Below, in pieces: positions 1 through 64,000 of a stretch of 64,000 nt of DNA. The notes below the pieces were generated by a model that was not told the origin of the DNA, did no database searches, and saw only the letters and a list, made by a program, of their open reading frames with translations. The translations under genes and the position numbers were made by a program. The DNA is from a virus. Positions within the stretch are counted from its first letter, which is position 1; every line of letters starts with the position of its first letter. The stretch lies in IMG/VR virus record IMGVR_UViG_3300042896_000657, positions 1 to 64,000 of that record, one strand, 5' to 3'.

Positions 1-1
1 T

Positions 2-973
2 AGTGGATCATTACCAGCATTAGGAAGTGGTTCTTACGGTGGTTCATTCAATGGTGGTGTTGCCGCAACTGGTAGAGTACAACTAATGAATGAAAGTATA
101 ACAACAACAAACGTACAAGGATTTCATCCAAATTTAGATTATTCTGCTGCATTTACATTATTACAAAATGCTGATGAATATCAATATAATGTATTACTAG
201 CACCTGGTGTTGGTTTAGATACGGCTGGTGCTGCATCAATGATTTCTACTGCAGAAGGTAGAGGTGATGCAATCGCTATTGTTGATAACGGAATATATGG
301 TACTTCAATAAATGGTGCTGTTACGAATGCTGGTGGTTCTTCAAGTAATTATGGTGCTACTTATTATCCATGGGTTCAATTATTTAGCTCAAACTTAGGT
401 AAAGTTGTATGGGCTCCACCATCAGTAGTAATGGGTGGTGTTTATGCATTTAATGATCAAGTTGGTGCTGAATGGTTTGCTCCAGCTGGTTTAAATAGAG
501 GTGGAATTCCATCAGTAGTAAGAGCAGAACGCAGATTACAACAATCAGATAGAGATACATTATACGAAGGAAACGTAAATCCATTAGCAACATTCCCTGG
601 AAATGGAGTTGTAGCATTTGGTCAGAAAACATTACAACGTAAACAAACATCTTTAGATAGAGTAAATGTTCGTCGTTTATTAATTGCATTAAAAGGATAT
701 ATTGGTAATGTTTCTCGTGAATTAGTGTTTGAACAAAATACAGCAGTAACAAGAAACCGTTTCTTATCACAAGTTAATCCATACTTAGAGTCAGTAGTAC
801 AACGTCAAGGTTTGTTTGCTTTCAAAGTAGTGATGGATGATACTAATAATACAGCTGATGTAATTGATAGAAATCAATTAGTAGGTACAATTTATATTCA
901 ACCTACTAAAACTGCTGAATTTATTATATTAAACTTCAATATTCTTCCAACAGGAGCTAGTTTCCCAGCATAA
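2..973 (+). CDS. Tail sheath protein (C-terminal part; frame open from window edge)
   Basis: YYPW, WFAPAGLNRG, LY..NVNP, GQKTL, DRVNVRRLL, FEQN motifs of T4 gp18-like sheaths; frame is open upstream of ATG 86. Confidence 0.95.
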   Translation, partial: SGSLPALGSGSYGGSFNGGVAATGRVQLMNESITTTNVQGFHPNLDYSAAFTLLQNADEYQYNVLLAPGVGLDTAGAASMISTAEGRGDAIAIVDNGIYGTSINGAVTNAGGSSSNYGATYYPWVQLFSSNLGKVVWAPPSVVMGGVYAFNDQVGAEWFAPAGLNRGGIPSVVRAERRLQQSDRDTLYEGNVNPLATFPGNGVVAFGQKTLQRKQTSLDRVNVRRLLIALKGYIGNVSRELVFEQNTAVTRNRFLSQVNPYLESVVQRQGLFAFKVVMDDTNNTADVIDRNQLVGTIYIQPTKTAEFIILNFNILPTGASFPA

Positions 974-987
974 AATATAGATGATTA

Positions 988-995
988 ATATTTAT
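988..995 (+). promoter_or_regulatory. Putative late promoter ATATTTAT (representative copy; about 15 copies before genes)
   Basis: Same octamer shortly upstream of starts at 1030, 1610, 2375, 3339, 4383, 6469, 14050, 14451, 20564, 28815, 34102, 40276, 49930, 51684, 60066, 63222. Confidence 0.7.
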
Positions 996-1029
996 TAATA
1001 ACAAACTAAAAATAAAAATTTAAAATATT

Positions 1030-1518
1030 ATGGCAATATTAGATGCAAACGAAATTATGTTCACGGCTTTTGAGCCAAAAGTAGCTAATCGTTTTATAAT
1101 GTACATAGATGGAATTCCTGCTTATTTAATTAAGAAAGCAAGTGCTCCTGGATTTGAAGCTAACGAAATCATATTAGATCATATCAACGTATATCGCAAA
1201 ATTAAAGGTAAAGTTAGATGGGCTGATATGACTTTAGAACTATACGATCCAATCGCCCCATCTGGTGCTCAAGCAGTAATGGAATGGGCTCGTTTAGCTC
1301 ACGAATCAGTAACAGGTAGAGATGGTTATTCAGATTTTTATAAAAAAGACTTAACATTAAACATATTAGGCCCTGTTGGTGATGTAGTTGGTGAATGGAT
1401 TGTAAAAGGTGCATTCGTTAAAACTGCAAACTTTGGAGAATATGATTGGTCAAGTGGTGAAGCAGCTATTGCATTGGGTGTTACTATCGCTATGGATTAT
1501 TGTGTCTTGAATTATTGA
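1030..1518 (+). CDS. Tail tube protein (gp19-like)
   Basis: Follows sheath; FEPK..NRF, W.D.T.LYD, YKKDL.L, W..KGA pattern; 162 aa. Confidence 0.9.
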   Translation: MAILDANEIMFTAFEPKVANRFIMYIDGIPAYLIKKASAPGFEANEIILDHINVYRKIKGKVRWADMTLELYDPIAPSGAQAVMEWARLAHESVTGRDGYSDFYKKDLTLNILGPVGDVVGEWIVKGAFVKTANFGEYDWSSGEAAIALGVTIAMDYCVLNY

Positions 1519-1569
1519 AATATATATTATAATTTAATTAAAGAAATAGCAATCCAAGGCACATTTTTT

Positions 1570-1609
1570 AAACCTTCTATATATTTATTAGTATATAGGA
1601 GGTTTTTTT
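1570..1609 (+). terminator. Hairpin plus U-tract (terminator-like) enclosing an ATATTTAT motif
   Basis: AAACCTTCTATATA (1570-1583) pairs with TATATAGGAGGTTT (1592-1605); T-run follows. Confidence 0.6.
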
Positions 1610-2362
1610 ATGCTTAAAAAAGATAAAATAATAAAGGAAAAATATAATGGTATTCATCCAACATGTCAATGTGGATGTAGTGAAAAAACACGTTATGAAG
1701 CTAAATTAAAAGATTATTGTAAATGGATACATGGACATCAATCAAGAGTTAAAGGACATTTTGGTGATCCTAAATCCGAAAAACGTGTAAATGCTATTAA
1801 AAAAACACGTAAAGCTAAATTTGCTTCTGGTGAATATAACCATATACTTAAACAAGTATCTAAACCTCGTTCTAAAGAAATAAAACAAAAAATAAGTAAA
1901 AATGGAACTGGTGTATCGCGTCCTAAAGCTAATGGATTTGGTGTTGGGAGAATTCATTCACAACAAACTAAAGATAAAATGAGTGACACCGCTATTAATA
2001 ATATAGTTATAACTGATAAAAATCATACTTCTAAGTTAGAATTAACTTTTCAAAATATATTAGATTTATTAGATATTAAATATAAAAAATTTTTATATGC
2101 TAAAGAAATTAAAGCATTTTATGATTTTTATATTCCCCAAAATAACATTATTATAGAGGTTTATGGAGATTTTTGGCATTGTAATCCTAACAGTAAATAT
2201 TCAGAAGCAAAATATGAATCCCAAAAGAAAAATCTAATTAGAGATAAAGAAAAAGAACAATGGACTAAAGATAATGGTTATAAATTATTACGTTTTTGGG
2301 AAACTGATATAAATAATAATATTAAACAAGTAAAACAAACATTATTAGAAAACTGTAGGTAA
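1610..2362 (+). CDS. Free-standing homing-type endonuclease (NUMOD3-like repeats + DUF559/Vsr-like nuclease domain)
   Basis: N-terminal CQCGC; HS..TK.KMS-like repeats; C-terminal YDFYIP..IIIEVYGDFWH..RD..K..GYKLLRFWE. Confidence 0.8.
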   Translation: MLKKDKIIKEKYNGIHPTCQCGCSEKTRYEAKLKDYCKWIHGHQSRVKGHFGDPKSEKRVNAIKKTRKAKFASGEYNHILKQVSKPRSKEIKQKISKNGTGVSRPKANGFGVGRIHSQQTKDKMSDTAINNIVITDKNHTSKLELTFQNILDLLDIKYKKFLYAKEIKAFYDFYIPQNNIIIEVYGDFWHCNPNSKYSEAKYESQKKNLIRDKEKEQWTKDNGYKLLRFWETDINNNIKQVKQTLLENCR

Positions 2363-2374
2363 ATATTTATATAC

Positions 2375-3289
2375 ATGATTAAACTATTAGATTTATTAAA
2401 AGAATATGGTAATCAAGGACCCTCATCACCTGAATCATATTTAATAGAAAATGAGGAAATTCAAAAAATCCCATTTTCTGATATATCTAAAATCTCTAAT
2501 TTAGAATACGATATGGGTGGTGGAGAAACATCACTATATGAAGAATATAATATAGTTGTTATAGATAATATTCCTGTAGAAGAATTTGCTCAAGATCCAG
2601 GTGGTGATAAAAAAATATATATTGAATATAATTTAGAAAATTCATATTCATTTCCAAAAGCAAATAAAATTTATTTATCTCAAATAGTATATCACATAGA
2701 TAATATAGAAGCATTAGCTAAAACAGTAAATGACTCCTTAAAATCTAATGGTATTCTTGATTTTTTTAGTGATATTATGTCTAAAGAAGATAAACAATTT
2801 ATAAAAATATTAGTTGAAAACTATGGTTTTTTCTTACCTGATGATGCTTCTATAAAATCTCTTTCAAAATATAAAGAAAAAAACTTATTATTACGTCGTG
2901 GTACACCATATACAACTCCGAAAAAGGAAAAATTTATTCCTAAAGAATGGGTATATGATATAACAACAAAAGAAGGTAATGCTCGAGTAAAATATACACT
3001 ACTAGATATAAATTACGATACATTTGCTTTTGGTAAATATGATGAGGATACTGTAAATAAACATACTTATGTAGGTACAGATAAAATATCAGGTACTATT
3101 CCTGATAGATATTTTTTAATGGATAGAAATTCTAGAATGAAAGGAGTAAAACCCAATTATATAGGAATAAGATTTTCTTTAAAAGATTGGAATCCTGAAA
3201 AAGGACCATTTCCCTATTATCAAATTCCTGATGGTAACTACTGGAAAGTAACACCTTGGAATATAATATCTTTTAAAAGAATACAATAA
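2375..3289 (+). CDS. Protein with MIKLLDLLKE leader and probable class I SAM-methyltransferase fold
   Basis: YDMGGG (motif I-like), VVID, KIYLSQIVYHIDN, LKSNG. Confidence 0.5.
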   Translation: MIKLLDLLKEYGNQGPSSPESYLIENEEIQKIPFSDISKISNLEYDMGGGETSLYEEYNIVVIDNIPVEEFAQDPGGDKKIYIEYNLENSYSFPKANKIYLSQIVYHIDNIEALAKTVNDSLKSNGILDFFSDIMSKEDKQFIKILVENYGFFLPDDASIKSLSKYKEKNLLLRRGTPYTTPKKEKFIPKEWVYDITTKEGNARVKYTLLDINYDTFAFGKYDEDTVNKHTYVGTDKISGTIPDRYFLMDRNSRMKGVKPNYIGIRFSLKDWNPEKGPFPYYQIPDGNYWKVTPWNIISFKRIQ

Positions 3290-3338
3290 AGTCTTTGTTT
3301 TATATATTTATATACGAACAAAAAATTAAAAACGTTAT

Positions 3339-4094
3339 ATGTCAGAACTAAAGTTACCAACAGAAACAATAACATTACCCTCAAAAGGTTTATTGTATCC
3401 AAAAGAAAATCCATTATCATCTGGAAAGATTGAAATGAAGTACATGACTGCTAAAGAAGAAGATATTCTTACTAATAGCAATTATATTAAACAAGGAGTA
3501 GTAATTGATAAATTATTACAAGCATTAATTGTAACTCCAATCAATTATGATGATTTATTAGTAGGTGATAAAAACGCCATATTAGTAGCCGCTCGTATAT
3601 TAGGATATGGTAAAGATTATTCATTTAAATATGTTAATCAATACAATCAAGAGGTAGAGGCTAATGTTGATTTAACTACATTAAAAGATAAAGAATTAAA
3701 TGAATCAATATACACTTCAGGCAATGAATTTTCATTCAATCTACCAAAATCAGGAAACGAAGTAACATTTAAATTATTGAGTCACGGTGATGAAAAATTA
3801 ATTGAGGCAGAAATTAAAGGATTAAAGAAAATTGATCCAACAAAAACATACGATGTTACTACTCGATTAAAATTTGTAATCACTTCAATAGAGGGAAAAC
3901 GTGATCAAAAATCCATTCGTGATTTTGTTGATAACTATTTATTAGCCCCTGATGCTAGAGCATTACGTGAATATTATTCAGAAGTACAACCTGATATTAT
4001 ATTAAAATATACTCCTGAGGATGAAAACTATGAAGGGGAGGGCATAGATATTCCAGTAAATCTTAACTTTTTTTGGCCTGACTCAGGATTATAG
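3339..4094 (+). CDS. Baseplate hub/tail assembly chaperone (T4 gp26-like)
   Basis: TLPSKGLLY, MTAKEEDIL, GDKNAILVAARILGYG, ends NFFWP; lies between tube and tape measure. Confidence 0.75.
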   Translation: MSELKLPTETITLPSKGLLYPKENPLSSGKIEMKYMTAKEEDILTNSNYIKQGVVIDKLLQALIVTPINYDDLLVGDKNAILVAARILGYGKDYSFKYVNQYNQEVEANVDLTTLKDKELNESIYTSGNEFSFNLPKSGNEVTFKLLSHGDEKLIEAEIKGLKKIDPTKTYDVTTRLKFVITSIEGKRDQKSIRDFVDNYLLAPDARALREYYSEVQPDIILKYTPEDENYEGEGIDIPVNLNFFWPDSGL

Positions 4095-4347
4095 AATAGT
4101 ATTTTTCTCCCAAATCCACGATATAATATTTCATGGTGGTGGTGGATATGATTGGAACACTGTTTATAATATGCCAATTTGGCTTCGTAAATTTACATTT
4201 AATAAATTGAAGGAACATTTTGATAAACAAAATGAGGAAGCTGAAAAACAACAGAATATGTTGAAAAATAAACAATCATCATCTAAAGAAATATCAAGAC
4301 CAAATATAGCACCAACATACACAACATCGAGAGCTCCTAAAAAATAG
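4075..4347 (+). CDS. Overlapping +1-frame ORF (gp51-like chaperone extension), probably reached by frameshift
   Basis: Reads GLTQDYRIVFFSQIHDIIFHGGGGYDWNTVYNMPIWLRKF...APKK*; frame opens at 4060, first ATG only at 4171; T7 run at 4068-4074. Confidence 0.65.
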   Translation, partial: GLTQDYRIVFFSQIHDIIFHGGGGYDWNTVYNMPIWLRKFTFNKLKEHFDKQNEEAEKQQNMLKNKQSSSKEISRPNIAPTYTTSRAPKK

Positions 4348-4382
4348 GGGCTTTCGATATTTATATGATATAATATAATAAT

Positions 4383-6428
4383 ATGCCTGATCCAAAACAA
4401 TCAATAGATGAACAAAATGTATATATAAGAGATACATTATTATCTATCGCTTCTAAATATGCAGATGTTTTAAAAGATGCTGTAGAGGATGCTTTTGATA
4501 ATGTTGATGCTGGAGTATTAAAAGCAGTAGGTAATGATTTAACAAGATCTTTTACTAAGTTAGCTAAAATGTCTGATGAATTAGCTCTTAATACTAGTAG
4601 AATTAATAAAGGATTACTTTCTCAAAAAGATATTGAAAAACAAATCCAAAGTCTTCAAGAAAAAAGAGAAAGCATAATGATAAAAATAGCACATGCTAGA
4701 AAACTTGGAGCTGATATTGGAGAAGAAGATTTAGAAAATGCTTTAAAATCCTTAGATATTCAAGAAAAACAATTAGAAGAAGATAAAAAGTTAGCAAAAT
4801 CTTTATCATTTAGAATAGGAATGCAAAAAGGATTTAATGATATTCAAGATAAATTTAATGTAAAACAAATTAAAGATTCACTTACAATTTCTGGTATATT
4901 TGGCCTTATTATTCAAGGTGCCTTAAACTTCCAAAAACAATCAGTTGAAACTGGTAAAATTTTAGGATATAGTGCTTCCGAATCAAATAGAATTCAAAGT
5001 AATTTTAATAAACTTGCTTTTACAACAGAGAATGTTAATGTTAATAGTAAAAGTTTAAATGAAGCATTTACTCAATTAGCCCAATCTACTGGATATGTTT
5101 CAGAATATTCGGATGATACATTAATAACTCAAATAAAATTAACTAAACAAGTTGGTTTAACTGGAGAAGAAGCAGCTCAATTTCAAAGATATAGTGTTTT
5201 AACAGGACAATCATCAGAACAAGTATATAAGTCTTTTGTTAAAGGTTTAGTAGCTCAACGTAATCAATCTCGAATAGGGATTAATTTTAAAACAACATTA
5301 GCAGAGGCAGCAAAAATATCAGGTCAATTGGCAGCTCAATTAGGATATAATCCTGAACGTATTGCAAGAGCAGTAGTTAAAGCTAAGGAATTTGGTATGA
5401 CTTTAGAACAAACTGCTAAAATAAGTGAATCTTTACTTAATTTTGAGTCATCAATTGAGAATGAATTAAAAGCTGAATTATTAACGGGAAAACAATTAAA
5501 TTTAGAAAGAGCAAGAGCAGCAGCACTATCAGGAGATCAAGCAACTGTAGCTGAAGAAATTGCTAAAAATATAGGTACAGCGGCCGATTTTGCCAAAATG
5601 AATGTTTTACAACAAAAATCATTAGCTGAATCTGTTGGAATGACTGCTGATGAATTAGGTGAAACATTAAGAAAAAGAGAAGAAGCATTAGCAAGTGGTA
5701 AATCATTAGCTCAAGTTACTGAAGAAGAAGCTGCAAAATCACTTGAAAGACAAGCTATTCAAGAAAAATTTAATGCTGCTATAGAAAAATTACAATCACT
5801 TATTGGTGGGATAGTAGCAGGTCCTTTAGGAACAATGTTAGAAATTCTAATTCAATCTGTAGATTATATAAATGCAGCTGTTATTGGATTAGGAGCATAC
5901 TATGCTATTTCCAAATCAATTCAAATTACCCAAGGAGTAATAACAGGATTAAAAGCAGCACAATTAGCTAGTGATAGAGGAATGAATGCTGCTACTTTTA
6001 TTAGAAGAGGTTTATTGGGAAAAGAATTATCCCAAACAATTGCTATAGCAGTAGCTAAAATTGCTGGTGCCTCTGCCCAAACTTTAGGAATAGCAGCAGG
6101 TATAGCTTTAGCAGCAGGTGCTGCAGCATATACTTATTTTAATTCTATGGATGATGGTGTTATAGGCCCAGGAGGAGAAACCGTAGTATCAGGTCCTAAA
6201 GGTTCAATCAAACTAAATAAAGATGATTCAATAGTAGCAGGTACTAATTTATTTGATAAAGGAAATAATCAAACAATCTCACCATCAATAGATCTAACAC
6301 CAATGATTGCAGCTATTAATCAAGTTAAAGCATCAGTAGATAGATTATATTCTAAAAACACAACCATCAGCATGGATGGTAAAGCTGTAGGTACTACATT
6401 AACACAAGGTTCTTATAAATTTGCTTAA
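4383..6428 (+). CDS. Tape measure protein
   Basis: 681 aa, Ala/Gln/Leu-rich helical, hydrophobic C-terminal segments; follows the chaperone. Confidence 0.8.
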   Translation: MPDPKQSIDEQNVYIRDTLLSIASKYADVLKDAVEDAFDNVDAGVLKAVGNDLTRSFTKLAKMSDELALNTSRINKGLLSQKDIEKQIQSLQEKRESIMIKIAHARKLGADIGEEDLENALKSLDIQEKQLEEDKKLAKSLSFRIGMQKGFNDIQDKFNVKQIKDSLTISGIFGLIIQGALNFQKQSVETGKILGYSASESNRIQSNFNKLAFTTENVNVNSKSLNEAFTQLAQSTGYVSEYSDDTLITQIKLTKQVGLTGEEAAQFQRYSVLTGQSSEQVYKSFVKGLVAQRNQSRIGINFKTTLAEAAKISGQLAAQLGYNPERIARAVVKAKEFGMTLEQTAKISESLLNFESSIENELKAELLTGKQLNLERARAAALSGDQATVAEEIAKNIGTAADFAKMNVLQQKSLAESVGMTADELGETLRKREEALASGKSLAQVTEEEAAKSLERQAIQEKFNAAIEKLQSLIGGIVAGPLGTMLEILIQSVDYINAAVIGLGAYYAISKSIQITQGVITGLKAAQLASDRGMNAATFIRRGLLGKELSQTIAIAVAKIAGASAQTLGIAAGIALAAGAAAYTYFNSMDDGVIGPGGETVVSGPKGSIKLNKDDSIVAGTNLFDKGNNQTISPSIDLTPMIAAINQVKASVDRLYSKNTTISMDGKAVGTTLTQGSYKFA

Positions 6429-6468
6429 TATATTAATATTTATACTAAATCAATAAACATAACAAATC

Positions 6469-6756
6469 ATGGGATTACTAGAAAAATTAAAATCAAGTGT
6501 TCTAGGCTTAGGAGGTATTAAACCAGCTAACTTTGGAGTTAATCCAGTACCACCTAATTCATTACACAACCAATACTCAGTAGATGGTAAACCAAATGTA
6601 ACTTGGAGAACTATTAAAGGAACTGGTATGAAACCACAACCATCACAATTAGATGAATTAGATCCAAATGCTCCAAAATTAAAAGTTACTGGTGTTGTAT
6701 CCAAAATATATAAATCAGTCAATGGTCAAAGATATTTGGATAACAAACCAAAGTAA
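6469..6756 (+). CDS. Small tail/baseplate-region protein
   Basis: ORF in tail operon preceded by ATATTTAT. Confidence 0.55.
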   Translation: MGLLEKLKSSVLGLGGIKPANFGVNPVPPNSLHNQYSVDGKPNVTWRTIKGTGMKPQPSQLDELDPNAPKLKVTGVVSKIYKSVNGQRYLDNKPK

Positions 6757-8832
6757 ATGTCACTACTTAATTTAACTACAAATTTAAAATCACTTAAATA
6801 CGGTAAAGATAGACCTGGTGGTGGTGATAGCGGTCAACCTTATATTCAATCAGATATTAACATTGGTAATCAAACAGTAGAAGCTAATGATGATGGACGT
6901 ATTAGAGGAGGGGCTAAAGGTGCTGAAAATGCATCAACCACAGATTTATTACGTATTAAAAGGTTTATTAACAGTAAACCTAAGGGAAATTTATTTATTA
7001 CAAATCAAGTAGGTTTACAATTTTCTAATCCAAAATTAGAAACTAGAAAAATATCTTTAGGTAATGGAACTGGTATTTTAGGTTTTGTAAATACAGCAGT
7101 TAATGCTATTAGTAGTAATTTTGGACCTACTAGAATATATAATTTAGGTATTAATACTCTAGCACAAGTTCCAGTTAATGCTTTTGGTATTCATTTTAAT
7201 AGACATGGTTTAACACCTGTACAAGATGATAATACAAAATATTTTGCTGTTGTTACTAATAATAATAAAAGTAATCAAGATGTAGCTAAACCTAGTAATA
7301 GATTAGCATCATTAAATAAAAAATTTCAATTAGGAGTTAAATCTTCAAATTTTAATAATATTCCAGAAATAACTAGAACTCAACAATTATTAAGAACACT
7401 TAACCCGATAGCAAGAACTATTGGTGGATTAATTGGTGGTAGAGTTGGAAGAGCTATTAATAATGTTTCAAGATTATCAACATTATTCTTTAATAATAAT
7501 GATTTAGTAATTGATAATTATTTAGGAGGACCAGGTTCTACATATGGTGTTGGAAAAACATTAATTAGAAGATATGATATTACAGAAAATGGACAAAGAA
7601 TTAATAGTGCTTTTGAAAAAAGTAAAGAAAAAGCTAGATTAGCAAGTATAAATTATTCATCTGTATTATCTCAAAATGGTCCTACATTATCTATTGAAGA
7701 AGATGGAAAAACAGTTATATTAAGTGTTGGTGGTGAAAATAGAAATGCCATTTATGCAAATTCAGTTTCTCCTGCTTTTAAAAGTTATAGAGCTATACAA
7801 GATGCTGTAAAAGCAATTCAAAATCCTAAACCTTCAATAATTCCTTTTTCTACATCACCCTATTTTGAAGAAACAGGATTTGGACCTTTTCAAAATAAAG
7901 AATTTAAAAGTGAACCTAATAGTGGTTTAATCCGTAATCCACTTTTATCATTTAAATATTATGGAGACGTAACATCAAGCCCCGATGGTAGTCAATTAAC
8001 ATATGGTAATAGTAATATATTTTCTAGAGTAGATTCAGATATATTAACTAATGTATTTACAATAATTAATCCATTTGATGGAGGTGAAGATCCAATATAT
8101 CTATCTTCATATATAAAAGGATTTAAAGAAGATTTTAATGCTACTTGGGGTGAAATTAATTATGCTGGTAGAGCTGAAAGTTTCTATGTTTATAATAAAT
8201 TTAAACGTAATACATCTTTTAATCTTCAAATTCCATGTTTTAATAGGAAAGAACTATTTGAAAAACACAGAGCATTAGGTCAATTAGCATCAACAACAGC
8301 TGGTTCTTACAATAGTGATGGATTTTTAAATGGAGTTTTAATTAAATTAAATATTGGAAATTATATTGTTGGAGAATATAGTATATTAAATAGTATAAAT
8401 TATAATATTCCTGATGAGGCTTCTTGGGATGTTACTCCCGAAGGTCGATTAGCTATGTTAATTGAAGCATCTTTTAATTTTACAATTATCCATAAAGAAC
8501 TACCTCAATATAAAAAAGATCAAGGTTTCTTTGGGTATCTACCTGATACTTATAAAGGATTTATTACAAGAAATGGTAGAGATCAAACAAAACAAAGTGA
8601 AATTAATAAAACATTTAATAATAATGATTATATTTCTGGTTCATTACCTATACCTGTCATTAAATTTCCAATTACTACTAATTTAACAGATACAAGAAAT
8701 ATAAGTGCTGGAAATTTTGGGACTAGAATAAATTCCCCACTTCCAAGCGTAACACTTACATCTCCAAGATTTACTCCTTTTGATAATACTAGAAGTAATG
8801 AATTAAATAATTTTATAGGCCCTCGTCAATAA
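6757..8832 (+). CDS. Baseplate/tail-tube initiator-like structural protein
   Basis: Position; W....YAGRAE.FY.Y..F.R motif seen in contractile-tail baseplate proteins. Confidence 0.55.
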   Translation: MSLLNLTTNLKSLKYGKDRPGGGDSGQPYIQSDINIGNQTVEANDDGRIRGGAKGAENASTTDLLRIKRFINSKPKGNLFITNQVGLQFSNPKLETRKISLGNGTGILGFVNTAVNAISSNFGPTRIYNLGINTLAQVPVNAFGIHFNRHGLTPVQDDNTKYFAVVTNNNKSNQDVAKPSNRLASLNKKFQLGVKSSNFNNIPEITRTQQLLRTLNPIARTIGGLIGGRVGRAINNVSRLSTLFFNNNDLVIDNYLGGPGSTYGVGKTLIRRYDITENGQRINSAFEKSKEKARLASINYSSVLSQNGPTLSIEEDGKTVILSVGGENRNAIYANSVSPAFKSYRAIQDAVKAIQNPKPSIIPFSTSPYFEETGFGPFQNKEFKSEPNSGLIRNPLLSFKYYGDVTSSPDGSQLTYGNSNIFSRVDSDILTNVFTIINPFDGGEDPIYLSSYIKGFKEDFNATWGEINYAGRAESFYVYNKFKRNTSFNLQIPCFNRKELFEKHRALGQLASTTAGSYNSDGFLNGVLIKLNIGNYIVGEYSILNSINYNIPDEASWDVTPEGRLAMLIEASFNFTIIHKELPQYKKDQGFFGYLPDTYKGFITRNGRDQTKQSEINKTFNNNDYISGSLPIPVIKFPITTNLTDTRNISAGNFGTRINSPLPSVTLTSPRFTPFDNTRSNELNNFIGPRQ

Positions 8833-8836
8833 TATA

Positions 8837-9142
8837 ATGAATAGATACGATAATCCAACAATATTAACAACTGATCAAGGTAAACCATATCTAAAAACAA
8901 AAGGATATCCAAACATTCCTGTGTCAGAATTTGATGTGTATGTTATAACAACAATTGGAGATAGACTAGATTCATTAGCATATCAATTTTATCGTGATGC
9001 TACATTATGGTGGGTAATATCTATGGCTAATAATAATGTAACTAAAGGATTAATGTTTCCTGAACCAGGAACACAATTAAGAATACCTACTGATTTAAAT
9101 GCTGTTTTAGCATTGTTTAATAATTACAATATAGCTAGATAA
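8837..9142 (+). CDS. LysM-like baseplate wedge protein (gp53/tail X-like)
   Basis: GDRLDSLAYQFY.D..LWWVI..AN..PG.QLRIP. Confidence 0.85.
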   Translation: MNRYDNPTILTTDQGKPYLKTKGYPNIPVSEFDVYVITTIGDRLDSLAYQFYRDATLWWVISMANNNVTKGLMFPEPGTQLRIPTDLNAVLALFNNYNIAR

Positions 9143-9146
9143 TGTT

Positions 9147-12100
9147 ATGTCAATATTTAAAGATACATTTATACCTGAAGTTCAAGGTCAATTAAAAGCA
9201 CGTCAAAATTCACTTAAAAAACGTGACGTAACTTCTATTAAATATTTAAATTCACGTAATGCTTGGATTAAAATGTCATCGAGTGTTAATGTTAATGGTA
9301 CAAGTGATTTAGCTGATAATTACCAACTTAAGGGAGGAATTCTATCTCCTCAAGGTTTAAGAGCAGGAGTTTTTAATCCAAACAATCTTAATGCTACTTA
9401 CGATACCAACACTCCATTAGGAGAGCCACATCTACGAGGTTTACGTCCAATGCCTGGTATTAATTCAATTGATATTAGATCAAAATCAGCATACGGATCT
9501 TTACGTGAAGTAGTAGTTAAATTTCAATGTTGGGATATTAAACAACTAGAAGATTTAGAATTATTATATATGCGTCCAGGATATACAGTATTAGTTGAGT
9601 GGGGATGGACACCATATTTACAATCAAATGATAATGGAGATCAACTTGGTATAATATATAATACTCAAACATTTGATATAATAAGACAAACACCATCTAA
9701 AGAAGATATTTGGAAAGAATTATTTAATAAATCAAAATCTACAGGTGGTAATTATGATGCAATGTTTGGTTATGTTAAAAATTATAGCTGGTCTGCTCGT
9801 GAGGATGGAGGTTATGATTGTAGTACTACTATAATATCAATTGGAGAGATATTAGAATCTTTAAAAGTTAATTATTCTCCCTTTACAACTAAATTAACTA
9901 AAGGAACAAAAGGTTTATTAAATAAAATATTTTTAGATGATGATTTAGTAAGAAAATATAAGAAAAATATATTAGCAGGATTATTTGCCGAATTATATGC
10001 TATTGTTATTAAAGATGAACCATCTCCTGAGGAAGATGGTAAAACATCCCAACTTCCAGATCTTAAGAATGATGGAAAAAAATATAATTTTTATTTAAGA
10101 AAATTACAAAAAACAAATTTAACATTAGATGCTGATAAAATAGTTAATAGCAATATTAATGAAATAGATATATATATTACATTAGACTCATTATTTGAAA
10201 TTTTAAATAAATATGTTATATTAAAGGATGAAAAAAATAAAAACCCAATGGTTAAACTTTCATCTTATGAAAGAGAATATGATAAAAAAGATTCAAAAAT
10301 CCCTAAACCATTATTATGTTCAGGAAACCCCCTTCAAATATCAGTTGATCCAACAGTATGTTTAATTGGAAATGATTTTTGGTGTAAATTAAAAAACCAA
10401 ACAAAAATCACCTCACCAGAAAATCCTTTAACTACTGGTTTTAACACTTTTAATCCAAATCTAACTATTACTGGTTTTAATAATAAATCAACTAAATATT
10501 TAAAAAACTTAATCCCTTATTTTTATAAAGAAGATCCAAAAACAGAATTAGGAATAATAGGAAATATATATATAAATCTTCAATTTTTATATTCATTATC
10601 ATTAGATAATAACTTAGAATCACAAGATAAAAAAGAAAAACAAGAGATATCGGTATATGATTTTTTAAAAAATGTAATGTCTCAAGTATCTAATTGTATT
10701 GGTAATGTTAATAATTTTGATATCCATATTGATCCTACAGATAATATAGCAAGAATTATTGATGTAAATTATGTAGATGAAGAAAATAAAGCTGTCGTTT
10801 TTAAAAATGCTTTTGAACTACAAATACAAAATTTATCATCAACCGTAAGATCATATAAATTAGAATCTCAAATATTTCAAGAACAATCAACCATAATTGC
10901 TATAGGAGCACAAGTACAAGGTGGTGCTTTAGGTACAGATGGTAATACTATGAATGGATTTAATAGAGGTATAACTGATAGGATAATTCCTATTAAAGAA
11001 GAACCACTAGTAGATAATAAAGCTACAATAGAAGAAACTAGAAAAGAACAATTAAAAAATTTAAAAAATAATTTATCAATTATATATGATTTTTTTGGAG
11101 ATACTACATCATATTATCTTTTTTGGTCACAAGCTGCATATGATGCTAATAGAGCTGGAGAATACAAAGGTGCTTTAAGAGACTTAATTAATGGATTCAA
11201 GAGTTTTACAGATACAAAATCAAAATACAATGCTATTATCCCAACAAAGCTATCTATTACTATGGATGGTATTGGTGGATTAGTAATAGGACATATATTT
11301 AAAATTCCTGATGATTTATTACCAAAAGGATATAAAGGTGGTGAATTAGGTTCTAAATTAGGACATATAATTACTAGTATAGGACATAGTATATCAAATA
11401 ATGATTGGGTTACTAATATTGATGCTCAAACAATTATTTTAGATGATCCTATCCCTGGAATTGATGGAGAGATATTATCCTATGAAGATTTAATTAAATT
11501 AATAGAGCAAGGTCAACCTTTTGATTTACAACCTAGCCAACTAAATGTATTATTAGAAAATCAAAATTTTACTAATTCAAATATTAGTAATATTAATTAT
11601 AAATTTAATTTACCTGAAGGAAATAAATTACCTTCAGGAATAAATCCACTTGTATCTGCAGCTAAAAAAAGTATTGGTTTTAGTATTGCTAATATAGAAG
11701 AAACAAATAATGGAAATGTTGGATGTGCTGCTGCAGTTAGTGTAATATTTACAAGAGCAACTGGAAGAAAAATTATATCTCCTAACAGTATAATATATAA
11801 TACACCCCCATCTACATCCACTGAATTAGAATATAGTACTCGCACTTTATTTGAAAATTTTTCTAAAAATCCTCAAAACTGGAGAAAAAGAAAAGATTGG
11901 AGAATGGCTCAACCAGGAGATATTATTATAACACCTACATTAAATTCCCCAGGACATACAGGAGTAGTTATTGATGATACAATAACAAAAAATAATAAAA
12001 CTTATTACAAAATAGTTTCAAACTCCTCAAGTGGACTTAGAGGCATAATTAGTAGTAAAGGAACTATTCAATCAAATTATGATATATATAGTTGGGAGTT

Positions 12101-12176
12101 TAGTAATTATTCTGTTTATCCTCGAAATCCATCCCAAACCACTGCTTTTGAATATATAGGACCTGTTAAAGTATAA
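9147..12176 (+). CDS. Baseplate hub protein with C-terminal CHAP/NlpC-like peptidoglycan hydrolase domain
   Basis: 1009 aa; C-terminal GCAAAVS...PGDIII...GHTGVV (Cys/His dyad pattern). Confidence 0.65.
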   Translation: MSIFKDTFIPEVQGQLKARQNSLKKRDVTSIKYLNSRNAWIKMSSSVNVNGTSDLADNYQLKGGILSPQGLRAGVFNPNNLNATYDTNTPLGEPHLRGLRPMPGINSIDIRSKSAYGSLREVVVKFQCWDIKQLEDLELLYMRPGYTVLVEWGWTPYLQSNDNGDQLGIIYNTQTFDIIRQTPSKEDIWKELFNKSKSTGGNYDAMFGYVKNYSWSAREDGGYDCSTTIISIGEILESLKVNYSPFTTKLTKGTKGLLNKIFLDDDLVRKYKKNILAGLFAELYAIVIKDEPSPEEDGKTSQLPDLKNDGKKYNFYLRKLQKTNLTLDADKIVNSNINEIDIYITLDSLFEILNKYVILKDEKNKNPMVKLSSYEREYDKKDSKIPKPLLCSGNPLQISVDPTVCLIGNDFWCKLKNQTKITSPENPLTTGFNTFNPNLTITGFNNKSTKYLKNLIPYFYKEDPKTELGIIGNIYINLQFLYSLSLDNNLESQDKKEKQEISVYDFLKNVMSQVSNCIGNVNNFDIHIDPTDNIARIIDVNYVDEENKAVVFKNAFELQIQNLSSTVRSYKLESQIFQEQSTIIAIGAQVQGGALGTDGNTMNGFNRGITDRIIPIKEEPLVDNKATIEETRKEQLKNLKNNLSIIYDFFGDTTSYYLFWSQAAYDANRAGEYKGALRDLINGFKSFTDTKSKYNAIIPTKLSITMDGIGGLVIGHIFKIPDDLLPKGYKGGELGSKLGHIITSIGHSISNNDWVTNIDAQTIILDDPIPGIDGEILSYEDLIKLIEQGQPFDLQPSQLNVLLENQNFTNSNISNINYKFNLPEGNKLPSGINPLVSAAKKSIGFSIANIEETNNGNVGCAAAVSVIFTRATGRKIISPNSIIYNTPPSTSTELEYSTRTLFENFSKNPQNWRKRKDWRMAQPGDIIITPTLNSPGHTGVVIDDTITKNNKTYYKIVSNSSSGLRGIISSKGTIQSNYDIYSWEFSNYSVYPRNPSQTTAFEYIGPVKV

Positions 12177-12178
12177 TT

Positions 12179-12673
12179 ATGTCAATTAAAATACCACAAA
12201 ATATAATAGTAGAATCTAAATATACTCAAGGAAATGAATATATGTTTATAGATACTAATAGAGAATATCAAGGATATTATTATGAAATTAATGGAAAAAC
12301 ATTTGCTGGTAAAGATTTTGATATTTATTCCCCTGAATTACAAAAAATAACTCCATTAAATATTAATCCTTTTTTAAATAAAGCAGCATCATATGTTTAT
12401 GGATTACTATCAAATAATAATAATTTTAGATTACCAACTTTTAATTCTCTCCCTAAAAATAACAATCCCTTTACTGACCAATCAAATAAAGAAATATATT
12501 ATATTAAAAAGATAAATGAAATACCAATGAAGATAAAACAAGTTGATAAAGATACTTATAATCAAGTTGTTTCTAATTCTTTTTATCAAACTATTATTTT
12601 AAAAGCTAATTATTCTAATATAGACCAAGCAGAACAACAAATGCCAGGATTAAAAGCATTTTTGGGTGTCTAA
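12179..12673 (+). CDS. Hypothetical baseplate-region protein
   Basis: YT.G.EY...EYQGYY motif; last gene of tail operon. Confidence 0.5.
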   Translation: MSIKIPQNIIVESKYTQGNEYMFIDTNREYQGYYYEINGKTFAGKDFDIYSPELQKITPLNINPFLNKAASYVYGLLSNNNNFRLPTFNSLPKNNNPFTDQSNKEIYYIKKINEIPMKIKQVDKDTYNQVVSNSFYQTIILKANYSNIDQAEQQMPGLKAFLGV

Positions 12674-12692
12674 ATTCTAATTCGTACATTAC
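12661..12692 (+). promoter_or_regulatory. Bacteroidota sigmaA-type promoter (TTTG-N20-TACATTAC)
   Basis: Matches the -33 TTTG / -7 TAnnTTTG architecture. Confidence 0.65.
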
Positions 12693-12713
12693 ATTAAATA
12701 AAGGTTATGACAC

Positions 12714-13997
12714 ATGTTTTATATTATAGAGAAAAAAGAACAACTAGCTAAATTACAAGATTTAGGAGATTGTTTTATTAATTTTATCCCACTAAACAAT
12801 AATTTTCATCCTAAATTAACGGACATAAGTGTAATATACATTAGGCCAATAAATCACAAAAAAGGATGGATGATATGTATCAAACATAATGAGGCATTTA
12901 GTTTAGATAAGGGTGAAGTACTAAATCATATTTTTAATAATACCGATAAAATATTTGTATTACAAAAGAAGGAAACACTGTATCATTTCCCACATCTCGA
13001 AAAACTATACGATATTAATTTTATTGAATACGTTAATATAAATGACAATATTATTGTAAATAAATGTATTGAATTCTATTACAGAAAACATTACAATAAT
13101 CCAATAATAAATTCATTAATCCCCATCAGTAAACACTATGAGGAGCAAGATAGTATATTTGATATGGTTATACCAATAATACGTAAATACAACGCAAATG
13201 ACGTCATTTATCAATTTAATAACAACTTATCTAGCGTAGCATTTAACCGTATTGAGGAAGCAGGTATAGCGTTGAATAAACGTTGTTTTGTAGAACATTA
13301 TAATGATAAACTACATTATCCTGAATTTAATATTTACAAAGGTAAAATATATACTCAATACAATTTATACACAACAACATCACGTCCTTCAAATAGATTT
13401 AATGGTATTAATTTTGCTGCTTTAAATAAAAATGATGATGAAAGATTATGTTACGAGCCATCTAACGATATGTTTATTGAGATGGATTTTTCAGGATACC
13501 ATCCTCGATTAATTGGTGAATTAATTAATTATCCCTTAACAGCTGACAACATATACGATAGTTTAAATGTGGGTAAGGAAGAAATGTTTCAAAATCTATA
13601 TGGTGGTATAAGAAAAGAATATAAAGATAAACCATTCTTTAAAGAAGCATCACAATATATAGATAATGTATGGACATTATTAAATGAGGATGGTAAAATA
13701 CATACTGTAAATAATATATTTTATTTAGATAAAATTGAAAATCCAAATCCTACAAAAGTATTTAACTATATTATTCAGAGTTATGAAACATCAACAAATG
13801 TTAAAATAATATTGGATATTATTGATTATTTAAAAGATAAACAAACAAAATTAGTGCTTTACACATATGATGCGATGCTTTTTGATTATTCAGAATCAGA
13901 TGGGGTTGAATTATTAGAAGAAATTAAAAAAATTATGAAATATCCTGTTAAAATTAAACAAGGAATTAATTACAAAACCATGGAAAGTTATGTATAG
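12714..13997 (+). CDS. Compact family A DNA polymerase-like protein
   Basis: TTTSRPSN, motif A MDFSGYHPRL, motif B K..MFQNLYGG, NYIIQS, motif C YTYDAMLFD. Confidence 0.75.
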   Translation: MFYIIEKKEQLAKLQDLGDCFINFIPLNNNFHPKLTDISVIYIRPINHKKGWMICIKHNEAFSLDKGEVLNHIFNNTDKIFVLQKKETLYHFPHLEKLYDINFIEYVNINDNIIVNKCIEFYYRKHYNNPIINSLIPISKHYEEQDSIFDMVIPIIRKYNANDVIYQFNNNLSSVAFNRIEEAGIALNKRCFVEHYNDKLHYPEFNIYKGKIYTQYNLYTTTSRPSNRFNGINFAALNKNDDERLCYEPSNDMFIEMDFSGYHPRLIGELINYPLTADNIYDSLNVGKEEMFQNLYGGIRKEYKDKPFFKEASQYIDNVWTLLNEDGKIHTVNNIFYLDKIENPNPTKVFNYIIQSYETSTNVKIILDIIDYLKDKQTKLVLYTYDAMLFDYSESDGVELLEEIKKIMKYPVKIKQGINYKTMESYV

Positions 13998-14049
13998 TGT
14001 TGTTTCTCAATATCCTGATATATTTATTTTGGATATAGTAAACGAAAAT

Positions 14050-14439
14050 ATGAGTAATAAATTGTTCTGTACATTTACCGCACAAGATGCTGTTGAGGAC
14101 ACCATATCTAAAATAAATAATAAATATTCAATATTATTTAATAAAATATTTATCCTTGAATCTCCACATTCTGAGGAATTGATTTGTACATATAATATTG
14201 ATGCCGGGAATGTTTCTAGTATTCCTCTACCTAACACAATATTGCTACATAGAAAGAAAGAATCAAATACTCTTTATACAATTAACGCACTTAATACATT
14301 AATTAAATCATTAAATGGTGGTTTATTAGATAATAGATACCAGATTGAATGGGATAACTATAAAAATTGTATTTTGTTGACTACCGGAGTAGAGCTTCGT
14401 CGATTAGATACGAAAATTTTTAAAATAATTAATTTATAA
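14050..14439 (+). CDS. Conserved phage hypothetical protein (start probably 14050 rather than 13990)
   Basis: ATATTTAT at 14020 lies inside the longer ORF; LHRKKESNTLYTINALN motif. Confidence 0.6.
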   Translation: MSNKLFCTFTAQDAVEDTISKINNKYSILFNKIFILESPHSEELICTYNIDAGNVSSIPLPNTILLHRKKESNTLYTINALNTLIKSLNGGLLDNRYQIEWDNYKNCILLTTGVELRRLDTKIFKIINL

Positions 14440-14450
14440 TATTTATACAT

Positions 14451-15254
14451 ATGAAAACAAATAGACTACAAGAACTAGCAGGAATAATTACCGAAGGGGC
14501 ATTAGATCCAGCTAATGAAGAAAATATATTTAATAATTTAATAGATACCGACCATTCAGAACTTGTAAATAAATTATTAGAGGCAGCAGATACTAATCCA
14601 TCATTAACATTAGTAGATTTTTTAAAGACATTTGATATTGGTGCTGGTGAAGAAGATGATTTAAATGAAGTTGAAGAAGATGAATCAACAACTAATCCAT
14701 ATGAAGAAGCTATTTCATATTTAGAAGATATATCTAAAAAAGGAGAATTAACTCCGGATCAAATAAAAGATATAGTAGGAAGATTAACTTCAGCTCGTAA
14801 ACAATTCTTTACTTCTCAAAGAACACCAGACTCTTATAAATCTTCTGCTGAAAAAGCAAAAGCAACAATAGCTAAAGATAAAGCAAATACAGAGAAATGG
14901 AGAAAAATATTTAATGACAGAAATTTAATACCTGATGCTAAAGATCAAGCAGAAAAAAATATATTACCCATTGAAGTAAATGATTATTTTTTCACTCCAG
15001 ATCCAAAATATTATGATCTTCTTAATAAACCTAAACCTCTCCCTGATGATAGAGGACCTAATTACACACCATTTCTAATACAACGAGATATTGAATTAAC
15101 AAAAAATGGTGGAAGAGGATATGGTGAATATATTATTAAAGATGAATATAGAGATAAACCAATTTCTGGAACATTAAAATTATCAAAATTAGGTAAAGAC
15201 TTAGGGGAATTTAGTGTTAAGGATTTTTATAGAAAATTAGGATATAAAATTTAA
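14451..15254 (+). CDS. Putative capsid-internal protein (RLQELAGIITE leader)
   Basis: N-terminal motif shared with the next two ORFs; late motif 4 nt upstream. Confidence 0.5.
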   Translation: MKTNRLQELAGIITEGALDPANEENIFNNLIDTDHSELVNKLLEAADTNPSLTLVDFLKTFDIGAGEEDDLNEVEEDESTTNPYEEAISYLEDISKKGELTPDQIKDIVGRLTSARKQFFTSQRTPDSYKSSAEKAKATIAKDKANTEKWRKIFNDRNLIPDAKDQAEKNILPIEVNDYFFTPDPKYYDLLNKPKPLPDDRGPNYTPFLIQRDIELTKNGGRGYGEYIIKDEYRDKPISGTLKLSKLGKDLGEFSVKDFYRKLGYKI

Positions 15255-15290
15255 ACAAATAATATCATTAAAATAATAAATAAAATTAAA

Positions 15291-15575
15291 ATGAAAACCC
15301 AAATCAACGAAATCAAAAGAATGCAGCAATTAGCTGGTATTATCAATGAAAATCAAATAATAGAAAATCAATATGAAGATGGCTTCGAACCAATTAAAGA
15401 TGATACATCAAATATCCAACCAGGAGATGGTGTAGTAAGTGTTAATGGATATTTTGGTGAGTTTAAAGGTATCAATAATAAAGGAAAATATGTTATTATA
15501 TATGATGCTTATGGTGAAAGAGGAGTATATTCAAAAGATAATTTTATAAAATATTTTCAAGTACAAAAGAAATAA
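15291..15575 (+). CDS. Putative capsid-internal protein (MKTQINEIKRMQQLAGIINE leader)
   Basis: First 20 aa identical to ORF 15588. Confidence 0.55.
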   Translation: MKTQINEIKRMQQLAGIINENQIIENQYEDGFEPIKDDTSNIQPGDGVVSVNGYFGEFKGINNKGKYVIIYDAYGERGVYSKDNFIKYFQVQKK

Positions 15576-15647
15576 CAAAAATAAAAAATGAAAACACAAA
15601 TAAACGAAATTAAAAGAATGCAGCAATTAGCTGGCATTATTAATGAA
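15291..15647 (+). repeat. 60-nt direct repeat (15291-15350 and 15588-15647) encoding identical N-terminal peptides
   Basis: 55/60 nt identical; the five differences are all synonymous. Confidence 0.9.
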
Positions 15648-16061
15648 TCTAAAAGAACTCCTGATTTAAAATCATTAAATGAGAATACTACTCCTATTAA
15701 TTATGAAAAATTAAAACAAATATTACTTCTAGCTTGCAACACATATCCAGAAGGAGATCATGGATATGGGGATGTAGAACCTTTATATGAAAAAGATGAA
15801 GTAAAAAATACTATAAAGTATATAATGAAATTAGAAAAAGGAGTAAAAAATAATGATGAAGATATTTTTGATAAATTAGAAGACCAAGAACCTTCAACTT
15901 TTATAGGAGCAGTGCATTTAGATGATGCTCAAAAAGCCAAATGGGATGATTTTGATCTAGCATTAGGTGTATTATCAGAAATAGCATATGAGTATGATCT
16001 TGATGATGCAGCATCAGCACTTAATGATTTAGCACAAGAAATTAATTCATTCCAATTATAA
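15588..16061 (+). CDS. Putative capsid-internal protein (MKTQINEIKRMQQLAGIINE leader)
   Basis: Shared leader, unrelated acidic body. Confidence 0.55.
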   Translation: MKTQINEIKRMQQLAGIINESKRTPDLKSLNENTTPINYEKLKQILLLACNTYPEGDHGYGDVEPLYEKDEVKNTIKYIMKLEKGVKNNDEDIFDKLEDQEPSTFIGAVHLDDAQKAKWDDFDLALGVLSEIAYEYDLDDAASALNDLAQEINSFQL

Positions 16062-16102
16062 TAAGTAATTGTCAAAATTAAATTAATATATTCTAAAATA
16101 AT

Positions 16103-16127
16103 AAAACCCGCTCTCGCGGGTTTTTTT
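16103..16127 (+). terminator. Intrinsic terminator
   Basis: AAAACCCGC-TCTC-GCGGGTTTTTTT. Confidence 0.9.
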
Positions 16128-16156
16128 GGCTGTCACAATAAAAATTAGTATATTCA
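16125..16156 (+). promoter_or_regulatory. Bacteroidota sigmaA-type promoter (TTTG-N20-TATATTCA) for replication operon
   Basis: -33 element overlaps terminator U-tract; spacer contains TGTCACAATAAAAATT. Confidence 0.7.
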
Positions 16157-16193
16157 ATACGTAATAAAATTATAAACTTAAATAAATTAAAAC

Positions 16194-17030
16194 ATGGATT
16201 TATCATTAATCAAAAACAAATTGGCAGGTTTGCAACAAAAGCCTGGACAGACTTATGAAAAAGTAGATTACACTAAAATTTTCTGGAAACCAAAAGTAGG
16301 TACATATCAAGTACGTATTGTACCATCAAAATTCAATAAACAAAACCCATTTAGAGAAGTATTCTTCCATTATGGTTTTACTAAAGGCCCTATCTTAGCA
16401 TTAACAAATTGGGAAGAAAAAGATCCAATCGTTGAATTTGCTAAAAAACTACGTAAATCATCAGATAAAGAAGATTGGCAATTAGCTAAAAAATTAGACG
16501 CTAAAATGCGTATTTTTGCTCCTGTTATTATTCGTGGTGAAGAACACTTAGGCACTCGTCTATGGGAATTTGGTAAAGAAATATATCAACAATTGTTAGG
16601 TATTGCTGCTGATGAGGATTACGGTGATTTTACTGATATTCAAGATGGTCGTGACTTTACAGTTGAGGCAACAAATGGTGAAGTTGCAGGTCGTAGTGTA
16701 ATTAAATGTGCTTTACGCCCAAAACCAAAAACCACTCCAATTTCTACAGATGCTACTCTATTACAAAATATACTAGATGAACAACCAGATATATTAACTA
16801 TTAATAGAAAATATAATTTTGATGATTTAAAAGCAATATTAGAGAAATTCTTAAATCCTGAAGAAGAGGAAGAAGTTAATGCAGTTGCTAATACTATTTC
16901 TTCTGATGAAACTGATGATGAGCCTTCAGATTTACCTTGGGAAGCTGAAACTCCATCAAAACCATACACTTTAGAAAATAGTACTCCTAAAGCAAAAAAT
17001 ACTGATAAATTCGATTCACTATTCTCCTAA
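16194..17030 (+). CDS. Single-stranded DNA-binding protein (gp32-like)
   Basis: FWKP, VRIVP, DPI.EF, RLWEFGK.IY, D...GRDF, acidic tail ending FDSLFS. Confidence 0.85.
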   Translation: MDLSLIKNKLAGLQQKPGQTYEKVDYTKIFWKPKVGTYQVRIVPSKFNKQNPFREVFFHYGFTKGPILALTNWEEKDPIVEFAKKLRKSSDKEDWQLAKKLDAKMRIFAPVIIRGEEHLGTRLWEFGKEIYQQLLGIAADEDYGDFTDIQDGRDFTVEATNGEVAGRSVIKCALRPKPKTTPISTDATLLQNILDEQPDILTINRKYNFDDLKAILEKFLNPEEEEEVNAVANTISSDETDDEPSDLPWEAETPSKPYTLENSTPKAKNTDKFDSLFS

Positions 17031-17044
17031 AATAAAAATAAGTT

Positions 17045-18133
17045 ATGGCTAAAAAAAATTCAGGACTCTCAGAAGTAGTATCTAAATCATTGGGTAAAAC
17101 CTTTGATTTAGATGTATTTAAGAAATCTAAATTCTTAGACAAATCTGTAAAGTTCAAACCACAAAGATGGATCCCGTTATCTAAAGCATTTCAGGATGTT
17201 ATCTCACTACCTGGTATTCCTATGGGACATATTACACTATTGAGAGGCCATTCAGATACTGGTAAAACAACAGCAATGTTAGAGGCTGCTGTTAATGCTC
17301 AAAAAATGGGTGTATTACCTGTATTTATCATTACTGAAATGAAATGGAATTGGGATCACGCTAGACAGATGGGATTCGAAATTAATGAAGTAGTTGATAC
17401 AGATACAGGAGAAATTGTAGATTATAATGGATTCTTTATTTATGTTGATAGAGGTTCATTAAATACTATTGAGGATGTTGCTGCATTTATTGCAGATTTA
17501 TTAAACGAGCAAGCAACTGGTAAATTACCATATGATTTATGTTTCTTCTGGGATTCAGTTGGATCAATTCCATGTAGAATGTCAGTAGAAAAATCATCAA
17601 ACAATAATGAATGGAATGCTGGTGCAATGTCTCAACAATTTGGTAATTTTATTAATCAAAAATTAATTTTATCTCGTAAAGAAAATATACCTTTTACAAA
17701 TTCATTAGTAGCTGTTAATAAGGTATGGGTTGCAAAACCTAATTCACCAATGGAACAACCTAAAATGAAAAATAAAGGTGGAGATACAATGTTCTTTGAT
17801 TCATCATTAGTAGTAACATTTGGTAACATTACAAATAGTGGAACCAATAAATTAAAAGCAACTAAAGATGGTAAAGATGTTGAATTTGCTAAACGCACTA
17901 AAATATCAGTAGATAAAAACCACGTTACAGGTGTACAAACTAAAGGTACAGTAACAATGACTGTTCATGGTTTCATTGATGATGATAAAAAAGCAATCGA
18001 TACTTACAAGAAAGAACATGCTGATGAATGGTTAAAAATTCTAGGTACTCTTGATTTTGATTTAGTTGAAGACAAGTCAGAATGGAATGAAAGTAATAAT
18101 GTTGTAATAGAGGTAGAAGATGGCGAAGAATAG
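17045..18133 (+). CDS. uvsX: RecA/UvsX-like recombinase
   Basis: Walker A GHSDTGKTT, TE, WDSVGS, KGG, DKNH. Confidence 0.85.
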   Translation: MAKKNSGLSEVVSKSLGKTFDLDVFKKSKFLDKSVKFKPQRWIPLSKAFQDVISLPGIPMGHITLLRGHSDTGKTTAMLEAAVNAQKMGVLPVFIITEMKWNWDHARQMGFEINEVVDTDTGEIVDYNGFFIYVDRGSLNTIEDVAAFIADLLNEQATGKLPYDLCFFWDSVGSIPCRMSVEKSSNNNEWNAGAMSQQFGNFINQKLILSRKENIPFTNSLVAVNKVWVAKPNSPMEQPKMKNKGGDTMFFDSSLVVTFGNITNSGTNKLKATKDGKDVEFAKRTKISVDKNHVTGVQTKGTVTMTVHGFIDDDKKAIDTYKKEHADEWLKILGTLDFDLVEDKSEWNESNNVVIEVEDGEE

Positions 18134-19139
18134 ATTCGCAGAAATGCTATCAAACATAACCAATGAACCAGAAACAGAAAACCAATCAATATTAATAATA
18201 GATGGATTAAATACATTTTTGAGATCATTCGCTATTATTAATGCAATCCATCCTTCCTCCGGCCAACATGTCGGAGGAATGATTGGATTTCTAAAATCTG
18301 TAGGATATGCTATTAAATTAAACTCACCAACAAAAGTAATTATTACATTTGATGGGGTTGGTGGTTCAAATTCAAAACGTAATTTATTCTCTGCTTATAA
18401 AACTAATCGTAATGCTGATCGCATCACGAATTACAAAATGTTTACTGATAAGGAGGAAGAAAGCGAATCAATCACCAATCAAATGGAAAGATTAATTCAA
18501 TATCTTCAATCTCTCCCCGTTAGTTTAATTGTAATTGATGGGATTGAGGCAGATGACGTAATGGGGTACTTAGCGCAGAAATACGAAGGTATAGCGGAAA
18601 CTAAGCGCGTTACTATTATGTCAGCAGATCAAGATTTCTTGCAATTAATAAGTGAAAAAGTTAATATATATTCTCCCACAAAAAAGAAAATATATAACGT
18701 AGATAACTTTAAAGATGAATATCATATTCACCCAAAAAATTATTTATTGTATAAAACATTTATGGGTGATAAGGGAGATAATGTTCCAAAAGTTAAGGGA
18801 TTAGGTGAAGATAAATTATTTAAAATACTTCCACAATTAACAGGTACCGAATCTCTACATTTAGAAACATTATTAGAGTCTTTAGATCCTAACGATAAAT
18901 GGGGATCTCAATTATTAAATTTTCAACATCAATTAAAAATTAATTATAGATTGATGAATTTGAAAGATATTCCACTTTCAAATGAAAATATTGAAATCAT
19001 TGAAGAGGCAGTAGCATATAAACGTGAATATAATAAACCTGGATTCCTTCATTTATATTATAAGGACAATCTTGGGAATGGAATACCTAATGTTGAGATG
19101 TGGTTGAATGATTGTTTTGGAAGTCTGAGTATATTTTAG
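18120..19139 (+). CDS. 5'-3' exonuclease / RNase H (PolI N-terminal-like)
   Basis: IIDGLN, FDG, YK.NR, EADD, SADQDF.QL, GDKGDNVP.VKGLG. Confidence 0.92.
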   Translation: MAKNRFAEMLSNITNEPETENQSILIIDGLNTFLRSFAIINAIHPSSGQHVGGMIGFLKSVGYAIKLNSPTKVIITFDGVGGSNSKRNLFSAYKTNRNADRITNYKMFTDKEEESESITNQMERLIQYLQSLPVSLIVIDGIEADDVMGYLAQKYEGIAETKRVTIMSADQDFLQLISEKVNIYSPTKKKIYNVDNFKDEYHIHPKNYLLYKTFMGDKGDNVPKVKGLGEDKLFKILPQLTGTESLHLETLLESLDPNDKWGSQLLNFQHQLKINYRLMNLKDIPLSNENIEIIEEAVAYKREYNKPGFLHLYYKDNLGNGIPNVEMWLNDCFGSLSIF

Positions 19140-19147
19140 TACATTTA
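19116..19147 (+). promoter_or_regulatory. sigmaA-type promoter (TTTG-N20-TACATTTA)
   Basis: Same architecture, upstream of helicase. Confidence 0.6.
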
Positions 19148-19163
19148 AAAATAAATAAAAGTT

Positions 19164-20531
19164 ATGACAACATTAAATAGTTTAGACCGATATGGCTCAT
19201 CATTCCAAATCAAAGTATTAGGAGCATTATTAACACAACGACAATTCCTACTAAATATTTCAGATGCTTTAGAGAGTGAATATTTTAGTAATACAGCACA
19301 TCAATGGATTATTGATTTTATAATTAAATACTTTAGCGAGTATCATACAATCCCATCATTAGAAACATTATCTATTGAAGTAAAAAAGATAGATAACGAA
19401 ATATTGCGTATTGCTTTAACTGAGGCGCTACGTGAGGCTTATAAAGCAGCAGATTCAAAAGACTTAGAATATGTTGAAACAGAATTTACAGCATTCTGTA
19501 GTAATCAACAAATGAAAAAAGCATTAATGACGTCTGTTGATTTACTTAATGTTGGGGATTTTGATGGTATTCGAAGATTAATCAATAATGCAATGAAAGC
19601 TGGTGAGGAAAAAAACATCGGTCATGAATATGAATTAGATATTGAAACTCGCTATAGATTAAATGATAGAAATGCAATTCCCTTCCCATGGCCTGTATTT
19701 AATGATTTAACACAAGGAGGTGTTGGTAAAGGTGATTTAGTATTAATGTTTGGTAATCCAGGTGGTGGTAAATCATGGGCTGTAATTGCAATGGGTGCAT
19801 TCGCTGCAGCATTAGGTTATAATGTTATCCATTATACATTAGAATTAGGTGAAGGATATGTAGGAAAACGATATGATGCTGTATTTTCGGGGATAGCTGT
19901 TGATAAATTAGATGAAAATAGAAAAGCAGTTGAAGAAATTATTAAACAAGTAACAGGAAAAATTGTAATTAAAGAATATCCTCCTAAACGTGCATCTTTA
20001 GAAACAATAGAAGCACACATCCAACAATTAGAGAATCAAAACGAATTTAAACCTGATATTATCATTATTGACTATTTAGATTTATTACGTGGTAAATCTA
20101 GAAAAGAACGTAAAGATGAAATTGATGATGTTTACACTGATGCTAAAGGTTTAGCAAAAACATTAAATATTCCTATTGTGTCTCCATCACAAGCTAATAG
20201 AACAGGTGCTAATAAAAATATTATTGAAGGTGATAATGCTGCAGGATCTTATGATAAAATAATGATTGGAGATATTATAATTTCAGTAGCTAGAAATAAA
20301 AAATCTAAAGTAAATGGTACAGGAATGTGGCACATTATGAAAAATAGATATGGTGCTGATGGTTTAACATTTAAATCCACTATTGATACATCTAATGGTA
20401 AAATTGTTATTGATAGTCAACCTACAGACGATGATGATGAAGAAGTTACACCAACTAAAGTTGGATATTCAAATTTTGATACTGATGATAGAGATATCCT
20501 AAAGAAAAAATTCTTTGAATTGTCCAAATAG
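19164..20531 (+). CDS. Replicative DnaB-like helicase (gp41-like)
   Basis: GNPGGGKS, YTLEL, IIIDYLDLL, SQANR, KNRYG. Confidence 0.92.
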   Translation: MTTLNSLDRYGSSFQIKVLGALLTQRQFLLNISDALESEYFSNTAHQWIIDFIIKYFSEYHTIPSLETLSIEVKKIDNEILRIALTEALREAYKAADSKDLEYVETEFTAFCSNQQMKKALMTSVDLLNVGDFDGIRRLINNAMKAGEEKNIGHEYELDIETRYRLNDRNAIPFPWPVFNDLTQGGVGKGDLVLMFGNPGGGKSWAVIAMGAFAAALGYNVIHYTLELGEGYVGKRYDAVFSGIAVDKLDENRKAVEEIIKQVTGKIVIKEYPPKRASLETIEAHIQQLENQNEFKPDIIIIDYLDLLRGKSRKERKDEIDDVYTDAKGLAKTLNIPIVSPSQANRTGANKNIIEGDNAAGSYDKIMIGDIIISVARNKKSKVNGTGMWHIMKNRYGADGLTFKSTIDTSNGKIVIDSQPTDDDDEEVTPTKVGYSNFDTDDRDILKKKFFELSK

Positions 20532-20563
20532 TATTAATATTTATAAACCCAATAAATAAATTT

Positions 20564-20824
20564 ATGATAAAAATAATACGTTTCACCGCATCGTGGTGTC
20601 AACCATGTAAAATGTTAGCTCCAATATTTGGGGAAATTCAAAATGAAGTTTCTGATGTTATGTTCGAAACAATAGATGTTGATACAAATAAAGATAAAGC
20701 ATCACAATATTTAGTATCTAGTGTACCAACTGTTATAATTGAGAAAGATGGACAAATAGTAAATCGTTTTTCAGGAGTAAAACCAAAAATGGCTATAATT
20801 AGCTTAATAAATCAATACAAATAA
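20564..20824 (+). CDS. trxA: Thioredoxin
   Basis: FTASWCQPCK, SVPT. Confidence 0.93.
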   Translation: MIKIIRFTASWCQPCKMLAPIFGEIQNEVSDVMFETIDVDTNKDKASQYLVSSVPTVIIEKDGQIVNRFSGVKPKMAIISLINQYK

Positions 20825-20848
20825 ATAACTTAATAATTTTTAATTAAA

Positions 20849-22699
20849 ATGGATATCACACAATCGATTTTATCGGATATAACAACCTATATGAAGTATA
20901 GTAAATATATTCCTGAGGTAAAGAGAAGAGAAACATGGGTAGAACTAGTAACCCGAAACAAAGAAATGCATCAAAAGAAATTTCCTCAATTATTTGATGA
21001 AATAGAAAATGCGTATAAACTAGTATATGATAAGAAAGTATTACCTTCAATGCGTTCATTACAATTCGCTGGAAAGCCTATTGAACTTAATAATGCTCGT
21101 ATATTTAATTGTTCTTTTCTTCCTATTGATGATTGGAGATGTTTTAGTGAAATAATGTTTTTACTTTTATCAGGTTGTGGAGTTGGGTATAGTGTACAAA
21201 ATCACCACATTGATAATTTACCAGAAATTAAAGTTCCTGTTAAAACAAAACGTTATTTAGTTGGTGATAGTATTGAAGGATGGGCAGATGCTGTAAGAAT
21301 GCTTACAAAATCATATTTTACAGGAGCACCTCTACCTTTATTTGATTTTAGAGATATTAGAGCTAAAGGAGCTCAATTAATTACAGTAGGTGGTAAAGCA
21401 CCTGGTCCAGAACCATTAAAAGAATGTTTATTCAACTTACAAAAAGTATTTGATCGTAAACAAAATGGTGATAAGTTAACATCAGTTGAAGCTCATGATA
21501 TGGCTTGCCATATTGCTGATGCTGTATTATCTGGTGGAATTAGAAGAGCAGCATTAATAGCATTATTTAATTTAGATGATGAAAATATGTTGACCTGTAA
21601 ATTTGGGAATTGGTGGGAAGAAAATCCTCAACGTGGTAGAGCTAATAACAGTGCTGTTGTAATGCGTCATAAAATTGATGAAGAAGAATTCTTTAAATTA
21701 TGGAAAAAAATTGAATTAAGTGGATCTGGTGAACCAGGTATATATTTTAGTAATGATAAAGATTGGGGAACTAATCCGTGTTGTGAAATTGCTTTAAGAC
21801 CTTATCAATTCTGTAACTTATGTGAAGTAAACGCCTCAACCGTTGAATCACAAGAAGATTTAAATGAAAGAGTTAAAGTAGCAGCATTTATTGGTACATT
21901 ACAAGCTTCATATACAGATTTTCATTACTTAAGAGATATTTGGCGTAAAACCACTGAAAAAGATGCTTTATTAGGAGTTGGTATGACAGGTATTGGTTCA
22001 GGTGCAGTATTAAATTTAGATTTGAAAAAAGCAGCAGATGTTGCTAAAGAAGAAAATGCAAGAGTAGCAGAAGTATTAGGGATTAATAAAGCAGCTCGTG
22101 TAACTACAGTAAAACCATCAGGAACTTCATCATTAGTGTTAGGTACTTCATCAGGTATTCACGCTTGGCATAATGATTATTATGTTCGCCGTATCCGCGT
22201 AGGTAAAAATGAAGCAATTTATAATTATCTAGCAATTAACCATCCTGAACTAGTTGAAGATGATTTCTTCAAACCAACAATTCAGGCTGTAATTTCAGTA
22301 CCTCAAAAAGCACCAGAAGGTTCAATTTTAAGAACTGAAAATGTGATTGATATGCTTGAGCGTGTTAAGAAATTTAATATGCAGTGGGTTAAAAAAGGAC
22401 ATCGTAAAGGAGCTAATACAAATAACGTATCCGCTACTGTATCTATTAATGAGAATGAATGGGAACAAGTTGGAAAATGGATGTGGGAAAATAAAGATAC
22501 ATTTAATGGATTATCAGTATTGCCTTATTTTGGGGGTTCGTATGTTCAAGCTCCTTTTACTGATTGTACAGAAGAAGAATTCAACGAAATGGCAAAGCAT
22601 TTACACAATATAGATTTATCTCAAATTATTGAATTTAGTGATGATACAAATTTAATGGACCAGGCAGCTTGTGCTTCAGGAGCGTGTGAAATAGTGTAA
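20849..22699 (+). CDS. nrdJ: Class II (AdoCbl-dependent) ribonucleotide reductase
   Basis: RRETW, PSMR, FNCS, RRAALI, GEPG, TNPCCEI, FCNL, TTVKPSGT, C-terminal ACASGACEI; no beta subunit nearby. Confidence 0.88.
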   Translation: MDITQSILSDITTYMKYSKYIPEVKRRETWVELVTRNKEMHQKKFPQLFDEIENAYKLVYDKKVLPSMRSLQFAGKPIELNNARIFNCSFLPIDDWRCFSEIMFLLLSGCGVGYSVQNHHIDNLPEIKVPVKTKRYLVGDSIEGWADAVRMLTKSYFTGAPLPLFDFRDIRAKGAQLITVGGKAPGPEPLKECLFNLQKVFDRKQNGDKLTSVEAHDMACHIADAVLSGGIRRAALIALFNLDDENMLTCKFGNWWEENPQRGRANNSAVVMRHKIDEEEFFKLWKKIELSGSGEPGIYFSNDKDWGTNPCCEIALRPYQFCNLCEVNASTVESQEDLNERVKVAAFIGTLQASYTDFHYLRDIWRKTTEKDALLGVGMTGIGSGAVLNLDLKKAADVAKEENARVAEVLGINKAARVTTVKPSGTSSLVLGTSSGIHAWHNDYYVRRIRVGKNEAIYNYLAINHPELVEDDFFKPTIQAVISVPQKAPEGSILRTENVIDMLERVKKFNMQWVKKGHRKGANTNNVSATVSINENEWEQVGKWMWENKDTFNGLSVLPYFGGSYVQAPFTDCTEEEFNEMAKHLHNIDLSQIIEFSDDTNLMDQAACASGACEIV

Positions 22700-22701
22700 T
22701 A

Positions 22702-22869
22702 ATGACTAAAAAAACGTTTGAAGAAGGAAAACACTACTATCTTGAAAAAGGGATGGTAGTGTTTACTGAGTTATGGCATCGTAACCGAGGTTATTGTTGT
22801 GGAAATAAATGTAGACATTGTGTTTTTGAACCAAAACATCAAAAAGACAATACTAGATTGTCAAAATAA
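22702..22869 (+). CDS. Small Cys-rich protein (DUF5522-like), not in ORF track
   Basis: MTKKTFEEGKHYYLEKGMVVFTELWHRNRGYCCGNKCRHCVFEP... Confidence 0.75.
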   Translation: MTKKTFEEGKHYYLEKGMVVFTELWHRNRGYCCGNKCRHCVFEPKHQKDNTRLSK

Positions 22870-22887
22870 AAATTGTATATTAAGGTT

Positions 22888-23334
22888 ATGAACATAGAAA
22901 CAGATATCCCTAAATTTACTCCTTCAACATATAATAAATTTTATTGGCATCGTAGGTTTAAACCACGTACTCCACCATTTAAACACCGTCCCTTATTAGA
23001 TAAAATAAAAAATGGTGATTATGATTATTCTGATTATCGTGTTCAAGCATTATATGAAATAGAATTATCCAAAGAAAAAGCAAATACATACCCTACATAT
23101 GCTTATACTGAACGTGATGAAGCATTAAAAATGGGTAGATTACGCCATAATAAATTAATGGAGGATTTCATGAAAGATGAATTTAATCTACTTAAAACCA
23201 TTGAAAAAGAATTCTGTGATGAATTCTATATTAATAAAGAGGATTTTACAAAATATTTAAATGATTGTGATGGTAGTCTAGAGGATTTATACCATACTAT
23301 TAAAGAAAATACATTATATAAATTTACAAAATGA
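22888..23334 (+). CDS. Hypothetical protein
   Basis: ORF; ATG 22888 follows a TGTCA..TATATT promoter-like motif. Confidence 0.6.
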   Translation: MNIETDIPKFTPSTYNKFYWHRRFKPRTPPFKHRPLLDKIKNGDYDYSDYRVQALYEIELSKEKANTYPTYAYTERDEALKMGRLRHNKLMEDFMKDEFNLLKTIEKEFCDEFYINKEDFTKYLNDCDGSLEDLYHTIKENTLYKFTK

Positions 23335-23492
23335 AAGACCCCTTAAAAGAATTAGAAGAACAATCAAAATCTCTTCAAGAATTTAAAGTTACTGAAGATA
23401 ATCAACAAGATACTTTGAAATCCATAGAAAATTTATTATCTTCAATGGATGAAAAATTAGAATTAATATTTAAATCATTAATAGAAGAATAA
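23331..23492 (+). CDS. Small coiled-coil hypothetical protein (53 aa), not in ORF track
   Basis: ATGA overlap with upstream stop; fills the gap to the next gene. Confidence 0.55.
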   Translation: MKDPLKELEEQSKSLQEFKVTEDNQQDTLKSIENLLSSMDEKLELIFKSLIEE

Positions 23493-23493
23493 T

Positions 23494-23697
23494 ATGGAAT
23501 ATTTAGGTGGAATTTTGGGAATTGTTGCTATAATTTGTTTAGCATGTTTATTGTTAGGTTTACCTCTAATGTTATTATGGAATTGGTTAATACCTATGTT
23601 ATTTGGTATGCCATATATTACATTCTGGCAAGCAGTAGGATTAAATATCTTATCAACAATATTATTTAAATCAACATCAACAACAACTAATAAATAA
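23494..23697 (+). CDS. Small membrane protein
   Basis: Two hydrophobic segments; LWNWL.P.LFG.P.ITFWQA. Confidence 0.7.
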   Translation: MEYLGGILGIVAIICLACLLLGLPLMLLWNWLIPMLFGMPYITFWQAVGLNILSTILFKSTSTTTNK

Positions 23698-23701
23698 TAA
23701 T

Positions 23702-24172
23702 ATGAGTAAATTTCAATCAACAAAATTATTTGATGGATTCAGTTGTGTATTTCGTCAATGGAGAGCAGAAGGAACACATTGTCGTTTCTTACATGGTTAC
23801 GGAATATCATTTAGAGTATGGTTTGAAGGAGAACTAGACGAACGTAATTGGGTTTGGGATTTTGGACATGCTAAGCGTTCTAAATATATGATTGATGGTA
23901 TGAATCCTAAAGCATGGATGGATTATACGTTTGATCATACTACAATTATAGCTGAAGATGATCCTGGTTTAGGTGGATTTAAAACAATGAATGATTTAGG
24001 CATTATTCAGCTCAGAATTGTCCCGGCTGTGGGGTGTGAAAAATTTGCTGAATATATTTATGATAAATTAAATCCATGGGTTGAAAGTGATTCAAATGGA
24101 AGAGTTAAAATCATACAAGTAGAAGTAAAAGAACATGATAAAAACAGTGCACTGTATATACCAACATTCTAA
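23702..24172 (+). CDS. queD: 6-carboxy-tetrahydropterin synthase
   Basis: C..LHGY, WVWDFG, FDH, E..AEYIY; T-fold. Confidence 0.88.
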   Translation: MSKFQSTKLFDGFSCVFRQWRAEGTHCRFLHGYGISFRVWFEGELDERNWVWDFGHAKRSKYMIDGMNPKAWMDYTFDHTTIIAEDDPGLGGFKTMNDLGIIQLRIVPAVGCEKFAEYIYDKLNPWVESDSNGRVKIIQVEVKEHDKNSALYIPTF

Positions 24173-24785
24173 TCCAACTACTGGGGAAATATTTTATATT
24201 GGTTTAGGTACTAAAGATAGACCATATAGTTTTAATACTGGTAGAAGTAAAGAATGGCAAGAATATATTAATGTTAATGGAAAACCTAAAGTTACTATAC
24301 TTCATGATGGTTTAACTGTTGAAGAAGCAGATAGAATTGAAAGAGAATTAGTATCTAGATTAGGAAGAAAAGGAGTTGATATAGATGGGATATTACTTAA
24401 TAAAAGTTCAGGAGGACAAAAAGGAGCATTAGGAATAAAACAAGATCCTGAAACATTATTGAGGAAAAGTATATCAATGACTGGGAAAAAGATGCATTCT
24501 GATGAACAAAAACAAAAGTGGAGTTTAGAACGAACTGGTAAAAAAACAAATTGGGATCCCAACCACATTAAGGCGGATAAAGGAAGACCTAAACCTCCAG
24601 GATTTATGGGTAAAGGTGCTTCCCCAGTATTACAATATAGTTTAGATGGTAAATTTATTAAAGAATGGCCTAACCAAAAGGAAGTATTTGATAAATTAGG
24701 AATAAAATCATCATCAATATGGAGTAATATAAAAGGTATTACAAAACAAGCTGGAGGGTTTGTTTGGAAATACAAAACAAATTAA
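24135..24785 (+). CDS. GIY-YIG-type homing endonuclease with NUMOD-like C-terminus
   Basis: IYQH..FYIGLG..R, E.ELV, LLN...GG; QYSLDGKFIKEW...AGGFVWKY. Confidence 0.8.
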   Translation: MIKTVHCIYQHSNPTTGEIFYIGLGTKDRPYSFNTGRSKEWQEYINVNGKPKVTILHDGLTVEEADRIERELVSRLGRKGVDIDGILLNKSSGGQKGALGIKQDPETLLRKSISMTGKKMHSDEQKQKWSLERTGKKTNWDPNHIKADKGRPKPPGFMGKGASPVLQYSLDGKFIKEWPNQKEVFDKLGIKSSSIWSNIKGITKQAGGFVWKYKTN

Positions 24786-24808
24786 TTAAATTAAATAAAT
24801 ATAAAAAT

Positions 24809-25060
24809 ATGAGTTATGATAATTTCTATAAAATATTAGCAGATAAAAATAAACCTGAAGATCCATCAATAGCAAATTTAGAAAATAGAAGTTATGATGA
24901 TATAGATTGGTTAAATAAGCTTAACGCACCAATAGAGAAAAAAATTAAATATTGGAAAAAAAGATATAATAATGCCTCTAGTTGGTTAGGTAAATGGTAT
25001 TGTCAGCTTCAAATAGATAAATTTAAAAATAAATTAACCCATTATGTCGATAAAAATTAG
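24809..25060 (+). CDS. Hypothetical protein
   Basis: ORF; ATG 24809 preferred over overlapping TTG 24764. Confidence 0.5.
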   Translation: MSYDNFYKILADKNKPEDPSIANLENRSYDDIDWLNKLNAPIEKKIKYWKKRYNNASSWLGKWYCQLQIDKFKNKLTHYVDKN

Positions 25061-25832
25061 TCACGAAGTTCCCTTACAATTACTCCCATGGAGTAAAACT
25101 ATAAATGATTATGAGTATGTATTACCATACTTCTATTACCGCTCTCCAGAATATAAAGAATTCTATTTACAATGTAAACAGGAAGGACGTTTTTCCATTT
25201 TAGACAATGGATTATTTGAAGGCGAAACATACACCACAGAGCAATTAATTGATTTGAATAACGAATTAAAACCCGATATATTCATAGTACCTGACGAGTG
25301 GAATGACTTTCATAAAACATATAGTCATGCTAAAGAATGGTCTGAAATATCTATTAATCCTGAAACTAAATTGATGGTGGTGTTGCAAGGAGAAAAATTT
25401 GATGAAATTAGGTTATTATATAAATTCTGTTATGATATGGGATATCGTCATTTTGCTCTTAATCATTCATCATCATCATATATTAAAGCATTCCCCCATA
25501 AAAATAAATTAATATCTAAGATGATGGGCAGAATTCAGTTAGTAAATTTCATGTATGAATCATTTGATAGAAGTGATGCATATGTACATTTATTAGGTGC
25601 TACTTTACCACAAGAATTTATGTATTATAAAGGATATAAATTTATAAAATCAGTAGATACATCAAATCCTATATTAGTGGGGGCAAAGAAAGAAACATAT
25701 CCTATGTTTGGTTTATTAGATAAACCTAAAGAAACAATGAAAGAATTCTTTGATAAAGATGTAATGCCTAATATAAAAGAAATTCATGATAACGTTAACT
25801 ATTTTAGAAACATTGTAAACTTAAGCAAATAA
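25044..25832 (+). CDS. TGT-fold transglycosylase, DpdA-like (7-deazaguanine insertion)
   Basis: ILDNGLFE, IVPD, VLQG, HLLG, SVDTSNP echo TGT/DpdA motifs; lies between queD and queC. Confidence 0.7.
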   Translation: MSIKISHEVPLQLLPWSKTINDYEYVLPYFYYRSPEYKEFYLQCKQEGRFSILDNGLFEGETYTTEQLIDLNNELKPDIFIVPDEWNDFHKTYSHAKEWSEISINPETKLMVVLQGEKFDEIRLLYKFCYDMGYRHFALNHSSSSYIKAFPHKNKLISKMMGRIQLVNFMYESFDRSDAYVHLLGATLPQEFMYYKGYKFIKSVDTSNPILVGAKKETYPMFGLLDKPKETMKEFFDKDVMPNIKEIHDNVNYFRNIVNLSK

Positions 25833-25833
25833 T

Positions 25834-26394
25834 ATGACATACGAAAATTTTTTAAAAGTAATATTAAGACAACAAGTATTAGATGAGCAAATTAAAGAGG
25901 CTTATAAATTAAAAATTGATTTAATAGAATTTGTAGATAGATATAATGAAATTATTTCTATATTAATTACAGAGATATATGGCGAAGATGGATACGAATG
26001 GTATTCTTGGTTCTGCTATGAAAATGATTATGGTCGTAAAGACTGGAGTTCAAAGGATGGAAAAATTCAATATATTGCTACTGACAAAAGTGGTAATCCA
26101 ATCTGCTATTCATTTGAAACATTATGGGAGTATTTAGAAGAAAATCACTTAATTATAAATAAAGAAAAAACAGACGTTATGAAAGAAACAAAAGAAGAAT
26201 TTATCTCCCTATATGATTTTGTAGGACATAAAGATGAAAAAGGTATTGGTAGAAATTTATACAATTTTGCTATTAACTGTGGAGTTAAACCCGGAAAAAG
26301 ACAAATCTCAAACCCTAAATACACAGGAATTGTAAGAACATATCCTAGATTAGTAATTGAACGTTTCTTTGAATTAAAATCTTTAAATAAATAA
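25834..26394 (+). CDS. Hypothetical protein (possibly two fused small domains)
   Basis: ORF within the que cluster. Confidence 0.55.
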   Translation: MTYENFLKVILRQQVLDEQIKEAYKLKIDLIEFVDRYNEIISILITEIYGEDGYEWYSWFCYENDYGRKDWSSKDGKIQYIATDKSGNPICYSFETLWEYLEENHLIINKEKTDVMKETKEEFISLYDFVGHKDEKGIGRNLYNFAINCGVKPGKRQISNPKYTGIVRTYPRLVIERFFELKSLNK

Positions 26395-26395
26395 T

Positions 26396-27277
26396 ATGCA
26401 AAAACATGTTGTAGTTTCACTTTCAGGTGGAATGGATAGTAGTACATTATTGTTACGTTGCTTGAAAGAGTATGATACAGTAACAGCAATTTCATTTGAT
26501 TACGGTCAAAAACACAGAGTAGAACTTGAACGTGCTCAATTACTAGTAGATTATATTAGAGTAGAGTATGCTAAAAGATCGGATAAATGGTCAACACCTA
26601 TAAATTATCGTCAAATTCAATTAAACGGGTTAGTTGATTTATTAGACTCAGCATTAGTAACTGGAGGTCAAGATGTACCTGAAGGACATTATGCTGAGGA
26701 TAATATGAAAGCAACTGTAGTACCTAATCGTAATAAAATATTTGCTTCAATTACTCAAGCAGTAGCATTATCAGTAGCTCAAAGAACTGGAGAAACATGC
26801 GATATAGCAATGGGTATTCATAATGGAGATCACGCTGTTTATTTAGATTGTAGACAAGAATTTAGAGATGCTGATGATCATGCATTTAGAGTAGGTAATT
26901 GGGGTTCTGAAAAAGTAGGATACTTTACACCATATCTTGAAGGTAACAAATTTACAATCTTACAAGATGGAGAAATATTATGTAAAGAATTATCATTAGA
27001 TTTTGATGAAGTATATAGTAGAACTAATACATCTTATAAACCAATTCAATTAGCTAATGATAATACAACAGAACTATACAATCCAAAAACATTCATACCT
27101 AAAATGCCCTTTACTTGGTATTCAGATTATAAATCAGCATCATCTGTAGAACGTATTGAAGCATTTATTAAATTAGGACGTAAAGATCCTGTAGAATATG
27201 CTGATGAAAATGGTGAAGTAGAATGGGAAGTAGCTAAAGCTCATGTTGAAAGAATACTTGAGGAACATCAAAATTAA
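26396..27277 (+). CDS. queC: 7-cyano-7-deazaguanine synthase
   Basis: SLSGGMDS, FDYGQKH..E, VVPNRN, H.GDH..Y.DCR. Confidence 0.93.
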   Translation: MQKHVVVSLSGGMDSSTLLLRCLKEYDTVTAISFDYGQKHRVELERAQLLVDYIRVEYAKRSDKWSTPINYRQIQLNGLVDLLDSALVTGGQDVPEGHYAEDNMKATVVPNRNKIFASITQAVALSVAQRTGETCDIAMGIHNGDHAVYLDCRQEFRDADDHAFRVGNWGSEKVGYFTPYLEGNKFTILQDGEILCKELSLDFDEVYSRTNTSYKPIQLANDNTTELYNPKTFIPKMPFTWYSDYKSASSVERIEAFIKLGRKDPVEYADENGEVEWEVAKAHVERILEEHQN

Positions 27278-27294
27278 GATTGTATATTAAAAAT

Positions 27295-28008
27295 ATGGAA
27301 AATAAAAGACGTAAAATAGCTAATGTAGAATCATTAGAAACAGCACAACCAGGATGTGCAAATGGTATATCCACTCAATTAAATAATCTTCTATCACAAG
27401 ATCAACACCGTTCATTAAACGATGAAGAAAAATGGACTATTGTAGCTAAAGCGGAAAAAGCATATGGTGAATTTCTAGATGCATTAGGAGTAGATTGGAG
27501 AAACGATCCTAACAGTATGGAAACTCCTAAAAGAGTTGCTAAGGCTTATGTATTTGATTTATGGGCTGGTAGATATAATTTACCAAGTGATATAACTGCA
27601 TTTCCAAGTGATGGTTATAGTGGTATAGTATTAGAACGTAATATTCCTGTTACTTCAATGTGTTCACATCACCACCAAGCAATTATTGGTAAAGTACATA
27701 TTGGATATGTACCTGGAAAAGATGGTAAAGTTATTGGTTTATCAAAACTTAATCGCATTGTAGAACATTTTGGTCGTAGAGGTGCTATTCAAGAACAATT
27801 AACAGTAGCTATTCATAATGCTGTAAATACAATTTGTGAAGGAAATGTTGGTGTAATAGTAATGGTCCAAGCAGAACACCAATGTGTATCTTGTAGAGGT
27901 GTTAAACATCAAGGAGCATCTATGGTAACAAGTGAAGTAAGTGGTGTTTTTGCTGATCATAATAAAACTGCAAAAACCGAAGTATTAGAAATGATAAAAT
28001 TAAATTAA
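27295..28008 (+). CDS. folE: GTP cyclohydrolase I
   Basis: ETPKRVAK, SMCSHH, GLSKLNR, QE.LT, HQCVSCRG. Confidence 0.95.
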   Translation: MENKRRKIANVESLETAQPGCANGISTQLNNLLSQDQHRSLNDEEKWTIVAKAEKAYGEFLDALGVDWRNDPNSMETPKRVAKAYVFDLWAGRYNLPSDITAFPSDGYSGIVLERNIPVTSMCSHHHQAIIGKVHIGYVPGKDGKVIGLSKLNRIVEHFGRRGAIQEQLTVAIHNAVNTICEGNVGVIVMVQAEHQCVSCRGVKHQGASMVTSEVSGVFADHNKTAKTEVLEMIKLN

Positions 28009-28009
28009 T

Positions 28010-28531
28010 ATGTTAAACGCAGAACAAATATTAGAACAAGGATTAGTAAAAACAACTAATAGCAAAGGCAAACCAGCGCAAGTGGGATACGATCTATCAG
28101 CAAAATCAATTAATAAAATTGGAGATCCTAATGTTAATAAATCTACACCAGCAATTGGTATGGTATTGAAAGATAAAACAATATTAAATAATTACACTCC
28201 ATCACCACTTACAAAAATTGATGGTGTTGAAGGATGGCTATTATATCCAGGAGCATACGATATAACATTCCATGAAGGATGTAAAATTGCAGCAAATCGC
28301 GTAGGAATGATCCGTCAACGTTCTTCATTATTACGTAACGGAGCAATTATTGCTTCTTCTATCTTTGACCCAGGTTTTGAAACTGAAAATATGGGAACTA
28401 TCATGATTGTAACAGCAACTATTTTTATTGAAAAGGATGCTCGAGTAGGTCAAATGTATTTTCATGAATGTGATGAAGTAGCTGAGGAAAATTTATATAG
28501 CGGTCAATTTCAAAATGACAAACAGAGATAA
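28010..28531 (+). CDS. dCTP deaminase/dUTPase family protein
   Basis: GYDL, RSSLLRNG, FDPGF, RVGQM, Y.GQFQ. Confidence 0.85.
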   Translation: MLNAEQILEQGLVKTTNSKGKPAQVGYDLSAKSINKIGDPNVNKSTPAIGMVLKDKTILNNYTPSPLTKIDGVEGWLLYPGAYDITFHEGCKIAANRVGMIRQRSSLLRNGAIIASSIFDPGFETENMGTIMIVTATIFIEKDARVGQMYFHECDEVAEENLYSGQFQNDKQR

Positions 28532-28775
28532 TATTCTACTAGAAGAGGAGTACTGCTATTACAGCGGTCTTCCTTCTGTTCAGTTTTATGAAAATATAGA
28601 AAAAGAAAAAGTTATGCAAGAAAAAGAATCAAAAACTAATTGGCATTTTAGAATTAGTTTAGCTAAATCATTCCTTAGAATTATTGCTGGAGGTGTATTA
28701 TGTGGTGAATTATTTTTAATAGCTGGAATATTATTAATCGCTGCTGAAGTATTAGGTATAGTAGAGGAGTTTTAA
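28515..28775 (+). CDS. Small membrane protein
   Basis: C-terminal hydrophobic segment ending AEVLGIVEEF. Confidence 0.55.
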   Translation: MTNRDNILLEEEYCYYSGLPSVQFYENIEKEKVMQEKESKTNWHFRISLAKSFLRIIAGGVLCGELFLIAGILLIAAEVLGIVEEF

Positions 28776-28790
28776 ACTCCTTTACTTTTT
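28760..28790 (+). terminator. Intrinsic terminator
   Basis: AGTAGAGGAGTT-TTA-AACTCCTTTACT then T-run. Confidence 0.75.
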
Positions 28791-28814
28791 ATATTTATTA
28801 TTAAATATTTTATT

Positions 28815-29138
28815 ATGGAATTAAATAATAAACAACAATCAAAAGGATTAGGAGATACAATAGCTAAAGTTACTAACTTTTTTGGAATTGATAAAGTGGC
28901 AGACGCTGCCGCTAGATTATTAGGGGCTGAAGGATGTGGATGTGAAGAACGTAAAGAATTATTAAATCATCTATTTCCATACGAAACATCATCACGTCAT
29001 TTTAAAGTTAAAGAACAATTTACATTTTTAGGTAAAGAATTCTTTAAGGATCAAAATATAAAAATAACTAAAACCGATAATATATATTATAACATTATCC
29101 AATTAGTACAGGATGGAAAATTAGAAGAAATAATATAA
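28815..29138 (+). CDS. Conserved phage hypothetical protein
   Basis: SKGLGDTIAK...GCGCEERK..LN motif. Confidence 0.65.
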   Translation: MELNNKQQSKGLGDTIAKVTNFFGIDKVADAAARLLGAEGCGCEERKELLNHLFPYETSSRHFKVKEQFTFLGKEFFKDQNIKITKTDNIYYNIIQLVQDGKLEEII

Positions 29139-30022
29139 TGGCTTTAGAATTAAAAAATATTAGTGGATTAGGTAATCTTACATTAGTTAATAATACTAAT
29201 AATGGTAATATTATTTTTACTAATAGTAGTATTCCAACACCTCCTCCAATTATTGATTCTGTTTATACATTAATAGATACTATTACACCTTATTTAAGAG
29301 CAAATAGTGGTAGTTTAAGAAACCCAAATTTCTTTACCTATTTTCTAGATGGCAATCCCTACTTTATATCAGATGGTGGTAATGATATGTTTGATGGGGG
29401 TAATTATACTGCACCTTGGCTACGCAACAATGCAAATTACGTATCAGGACAATCAATACCTATACCATCACCATCATTAAATTACAGCTCTCAATCATCT
29501 ACATTAACCGATACTAATTTATACTATGCTGCTTCAGGATATAGTCAATCAACCGGATCATTCCCAGGTGGAAACCAAAATGGAAGCTTCCATCCATTAA
29601 CATTAATTGGAGCTAGAAGTGGATCAGGACCTATTGGATTCCAAAAGGCAGGTAATATTGGAGCTGATGGATTTGGACTACTAGTTACAGGAAGTATATA
29701 TGCTGGGTCTGTAGTAAATGGATTTACAGCACATGCTTTTTATCGTCAATCATTTGGTCAATCATCTGATCCATCAATATGTGATGTTTATGTATTATTA
29801 GGTCATCCAAACTGGGGTTCTGTATTTAATACAGTAGTATCTAGTTCAGTTGCAGGTACTCAAATTCAAGGTGCTGCTTTATATGCTACAGGATCATCTA
29901 GTGAAATATTAGCAATGACTACTCTGTTAAGTAGACCTAGTCCAACAGCTATATCATTTAGTGATATTAAAATTGTAGTTGATAATTATATTGGATTAGT
30001 AAAAACAGTATTGAACTACTAA
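29138..30022 (+). CDS. Ser/Gly-rich putative virion/adhesion protein
   Basis: SDGGNDMFDGGN motif, SGS-rich; in a unit preceded by the late motif. Confidence 0.45.
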   Translation: MALELKNISGLGNLTLVNNTNNGNIIFTNSSIPTPPPIIDSVYTLIDTITPYLRANSGSLRNPNFFTYFLDGNPYFISDGGNDMFDGGNYTAPWLRNNANYVSGQSIPIPSPSLNYSSQSSTLTDTNLYYAASGYSQSTGSFPGGNQNGSFHPLTLIGARSGSGPIGFQKAGNIGADGFGLLVTGSIYAGSVVNGFTAHAFYRQSFGQSSDPSICDVYVLLGHPNWGSVFNTVVSSSVAGTQIQGAALYATGSSSEILAMTTLLSRPSPTAISFSDIKIVVDNYIGLVKTVLNY

Positions 30023-30054
30023 TTTTTATATATTAAAAATGTTTATTATTTAAT

Positions 30055-30078
30055 GGGGATCATCACGATCTCCTTTTT
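30055..30078 (+). terminator. Intrinsic terminator
   Basis: GGGGATC-ATCAC-GATCTCC-TTTTT. Confidence 0.7.
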
Positions 30079-30089
30079 ATATTTAGGTT

Positions 30090-32822
30090 ATGTATCAAGC
30101 AATTTATTACGACTATACCGACTATTCATACCATCTTCGTGATGATAAAAAAGGATGGTCTCACTTTAATTACCAACCAACATACTACAAGCTAGATGAA
30201 TATGGAACTGTACCAACATTAGATGGACAGATGGCTACTCCTACAAAAAAATTTGAAAGAGGAGATTTAACATTATATGAAAGAGATGTAGATAAACGCA
30301 CACGATTATTAATAGATAATTATTATGAAAGTGATGATGTTGCTGAATGGCAAAATATAGTTTATTTTGATATTGAGTGTGAAATTGGTGGAGCATTAAC
30401 ACCTGAATATATTAAAACAGCACCAATGAAGATGACTTCAATTGCTGCTTATGATAATACAAATAAAAAATATTATTGTTTAATACTTGATGAAAAAGAG
30501 GAATTATTAGGTATTAAACAACCTAATAGAGATGTTCTTCCATTTAAAACTGAAAAGGAAATGCTATCCGCCTTCCTTAATTTATGGGAAGAAATGGATC
30601 CAACAATTATATCAGGATGGAATAGTGGATATTTTGATATTCCCTATATGTACTACAGAATGTGTAAAGTTCTGTCTGTTGAAGATGCTACTCGTTTATC
30701 TCCTATTGGTAAGATTAATTTTAGTGAATATGATAAGGAACAACCTATTGAATTAGGTGGTATTAACCATTTAGATTATATGTTGTTGTTTAAAAAATAT
30801 GTTACTAAACAAGAACCATCATATAAATTAAATGATATTGGTGAAAAATATGTTAAATTAGGTAAAGTTGAATATGAAGGATCATTAGATAGATTATTTA
30901 AAGAAGATATAAATAAATTTATTGATTATAACATTCGAGATGTTGAAATTATTATTGAATTAGAGAAAAAACTTAAATTTATAGATCTAACAGTAACAAT
31001 TTGTCATTTGTGTCACGTACCATATGAGCAAATATATATGTCTACTGTGTTAAATGACGGCGCTATACTAACGTATTTAAAACGTAAAGGCATAGCATCA
31101 CCAAATAAGCCAACAACGATAAATCCGTTGTTAAAACCAAAATCATTTGATGTAGGGGATGAGGTTAAAAGTAAAAATGGTACTGGAAAAAAATGGACAG
31201 GTTATATCAAAGAAATTAAAAATAATGGTTTTGTTGATGTATTTGTATATGAAACAAATCAAGTATCTCAATTTAGTATATTCAATATATTAAAAAATGA
31301 AGAATATGCTGGGGGATACTTAAAAGATCCTGTACCTGGTTTATATGAATGGGTTATTGACTTAGATTTTACATCCCTATATCCTTCTATTATTCGTTCA
31401 CTTAATATTGGGATTGAAACTTTAGTAGGTCGTATTGTAAATAATAACAAATATGATAATCAATGGTCTCTTGATGAATTGATAGAGATGGAGGATGATG
31501 ATTTAATTGTTATTGAAAAACTAAATTCAGATTTTACAACTACAAAAACACAAGTTACAGTAAAGAAAATTAGAGATTATATTATTGAAAATAATATTAT
31601 AGTTGCTGCATCCGGAGCATTATTTCGAACTGATAAATCATCTGTAGTTTGTGAAGTACTAACAGATTGGTTTAATAAACGTGTTGAATATAAAAATTTA
31701 ATGAAGAAAGCTTATAAAGCTGGAGATATTGAAAAAGGTGAATTTTATAACCGTAGACAACATGCTTATAAAATTAAATTAAATGATGTTTATGGTGTAT
31801 TTGCAATTAACGGTTGGAGATATACTGATGGGCATAAAATGATATCATCCGCTATTACTTTAACTGGTCAACGTGTAACTCAAGAATCCATTAAATATGT
31901 TAATATATGGATGAATGAAAGTTTAAATACAATAGATAAAGACTATGTTGTAACTTCAGATACCGATTCTCTATTTATTCAAGTTAAAGATATATTATTA
32001 GCTAGAGGTATTGATTTAAAAAATAAAGAACAATGTATTAAAGCTACATTAGAAATAGCTACTGAAATACAAAAAGTATCAAATAAATTTATTGGGGAAT
32101 TTGCTTTGAAAGCATTTAATATTCCTAATGATAGAAATCATTTTTTTGAATTAAAACAAGAAGTAGTAATTGAGAGGGGATATTTTTCAGGAAAACGTCG
32201 TTATGCAATGTATATTGTAAATAAAGAAGGTGTTGATACTGAAGAATTAGTAATGATGGGACTAGATTTAATGAAATCTAATATGCCTGTAACTTACAAG
32301 AAATTTGGTGAATCAATTATTCAAGAAATTATGTTTGGTAAAACTAGAGATGATATTAATAAACGTATTGTTGAATTTAAAAAATATCTTAAAACCCAAT
32401 CTTGGGAAGTAGTAGCAAAACCAACAGGAGTAAAACAAATACGTAAATATATTAAACGTTCTCCTCGTAACGGAGAAATATTTAGTGAATTAGAATTAAA
32501 ATGCCCTATTAATACTAAAGCTGCTATATACACTAATGATCTACTTAGATTTAAAAAACTTGATAAACAATATTCATGTTTTGTAGAAGGAGATAAAATG
32601 AAATATGTTACATTAAAGAAAAACCCATACAATATTAGTGTAATTGGATTTAAAGGAAATAGTGAGGATCCTCCATTCATTACTTCATTAATTGAAGAAT
32701 TTGTAGATAAAGATGAAATATTTAATTCAGTATTATTAAATAAATTAGAAACAATTTATCAAGATTTAGGTTGGGAATTTATATCTTTAAATGAAAATGT
32801 AGCTAAATTCTTTTCATTTTGA
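30090..32822 (+). CDS. Family B DNA polymerase (gp43-like)
   Basis: Exo FDIE, GWN..FDIPY, YNIRDV; DLDFTSLYPSII, KIKLN..YG, SDTDS, KRRY. Confidence 0.96.
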   Translation: MYQAIYYDYTDYSYHLRDDKKGWSHFNYQPTYYKLDEYGTVPTLDGQMATPTKKFERGDLTLYERDVDKRTRLLIDNYYESDDVAEWQNIVYFDIECEIGGALTPEYIKTAPMKMTSIAAYDNTNKKYYCLILDEKEELLGIKQPNRDVLPFKTEKEMLSAFLNLWEEMDPTIISGWNSGYFDIPYMYYRMCKVLSVEDATRLSPIGKINFSEYDKEQPIELGGINHLDYMLLFKKYVTKQEPSYKLNDIGEKYVKLGKVEYEGSLDRLFKEDINKFIDYNIRDVEIIIELEKKLKFIDLTVTICHLCHVPYEQIYMSTVLNDGAILTYLKRKGIASPNKPTTINPLLKPKSFDVGDEVKSKNGTGKKWTGYIKEIKNNGFVDVFVYETNQVSQFSIFNILKNEEYAGGYLKDPVPGLYEWVIDLDFTSLYPSIIRSLNIGIETLVGRIVNNNKYDNQWSLDELIEMEDDDLIVIEKLNSDFTTTKTQVTVKKIRDYIIENNIIVAASGALFRTDKSSVVCEVLTDWFNKRVEYKNLMKKAYKAGDIEKGEFYNRRQHAYKIKLNDVYGVFAINGWRYTDGHKMISSAITLTGQRVTQESIKYVNIWMNESLNTIDKDYVVTSDTDSLFIQVKDILLARGIDLKNKEQCIKATLEIATEIQKVSNKFIGEFALKAFNIPNDRNHFFELKQEVVIERGYFSGKRRYAMYIVNKEGVDTEELVMMGLDLMKSNMPVTYKKFGESIIQEIMFGKTRDDINKRIVEFKKYLKTQSWEVVAKPTGVKQIRKYIKRSPRNGEIFSELELKCPINTKAAIYTNDLLRFKKLDKQYSCFVEGDKMKYVTLKKNPYNISVIGFKGNSEDPPFITSLIEEFVDKDEIFNSVLLNKLETIYQDLGWEFISLNENVAKFFSF

Positions 32823-32873
32823 AAATCACAATAAAATTAATATATTAAATACAAATTATTAAAATTAAAAGTT

Positions 32874-33284
32874 ATGAGATTAATTAGAAACGTAAAATTT
32901 AAAATCAGAAAATGGTGGAAAACTATAAATGATAGCCCAAACTCCATTAAAATTACTAAAGCACATAATACTTCATTTGCAATCTTTAGAGTTGCTCTTA
33001 AAAACCCCAAATCAGAATTAATTCTTATGCCTATTGCTAATAAAAGGATTATAAAATTGGAAAAACAAGGTCTTTATATTAAATTGGAGAGATTTAGTAT
33101 TTCTATTACTAACCACAAATATAATTATATGATTGAAATTCCATATACTTTATATGAAAAATTAGTTAAGATGTTTGATAGTAAAATAGATAACAATTAT
33201 TACCAAGAAGAAGCCCAAATGATAAATCAGCTTGAAGCTGGAATTGATAATGTATTAAAAACAATAATGAAAAATAATGGATAA
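32874..33284 (+). CDS. Hypothetical protein
   Basis: ORF after TTTG-N19-TATATTAA (32818-32848). Confidence 0.6.
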   Translation: MRLIRNVKFKIRKWWKTINDSPNSIKITKAHNTSFAIFRVALKNPKSELILMPIANKRIIKLEKQGLYIKLERFSISITNHKYNYMIEIPYTLYEKLVKMFDSKIDNNYYQEEAQMINQLEAGIDNVLKTIMKNNG

Positions 33285-33999
33285 ATTACACTTAGTATCA
33301 ACACTAGAAAAATATTACCTTAACGGTATAGTTGAAAAAATAAAGTTACAAGTTAAGGATAAAAATATAACAATTAAATTTGTTGCCCCTAATAAAGATT
33401 TAGTAGGATATGTTAATGCTTCTGAATTTGATTTAGAAGATATTGAGGTTGGGATATATGATACTTCCCAGTTATTAAAATTAATTAATATTACTAATCA
33501 TTTTCTAACATTAGATACTGTTAAACAACATAATATTCCTACTAAATTATTGATTGCTGATAATGAATATAATTTAGAATATGTTTTAGCAGATACTACA
33601 ATGATTCCAAATGCTCCTACAGTAACTGAACCTGAATACGCTATTGAATCTAATATTGATTTAGAATTTATCAATAAATTTATTAAAGCTAAAAAAGCAA
33701 TCGATAATGAAATAGTTTCAGTAGATGCAAATTATGATGAAAATAATACTAAAGTAGTACGATTTACATTGGGTGGAAATGAAGGATATAATAATAAAAT
33801 ACAATTCAATATTCCAGCAACGTATGAAGGAATCCATCCTCAACAATTACAATTTAATGTAAATTATATACGTGAAATATTAGATAATAATAAAGATCTA
33901 ACTTTGGGTAAATTACGTATTAGTGGTGAAGGATTAATGCGATTAGATTTTACATCAGAGAAAGGAACTTCATTTTATCTTTTAGTTGCTAAAGAGTAA
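33277..33999 (+). CDS. Sliding clamp (gp45/PCNA-like)
   Basis: 240 aa; GIYD..QL, Y.LAD, FN..Y...IL, L.IS..GL...F; near PolB and clamp loader. Confidence 0.75.
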   Translation: MDKLHLVSTLEKYYLNGIVEKIKLQVKDKNITIKFVAPNKDLVGYVNASEFDLEDIEVGIYDTSQLLKLINITNHFLTLDTVKQHNIPTKLLIADNEYNLEYVLADTTMIPNAPTVTEPEYAIESNIDLEFINKFIKAKKAIDNEIVSVDANYDENNTKVVRFTLGGNEGYNNKIQFNIPATYEGIHPQQLQFNVNYIREILDNNKDLTLGKLRISGEGLMRLDFTSEKGTSFYLLVAKE

Positions 34000-34034
34000 A
34001 AGCGATATATTTATATACGATAATAAAGAGATAC

Positions 34035-34781
34035 ATGATAGGTCTCCATTATTAACAATTATTTATTAACCGCTACCTTAGGGAGCACAAACGACAAAAA
34101 AATGAAAAACAAACAAACTACAGACGTGTTCGTAGTATTTGAAGATTTATCTGGTACAGTAACAACTGGGTACACAACTGGATTATCACTTACAAGCGGA
34201 ACATCCAATTCAGGTACGATCACTACAACAAATGGTACAACAGGTTATGTAACAGATACCTTTTTAGGACATACTACTACAGGTACTACAACTCTTTGGC
34301 AACAGCCTTATTATCCACCCCAAACCTATAATGAATATTGGAACTTTGATGAAGGTATGGATTTATTATGGAAGTCTTTCTTTGATAAAAATGCTCATTA
34401 CAGACCAATTTCAGAAAAAGCAGTTCAACATCCCGTTGATATTCAAGAAACCGATAACGGTTTAAAAATTGAAATTGCTGCTGTTGGACTAGAAAAATCA
34501 GATATAGATATTATTGTAGATTCAGAAACTCTTAGAGTTGCTTATCGTAAAGATAAGGAAGAAAAAGATAATGAAGATTACAGATATTTACATCGTTCAA
34601 TTAAAAAAGCAGGTTTTGATATTGCTTGGAAGGTATCTTCTAAGTATGAATTATCTAAATTAGAAGCTGGTTTAGATAAAGGTTTATTAACATTGAATAT
34701 TCCATTCGCTAAAGAAAATAAACCAAAGAAAATCGAAATAAAATAATTTCGATATAGTTTTGAAACCCGGAGACCTATCAT
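34035..34781. repeat. 13-bp perfect inverted repeat bracketing hsp20
   Basis: ATGATAGGTCTCC (34035-34047) / GGAGACCTATCAT (34769-34781). Confidence 0.85.
34102..34746 (+). CDS. Small heat-shock protein Hsp20 with Thr/Gly-rich N-terminal extension
   Basis: PVDIQET, IEIAAVG, A.LDKGLL.L.IP, KKIEIK. Confidence 0.9.
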   Translation: MKNKQTTDVFVVFEDLSGTVTTGYTTGLSLTSGTSNSGTITTTNGTTGYVTDTFLGHTTTGTTTLWQQPYYPPQTYNEYWNFDEGMDLLWKSFFDKNAHYRPISEKAVQHPVDIQETDNGLKIEIAAVGLEKSDIDIIVDSETLRVAYRKDKEEKDNEDYRYLHRSIKKAGFDIAWKVSSKYELSKLEAGLDKGLLTLNIPFAKENKPKKIEIK

Positions 34782-34815
34782 TATATTCAAGTAAACAAAT
34801 TTAAACATATAAAAT

Positions 34816-35109
34816 ATGAAAGTTATACCTTTGCACAGCAATGTGCTTATTAAACAACAAGACGAAACAGAAACAATGTATGGAAACATTATTGTACCAG
34901 ATGCTGGAAAAGAGAAAGTTATGATAGGAGAAATCATAGCAATAGGGCCAGGAGCATATAGTGTCACTGGTGAAGTATTTTTAGAAACTAAATTAAAAGT
35001 AGGTCAAGTAGTAACATTTCCTTCATTTGGTGGACAACGCATTACAATAGAAGGTGAAGATTATTTAATATACAAAGAACAAGACATATACGCAATTTTA
35101 GAAAAATAA
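34816..35109 (+). CDS. groES: Co-chaperonin GroES
   Basis: PLHSNVLI, GNIIVPD..KEK..GEIIAIGPG, LKVG, E.DIYAIL. Confidence 0.92.
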   Translation: MKVIPLHSNVLIKQQDETETMYGNIIVPDAGKEKVMIGEIIAIGPGAYSVTGEVFLETKLKVGQVVTFPSFGGQRITIEGEDYLIYKEQDIYAILEK

Positions 35110-35112
35110 GAA

Positions 35113-36738
35113 ATGAGTAAAATTATTAGTTTCGATAGAGAAGCAAAAGAAAAATTACAAGCTGGTATTGATAAAGTAAATAAAGCAGTATCAGTAACAA
35201 TGGGTCCTTATGGACGTAATGTATTAATTGAAAAAGAACATGGTCAAGTAACATCAACAAAAGATGGTGTAACGGTTGCTAAATCTATTACATTAGAAGA
35301 TTCTATTGAAAATATGGCAGCAACAGTAATTAAACAAGCAGCATCTAAAACAGTTGATGCAGCGGGAGATGGTACTACAACTTCAACAGTATTAGCTCAC
35401 GCTATTGCTTCTGGAGCATTAAGTACTACATCTTACCCATCAACAAATGCTACTCAGGTAAAACGTGGTATAGAGGATGCTGTAAAAGAAGTGGTTGCTG
35501 AATTAAAAAAGATGTCTATTGACATTACTGATGAAAAGCAAATTAAACAAATTGCTACATTATCAGCAAATGGAGATGAAGAAATTGGAAATCTAGTTAC
35601 CGAAGCATTAGATAGAGTTGGACGTGATGGTGTAGTTACAGTAGAGGAATCTCGTACTGGAGAAACTTCATTAGAAGTAGTTGAAGGTTTACAATTTGAT
35701 AGGGGATATAAATCTCCATATTTTGTAACTGACAATAGCACGATGCAAGCCGTATTAAATGACGCTTTAATATTGTTATTCAACGGTAGAATCAGTGCTG
35801 TTAAGGACTTATTGCCTCTATTAGAATCCGTTTCTCAACAAAATAAATCACTATTGATTGTTGCTGAGGAATTAGATGGAGAAGCATTAGCTACTCTAAT
35901 TGTAAATAAAATGCGTGGATCACTTAAAGTAGCTGCTGTAAAAGCACCTGACTTTGGAGAACGCAGATTGCATATTCTAGAGGATATGGCAACTTTAACT
36001 GGAGGTCAAGTTGTATCAACTGATAAAGGTATGAAGTTGGATAAATTCAATACAGATTGGTTTGGTAATGCACGTGTTGTAACTGTAGGTAAAGAAACTA
36101 CTACAATTGTTGATGGTAAAGGAGATGCAGATATAATTGAGACACGTATTCTAGATTTAAAACAACAATTAGATAATTCAAAATCACCATATGAAGTTGA
36201 AAAACTACAAGAACGTTTAGCTAAAATGGTAGGTGGAGTTGCAATTATTAATGTTGGTGGTGGTACTGAAATTGAAATGAAAGAGAAAAAAGACCGTTTA
36301 GACGATGCTTTGCAAGCTACAAAAGCTGCTCTTGAAGAAGGTATTCTACCAGGTGCTGGTGTTGCATTATTACATGCTAGAAAATCTATTAATTTAAAAG
36401 GTGAAAATGATAAAGTAAAAGGTGCACAAATTGTATTCCAAGCTTGTGCTACTCCATTTAAACAAATTTTAAATAATGCTGGAGAAGATCCTCAAGAATG
36501 GTGGGATAAAATTTACAATAATCATTTCTCTAGTATGGTACCAGAATTATCAACTGGAGAAGTAACAGATGCTTTCAAATCAGGTATTATTGATCCTACT
36601 AAAGTGGTACGTTGCGCTTTAGAAAATGCAGCAGCGGCCGCAGTAACACTATTAATGACTGAATGTGTAATATATGATAAACCTGAGGATAAAAAATCCA
36701 ATGGTGATGGAGTAGATATGTCACAATTTGGAATGTAA
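35113..36738 (+). CDS. groEL: Chaperonin GroEL
   Basis: TMGPYGRNV, TKDGVTVAK, AGDGTTT, FDRGY.SPYF, KAPDFG, GIIDPTKV. Confidence 0.97.
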   Translation: MSKIISFDREAKEKLQAGIDKVNKAVSVTMGPYGRNVLIEKEHGQVTSTKDGVTVAKSITLEDSIENMAATVIKQAASKTVDAAGDGTTTSTVLAHAIASGALSTTSYPSTNATQVKRGIEDAVKEVVAELKKMSIDITDEKQIKQIATLSANGDEEIGNLVTEALDRVGRDGVVTVEESRTGETSLEVVEGLQFDRGYKSPYFVTDNSTMQAVLNDALILLFNGRISAVKDLLPLLESVSQQNKSLLIVAEELDGEALATLIVNKMRGSLKVAAVKAPDFGERRLHILEDMATLTGGQVVSTDKGMKLDKFNTDWFGNARVVTVGKETTTIVDGKGDADIIETRILDLKQQLDNSKSPYEVEKLQERLAKMVGGVAIINVGGGTEIEMKEKKDRLDDALQATKAALEEGILPGAGVALLHARKSINLKGENDKVKGAQIVFQACATPFKQILNNAGEDPQEWWDKIYNNHFSSMVPELSTGEVTDAFKSGIIDPTKVVRCALENAAAAAVTLLMTECVIYDKPEDKKSNGDGVDMSQFGM

Positions 36739-36741
36739 AAT

Positions 36742-36767
36742 AATGAGGGACGAAAGTCCCTTATTTT
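36742..36767 (+). terminator. Intrinsic terminator after groEL
   Basis: AATGAGGGAC-GAAA-GTCCCTTATT-TT. Confidence 0.8.
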
Positions 36768-36779
36768 AATTTAAAATAT

Positions 36780-37028
36780 ATGCCTTTAACCCCCCAATCA
36801 ATTAGAAAAACAGTTTCTATTTACGTAAATGGAGAATTAGTAGAAAAACAAACAGTACTTGATTTAAGTAATGATTGGAGTGAATCTCAAATCAATTTCT
36901 TTAAAAAGATGATTAAACAAGGGGGTTCATTTAAAATTAATGGAAATTCATTTGAAATTAAACCTGCAGAACCTTTATTAACATCAAAGGGAGAAAAGGA
37001 CCAAGGCATTATTGTTTATCCAGAATAA
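36780..37028 (+). CDS. Hypothetical protein
   Basis: ORF only. Confidence 0.55.
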   Translation: MPLTPQSIRKTVSIYVNGELVEKQTVLDLSNDWSESQINFFKKMIKQGGSFKINGNSFEIKPAEPLLTSKGEKDQGIIVYPE

Positions 37029-37046
37029 ATTTATTATATTATAGTT

Positions 37047-37970
37047 ATGAAGAAACAACACACATTATGGATTGAACGTTACCGTAGTGAAAATCTAGAC
37101 CAATACATAGGCAATGAAGTAATTAAATCTCGTATTGAAGATTGTATAACTCAAAACGATATCCCTCACTTTATATTCAGCGGTACGGCAGGAACAGGAA
37201 AAACTACATTAGCTAAATTAATTGTAAATAACATTAAATGTGATTACATTTATTTAAATGCTAGTGATGAGAACGGTATTGATATGATTAGAGAGAAAGT
37301 AAAGGGATTTGCCTCTGCTGCATCATTTCAACCAATTAAAGTAGTAATACTAGATGAAGCGGATTTTCTAACACAACCTGCTCAAGCAGCATTACGTAAT
37401 ATAATTGAAGAATATTCAGCATCAACACGATTCGTATTGACTTGTAACTATATTGAACGCTTAATTGAACCATTAACATCTCGTTGCGAAATCCATATAT
37501 TAAAACCACCTTCAATGGGAGAGGTTGCAAAACATGTTTGTACTAATATTTTAGATGTAGAAAAAATAGAATATGATATTAAAGAAGTAGCAGCTTTAAT
37601 TAAAGATTCATATCCTGATATTCGTTCAATCATTAAAAATCTACAAGCAGGAACTAAAGATAATCAATTTAAATTTAATGTATCAAGTACTGATTGGTTA
37701 AATAAATTAGTTACTATGTTGGCAAGTAGAGATAAAAAAGCATGGTATGATATTCGTCAATTAGTAGCTGATGCTCAAGTTGATGATTTCCAAACAGCAT
37801 ATCGCTTTCTATTTGATAATTTAGATAAATATTCATATGGACATGATGCTGAAATATCAGTAGTATTAGATGATTTTATTTGGAGAGCAGGTGTAGTACC
37901 TGATAAAGAAATTAATTTTGCTGCTGCAATAAGTAAGATATTAGAATTAAATAAAAAACAAGTATTATAA
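37047..37970 (+). CDS. Clamp loader AAA+ subunit (gp44/RFC-like)
   Basis: WIERYR, GTAGTGKTT, LNASDENG, LDEAD, AQAALR, SRC. Confidence 0.95.
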   Translation: MKKQHTLWIERYRSENLDQYIGNEVIKSRIEDCITQNDIPHFIFSGTAGTGKTTLAKLIVNNIKCDYIYLNASDENGIDMIREKVKGFASAASFQPIKVVILDEADFLTQPAQAALRNIIEEYSASTRFVLTCNYIERLIEPLTSRCEIHILKPPSMGEVAKHVCTNILDVEKIEYDIKEVAALIKDSYPDIRSIIKNLQAGTKDNQFKFNVSSTDWLNKLVTMLASRDKKAWYDIRQLVADAQVDDFQTAYRFLFDNLDKYSYGHDAEISVVLDDFIWRAGVVPDKEINFAAAISKILELNKKQVL

Positions 37971-37971
37971 A

Positions 37972-38187
37972 ATGGAACAACAACTAAACATCAGTCTAGA
38001 TAAAACCACCGCAGCATCGTGTGATGAATGTCAAAACGAAGTATTCCAAGAAGGAGTATTATTACGTAAAGCATCAAGGTTCTTAACAGGTACTTCCCAA
38101 GATGCTGTTATCCCCATTCCAGTATTTATGTGTTCTAAATGCGGACATGTAAATGAAGAATTCTTACCTAAAAATTTACCTAAATAA
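37972..38187 (+). CDS. Small Zn-ribbon protein
   Basis: CDEC...CSKCGH. Confidence 0.7.
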   Translation: MEQQLNISLDKTTAASCDECQNEVFQEGVLLRKASRFLTGTSQDAVIPIPVFMCSKCGHVNEEFLPKNLPK

Positions 38188-38189
38188 TC

Positions 38190-38477
38190 ATGGTAACGAC
38201 AATTATAATTCTTTTAACATTATGTGTTGGACTTGTTTTTATATTTATGGCTTCTCTTGAAAATGTTTCTAGAGATATTAAAAAACTTGAAAAACAACAT
38301 AAAAATGAAATGGAAGTTGTCAATCATAGATTTAATCTTGTTTACGATCATGAAGGAGAATATAAAACAAAATTTTTTAAATTAGAAGAAAAAAATACAT
38401 TATTAGAAAAACGTATTTCTAAATTAGAAAAAGAAATATTACAATTAAAAAGTGGTGATAATTCCAAATTTTATTAA
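38190..38477 (+). CDS. Membrane-anchored coiled-coil protein
   Basis: N-terminal TM segment, heptad C-terminus. Confidence 0.6.
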   Translation: MVTTIIILLTLCVGLVFIFMASLENVSRDIKKLEKQHKNEMEVVNHRFNLVYDHEGEYKTKFFKLEEKNTLLEKRISKLEKEILQLKSGDNSKFY

Positions 38478-38489
38478 TATATTCATACT

Positions 38490-38864
38490 ATGAATATTTT
38501 CGATCACTTAAAAAATATCACAATAACTAAAGGTCCTTATTTAGGGGAGGAAGGTTGGAATAATTGGATGATTAACCGCTTCCTCTCAATGAATCAAGAC
38601 TATATCGAAGTTGTAAATATAGTACAGAAGAATACTTGGCAAATGAAAGGAGAATATCTATATAATCTATATAGAGATATAATACCAAAACAATATGTGT
38701 ATTTAAAATATATTAAATCAAATACAAAACAAGACTATAGTATAGAGGAAATAGAAGCGGTACAGCAATATTTTGAAGTATCTAAAAAAGAGGCTAAAGA
38801 ATATATTGATATGTTACCTAAAGAAGAATTAGAAATAATAACTCAACAAATAAATGGAAAATAA
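38490..38864 (+). CDS. Clamp loader small subunit (gp62-like)
   Basis: FDHL..I, MINRFLS, Y..YIK, YF.VSK.EA.EY. Confidence 0.75.
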   Translation: MNIFDHLKNITITKGPYLGEEGWNNWMINRFLSMNQDYIEVVNIVQKNTWQMKGEYLYNLYRDIIPKQYVYLKYIKSNTKQDYSIEEIEAVQQYFEVSKKEAKEYIDMLPKEELEIITQQINGK

Positions 38865-38870
38865 GTTTAT

Positions 38871-39287
38871 ATGGGATATATTAATAATTCTGGATATTAT
38901 AAACAATTTACATTAGAAATAGAAAAACAAATGGAAAATAAACAATCTCATGATTTTATTAAGGATTTCGAAAATGAATATCCTGAATTATCAAAACAAT
39001 TTAAATTAATACAAAAAGAACAATATGAACTATTTGCTAAAAAGATGTTATCATATGGTTTAGGTAATATTGCTATGGGATCTAACTTAGATACTAAAGA
39101 AGATGTTAATTTATCTTTAACAGGTATTTGGATTAGGTCAATGGATAAAATGCAACGTTTAAAACAATTAGTATTATTAAATAAAACTAATTCATTAGAT
39201 AATGAACCCGTAGAAGATGCTTATATAGACCTATCTAATTATTCAATTATTGCTCTGCTTGTTAAAGCAGGAATGTGGAAAAAATAA
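38871..39287 (+). CDS. Nucleotide-modification-associated protein (DUF1599/Nmad1-like)
   Basis: F.KK..SYG..N, IR..DK..RL, E..ED...DL.NY.II. Confidence 0.7.
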   Translation: MGYINNSGYYKQFTLEIEKQMENKQSHDFIKDFENEYPELSKQFKLIQKEQYELFAKKMLSYGLGNIAMGSNLDTKEDVNLSLTGIWIRSMDKMQRLKQLVLLNKTNSLDNEPVEDAYIDLSNYSIIALLVKAGMWKK

Positions 39288-40229
39288 ATGAATAAAAATA
39301 AATTGAGTGAAATAGAATTAAAAGTTCTTCACCATCGCCTTCCTGAATTAAATTATGCTTATCAAAAAGCAATATCATATTCTCAATACTCAATATATGC
39401 TACTTGCCCACATCAGTGGTATAATAGTTATGTACTTAATTTAAACCCTTATTCTAACAGTATTCATACTTTATTTGGAACTGCTATGCATGAGACTCTT
39501 CAGAATTATCTGACAGTAATGTATGAAAATTCTGGTGTGTTTGCAGATCATACTATTAAATTAGATGAATATTTTCAAAATCGGTTTGTTGAGTTGTATC
39601 AAGATCATTATGATAAAACTAAAGAACATATCTCAAATGCAGTAGAAATGAGAGAATTTTATAATGATGGTAAAGCAATTTTAGAATGGTTTAAAAAGAA
39701 ACGTAGTAAATATTTTTCAAATAGAGGATGTAAATTAGTAGGTATTGAAATACCACTGTTAGTCAACGTTTCAAACAATATTTTCCTGAAGGGGTTTATA
39801 GACGTTGTAATATATGATACTGATTTAGATAAACTTTATATATACGATATAAAAACATCTACTCGTGGATGGTCTGATAAAGAAAAGAAGAGTGAATTAA
39901 AAGTAGCTCAAATATTACTTTATAAAGAATTTTTTGCTAAACAATATAATTTTGATGTTGAAAAAATTGAAGTAGAATTTTTTATTGTTAAACGTAAAAT
40001 ATATGATACTGATGATTTCATAATCCCTAGAATACAACAATTTAAACCAGCAAGTGGTAAAGGTAAACGTAGAAAAGTTGTTGATAATCTTGAAAATTTT
40101 ATTAAAGACTGTTTTGATTCGCTTGGAAAACCAATAGAAAAGCAATATATTAAAAATATAGGAGAAAAATCATGTAAATGGTGTCCATATGCTAATACTA
40201 TTCATTGTGATCAAATTGCATCTTCTTAA
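39288..40229 (+). CDS. PD-(D/E)XK exonuclease (RecB/Cas4-like)
   Basis: SYSQ, CPHQW, FGTAMHE, GFIDV, DIKTS, Q..LY, CKWCPY...C. Confidence 0.85.
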   Translation: MNKNKLSEIELKVLHHRLPELNYAYQKAISYSQYSIYATCPHQWYNSYVLNLNPYSNSIHTLFGTAMHETLQNYLTVMYENSGVFADHTIKLDEYFQNRFVELYQDHYDKTKEHISNAVEMREFYNDGKAILEWFKKKRSKYFSNRGCKLVGIEIPLLVNVSNNIFLKGFIDVVIYDTDLDKLYIYDIKTSTRGWSDKEKKSELKVAQILLYKEFFAKQYNFDVEKIEVEFFIVKRKIYDTDDFIIPRIQQFKPASGKGKRRKVVDNLENFIKDCFDSLGKPIEKQYIKNIGEKSCKWCPYANTIHCDQIASS

Positions 40230-40275
40230 GTTTGTATATATTTATATATAGTAATTAAATTAAAATATATAAATT

Positions 40276-40467
40276 ATGACAAAGCAACAATTAACAAGTG
40301 TAAAAGTACCTGAAGATTTATTTGAAGAATTCAAAATATCATGTATAAAGTATAAATTTAGTATTCAAAAATTAACAGAAAGATGTATGTACTTATATCT
40401 AACAGATGAAAAATTCAGAATAAATATTCATAATCAACTAGATACACAATTACCAGAAAATAAATAA
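40276..40467 (+). CDS. Ribbon-helix-helix-like small DNA-binding protein
   Basis: LTSVKVPEDLFEEFK pattern; heads the glycosyltransferase unit. Confidence 0.5.
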   Translation: MTKQQLTSVKVPEDLFEEFKISCIKYKFSIQKLTERCMYLYLTDEKFRINIHNQLDTQLPENK

Positions 40468-40482
40468 AAATTAAATAACGTT

Positions 40483-41943
40483 ATGAATAAAGAAGGTTAT
40501 ATTCCTAGAGAACAACGTAAAAAAATCCTATTAATGTGTGATGATATTAGAATGACATCTGGTATATCCACTATGGCTCGTGAAATAGTAATAGGTACTG
40601 CTCATCGATTTAATTGGGTAAATATGGGGGGTGCTATTCAGCATCCTGATCAAGGTAAACGTTTTGATTTAAACGATGATACTAATAAACAAACAGGCCT
40701 TACAGACACTAGTGTTTATTTGTATCCTCTTAATGGATATGGAGATCCTACTATCTTAAAACAAATAATGGATATAGAAAAACCAGATGCTATTTTGATA
40801 TTTACAGATCCAAGATATTGGATATGGTTATTTCAAATGGAGCATGAAATTAGAAAAACAATTCCATTAATTTATCTTAATATTTGGGATGATCTTCCTT
40901 ATCCAATGTATAATAAACCATATTATGAATCATGTGATGGATTATTAGCTATATCAAAACAAACAGAAAATATTAATCGTGTTGTATTAGGTGATAAAGC
41001 AAAAGATAAAACAATTAAATATGTTCCTCATGGAATTAATGAAGATCAATTTTATCCCATCACATCAGATCAACCAGAGTATCTAGCATTACAAGAATTC
41101 AAAAAATCATTATATAGTGGTAAAGAATATGATTTTTCTCTATTATATAATGCTCGTAACATTAGACGCAAATGTGTTCCTGATTTAATGTTAGCATGGA
41201 AAATATTTGTTGATCAATTACCACAGGATAAAGCAGAAAAATGTGCATTAGTATTACATACTCAAATAGTTGATGAAAATGGTACAGATTTAAATGCTGT
41301 TAAAGATATGTTATTTGGATATAATGAAAAATATAACATTATATTTGATCAAAATAGATATCCAACACAACTAATGAATTTACTTTATAATGCTACAGAT
41401 GGTTGTGCTTTAATTAGTTCAAACGAAGGTTGGGGATTATCATTAACTGAAGCAATGATGTGTGGTAAACCAATTATTGCTACTGTAACTGGTGGAATGC
41501 AAGATCAAATGGCATTTAGAGATGAAAATGATAAAATAATTAAATTCACTGAAGAATTCGGATCAAATCATAAAGGTAAATATAAAGAGCATGGACCATG
41601 GGCACTACCAGTATTTCCAAGTAATATAAGTATTGTAGGTTCAGTCCCTACACCTTATATATTTGATGATAGAGCATCTTCTGAAGATATTGCTACTCAA
41701 ATAAATGAACTTTATAAAATGAAAACCTTAAGTCCTAGAGTATACAAGATAATGTGTAATGAAGCTCGTAAATGGGTTACATCAGATGAATCAATGCAAT
41801 CTTCTAGATGGATGTCTAAAAATATTATAGATGGTATTGAAGAAACATTAGATAAATTTAAACCAAGACATTCATTTGAATTGATTAAAGTAGAAACACC
41901 TAATCAACCATTACATTACGTTAAAACAGTTATATCAAAATAA
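40483..41943 (+). CDS. Glycosyltransferase (GT-B, GT4-like)
   Basis: VPHGI, RNIRRK, EGWGLSLTEAM..GKPII. Confidence 0.88.
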   Translation: MNKEGYIPREQRKKILLMCDDIRMTSGISTMAREIVIGTAHRFNWVNMGGAIQHPDQGKRFDLNDDTNKQTGLTDTSVYLYPLNGYGDPTILKQIMDIEKPDAILIFTDPRYWIWLFQMEHEIRKTIPLIYLNIWDDLPYPMYNKPYYESCDGLLAISKQTENINRVVLGDKAKDKTIKYVPHGINEDQFYPITSDQPEYLALQEFKKSLYSGKEYDFSLLYNARNIRRKCVPDLMLAWKIFVDQLPQDKAEKCALVLHTQIVDENGTDLNAVKDMLFGYNEKYNIIFDQNRYPTQLMNLLYNATDGCALISSNEGWGLSLTEAMMCGKPIIATVTGGMQDQMAFRDENDKIIKFTEEFGSNHKGKYKEHGPWALPVFPSNISIVGSVPTPYIFDDRASSEDIATQINELYKMKTLSPRVYKIMCNEARKWVTSDESMQSSRWMSKNIIDGIEETLDKFKPRHSFELIKVETPNQPLHYVKTVISK

Positions 41944-41945
41944 AT

Positions 41946-43223
41946 ATGAAACCATTATTAGTTATAAGTTGCCCTTTAGATACTTTCAGTGGCTATGGTG
42001 CTAGAGCAAGAGATATAGTTAAAGTATTATTAAAATCAGATAAATATGAGGTTAAAATATTATCTCAACGTTGGGGAAATACTCCATTTGGATTTCTAAA
42101 ATCAGATAATCCTGAACATAAACAAATGTTAGATTGTATATTAAATTCTCCTCAATTACCAAAACAACCTGATGTATGGATTCAATTAACTGTTCCAAAT
42201 GAATTTCAAAAACTTGGAAAATTTAATATTGGTATAACAGCAGGTATTGAAACTACAGTTTGTGATGCCTCTTGGATTGAAGGATTAAATAGAATGGATT
42301 TAAATTTAGTATCTTCAAATCACGCTAAAACAGTATTTCAACAGTCTAAATTTGAAAAACGTAATTCCCAAACAAAAAATATTGAAAGTATAGTTGAGTT
42401 AACAAAACCTTGTGAAGTATTATTTGAAGGTGTTGATGTAAATATTTACAAAAAGATTGATGAATTCCAATCCAAAGATCTATTTAATCAATTAAATAAT
42501 ATTGAAGAAAAATTTAATTATTTATTTGTTGGACATTGGCTTCAAGGTGAAGTTGGTCAAGATAGAAAAGATGTAGGAATGTTAATTAAAACATTTTTAG
42601 AAACATTTAAAAATAAATCAACTAAACCAGGATTAATAGTAAAAACACAATCAGCTACATCCTCAATTATGGATAGAAATGAAATGCTATCTAAAATTCA
42701 AGCAATAAGAGTTGCTGTTGGAGGTGATAATTTACCAAATGTTTATTTATTACATGGTGAATTTACAGATGAAGAAATGAATGAATTATACAATCATCCC
42801 AAAATAAAAGCATTTGTATCATTTACTAAAGGTGAAGGTTATGGTCGTCCTTTATTAGAATCAACTATTTCCCAAAAACCAGTTATTGCTTCTAATTGGA
42901 GTGGTCATTTGGATTATTTATCTCCTAATATGTCTACATTATTACCAGGAGCTGTAAACCAAATCCACCCAAGTGCTGTAGTGCAAAATATGCTAATACC
43001 AGAATCAGGATGGTTTACTGTTGATTATAAACAAGCATCTATTATATTAACAGATGTTTATAATAACTATAAGAAATACATTGATGGAGCAAAGAAACAG
43101 TCGTATCGTTCCCGTACAGAATTTAATTTAGATAAAATGGGAGAATTATTGATTAATATATTAGATAAAAATATCCCAAAACCCATAGAATTAAAATTAC
43201 CAACACTTAAAAAAATAGGATAA
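41946..43223 (+). CDS. Glycosyltransferase (GT-B, GT4-like)
   Basis: SGYG, RKD, KGEGYGRPLLE...KPVIASNWSGHLD. Confidence 0.85.
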   Translation: MKPLLVISCPLDTFSGYGARARDIVKVLLKSDKYEVKILSQRWGNTPFGFLKSDNPEHKQMLDCILNSPQLPKQPDVWIQLTVPNEFQKLGKFNIGITAGIETTVCDASWIEGLNRMDLNLVSSNHAKTVFQQSKFEKRNSQTKNIESIVELTKPCEVLFEGVDVNIYKKIDEFQSKDLFNQLNNIEEKFNYLFVGHWLQGEVGQDRKDVGMLIKTFLETFKNKSTKPGLIVKTQSATSSIMDRNEMLSKIQAIRVAVGGDNLPNVYLLHGEFTDEEMNELYNHPKIKAFVSFTKGEGYGRPLLESTISQKPVIASNWSGHLDYLSPNMSTLLPGAVNQIHPSAVVQNMLIPESGWFTVDYKQASIILTDVYNNYKKYIDGAKKQSYRSRTEFNLDKMGELLINILDKNIPKPIELKLPTLKKIG

Positions 43224-43654
43224 TGACTGAAAAATTAGTAAATTGTAAAAGATGTGGATCTAATGCCTGCTCTGAAATGTCAGATGATAAAATAACTATA
43301 TGGGTATGTATGGGATGTGGTTTTACTACTAACACATTTATGAATTTAGATAATACTCCTAAAGCAGAAGATGTAATGCCTAATCTATATAAAGATTTAA
43401 AATTTACTGACGATACTGGATTAAATTGGTACCCGAATTCCGTAACATTAGACGATAAATCAATGGTATTTGCTGATGGTACATCAGTAGATGACTGGAA
43501 ATGGGCCGCTGTTAAATCAATTGAAATAACGGATGAAGAAAAGGAAAAATTTCCTAATTCCACTCATAGAGCCGACATGAGTACTATACAATATTTTGAA
43601 GAAAAAGATTTTATGGATGCTTTAGAGTATGTAGGATATTTTACCAGAAAATAA
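43223..43654 (+). CDS. Zn-ribbon hypothetical protein
   Basis: CKRCG...CMGCG. Confidence 0.6.
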   Translation: MTEKLVNCKRCGSNACSEMSDDKITIWVCMGCGFTTNTFMNLDNTPKAEDVMPNLYKDLKFTDDTGLNWYPNSVTLDDKSMVFADGTSVDDWKWAAVKSIEITDEEKEKFPNSTHRADMSTIQYFEEKDFMDALEYVGYFTRK

Positions 43655-43657
43655 AAT

Positions 43658-44284
43658 ATGAAAATTAGTTATGCAATTACTATAAGTTCCGAAATAAATG
43701 AACCTATTGATTTAATTCATTTTATTCATAAACATAAACAATCTCAAGATGAAATATGTGTATTGTTAGATAAACCTAAAATTCATCATTGGACGTTAGA
43801 CCAATTATATCGTTTTTCTTCTTCAAATTGGATTACATTAAAAGAATCAGCATTCCAAAACAATTTTGCTGAATGGAAGAATGAATTAAATAGTATGTGT
43901 AATGGTGATTATATTTTTAACATAGATGCTGATGAAATTCCATCAGAAACTTTCATAAATAATATTCATGAATTAATTGAACTTAATCCTGAAATAAAAG
44001 CATATGCTCTTCCTAGAGTAAATACAGTAGAAGGATTAACTCAAAAACATATTCAAAAATGGGGATGGAGGATTGATGATAAAAAAAGAATAAATTGGCC
44101 TGATTATCAAGTTCGTATCTATAAAAATACTCCTGAGATATATTGGGAAGGTAAAGTGCATGAGACTTTGAATATTAGAGATAAAGCCGTATCTTTACCT
44201 ATAGAAACACAGGATTGGGCTTTGCATCATCCTAAAACAATAGAAAGACAAGAAAAACAAAATAACTATTATGATACATTATGA
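43658..44284 (+). CDS. Glycosyltransferase family 2
   Basis: IDADE (DxD), PDYQ.R, W.GKVHE. Confidence 0.85.
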   Translation: MKISYAITISSEINEPIDLIHFIHKHKQSQDEICVLLDKPKIHHWTLDQLYRFSSSNWITLKESAFQNNFAEWKNELNSMCNGDYIFNIDADEIPSETFINNIHELIELNPEIKAYALPRVNTVEGLTQKHIQKWGWRIDDKKRINWPDYQVRIYKNTPEIYWEGKVHETLNIRDKAVSLPIETQDWALHHPKTIERQEKQNNYYDTL

Positions 44285-45141
44285 TTACAATTAAACAAAA
44301 CAATTTGTATTTAATTACAGGGGGAAGTGGATTTTTAGGAGAGCCATTAACAGAGTATATATTATCACAAGGTGGAAGAGTAAGAATAATAGCTAGAGAT
44401 GAAGGTAAATTAATAAGAATTAAAGAAATGTTCCCCTCTGTTGAAATATTTCCAGGTGATATTTCTGATGTATTTGAAGTACAACAATCTATGAAAGAAG
44501 TTGTAGGTGTTTTTCATTTAGCTGCTTCTAAACATGTTGGGTTAGCAGAAAAATTTGTTCGAGAAAATATAAAAACAAATATATTAGGATCTTTAAATAT
44601 TTTGGAACAATCTATAAATCATCCCACTCTTGAATTTGTATTATCTATCTCAACAGATAAAGCAGCACAAGTAGCTGGAGTATATGGAGCTACTAAACTT
44701 TTAATGGAAAGATCTATTAAACAATATGAAGAATTAAATCAAAATGTTAAATATCGAATAGTACGTTATGGAAATGTTTTATATTCAACTGGATCTGTTC
44801 TATGTAAATGGAAAGATCTAATACAACAAGGAAAATCTGTAATAGTTACAGAACCTGAAGCTACAAGATTTTTTTGGACGGTTGCTGATGCTATACAATT
44901 GATAGAAGATTGTATGCAAAACTCAACAGATAGTACTCCATATTGTCCTACTATGAAATCAATGCGTATTAAAGATTTATTAAATGCTATGATTTTAAAA
45001 TATTCTAATGATCAAAATATAGAAATTAAAATTATTGGACTGCAACCTGGAGAAAATATGCATGAAAAAGTACTTGAAGAAGGTCCTTATTCAAATGAAG
45101 TTGAACATTTTACTGTAGAAGAAATTTTAACATTAATTTAA
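44281..45141 (+). CDS. NDP-sugar 4,6-dehydratase/epimerase (PseB/CapD-like SDR)
   Basis: ITGGSGFLG, HLAASKHV, STDKA, YGATK, RYGNV, TRFF. Confidence 0.9.
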   Translation: MITIKQNNLYLITGGSGFLGEPLTEYILSQGGRVRIIARDEGKLIRIKEMFPSVEIFPGDISDVFEVQQSMKEVVGVFHLAASKHVGLAEKFVRENIKTNILGSLNILEQSINHPTLEFVLSISTDKAAQVAGVYGATKLLMERSIKQYEELNQNVKYRIVRYGNVLYSTGSVLCKWKDLIQQGKSVIVTEPEATRFFWTVADAIQLIEDCMQNSTDSTPYCPTMKSMRIKDLLNAMILKYSNDQNIEIKIIGLQPGENMHEKVLEEGPYSNEVEHFTVEEILTLI

Positions 45142-45150
45142 AAATTAATT

Positions 45151-45801
45151 ATGAATAATAATAAAGACCTATCAGTTTTAATAGGATCCTGTGATAGTTA
45201 TAATTCTTTTTGGAAAAATTTTGATATATTATTTAAACGATATTGGAATGTTAATACAGAAAATATTTTTATAGGAGAAACTATCCCTATACCATATACA
45301 GGATACACTAATATACTCCCTGGAAAAATTTCTTGGGGTGAAAGAATATTAATTGCTCTAGAAAATATAAAAACAGAATATATATTTTTTATATTAGAAG
45401 ATTATTATTTAACAGAATCAATAACTTCAGAAATTATATCAGAACATATATCAACTTTAGAAGAATATTCAGCACATAAAATTATGTTGGATATAGTAAC
45501 TCATTCTGATTATAGATTAACAGAGATTAAACCTAATCTTTTTAAATTTAATTCAAATAGTATGTATCTAAATTCAGTACAACCAGCGATATGGAAAACC
45601 TCTTATTTAAAACAGGTATTACGTCCTGAATATAGTCCTTGGGATTTTGAATTAAAGGGTAATCAATTTGCATCAACATTAAATAATACTTTACTTATAC
45701 AAGCAAGAAATAAACCAATTTATTTTAATTATGTTAGAGTTGGAGGTAGAATATCAGAAGGATGGGAAGATGTTTTTAAAAAAGAAAATTTAACAAACTA
45801 A
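45151..45801 (+). CDS. Putative GT-A glycosyltransferase
   Basis: SCDSY, LEDYYL, Q.AIW, SPWDFE. Confidence 0.55.
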   Translation: MNNNKDLSVLIGSCDSYNSFWKNFDILFKRYWNVNTENIFIGETIPIPYTGYTNILPGKISWGERILIALENIKTEYIFFILEDYYLTESITSEIISEHISTLEEYSAHKIMLDIVTHSDYRLTEIKPNLFKFNSNSMYLNSVQPAIWKTSYLKQVLRPEYSPWDFELKGNQFASTLNNTLLIQARNKPIYFNYVRVGGRISEGWEDVFKKENLTN

Positions 45802-45804
45802 AAA

Positions 45805-46587
45805 ATGGAAACACAATTTAAAGGTGTATGGGTCTACGAAAAAGAAGCTATAGTAGATGGGTTTAAAGAAGTATGCATATCAGCAATAGAAAATGATAGC
45901 GTATTTTCTACCTTTAAGCAAAATAGTAAATTTTGCCCAGTAATAGGAAATGATGTACTTAATAAAGATATTTCAGATAAAATATATAATAGTCTTTTTG
46001 AAGATAATCTAATAACAATAGAAGAACTTCAAAAATATAAGTCAAATGATATAATAGGTGGACCAAACTTATATGATTATAATCCTGTAGGATTAATTTC
46101 CCCAGGTACTATATATTTTGTTAATGTGTTAAAAGAACTTAGAAAATATTTTGGAAATTTAACCAATCATAATATCGTGGAAATTGGTAGTGGATATGGG
46201 GGGCAAGCTAAAATATTATTAGATAGTGGAGTAAAATCTTATACTGTAGTAGATATATATCCTACTTTACAATTATGTCAAAAATATTTATCTTATTTTT
46301 CATATAATAATATAGATTTTATAAAATCAGATAATATTACACCTAAAAAATATGATACTGTAATATCTAATTGGTGTTTAAGTGAATTTGATGAGGAAGG
46401 AATGTCATTTTATATAGAAAATATAATTAAATATTGCTCTCAAGGTTATTTTTTAATGAATACTTGGGATAGTAGAAGAGATTATCTTTTAAATGAATTA
46501 AAAAAATATTTTGTATATGTAGAAACTTTTCAAGAAAATCCAAAAACACATCAAAATGATAATTGGGTATTAATAATTAAAAAATAA
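45805..46587 (+). CDS. Putative sugar O-methyltransferase (SAM-dependent)
   Basis: IVEIGSGYGG, VD, YD.VISNWCLSE. Confidence 0.8.
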   Translation: METQFKGVWVYEKEAIVDGFKEVCISAIENDSVFSTFKQNSKFCPVIGNDVLNKDISDKIYNSLFEDNLITIEELQKYKSNDIIGGPNLYDYNPVGLISPGTIYFVNVLKELRKYFGNLTNHNIVEIGSGYGGQAKILLDSGVKSYTVVDIYPTLQLCQKYLSYFSYNNIDFIKSDNITPKKYDTVISNWCLSEFDEEGMSFYIENIIKYCSQGYFLMNTWDSRRDYLLNELKKYFVYVETFQENPKTHQNDNWVLIIKK

Positions 46588-47174
46588 TGGAAATACAAGC
46601 TTATATAATAAACATCTCAACAAGAGAAGATAGGCGCATTCATATTATTAATGAAGTTAGTAAATTACCATTTATAAAACCTACCATTGTAGAGGGAATA
46701 GTTGATGGTACTGGAACATGCTTTCATTCTCAAAGAAAATGCATACAAAATGCTAAGGAATTACAATTAGAATATGTACTAGTATTAGAAGATGATGCCC
46801 TATTTACAGATAATTGTGAGGAAATTTTAAAAAAATCATTTTTAGAAATACAAAATATAGAATGGGATATGTTATTTCTTGGAGCTAATCTATTTAGTCC
46901 CGCTTATAAAGTATCAGAGCATTTACTTAAACTTACAGGAGCTTGGTGTGCTCATGCATATATTGTTCATAATAGATTTTATGATACAATACTTTCATTG
47001 CCACCTAATAAAGAGATGGATACTCATTATGGAGAATTGATGGATAAACACAATGTTTATATGTCAAATCCTATGATAGCATATCAACTTCCATCATATT
47101 CTAATCTTCAAAATGGATTTAGAGATTATAATGAAGCAATAGATAGAAACTTTTTAACATATGTAAAAATATGA
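46587..47174 (+). CDS. Glycosyltransferase family 25
   Basis: YIIN...R.DRR, CFHS, LVLEDD, AHAY, D. Confidence 0.82.
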   Translation: MEIQAYIINISTREDRRIHIINEVSKLPFIKPTIVEGIVDGTGTCFHSQRKCIQNAKELQLEYVLVLEDDALFTDNCEEILKKSFLEIQNIEWDMLFLGANLFSPAYKVSEHLLKLTGAWCAHAYIVHNRFYDTILSLPPNKEMDTHYGELMDKHNVYMSNPMIAYQLPSYSNLQNGFRDYNEAIDRNFLTYVKI

Positions 47175-48043
47175 AAATACTTTTAGGGTGTTTAAATGCA
47201 AATGGATTAGGGGGTAGTGAATTATATCACTATGAATTAGCTAAAGAATTATATAATAATAACATAGATATTACATTATTTACTTTAAGAGAAATTGATG
47301 ATAAAGATCAAATAAGAATAAAACTTAATGATATTGGTATTAAACAAATTAGTTCTAAAAATATAAATAATAAAGAACAATTTGATATTATAGTAGCAAG
47401 TCAGCCTCAAGTAAATGATTTTCTTCTTAATATATATCCTAATACTCCCATCATTAGCATAATCCATTCAGAAATTAGATCTGAAGATCCAATATTAGAT
47501 CCAAGAATATCTCATTACATTGGTATAAGACAACCAATTATTGATATGTTAATTAATGAATATAACATTGAGTCAAGTAAAGTATCATTAATTTATAACC
47601 CAATTGACACTAGTAGATTCAATTCGAATAACAAAGAATCTTACGAAAAAACAACAGGAATATTCGTGGGTGAAGTATTAGATAATATTAGATTTGAAGC
47701 TATATCTCATTTAGTAAACGAATGTATTCAAAATGATTGGGATCTATTATTAATGAGTGAATCTCGTTATGATTTTAAACACCCCAATATAAAATATATT
47801 GATAAACGATGGGATAATGAAACAATAGTTAAAAATGTTGATTTTACCGCTGGAATTTTATTAGGAAGAACTACATTAGAAGGATTATGTTGTGGAGTAC
47901 CGGGATATGTTTATTATATTAATAAAAATGGTAATGTAACTGGGATTGATTTAATTGAACCCGATAATATTCAACAATTTGATAGTAAATATGTAGCACA
48001 ACAACATATAAAATTATATAATAAAATAATTAATAATAACTAA
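47171..48043 (+). CDS. Glycosyltransferase-like (GT-B)
   Basis: GGSELY..ELA, IYNPID..RF, GRTTLEGL..GVP. Confidence 0.72.
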   Translation: MKILLGCLNANGLGGSELYHYELAKELYNNNIDITLFTLREIDDKDQIRIKLNDIGIKQISSKNINNKEQFDIIVASQPQVNDFLLNIYPNTPIISIIHSEIRSEDPILDPRISHYIGIRQPIIDMLINEYNIESSKVSLIYNPIDTSRFNSNNKESYEKTTGIFVGEVLDNIRFEAISHLVNECIQNDWDLLLMSESRYDFKHPNIKYIDKRWDNETIVKNVDFTAGILLGRTTLEGLCCGVPGYVYYINKNGNVTGIDLIEPDNIQQFDSKYVAQQHIKLYNKIINNN

Positions 48044-48046
48044 AAT

Positions 48047-48769
48047 ATGATATTTAGAACACAAAATGAACCTACTGTTACATTTTATAAAAATGAACAA
48101 TTTAAAAATCAATTTGGTAATGATAACGAATGGGTAGATGAAAGTAAAGAATTAGGAATTGAAGAAGAATGTAGAATTGATATTCCTAGCTGGCAGAATA
48201 GATATAACTATGAATGCCAAATATTAACTGATATTATTAACGTTAATAATTATAATAAAATTATTGAGTTAGGATCAGGACCTGGAGAATTAGGTCAAAA
48301 AATATTTAAAAACAAAACAGATTTAAATTATACCTTTATTGACCAACCCGGAGCAAAGCAAATTTTTGATTCAAGAGGATATAAGGGTAAATTTCTAGTA
48401 AAAGATTTAATGAATAAATTTGATGTTTCTGATTTAGATAAAGATTATGATTTTTTAATTACTAATGATTTTTTAGAACATATATATAATCCATCTATAG
48501 TAGTACAAGAATGTTATAATATTGTAAAAGATGGAGGAAAAATGTTTGTAAGTGTTCCTAATTGGAGAATGGGGCATACCTTTATATATAGAGGATTATT
48601 TGATTATGATAATTTTATATATTTTATGTATACTCATGGTTTTTCAATTAGTGGAATATTTGATTCTCCTTTAAAATGCTCACATTCCCCCAAATTATCT
48701 TCTGAATCAGAAATGGATAATCAATTAATAAATAGTTGGAATTGGTATATGTTATTTGATAAAATATAA
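48047..48769 (+). CDS. Class I SAM-dependent methyltransferase
   Basis: IIELGSGPG, D.LEH..NP, GG..FVSVPN. Confidence 0.85.
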   Translation: MIFRTQNEPTVTFYKNEQFKNQFGNDNEWVDESKELGIEEECRIDIPSWQNRYNYECQILTDIINVNNYNKIIELGSGPGELGQKIFKNKTDLNYTFIDQPGAKQIFDSRGYKGKFLVKDLMNKFDVSDLDKDYDFLITNDFLEHIYNPSIVVQECYNIVKDGGKMFVSVPNWRMGHTFIYRGLFDYDNFIYFMYTHGFSISGIFDSPLKCSHSPKLSSESEMDNQLINSWNWYMLFDKI

Positions 48770-48775
48770 ATAAAT

Positions 48776-49921
48776 ATGAATATATCATTATTAGTAGGAT
48801 TAAAAAATAATTTAGATTATAATAAACACTTCTACTCCACTACCCGAGCATTATATCCAGATGTTGAAATATGTTTTGTTAGTTATGGTTCCACAGATGG
48901 AACACATGAATGGCTTGATTCATTAGAAGATAATAATGTTAAATACTTCTATTCACCTGAAAATAAAACATTCTCAGATACATTTAATAAAGCTACAGAA
49001 TTAGCTACTAAAGAATATGTAGCATATCTTCATAATGATATTGTTTTAGCTCCTGGGTTTTTGGAGAATTTAGAAAAACATGTATCTTCTAATAATGTGG
49101 TATCATATACTACTATTGAACCCCCTATATTTGCGGGACATGAACGTCCTGGAAAATTAATTTACGATTTAGGAACTGATTTAGAAACATTTGATAAAGA
49201 TAAATTATATCAATTTGCTAAGGAAAAACAATCTGAATATAAAGATAAAATAGAACAAGGTATTACATTCTTTATGTGTTTACGTAAAGAAGTACTATTA
49301 CAGATTGGGGGAATGGATAATTTATTTAATCCTATGTTCTGTGAGGATGATGATTTAATATTAAGACTTAAACTATATGGTTTAAATCAATTTACTTCAT
49401 TAGATGCTATATGTTATCACTTCGTTAGTAAAACATCAAGATTTTCAGAAGAATATGTGAATAAAACACGAGAAATAGAACTTAATTCAAATGCAAATTT
49501 CATTAGAAAATGGGGATTCAGACATTCTAAATATAATAAACGTTACAATATTGCATATGTTGTTGATAAATGTAATTATGATATGATGGCTGCCTTAGAA
49601 CCATGGTGTGATAGATTATACATTGATGATGAAATGGGGGTATTACAAGCAATGTATTATGAAAATGAACATAAAAATACATCTTATAATCTTAAAAAAC
49701 GTATTTTAACTACAAAATATAATGATGCAATTGGAGAAAATGATATTATAGTAGAATTTGATGGAACTAAATTAAATAATAATTCATTTGATATTCTAAC
49801 TAATCTATCAGATATTATAACTGAATCAGGAGAAGTTGGTACATTTGAATTAGATATATTTAAAATTACCATTAATCAAATCGAATCAAATACAAAACCA
49901 TTAATATTTATACCAAAATAA
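48776..49921 (+). CDS. Glycosyltransferase family 2
   Basis: GSTDGT, HND, GGMD..F...EDDD, YHFVS. Confidence 0.88.
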   Translation: MNISLLVGLKNNLDYNKHFYSTTRALYPDVEICFVSYGSTDGTHEWLDSLEDNNVKYFYSPENKTFSDTFNKATELATKEYVAYLHNDIVLAPGFLENLEKHVSSNNVVSYTTIEPPIFAGHERPGKLIYDLGTDLETFDKDKLYQFAKEKQSEYKDKIEQGITFFMCLRKEVLLQIGGMDNLFNPMFCEDDDLILRLKLYGLNQFTSLDAICYHFVSKTSRFSEEYVNKTREIELNSNANFIRKWGFRHSKYNKRYNIAYVVDKCNYDMMAALEPWCDRLYIDDEMGVLQAMYYENEHKNTSYNLKKRILTTKYNDAIGENDIIVEFDGTKLNNNSFDILTNLSDIITESGEVGTFELDIFKITINQIESNTKPLIFIPK

Positions 49922-49929
49922 TAACAAAC

Positions 49930-50220
49930 ATGGCATTAGAAAATATAAAACCAAAATTAAAAGTTGATATAAATAAAAATGAAACCAAAAAAGGTATCAA
50001 AGTACAATTTATATTACCTAATACTGTTAGTGGTGATGAAAAAGCCCAATTAACACAAAAGTTACAAAGTAAATTAAATACTGGATTAGCACCGTATAAA
50101 TTAACAGCAAATACTGATACTGATGTTCCTTATGATAATATTATTGGATTTTTAATTAGCATCCAAGACATCAGATTATTAATAAAGAATGCTTTATCAG
50201 GTGATACTTCTGAAAAATAG
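49930..50220 (+). CDS. Hypothetical protein
   Basis: ORF preceded by ATATTTAT at 49904. Confidence 0.6.
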   Translation: MALENIKPKLKVDINKNETKKGIKVQFILPNTVSGDEKAQLTQKLQSKLNTGLAPYKLTANTDTDVPYDNIIGFLISIQDIRLLIKNALSGDTSEK

Positions 50221-50236
50221 TATAAATAATTAATTT

Positions 50237-50536
50237 ATGTCAAGACAAGTCCCAATTTTTAGAATAACATTGGATAATACTGCTACATATCAAGATGTAG
50301 AAAAAAATCCATATATTAGGGAAATAGTAATGAATGAATTAATATGTGCTGTAAAAGATGGCCTAAAAAAGAAAAAAAGAGATATATCATTATTTATAAT
50401 AAATGATAGTGAATATATGGTTAGTTTAGATAAAAAACAATGGAAACCATCTTTAGAATCAGCTTTAACACATTATGAAAATTTAGAAGAATACCATAAA
50501 TGTTTTGAAATAAAAAATATAATAGATTCGTTATGA
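50237..50536 (+). CDS. Hypothetical protein with UVR-like C-terminal motif
   Basis: AL..YE..EEY.KC..IK. Confidence 0.55.
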   Translation: MSRQVPIFRITLDNTATYQDVEKNPYIREIVMNELICAVKDGLKKKKRDISLFIINDSEYMVSLDKKQWKPSLESALTHYENLEEYHKCFEIKNIIDSL

Positions 50537-50961
50537 AACCAACAAATAAACTACCAGAAGATGTAGAGGGTATTAAACAATCTTTAGAAAATATTCTTAA
50601 CGCAGATTTTAAAATTAAAAGAAAAAAAAGAACCGAATTAGATATTCAACGAGATTTATTTTTTAAAATAGTACTAAGTTTAGAAAAACTAAATATGCGT
50701 TCAAATGTATTGAATGTTGATTTAGATATAGATTTAAATAAATATGACGAAGTATTTTATAATACAATTGATGATTTGTTATTATTACATTTTGGAAAAA
50801 ATATTGCTGAAATAATATTCTTTTATGTTTATGATAGAATAGATCAAGATGGAAATGTTATATATTTAAATGATTCAAATGGGAATCCTGTAATTTTAGA
50901 TAATGTAAATGATTTATGGAGTTTAATTCAGAATATAAATAAAATATATAAAAATAAATAA
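50533..50961 (+). CDS. Hypothetical protein
   Basis: ORF only. Confidence 0.55.
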   Translation: MKPTNKLPEDVEGIKQSLENILNADFKIKRKKRTELDIQRDLFFKIVLSLEKLNMRSNVLNVDLDIDLNKYDEVFYNTIDDLLLLHFGKNIAEIIFFYVYDRIDQDGNVIYLNDSNGNPVILDNVNDLWSLIQNINKIYKNK

Positions 50962-50966
50962 GTTAT

Positions 50967-51557
50967 ATGCCTGCTAAAAAAGAATTATTTAAAGAAGATA
51001 TTCTTAGAGCAATACGTCACACCAAAAGTAATAGAGCTGCTGCTCGATACCTAGGATGTTCATATCAGCATTATAAACCATACGCTAAGTTATTTAATGA
51101 TGAAGAAACAGGACAAAATCTGTTTGATCTACATAAAAATCAGTGTGGTAAAGGTATTCCTAAATTTCTTCCTAATAGACGAAGAGAACCAAATGTTAAA
51201 TTAATATTTGAAGAAGGTGTAGGTTATGAATCATTTACTACAACAAAAATCAAAACCAGAGGCATTGCTGAAGGATTTTTAAGAGATGAATGTTATATAT
51301 GTGGGTGTAATGAACGTAGAGTAACAGATTATAAAACACCAACATTATTAAATTTTAAAGATGGTAGTAAATCTAATTATGTATTGGATAATTTAGAAAT
51401 ATTATGCTATAATTGTTATTTTCTATATGTTGCTGATCCTTTAACAAATGATGAAGTTCGTCATATCGAAACAAATCAAACACCTAAAGCAAAACCATTT
51501 GAATGGGATTTAGATGATGAAGCTTTGTCTAATATGAAAGCATTAGGATTATTATAA
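50967..51557 (+). CDS. HTH + degenerate HNH-like Zn-binding protein
   Basis: S..AAARYLG.SY; CYICG...NFKDG...N...NL..LCYNC. Confidence 0.65.
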   Translation: MPAKKELFKEDILRAIRHTKSNRAAARYLGCSYQHYKPYAKLFNDEETGQNLFDLHKNQCGKGIPKFLPNRRREPNVKLIFEEGVGYESFTTTKIKTRGIAEGFLRDECYICGCNERRVTDYKTPTLLNFKDGSKSNYVLDNLEILCYNCYFLYVADPLTNDEVRHIETNQTPKAKPFEWDLDDEALSNMKALGLL

Positions 51558-51578
51558 TATATCCCTTAAAAATTATTT

Positions 51579-51600
51579 AAGCTCCATTTTTGGGGCTTTT
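51579..51600 (+). terminator. Intrinsic terminator
   Basis: AAGCTCCA-TTTT-TGGGGCTT-TT. Confidence 0.7.
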
Positions 51601-51683
51601 ATTGTCTATTGATATTTATCAATAAGAAATAATATATTAGTTTTATTAATTAAGGTTGTCAAACACTAACTAATATTATTAAT

Positions 51684-52178
51684 ATGAAGTACACTGTTGC
51701 AATATTATTATTGATTACCATTATTCTGGCTGGTGCAACACCAACAAATCCCCCATCAATTTACATTTTACCTATTAAAAATAGTATTAAAGTAGGTACT
51801 CTTTCTGGAAATATTAATCTTACTTTAGGTGTTAAAAATATTTTAGAAGAAGCATTAATGGATAAAGAATATAATTTATCTAATAATCAAGAATCATCAG
51901 ATTATACTCTTCAAACTGAATTAATTTATTTTGATATTATGCAGACTAATAAAAATATATCTGTATTTCATAAAAATGAAAATGAAACAATTATAAGAAT
52001 AAAAGGAATATTATATAATAAAAATAAAAAAATAAAGGAAATTATTGTTGAAGAATCATCATCAGAGATATCTTCATCAACATTAGCTATTAGTTATGAT
52101 GGTTCGTTTAATCAACAAACAGCAAGAAATGCTGTAAAAAAAGCATGTATTAAATTAATAGAAGGGATAATTAAATGA
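51684..52178 (+). CDS. Exported protein, CsgG/LptE-like fold suspected
   Basis: Signal peptide; C-terminal FNQQT...AVKKAC matches FNQST...ATKKAL in ORF 60245. Confidence 0.5.
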   Translation: MKYTVAILLLITIILAGATPTNPPSIYILPIKNSIKVGTLSGNINLTLGVKNILEEALMDKEYNLSNNQESSDYTLQTELIYFDIMQTNKNISVFHKNENETIIRIKGILYNKNKKIKEIIVEESSSEISSSTLAISYDGSFNQQTARNAVKKACIKLIEGIIK

Positions 52179-54304
52179 AATTAAAATTATTAATAATATT
52201 ATTATTTGTAGCATTACAATCGTATAGCCAAAATCCAATTAAATTTAAATTAAGACAGTCTCCTATCATTACTAATATAAATGGAAATACTATTAGTAGG
52301 GGTGATGAATTTGAATTGTGGATTGATGCTAATGGAAATGGAAACACTTCCACTAGACAATTACTATTTGATTTACAATATGATTATGTAAATTTTGATT
52401 TAATATCTATAAATCATACAGGTACTGGAGGAAATGGTGGAGTACTACCAGCAGGATCTAATATACAACTAACTCATCAAACATATCCAGGATATAATTT
52501 TGCTAGTAATCAACAAAATACAACATCAAATGGTACTACAAATTATCAATTTGCTAATTATCAATATTCACAAAATAATACACAATCAATTATTAGAGCA
52601 ACATTAACATGGGCTACTCCAAACGGAATGCCTTATGGGGGATATGATAGATTATTAATATTAAAATTTAGATTAAAACAATCATCAACATCTTCATCAT
52701 TTAATCCTATTAAATTAAATTTTGTAGCTGGTTGGAATGCAAATGGAGGTGGTGATGCAACATTTCAAGAAAATCCACTATCATCAACAGTTTTAATAGA
52801 TCAAAATGCTAGTAAACTAGTAACTGCTAAAGTAGATATTAATTCAAATTTACTAGCATTATCTAATGTTAAAGTATCATTTAGAGATACTATATCAAAT
52901 ATAGGACAATTATTTAATGTTCTATCTGATGGTACTGTAGATATTAATCAATCATTATTATCTGAAAATAAAGTATATCAAGTAAGTGTAATGCATGAAA
53001 TGGATAAAATGTATCAAACATATAATGGTGCAATTACTATTTCAGATTTTACAACAGCACAAAGTGAATTTACTACTATGGGATTAGATGGTTCTAATGG
53101 TCAAATTTTAAAAACAGGACAATCATTATATGCTGCTGATATAAATAGAAATAAAGTAATTGATGGTGGGGATTTACCTCAGTTATTAGCTCAAGTTGTA
53201 GGTTTAGATACATTATTTGCTTTACCTAATGGATATAATATTGGACAAGGTGGGTGGATGAGTTTACCAACTTGGAGAGCAACAAATGCAACATCAATAT
53301 CTGGTCAAGTAGAATGGGCATATATAACTCCAAATATGTACTCTCAAGGAGTAAGTAGATTAATGATTGATGTTAGAGAATTTAATGGAACTAATATTAA
53401 TCCTAATCAATTAAAAAGTATTCAAATATTTGACATATATTCAGGACCTGTAGAATTTATTAGTTCAGATGGAACATGGGCTGAATATAAAATCCCATCA
53501 TCATTAATTAAAGCAACAGATGGAACATCTTTATATCTACCATTTATTAGAAATAATAGTGGAAGTACCGATTATTCATTAAAATCAGAATGGGAATTTA
53601 ATGTTTCGCCTTTATCATCTTGGAGTTCTATAAGTACATCAAATTGGAATACTATTACATATCCTAAAACATATGTTAAAACAGGATTAATGGGAAGTAA
53701 TACAGTATTAGAATTAAAATATTTGCTTTGGGGTGATGTAAATCGTTCACATTCATCACAAGTAGTAAATATAGATAATAGTGGAGGTAGTTACGTTCAA
53801 ACAAACGCTATTAATAGTTTAAATAGTAATAAAGCATTTAAATTAATGTCATTAAATCCTTCATCATTTATTAATACTCCTAACGATATTTCTTCAATAA
53901 ATGTTAATTTATCAAATTTAACAGTATTATCTAACAACATAGAAATCCCAGTAAGTATAGATACTAAAGGTAATAATGTTGGAGGATTACAATTTGAATT
54001 TACTTTTGATCCTAATAAAATCAAATTTGAAGAATTATTATCTAGTATTCCTAATACGTGGTATGTATTCGCAAATTCAAAATCTGGAAAAATTAAATTT
54101 GGAGCATTAGATCAAAGTAAAAATCCAATAAATGGAAATAATATACCCTTTAAACTTAAATTCTCTACTATAGGAAATGGAATAGACATATTAACATCAA
54201 TAAAAGTTTCATCAACAATGGATGCAAGTGACTCTGAAGGAAAACAATTAGGGATCAATTTAAACACAACTCAAATTAAGTTAACGGGATATAAAAACTT
54301 TTAA
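52175..54304 (+). CDS. Large secreted protein with cohesin-like and dockerin/EF-hand-like domains
   Basis: Signal peptide; ADINRNKVIDGGDL Ca-loop, WGDVN; C-terminal IEIPVSI..VGGLQF.F.FDP..IKF cohesin-like. Confidence 0.6.
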   Translation: MKLKLLIILLFVALQSYSQNPIKFKLRQSPIITNINGNTISRGDEFELWIDANGNGNTSTRQLLFDLQYDYVNFDLISINHTGTGGNGGVLPAGSNIQLTHQTYPGYNFASNQQNTTSNGTTNYQFANYQYSQNNTQSIIRATLTWATPNGMPYGGYDRLLILKFRLKQSSTSSSFNPIKLNFVAGWNANGGGDATFQENPLSSTVLIDQNASKLVTAKVDINSNLLALSNVKVSFRDTISNIGQLFNVLSDGTVDINQSLLSENKVYQVSVMHEMDKMYQTYNGAITISDFTTAQSEFTTMGLDGSNGQILKTGQSLYAADINRNKVIDGGDLPQLLAQVVGLDTLFALPNGYNIGQGGWMSLPTWRATNATSISGQVEWAYITPNMYSQGVSRLMIDVREFNGTNINPNQLKSIQIFDIYSGPVEFISSDGTWAEYKIPSSLIKATDGTSLYLPFIRNNSGSTDYSLKSEWEFNVSPLSSWSSISTSNWNTITYPKTYVKTGLMGSNTVLELKYLLWGDVNRSHSSQVVNIDNSGGSYVQTNAINSLNSNKAFKLMSLNPSSFINTPNDISSINVNLSNLTVLSNNIEIPVSIDTKGNNVGGLQFEFTFDPNKIKFEELLSSIPNTWYVFANSKSGKIKFGALDQSKNPINGNNIPFKLKFSTIGNGIDILTSIKVSSTMDASDSEGKQLGINLNTTQIKLTGYKNF

Positions 54305-54305
54305 A

Positions 54306-54674
54306 ATGAATAAAAAATTAATAACAATATTAATAATATTAGGGTTTGTAGTTGGATGTAAAAAATATGAAGAAACATATCCTGAAACCTTACAAATTAA
54401 TTTAGGTAAAACATCTGAATTAACTGCTATTAAATTAGTAAAGCAGGAAAATAATATTGTAACAGCTGTATTTTCAACTACACCTGGAGCAAAATATTCA
54501 ATTCAAATAATACCATTTGGTAGTGAAACACCAATATTAAAAGAAGGATTTACAGCAAATAATACTGAAGCATCTAGAATATTTGATTTATCTGATCTAC
54601 CTAAAAAAGATTATGATTTAATATTTATAGATATAAGTGGTAAAGAAGTTAAATATCCAATCATAATTAAATAA
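54306..54674 (+). CDS. Lipoprotein with T9SS C-terminal-sorting-domain-like tail
   Basis: Lipobox VVGC-KK; ends FDLSDLPKKDYDL.FID..G....PIIIK. Confidence 0.55.
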   Translation: MNKKLITILIILGFVVGCKKYEETYPETLQINLGKTSELTAIKLVKQENNIVTAVFSTTPGAKYSIQIIPFGSETPILKEGFTANNTEASRIFDLSDLPKKDYDLIFIDISGKEVKYPIIIK

Positions 54675-54681
54675 TAATAAT

Positions 54682-55005
54682 ATGTCAGAAGAACAAGAAC
54701 AAGAAGGAACATGGTCTAGTGTAAAAAAAACCGTGTTAGGTACCTTAGCTACAGTCATCACAGCAGGTGGTGCATGGTTAGGATCAACATTATTTGGTGG
54801 TGGAAACGAGGAAACAACACAACAACCAGCACAATCCGCTCCAGTAATTAATATTACAAATTCAAATCAACAACAACAATCTAATAATAGTGGTACTACT
54901 ATTATTAAGGAAAGAGTAATTGAAAAACAAGCTCCATCAACAAAAAAAGAAGTAGTTAAGAAAAAAGAAGGTGATGAGTTTAAAGAAGAAGCACCAAAAT
55001 GGTAA
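54682..55005 (+). CDS. Single-pass membrane protein
   Basis: One TM segment, Gln-rich linker, charged tail. Confidence 0.6.
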   Translation: MSEEQEQEGTWSSVKKTVLGTLATVITAGGAWLGSTLFGGGNEETTQQPAQSAPVINITNSNQQQQSNNSGTTIIKERVIEKQAPSTKKEVVKKKEGDEFKEEAPKW

Positions 55006-55036
55006 GGAATAATTAAAAACAATTAAAATTAAAATT

Positions 55037-55285
55037 ATGAAATTCTCAGACATTTTTAAAGACAGTAATGATATCAACGAAAAATCAGTAGTTGGATTTA
55101 TTGCCTTTTCAATAATGGTTATATTTGCTCTTACAGATTTAGTAACTGGATACTTTGGTAAGCATTTAGTTATTAGTGATACCATTTATAATTCATTCCA
55201 ATTATTAGTATTAGGATGTTTTGGAATTTCTGGAGTTGAAAAGATATTTGGAAGTAAGAAAAAAGAAGAAGAAGAAATAAATTAA
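55037..55285 (+). CDS. Putative holin (2 TM)
   Basis: 82 aa, two TM segments, charged C-terminus, directly upstream of endolysin. Confidence 0.55.
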   Translation: MKFSDIFKDSNDINEKSVVGFIAFSIMVIFALTDLVTGYFGKHLVISDTIYNSFQLLVLGCFGISGVEKIFGSKKKEEEEIN

Positions 55286-55289
55286 AGAC

Positions 55290-55889
55290 ATGGTATTAGA
55301 TAAATTAAAAGGACACATACCTGATTCAGTTCTATCACAAATCCCTGATACAGCAGCTAAATTTGAATTAAATACTCCATTGCGATTAGCTCATTTCCTA
55401 GCTCAAGCAGGTCATGAATCAGGAGGATTTAAAGCAGTAAATGAAAATTTAAATTATGGTGCTAAAGGATTATTAGGAATATTTAAAAAATATTTCCCTA
55501 CAGAACAAAAAGCACTATTATATGAACGCAAACCTGAAAAAATAGCCAATCTAGTATATGGTGGTAGAATGGGAAATGGACCTGAAGTATCTGGTGAAGG
55601 TTTTAAATTCCGTGGACGTGGATATATTCAATTAACAGGTAAAGATAACTATAAAGCATTTGATGCTGTAGTAACTGAAAATATTATTGAAACCCCAGAT
55701 CTAGTTGCAACTAAATATCCACTAATGTCTGCAGCATGGTTTTTCCATAAAAATGGATTACATAAGATTGCTGATGAAGGTGCTACTGATGAAGTAGTAA
55801 CTAAAGTAACAAAAAGAGTAAACGGTGGAACAATTGGATTACCTGATAGAATTAAACATTTTAAAGAATATTACAACTTATTAAAATAA
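55290..55889 (+). CDS. Glycoside hydrolase family 19 endolysin
   Basis: LAHFLAQ.GHESG, ENLNY, FRGRGYIQLTG..NY, SAAWF, TKRVNGG..GL.DR. Confidence 0.93.
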   Translation: MVLDKLKGHIPDSVLSQIPDTAAKFELNTPLRLAHFLAQAGHESGGFKAVNENLNYGAKGLLGIFKKYFPTEQKALLYERKPEKIANLVYGGRMGNGPEVSGEGFKFRGRGYIQLTGKDNYKAFDAVVTENIIETPDLVATKYPLMSAAWFFHKNGLHKIADEGATDEVVTKVTKRVNGGTIGLPDRIKHFKEYYNLLK

Positions 55890-56482
55890 TGGCAAAATAT
55901 ACTAAAGATCAAATTGAAAAAGCAATTAAAGCTAAAGGTTATGTTTGGTTTGAAGGAATTAGAAACTTTGATCTAAACATTGTAGGAGTACGTAATTCAT
56001 CAACAGGTAATGTAGTAACAAATGCATTTGATGATGTTATTACAGTATCTTTTAAAGAGGATGGTAATTGGGTATATAAAGAATGGGCTAATACAACAGA
56101 TCCAGGAACTAAAGGCGTTAAAGAATTTCACAATGCTGCTGGTGTTGCTAGATTAGTAGAAGGTCAATATAGAGGGTCTCATACTATAGGTCTACACCAG
56201 GGTAAATATGAAGCATTAAAGCAACAAAAACCTGTTAAAGTATATCGTGATGCCAATAAAGATATGACTTATGATGAATCTAAGATCCAAGAAGGAATAT
56301 TTGGTATTAATATTCATAAAGCAGGTGTTGATTCAACATATGTAGAGAATTGGTCTGAGGGATGCCAAGTATTTAAACGTGCTGCAGATTTTGAGGAATT
56401 TATGACAATATGTAGAAAATCAGCAAAAATACATGGTGCTTCATTTACTTATACATTAATTGAATCTAAAGATATAGTATAA
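55889..56482 (+). CDS. Putative peptidoglycan enzyme with YkuD/L,D-transpeptidase-like catalytic motif
   Basis: GINIH...WSEGCQV (His...SxGC). Confidence 0.55.
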   Translation: MAKYTKDQIEKAIKAKGYVWFEGIRNFDLNIVGVRNSSTGNVVTNAFDDVITVSFKEDGNWVYKEWANTTDPGTKGVKEFHNAAGVARLVEGQYRGSHTIGLHQGKYEALKQQKPVKVYRDANKDMTYDESKIQEGIFGINIHKAGVDSTYVENWSEGCQVFKRAADFEEFMTICRKSAKIHGASFTYTLIESKDIV

Positions 56483-56520
56483 TAAAAAAGTTAAAGTAAC
56501 GTAATATAAACATAATATGG

Positions 56521-56548
56521 AATCCTTACATTAATTGTAAGGATTTTC
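56521..56548 (+). terminator. Inverted repeat (terminator or operator) upstream of TBDT
   Basis: AATCCTTACA-TTAAT-TGTAAGGATT-TTC. Confidence 0.55.
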
Positions 56549-56570
56549 TATTTATATTAAAATCATATTC

Positions 56571-58829
56571 ATGAAGTTACTTTTATTATTACTGTTATGT
56601 GTTCCTATATTATCATTTTCCCAAGATACGATAACTTTTAAAGAACAAAATTTAACAGAATTTATTATTAAATCTGTCCCTAAAAAAATATCTGAAGTAT
56701 CAATTATTAATACAATTAGAAAATCATCAGTAATATCTGATGGTATATCTATTGATTTTATTAAAAAAACACCAGACAGAACTGTTGGAGATGCACTTAA
56801 AAGAGTAAGTGGTATTACAATTCAAAATGATAAATTTGTATTAGTAAGAGGATTAGCAGATAGATATAATTCTGCTATATTAAATAAAACCTTATTACCA
56901 TCAACTGAACCTGATAGGAGAGCATTTTCATTTGATATGATCCCAACAATATTAATTGATAACATTATAGTTTCTAAATCATCATCAGCAAACCAACCAG
57001 GAGACTGGAGTGGGGGATTAGTACAAATTACAACAAAAGAAGTATCCGATAATTTTTTCAATATCTCATTAGGAAGTGGTTGGGGTTCGGTTTCAACTTT
57101 AAAGAATTTTAAGTCAATTCAATCTACTGCCTTCCCTTCAACATTCCCCTCTACTTACAATTATCGTATTAGTGGAAATGGTGATAAAAGATTATTCACA
57201 AAACAATTTAATAATCTAATAGTAGAAGAATTTAAAACAATACCAAATTTAAATGGAGGATTATCATTTGGTTATGTAAATGGTAAATTTAATTCATTAT
57301 TTAGTTCATCAATTAGAAATACATTTACTTTAAATAATATTGAAAGAAAAGATTATCAATCATCAACTGAATTAGCATATGATTATAAGGATATATTATA
57401 TACAAAAAGATCTTCATCAAATGGTTTATTTAATTTAACTTATTTAGGTAAAAATACATATAGCTTAAAAACATTATTAAATTATCAAAAAGATAATACA
57501 TACATGGATAGAAATGGTAAAAATTATGATAATATCCAAGATGTTAATAGTAATTTATCTAATCATATTAATAATTTCATCATTAATTCCCAATTTGATG
57601 GTAAGATTAATACCTGGGATTTTAATGTAGGGTATAATTTAATGTTAAGAGAGCAACCTGATTATAGAGTTAATCCAATTACAAAATCATTAGGAATAAA
57701 CGAACCATATTCAACAGCATGGAGAGATACATATCGTTTTTGGAGTGTAATGGATGAAAATTCTTTTAATGGTAACATTAATAAATCATTTGGTAATATC
57801 AAGATTGGTGGTGGTTACTTAAAAAAGATTAGAGGATTTGACGCAAGAATATTCAGATATCTTTCAACTGATATGTTAGATGAAATAACAAATAATACGG
57901 ATAGATATACTGCTGATTTTGATTTGGGTAGTGGATATGTAATGTGGGATAAAGAATTAGGTTTATGGAAGTTAAATACTGGTGTAAGAACTGAATATAA
58001 TTTATTTAATGTTAATACTGCCGACTTCAGTGGGCAAAAAATAAATGTAAATAGAGAATATTTAGATATATTACCATCATTAAATCTTTCATATAATTTA
58101 GATAAAGTAAAGTATAGATTCTCATTAAGTAAAACGTTAGCAAGACCTGAGTTTAGAGAAGTAGCTAATTTTGCTTATTATGATTTTGTTCGTAACGCAC
58201 AATTATTAGGTAATCCTAACTTAGAAAAATCTGATATATATAATTTAGATTTAAAATGGGAGGTATATCCAAAAGCTGGGGAGAATATTTCAGTATCTAT
58301 ATTTGGTAAGAATTTTATAAAACCAATTGAGCAAGTAGTAGCAGATGGTTCAGTTCCATCTAATTTATTATTAACTTATTCAAATCCTGATAAAGCATAT
58401 CTTTATGGTATTGAATTAGAGTTTCGTAAAAAAATAACTAATTGGTTTGATGTTTATACAAACGCTTCGGTGATGAATTCTGAAGTAAATGTTAATGGAA
58501 TAAAAAGACAATTACAGGGACAATCAAATTATATATTAAATGGTGGTATTAATTTTAAAAAGAAAAACAATATATTTAATATATCATATAATAAAGTAGG
58601 AAGTAGAATATCAGCAGTAGGATTCCAAGGCTATCCAGATATATTTGAAAATAGTAGAGATATATTAGATGTAACTATTTTACATAAAATAAAAAATGGA
58701 GAAATTAAGTTAGCATTTGGAGATGTGTTTGGTCAATCATCAAAATACTATCAAAATTCACGAAATACAAATCTTATAAAAATAAATAACGAACAAACAA
58801 TTTCACTAACATTAAATTTAAATCTATGA
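56571..58829 (+). CDS. TonB-dependent receptor
   Basis: Signal peptide; plug D..VGDALKRVSG...VRGLADRYN...FD.IP; barrel LPSLNL, ARP.FRE, GNPNL, YG.ELE. Confidence 0.92.
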   Translation: MKLLLLLLLCVPILSFSQDTITFKEQNLTEFIIKSVPKKISEVSIINTIRKSSVISDGISIDFIKKTPDRTVGDALKRVSGITIQNDKFVLVRGLADRYNSAILNKTLLPSTEPDRRAFSFDMIPTILIDNIIVSKSSSANQPGDWSGGLVQITTKEVSDNFFNISLGSGWGSVSTLKNFKSIQSTAFPSTFPSTYNYRISGNGDKRLFTKQFNNLIVEEFKTIPNLNGGLSFGYVNGKFNSLFSSSIRNTFTLNNIERKDYQSSTELAYDYKDILYTKRSSSNGLFNLTYLGKNTYSLKTLLNYQKDNTYMDRNGKNYDNIQDVNSNLSNHINNFIINSQFDGKINTWDFNVGYNLMLREQPDYRVNPITKSLGINEPYSTAWRDTYRFWSVMDENSFNGNINKSFGNIKIGGGYLKKIRGFDARIFRYLSTDMLDEITNNTDRYTADFDLGSGYVMWDKELGLWKLNTGVRTEYNLFNVNTADFSGQKINVNREYLDILPSLNLSYNLDKVKYRFSLSKTLARPEFREVANFAYYDFVRNAQLLGNPNLEKSDIYNLDLKWEVYPKAGENISVSIFGKNFIKPIEQVVADGSVPSNLLLTYSNPDKAYLYGIELEFRKKITNWFDVYTNASVMNSEVNVNGIKRQLQGQSNYILNGGINFKKKNNIFNISYNKVGSRISAVGFQGYPDIFENSRDILDVTILHKIKNGEIKLAFGDVFGQSSKYYQNSRNTNLIKINNEQTISLTLNLNL

Positions 58830-60028
58830 AAAAATTATTAAGTATCTTTCTAATCGTAGGATTATTCAGCTGTAAAAAAGAATTAGGCAGTGATGTAACT
58901 CCTATTAATATTCCCTCATCTACCACACTTAATGGGAATATAAACATTACAACAACTTTAACATCAGATAAAGTGTGGACATTAAAAGGTTATGTATATG
59001 TAACTGATGGTGCAAAACTTATCATTCAACCAGGAACAACAATTGTTTCTGACATCGCAGAAAAAGGTGCATTGATTATTGAAAGAGGTGCACAAATAAT
59101 TGCAGAAGGAACCGCTACAAAACCTATTGTATTTACATCAGGTAAAACAGTTGGTGATAAAGCCCCTGGTGATTGGGGAGGTGTAGTAATATTAGGTAAA
59201 GCAACTACTAATAGAACTTCTGAACCAATAATAGAAGGAGGTGTTAATAGATCTTATGGTGGAACTAATGATTTAGATAATAGTGGTATTCTAAAATATG
59301 TAAGAATTGAATACGCTGGTATAGCAGCAATGCCAAACTCAGAAATAAATGCATTAACATTAGGTGGTGTTGGTTCTGGTACTACAATTGAATACATTCA
59401 AACTGTATATGCTAACGATGATGCATTTGAGTTTTTTGGTGGTACTGTAAGTGCTAAAAACTTATACGCTTTTGCAACAGCGGATGATGATTTTGATTTT
59501 GATTTTGGATATAGAGGTTCAGTATCTTATTCAATTTCAAAAAGAGATCCACAATTCGTAGATAGTGGTGATGCTGGAAATGGTGTAGAGTGTGATAATG
59601 ATGGGAGTGGTACATTAGCACAACCATTTACACATCCTAAATTAGATAATATGATTTTAGTTGGGCCATTTGATGTGGCTTCATTAGCAAATCATAATTT
59701 GGGTTTAAGATGGAGAAGAGCAACCCAATTCACAATGACTAACTCAAAAATCATCGGATATCAAAAAGGTGCATTCTCAATGGAAAGTAACGAAACTGCA
59801 CAAGCATATAAAGATGGTGTAAGTAAATTCCAAAATAATGAGATTCAGTCTTATGACCCATTATTAAACTTTAGATCAACATCAACAGTAATTACCGCTG
59901 CTAATATGAAGATAAAGGCTTTATCAGAAGGTAATAAAGAGGTATCTTATACAAAAGCTGAAATGGAAAAATTATCCAAACCAATATGGATTAATGGATG
60001 GACTAGATTTCCAAATAAAGGTAATTAA
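58826..60028 (+). CDS. TBDT-associated lipoprotein (beta-helix-like)
   Basis: Lipobox LFSC-KK; PGDWGG, DNSG.LKYVRIEYAG, NEIN.LTLGGVG, DD.FEFFGG, DDDFD.D.GY. Confidence 0.8.
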   Translation: MKKLLSIFLIVGLFSCKKELGSDVTPINIPSSTTLNGNINITTTLTSDKVWTLKGYVYVTDGAKLIIQPGTTIVSDIAEKGALIIERGAQIIAEGTATKPIVFTSGKTVGDKAPGDWGGVVILGKATTNRTSEPIIEGGVNRSYGGTNDLDNSGILKYVRIEYAGIAAMPNSEINALTLGGVGSGTTIEYIQTVYANDDAFEFFGGTVSAKNLYAFATADDDFDFDFGYRGSVSYSISKRDPQFVDSGDAGNGVECDNDGSGTLAQPFTHPKLDNMILVGPFDVASLANHNLGLRWRRATQFTMTNSKIIGYQKGAFSMESNETAQAYKDGVSKFQNNEIQSYDPLLNFRSTSTVITAANMKIKALSEGNKEVSYTKAEMEKLSKPIWINGWTRFPNKGN

Positions 60029-60065
60029 TAGTTTAATAACATATATTTATACTAAAATATAATAT

Positions 60066-60257
60066 ATGGAAAAGTTAAAACAATTCTACTTAAAAAATGA
60101 ACAAACACTACTATTTAGTAGTGTAATCATTTATCTATTTAGTTTATTATTTATACTTAATAATTCAGAATGGAAAGAAATACTATGGGTATTACAATTC
60201 GTGGGATTAGGATTTTTATTAGTTTTTAAAGGTAAACAAAAAGGATGGAAATGGTAG
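60066..60257 (+). CDS. Small 2-TM membrane protein
   Basis: Two hydrophobic segments. Confidence 0.6.
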   Translation: MEKLKQFYLKNEQTLLFSSVIIYLFSLLFILNNSEWKEILWVLQFVGLGFLLVFKGKQKGWKW

Positions 60258-60982
60258 TAAATATAAAAAAATTCATATTATTATTTATTATTTGTTTAGT
60301 TGGGAATTTATCTATGGCCCAAACCATAGGTAAAACCCAAACTGAACAATATAAAGCATCTTTTGAGACTTCTATTGATATTGAAAAATATATGGATTAT
60401 GATGGTCCTCAAATTCCAATTCAAATTCTTAAGGCAGGTATATCTGATGAGATGTATGAAATGTATCCTGAATTAAAGGAAAAACGCGTAGGGTTAGGTG
60501 TTGCTAATATATCAATGGAATATCTTGAAAATCTTAATCGCTTCAAATTTACCGAAGATAAAACGGAAATTAAGAATAGAATGGTTAAACAATTCCAAGC
60601 ATCTCAAGCTGGAATTAGTGAAAATAAATTAGATGGCCGTGGCAAAATTAATTTAGCAGAATATTTCGTTACCATTGAATGTTATGATTACTCAGTATCT
60701 GAAGATGAGACTATTAATCTAAAAGATGGAGTTAAGAATATGATGATTACTCGATTAGGTTTACAAGTAAGATTCACAAATGCAGAAACTGGTGTTGTAT
60801 TTGGAGCATCAGGATTGGGTGAAGCAAAAACAACTAGAGAATTAACATTTCTATCAGATGCTGCTGTGGATGAAATGAAGTTTAATCAATCAACAATATC
60901 AATAGCTACTAAAAAAGCATTAGATATAGCCTGTGCTCGTATATTGGATAGAATGATTAAAAAAGGAATATTTACAAAATAA
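60245..60982 (+). CDS. Exported CsgG-like protein
   Basis: Signal peptide; L...NRF...E, A.YFV......Y, LGLQVRF..AETG......GLG. Confidence 0.6.
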   Translation: MEMVVNIKKFILLFIICLVGNLSMAQTIGKTQTEQYKASFETSIDIEKYMDYDGPQIPIQILKAGISDEMYEMYPELKEKRVGLGVANISMEYLENLNRFKFTEDKTEIKNRMVKQFQASQAGISENKLDGRGKINLAEYFVTIECYDYSVSEDETINLKDGVKNMMITRLGLQVRFTNAETGVVFGASGLGEAKTTRELTFLSDAAVDEMKFNQSTISIATKKALDIACARILDRMIKKGIFTK

Positions 60983-61071
60983 AATATTACAAACCATATT
61001 TAATATTCTATAATATAGAATATATTAATATCAGAAGGTTATGATTCAAAATTAACATTTGAATTATCATA

Positions 61072-62325
61072 ATGAAAAAATGGATTGGGATATTATTAAT
61101 TATATTATCATATAGTTTAGACACTAAATCACAGGTATTAACACAAACATACTTAGATCCTTGTGATAGTAAAATGTATGTAGTATCATTTCCATTACCA
61201 ATATCTGTTATTACAGTTGCTATTAGAAATAAAGCAAAATCATTTACATACATAGATGCTCAAAATGGAACAATGTCTCAATGGATTGTTGGGATATTAT
61301 CAACTCCATGTCCTGTACCTGTAGCCGCAGTAGTAACACAAACACAAGTAGCTACTTCTGTAGCAAGATCAGCAGCAACTGTTGCTGCTACAGCAGCAGC
61401 AGCACCACCTCCTGTAGTAGTACCAACAGCAGCACCTGCTCCTGCAGCAGCACCTTCCTCAGCTCCTGCTGCTTCTTCATCAAGTACATCCTCATCATCT
61501 TCAAGTAGTAGCTCTGAATCATCTTCAAGTAGTAGTAGTTCGTCTGAATCAAAATCTGAATCAAGTAGTTCTGAGGAATCTAAAACTGAAGAATCGTCTT
61601 CCGAAGAATCATCTTCCGAAGAATCTAAATCTGAAGAAAAAGAAGAAGAAAAGAAAGAATCAAAAAACAAAGGTGCTAAACAACAAAAAATTAATCCATT
61701 ATTAATAGCATCAGATTTAACAACTGCTCAAAATCCAGACAATACATTCTCAGCAATAATGAATGTTGGGGTATCTAAAAATTCAATGGCTGGGGATGTA
61801 TCATATGGTGTAACTGGAATGGTATGGTCTAATCTAAATCAATTTGCTGTATCAAGTAGATATACTAAAATAACATTTAATGATGCCATGGCAACAACAG
61901 TAGCTAATACTAGTTTAACCACAGCATATGCAATGGGTAGCGTATTTGTATTTTTAGGGTATAGTGAAGTAATTAGTAAACCAAAACTTGGTGTTTTAGG
62001 ATATAATGTAAATTTAGGAGCAATGTTCTTAACGGGGGGTATTCAAAGTTACTTATCGTCATTAACAATGTTCTATATGAAACCCGTAGTATTAACTAAA
62101 AGAATAATTATTACACCTTCTATGTTTGCTAGCGGGACTCCTTTATTATATTCCCAAAGTCAAACATCAGTAGATACTAATTTAGCGTTAATGGCTGGTT
62201 CAACATTTGATTATGCTATTACTAAAAAATTTAAATTTGGTTTTGATTATAAAATTAGTTTTGGAACAGCACCTAATATTCCAATATTGAATATGGTTAT
62301 GGTTGGATCTAAAATTCAACTATAA
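61072..62325 (+). CDS. Exported protein: small N-terminal domain, Ala/Pro then Ser/Glu low-complexity linker, probable outer-membrane beta-barrel
   Basis: Signal peptide; AAAAPPP/SSSSSES/EEK tract; C-terminal amphipathic strands. Confidence 0.6.
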   Translation: MKKWIGILLIILSYSLDTKSQVLTQTYLDPCDSKMYVVSFPLPISVITVAIRNKAKSFTYIDAQNGTMSQWIVGILSTPCPVPVAAVVTQTQVATSVARSAATVAATAAAAPPPVVVPTAAPAPAAAPSSAPAASSSSTSSSSSSSSSESSSSSSSSSESKSESSSSEESKTEESSSEESSSEESKSEEKEEEKKESKNKGAKQQKINPLLIASDLTTAQNPDNTFSAIMNVGVSKNSMAGDVSYGVTGMVWSNLNQFAVSSRYTKITFNDAMATTVANTSLTTAYAMGSVFVFLGYSEVISKPKLGVLGYNVNLGAMFLTGGIQSYLSSLTMFYMKPVVLTKRIIITPSMFASGTPLLYSQSQTSVDTNLALMAGSTFDYAITKKFKFGFDYKISFGTAPNIPILNMVMVGSKIQL

Positions 62326-62326
62326 A

Positions 62327-62358
62327 TTTGGAGATGTCAGGGTAAGGCATTACATTGA
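62327..62358 (+). promoter_or_regulatory. sigmaA-type promoter (TTTG-N20-TACATTGA)
   Basis: Architecture match; TGTCA in spacer. Confidence 0.65.
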
Positions 62359-62382
62359 ATACATAAACATAAATAAATAAAA

Positions 62383-62664
62383 ATGAGTTACGATTTAGCA
62401 AACAAGTATGCGGAATTTGAAATTCCTAAAGAACTTAAACAAGTAGCACTCTCCAAACAATTATCATTAAGCGCTACTAAAATGGTATTATTTTCAGACC
62501 ATGTTCAATTAAGTAATGATGATGTAGATTACTACATGGCTTTAAAACCTGAAAGAATGGAGGATGAAAGTTTTGAAGATTACAAAAACAGACGTGTATT
62601 TACAAAACAATTATTTAAACATAGAACATTAATATTTGATTATTCAATTTACGAAACAATTTAA
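62383..62664 (+). CDS. Hypothetical protein
   Basis: PERMEDESFEDYK.RR motif. Confidence 0.6.
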   Translation: MSYDLANKYAEFEIPKELKQVALSKQLSLSATKMVLFSDHVQLSNDDVDYYMALKPERMEDESFEDYKNRRVFTKQLFKHRTLIFDYSIYETI

Positions 62665-62685
62665 AAACAATTTAAAAACAAAGTT

Positions 62686-62967
62686 ATGAGAAATTACGAC
62701 GATAATGAACCAGTACAAGAAATGAGCACACCATCCCAATTAACCAGAAATAGTGGAGAAAAAGAATTTATCCGTCCAAGAATAGATTATTTAAGAGATC
62801 ATGAAATAAGTATTAGATTTTTAAGTTTAGGATGTATAGTTAGAGTTGGATGTAAAGAAATAGCATTCACTTCAATTGACGAAGCAATGAAAGAAGTTAA
62901 TGCTTACGTTACTAATCCAGAAGCATCAACAGATAAATACAATAAATTATTTAACGAACAGAAATAA
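62686..62967 (+). CDS. Hypothetical protein
   Basis: I.FL..GC.V.VGCK.IAF motif. Confidence 0.6.
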   Translation: MRNYDDNEPVQEMSTPSQLTRNSGEKEFIRPRIDYLRDHEISIRFLSLGCIVRVGCKEIAFTSIDEAMKEVNAYVTNPEASTDKYNKLFNEQK

Positions 62968-62972
62968 AAATT

Positions 62973-63176
62973 ATGAGATATTATCAGGTAAAAGTTGAGT
63001 TTAAAACAGAAGACGATAAAGGTAAAATTAAACGCCAAAGTTATTTATATTTAGTAGATGCTCAATCAGTAACTGAGGCGGAAGCTAGAACAGTTAAATA
63101 TCTAAGAGAGCAATCAGAGGAAGATTTTGAAATTAAATCTGCAGGAGCTTCTAAAATTCTAGAAGTTTTACAATAA
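62973..63176 (+). CDS. DUF4494-like protein
   Basis: Y..KV......GK.K.....YLVDA.S.TEAEAR. Confidence 0.7.
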   Translation: MRYYQVKVEFKTEDDKGKIKRQSYLYLVDAQSVTEAEARTVKYLREQSEEDFEIKSAGASKILEVLQ

Positions 63177-63221
63177 TTTACATTTTTTAAAATTTACATA
63201 TATTTATATCAAATAATAATA

Positions 63222-63344
63222 ATGAAACGATTTAGCTTACATATTCAACTTTCGATACCCGCGATTAAAACGCAAGGGGAAGGCATGGTTTGTAATTGGG
63301 ATTATAATACCACAACAGGGTTAAAAGATACAGTATTGATATAA
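63222..63344 (+). CDS. Putative attenuator leader peptide (40 aa), not in ORF track
   Basis: MKRFSLHIQLSIPAIKTQGEGMVCNWDYNTTTGLKDTVLI*; preceded by ATATTTAT (63200), followed by a terminator. Confidence 0.7.
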   Translation: MKRFSLHIQLSIPAIKTQGEGMVCNWDYNTTTGLKDTVLI

Positions 63345-63368
63345 ATAAGTAACTAAAATACATAATCG

Positions 63369-63404
63369 AAAGCCCTGATCCAAAAAGTCAGGGCTTTTTG
63401 TTTT
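63369..63404 (+). terminator. Intrinsic terminator/attenuator upstream of tRNA array
   Basis: AAAGCCCTGA-TCCAAAAAG-TCAGGGCTTT-TTGTTTT. Confidence 0.88.
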
Positions 63405-63428
63405 GTCACAATAAAAATTGTACATTTA
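63397..63428 (+). promoter_or_regulatory. sigmaA-type promoter (TTTG-N20-TACATTTA) directly before tRNA-Cys
   Basis: Spacer TGTCACAATAAAAATT identical to that at 16131. Confidence 0.7.
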
Positions 63429-63436
63429 AATATAAT

Positions 63437-63507
63437 GGTTAGGTTGATCAAGGTGGTCGGTAAGTCTGCAAAACTTACTATAGTAGGTTCGATACCTATC
63501 CTAACCT
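63437..63507 (+). tRNA. tRNA-Cys(GCA)
   Basis: Acceptor GGTTAGG/CCTAACC, anticodon arm TAAGT-CTGCAAA-ACTTA, T-loop TTCGATA, U73; no encoded CCA. Confidence 0.9.
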
Positions 63508-63554
63508 CAGGTGGGTTTAATATTGTTCCCCGTGCGAAAAAAACAATATAAATT

Positions 63555-63627
63555 GGTACTTAAGCTAACTAGGTAGAAGCGATAGGTTGAAGACCTATAG
63601 GATAAGGTTCGATACCTTAAAGTACCA
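63555..63627 (+). tRNA. tRNA-Phe(GAA)
   Basis: Acceptor GGTACTT/AAGTACC, ATAGG-TTGAAGA-CCTAT, TAAGG-TTCGATA-CCTTA. Confidence 0.88.
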
Positions 63628-63674
63628 CATGAAAAAACAATTTGAGATGCTTTAGGTTAATTAACCTAATCATC

Positions 63675-63851
63675 ATGAAAAAGCTAAAAAGAGCAGAAAC
63701 AAACAAAGAATACAATCATGCATTAAAAAATTATAAATGTTATTGTATGATATGTAATAAAAGGGCAGGAATATATAATGCATATTGTGGTCCAAAGAGT
63801 GAAAAGAAAAATAAAAACTGGAAACAGTATAGAAAAACAAAATGGAAATGA
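63675..63851 (+). CDS. Small basic Cys-containing protein within tRNA array
   Basis: MKKLKRAETNKEY...CYCMIC...C...KNWKQYRKTKWK; ATG 63675 preferred over TTG 63642. Confidence 0.5.
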   Translation: MKKLKRAETNKEYNHALKNYKCYCMICNKRAGIYNAYCGPKSEKKNKNWKQYRKTKWK

Positions 63852-63898
63852 AAAAGTATAAACAGTAATACCCTCTAAGTAAACGAGGGAAATAAAAC

Positions 63899-63971
63899 GC
63901 CTTCGTAGCTTAATTGGTAGAGCAATATGCTTTTAACATATGTGGTGACAGTTCGATTCTGTCCGGGGGTA
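63899..63971 (+). tRNA. tRNA-Lys(TTT)
   Basis: Acceptor GCCTTCG/CGGGGGT, ATATG-CTTTTAA-CATAT, GACAG-TTCGATT-CTGTC. Confidence 0.9.
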
Positions 63972-63976
63972 CAAAA

Positions 63977-64000
63977 GTAAGTGTAGCACAATTGGTAGTG
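63977..64000 (+). tRNA. 5' part of a further tRNA, truncated by window edge
   Basis: GTAAGTG-TA-GCAC-AATTGGTA-GTG resembles acceptor strand plus D-arm. Confidence 0.7.

Follow-up and report, generated by a model that had tools for sequence, protein, structure and literature searches.

A conserved mini-gene ahead of the tRNA genes of a Flavobacterium-type phage may be a translation-sensing switch

The window, by which we mean the whole stretch of 64,000 nucleotides analyzed here, makes up the opening 64 kb of a virus record (IMG/VR IMGVR_UViG_3300042896_000657) that is 113,980 bp long and has a G+C content of 28%. Close to its right end begins an RNA gene cluster that extends to 68728 in the full record and includes a tRNA array of 20 genes by the ARAGORN default, or 22 at a lower threshold, the tRNAs of which span at least 18 amino acids. 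Immediately 5′ of this cluster, in a local patch of 45% G+C, there is a small unit composed of a promoter-like motif, a 40-codon ORF and an intrinsic terminator, the stem of which lies 24 nt from the stop codon. This terminator is the sole strong one on the + strand between 62000 and 70000. The features of the locus are:

63187–63208, + strand: promoter-like motif P1, with its core TATATTTATA at 63199–63208, ending 13 nt 5′ of the ATG
63222–63344, + strand: candidate leader-peptide ORF (peptide P0006), 40 codons plus TAA
63228–63305, + strand: tightest stretch encoding all 20 amino acids, 26 codons, in which rare G+C-rich codons cluster
63316–63322, + strand: CAGGGTT, candidate antiterminator strand, in codons 32–34, with its partner at 63371–63377
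63327–63367, + strand: A+T-rich spacer that includes the stop codon, with weak inner helices GAT/ATC and GTATT/AATAC
63368–63404, + strand: intrinsic terminator, with a 12-bp stem and 7-nt loop (63368–63398) and then a U-tract
63403–63430, + strand: P2, a second promoter-like motif, ending 6 nt 5′ of tRNA-Cys
63437–63508, + strand: tRNA-Cys, start of the RNA gene cluster
63555–63628, + strand: tRNA-Phe, in the RNA gene cluster
63899–63972, + strand: tRNA-Lys, in the RNA gene cluster
64074–64565: tmRNA, in the RNA gene cluster of the full record
67865–68282: GOLLD RNA (262 bits), in the RNA gene cluster of the full record

The TATATTTATA core of P1 has nine copies in the genome, seven of which, on the + strand, precede an ORF start by 15–90 nt, and the ORFs preceded in this way include large genes. 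We treat P1 as a putative promoter. The 28-nt P2 has two further near-identical copies, at 22858 and 74609. Since P2 lies directly before tRNA-Cys, the array in the window genome need not depend on transcripts that read through the terminator, and P2, if active, could drive the array by itself.

The initial annotation of this locus had pointed out that the first 28 codons of the ORF, 24 of them different, encode all 20 amino acids, and the sequence bears this out: the set is complete at codon 28 (63305), with 13 residue types used only once up to that point. How often would this be expected? A run of 28 codons from any one start would include every one of the 20 residues with a probability of 1.4e-5 under the amino acid frequencies of the phage, 6e-6 under the base composition of the ORF and 4e-4 under equal frequencies. 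No stretch shorter than these 26 codons is complete at any of the 228,000 six-frame positions of the 114-kb genome; the next-best loci require 30, 32, 33 and 35 codons, and the remaining tail agrees with the null model. As there are 439 ATG-initiated ORFs of at least 28 codons in the genome, about 0.006 ORFs with this property would be expected by chance, and the chance of an unanchored 26-codon stretch anywhere in the genome is roughly 0.1–0.2. The feature was picked post hoc from a very large scan, so its meaning can come only from independent evidence.

Relatives were collected through the neighboring gene, which encodes a 67-aa DUF4494 protein, giving 19 loci in viral contigs, and the DNA of the unit was compared in three sequences: the window and the loci L004 and L012. 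In L004 the DNA is 96% identical and the ORF is kept with three residue changes. L012, whose neighboring protein is 57% identical and which was found through that gene independently of the ORF, has the same layout of P1 motif, 40-codon ORF (peptide P0019), terminator and tRNA. Its P1 motif is identical at 22 of 22 nucleotides and lies directly 5′ of the ORF, its CAGGGCT sits 94 nt from the ATG, the same distance as CAGGGTT in the window, and its stop codon is likewise 24 nt 5′ of the terminator stem. A rare GGG codon is retained in both the window and L012, and the terminator stem is conserved in both L004 and L012. The attenuator-like architecture that had been read from the window (a P1-type motif, an open ORF, a terminator and a pairing partner inside the ORF) is thus found again in L012. 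There a tRNA (Rfam, 42 bits) begins 3 nt past the terminator U-tract, and neither P2 nor tRNA-Cys is present. Within a gap of 3 nt no P2-type promoter fits between terminator and first tRNA, and by this layout the first tRNA of L012 presumably needs read-through.

At the loci L005–L011, which are nearer to the window by the neighboring gene, the unit is absent and other genes lie at that place. Scans of metagenomes for the unit gave no matches and scans of viral contigs gave the contigs of L004 and L012 only. A search with a 16-nt pattern was unspecific (101 matches, with the terminator at the two known loci only), and a composite pattern added a single unrelated contig, L138, in which the combination of CAGGGTTAAA and terminator lies where an ordinary long gene ends. 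In the cultured-phage collection nothing matched the peptide significantly (E 0.3 or worse); by the DUF4494 gene, the nearest cultured relative is Flavobacterium phage immuto, which is without a tRNA array at that place.

The comparison of the window with L012 revealed two very different parts within the ORF. Codons 3–21 are 29–33% identical, which is the random level for this composition, and codons 31–40 are 70–80% identical at each of the three codon positions; from codon 31 through the end of the terminator identity is 78%. The neighboring gene has a coding pattern, with identities of 0.68/0.81/0.59 at positions 1/2/3. The identical P1 motif and the flat identity of the 3′ end across codon positions lead us to conclude that the P1 motif and the 3′ block are kept at the nucleotide level. 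The body of the ORF, to judge from this pair of sequences, is free to change yet remains open, and a 40-codon frame would be open by chance with a probability of about 0.02–0.03 at this composition. Between the window and L004, the changed codons of the ORF comprise one synonymous and three non-synonymous changes, and those of the neighboring gene eight synonymous and three non-synonymous. A stable structured RNA in the body of the ORF was considered and rejected, as no stable structure was found in its 5′ part (folding z −0.4 to −0.9). A decayed tRNA inside the ORF was also rejected: the 9-mer TTCGATACC at 63251 is found elsewhere in the genome only in tRNA T-loops, but its flanks can form no T-stem and Rfam sees no tRNA there.

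Codon usage also sets the ORF apart from the genes of the phage. Its codon adaptation index (CAI) is 0.43 in the window and 0.45 in L012, compared to 0.74 ± 0.06 for genes, none of which is below 0.58, and its GC3 is 0.33 versus 0.13 for genes. Many of its codons had been described as rare, and indeed 12 of the 40 have a relative adaptiveness of 0.13 or less; rare codons are abundant in the ORF of both the window and L012. Among 94 small ORFs, it groups by codon usage with frames lying across RNA genes or running off-frame in real genes.

Protein searches identified 29 distinct variants of the peptide, of 40–43 aa and in six lineages, none of them named and none with a Pfam family. In-frame indels are present among them, a feature biased by ascertainment because the variants stem from protein databases. 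Eleven residues are invariant in five lineages (M1, F4, H7, L10, P13, T17, Q18, N25, W26, D27 and Y28), and Thr-Gly-Leu is replaced in P0023 and P0029. The leader peptide had no match to a Pfam or PHROG profile at E ≤ 0.1, and AlphaFold2, run with 22 sequences, gave a pLDDT of 49 with no secondary structure and no fold. Two weak profile matches were discarded: P0024, which is due to GxG..W(D/N)(Y/F)-type repeats of a large repeat protein and was judged fortuitous, and P0025, a large repeat protein without a motif of that type.

Is the presence of all 20 amino acids a selected property of the leader, as the initial annotation had proposed? The variants speak against it. All 20 residue types are present in 16 variants; nine have 19 (Glu, Cys or Arg missing), three have 18 (Glu and Tyr, or Ala and Cys, missing) and one has 17 (Ala, Cys and Gly missing), so that 13 of the 29 are incomplete. 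The losses mark whole lineages: P0021/27/28 are without Arg, P0023/29 are without Ala and Cys, with or without Gly, and the L012 clade (the P0019 lineage) is without Glu or without both Glu and Tyr, the latter being the state of its commonest variant, found on 21 contigs. None of these three lineages has a complete member. On the other hand, P0020/P0026 have lost Glu20 but carry Glu9, and P0022 retains the full set at a divergence of about 35%. In the close clade, that is, the main clade plus the nearest lineage P0020/P0026, nine distinct substitutions affect the first 28 codons, and three of them abolish a residue present in single copy, against a neutral expectation of 4.3. Residue diversity is nevertheless high across the family, with 17–20 types in 40 residues per member versus a mean of 15.3 in 40-residue windows of the proteome, where 2.4% reach 19. 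The diverged lineages have slightly more residue types than under neutral resampling (P 0.07–0.64 each), and a Fisher combination of these values gives about 0.04–0.06, with the qualification that the lineages are not independent. We conclude that high residue diversity may be favored and that strict completeness for 20 amino acids is not. Of what the initial annotation had suggested looking for in related phages, a short ORF poorly conserved in sequence and conserved in completeness, the former part holds in that the ORF of L012 is open with an unalignable body, and the latter fails.

The same annotation had proposed that CAGGGTT (63316–63322) can pair with AGCCCTG (63371–63377), with GAT/ATC and GTATT/AATAC as inner pairs, to form an antiterminator that excludes the terminator. 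We located both arms and all inner pairs in the sequence just as it placed them. When the nascent RNA is folded up to the terminator loop, the minimum free energy structure of both the window and L012 has the CAGGGYU:AGCCCUG hairpin, at −13 to −15 kcal/mol; when the 3′ arm of the terminator is included, the terminator replaces the hairpin in both. Because the terminator always wins at equilibrium, equilibrium folding cannot decide between the two states, as is the case for known attenuators. Against dinucleotide shuffles, the energy of the CAGGGYT:AGCCCTG duplex has a P value of 0.14 for the window and of 0.015 for L012, and the whole hairpin, against shuffled interiors, has P values of 0.055 and 0.29, respectively. 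The DNA of the window, L004 and L012 holds no two-sided covariation in the candidate antiterminator; the sole change in the pairing is one-sided, from U.G to C-G, and L012 retains the inner helices only in part. The folds agree with an exclusive switch in their change from hairpin to terminator, but the covarying arms that had been anticipated in relatives did not appear in the available DNA, and the window duplex is not exceptional among shuffles. The exchange of Glu20Gln and Gln9Glu was considered as a base-pair covariation and rejected, since the bases concerned close only a 3-bp helix. As to position, geometry predicts that a ribosome at codons 30–41 would cover or split the hairpin and that one stalled upstream of about codon 27 would not obstruct it.

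An Rfam scan of 62000–64000 with E values up to 10 had no T-box match, and no Rfam family reached its threshold over the unit. The best was Thr_leader (RF00506), which reached 27.7 of the 55 bits required (23.6 bits in L012) and covers the terminator region only. Regulatory codon runs are absent from the ORF, which has its 12 rare codons instead, and by analogy the codon pattern resembles that of bmrB-type sensors more than that of trpL or hisL.

We consider the best explanation, though we hold it tentatively and at somewhat less than even confidence, to be that P1, the 40-codon ORF and the terminator constitute, at the upstream border of the RNA cluster, a ribosome-mediated transcription attenuator. 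The anatomy of the unit, its conservation, its codon bias and the possibility of the pairing are matters of direct observation: a short ORF lies near the transcription start in both the window and L012, if that start is placed from P1, and an intrinsic terminator separates the ORF from the tRNA genes. Transcripts from P1 would be translated at once, from a 5′ leader that is short, A-rich and without a Shine-Dalgarno sequence, the lack of which is usual in Bacteroidota. A ribosome that keeps pace would reach codons 30–41 and occupy or split the CAGGGUU...AGCCCUG hairpin; with the hairpin prevented, the terminator would form and the transcript would end at about 63400. A ribosome slowed by rare and varied codons among the first 30 would allow the hairpin to form first and to sequester the 5′ arm of the terminator, and the polymerase would then continue into the tRNA genes. 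We infer, in this proposal, the use of the promoter, the translation of the ORF and the effect of stalling on read-through. The ORF would thus report general decoding capacity rather than each of 20 tRNAs. The all-20 content is, according to the variants, the extreme that one lineage has reached of a diverse, rare-codon leader and not a conserved requirement.

What else could the unit be? A free-standing small gene, whose 40-aa peptide acts in trans and whose terminator ends a short late-type unit, is an unlikely but substantial contender. The terminator would then insulate the RNA cluster, which would run from P2 or from leaky read-through, and the presence of P2 before tRNA-Cys suits this. 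So do the ORF's own promoter-like motif, an ATG spacing as in bona fide genes, the strong terminator, the in-frame indels among the 29 variants (subject to the ascertainment bias mentioned above) and the 11 residues, NWDY among them, that are invariant in five lineages and could mean a trans-acting peptide. However, the codon usage is unlike that of every credible small gene of the phage, the codon changes in L004 are mostly non-synonymous, and the combination of an unalignable body with a 3′ end kept at all codon positions points to a constraint on the nucleotides rather than on the protein. The peptide has no predicted fold and no Pfam or PHROG match, and in L012 there is neither a P2-type motif nor more than 3 nt between terminator and tRNA. 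We regard as improbable, more so than a small gene, a small RNA, non-coding or with a dual function, that would run for about 190 nt from P1 to the terminator and in which the ORF would be secondary. A short promoter-to-terminator unit beside tRNAs, tmRNA and GOLLD RNA, a local G+C content of 45% where the genome has 28%, codon usage like that of ORFs overlapping RNA genes and a 3′ part kept at the nucleotide level are all as such an RNA would have them, but the frame is open over 40 codons in L012 despite the unalignable body, the 5′ part gives no significant folding z-score and no Rfam family reaches threshold. A further alternative would be no dedicated function, with the terminator closing an upstream late operon and the ORF a chance frame in the spacer. 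The all-20 feature being post hoc, and the scan spanning very many ORFs so that frames this rare are expected somewhere, are compatible with this; we consider it very unlikely in the face of the conservation of the ORF in L012, a locus found independently of it, the six peptide lineages and the P1 motif conserved at 22/22 directly upstream.

The remaining alternative takes the all-20 feature at face value: completeness would be selected, and the loss of any host tRNA would induce the array. In its favor are the 20 residues within 26–28 codons (about 1e-5 per start), the 16 complete variants, the Glu at position 9 of P0020/P0026 after the loss of Glu20, the completeness of P0022, the slight excess of residue types in the diverged lineages over neutral resampling, and an array that covers at least 18 amino acids. 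In addition, that phage tRNAs may act against anticodon nucleases is a published idea (PMC10264068). Thirteen incomplete variants, including whole lineages, and three of nine substitutions removing single-copy residues where neutrality predicts 4.3 weigh against strict selection, as does the consideration that one codon per amino acid makes a weak sensor compared to the codon runs of known attenuators; P2 would possibly bypass the gate as well. We give this strict form only a slight chance. The same slight chance attaches to the notion that the leader gauges the whole tRNA pool, with a stall at any once-used rare codon inducing a near-complete set of tRNAs together with tmRNA. If that were true, it would amount to an inducible counter-defense through translation-coupled attenuation, for instance after a cut by an anticodon nuclease, and a link with such nucleases is pure conjecture. 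Our preferred reading, an attenuator that responds to general decoding capacity, faces objections of its own: the lack of two-sided covariation, the P value of the window duplex, the occurrence of the L138 combination at an ordinary gene end, the lack of regulatory codon runs as in classical attenuators, the position of P2 before tRNA-Cys, the 11 invariant residues and the loci L005–L011 that are without the unit.

How does the proposed attenuator compare with known systems? The trpL, hisL, thrL and ilv leaders are enterobacterial leader-peptide attenuators of amino acid operons. Like the phage unit, they have a short leader ORF followed by a terminator, the 5′ arm of which can alternatively pair with the 3′ part of the ORF, and their logic, in which fast translation leads to termination and a lagging ribosome to read-through, is the one proposed for the phage. 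Unlike them, the phage ORF has no run of codons for one amino acid and is diverse and rich in rare codons; the targets are phage tRNAs, tmRNA and GOLLD RNA instead of biosynthetic enzymes, the host belongs to the Bacteroidota rather than to the enterobacteria, and there is a possible promoter past the terminator. T-box riboswitches are tRNA-sensing transcription attenuators that likewise choose between terminator and antiterminator. They bind uncharged tRNA directly, without translation and by means of a conserved structure, whereas the phage unit has no T-box match. Closer in character are bmrB-type leaders and those of ABC-F resistance genes, which respond to generally slowed ribosomes and not to one amino acid. 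As proposed for the phage unit, a translated leader ORF in them extends over alternative stem-loops and a terminator. In the bmrB leader of the B. subtilis bmrB-bmrCD operon, rare codons set the basal read-through (PMC4191407). These leaders differ from the phage unit in that they are antibiotic-responsive and control resistance proteins, whereas the phage unit would control RNA genes.

Phage tRNA arrays are usually seen as constitutively expressed aids to codon usage or as decoys against defenses that cut tRNAs, and to our knowledge almost nothing is known about the control of their expression. Among published systems, the closest inducible tRNA array is that of the Anabaena sp. PCC 7120 trn operon, an array on a bacterial megaplasmid that is reported to be silent by default and induced under translational stress (PMC8421152), with control reported via the repressor TrcR (PMC10272220). 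The likeness lies in the supernumerary tRNA array; the difference lies in the megaplasmid setting and in the leader ORF and terminator, which do not figure in the parts of the description available. If the attenuator proposed here were real, a phage would gauge decoding capacity and replenish it on demand, the range of trp-type attenuation would come to include RNA genes, phages and Bacteroidota, and the sensor, at about 190 nt, would be compact, testable and suited to reporter work. If a trans-acting peptide or an RNA proves to be the product instead, what lies at this conserved genome position is still a conserved element of unknown role.

The RNA genes downstream of the terminator extend beyond the window, and in the full 113,980-bp record (G000) they include more than canonical tRNAs. 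Just past the window end there is a phage-encoded tmRNA of ~490 nt (Rfam, 64.5 bits) at G000 64074-64565 (2075-2566 in L139, a second coordinate set for this stretch), flanked by tRNA-Trp and tRNA-Arg, and therefore a ribosome-rescue RNA is also part of the cluster. Also past the window end is a full-length GOLLD RNA (Rfam RF02032, 262 bits; G000 67865-68282, L139 5866-6283), which has tRNA-Thr and tRNA-Leu as its neighbours within the array of phage tRNAs.

Three tRNA-like genes (G000 66148-66282, ~66540-66658 and 68530-68633) have acceptor and T-arm sequences in common and carry insertions of 11 to ~60 nt after the anticodon region; they are detected by ARAGORN with intron settings only, and one of them has an Rfam match of 49 bits spanning 103 nt. 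L005, L010 and L011, closer relatives by the neighbouring gene, have long tRNA-like RNAs of a similar kind. An additional tRNA with a CAT anticodon, seen only at a lower ARAGORN threshold (G000 64645-64715), may be either the initiator tRNA or one of the Ile type (lysidine).

Within the candidate leader ORF (63222-63344), the 9-mer TTCGATACC (63251-63259) has its only other copies in the genome in three tRNA T-loops (63488, 63608 and 64695). The probability of it landing by chance in a 120-nt stretch is ~2e-4, and no T-stem is formed by the sequences flanking it in the ORF.

A caution for the proposed pairing of CAGGGTTAAA with the terminator arm comes from L138, an unrelated 134-kb viral contig, in which (5182-5250, minus strand) the motif falls within the final codons of a long gene and is followed after 40 nt by a terminator whose stem is identical in sequence to that of the window. 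Such pairing can thus exist without attenuation.

Relative to L004, which is 96% identical in DNA and keeps the ORF, the window has a mosaic region, against an identity of 94-100% elsewhere: two small ORFs (62686-62967 and 63675-63851) have no counterpart in L004, and identity is down to 74% in tRNA-Phe, compared with 100% in tRNA-Cys. A 28-nt promoter-like motif occurs in three plus-strand copies (window 22858-22885 and 63403-63430, and G000 74609-74636), one of which is contained in an 84-codon ORF (74490-74741).
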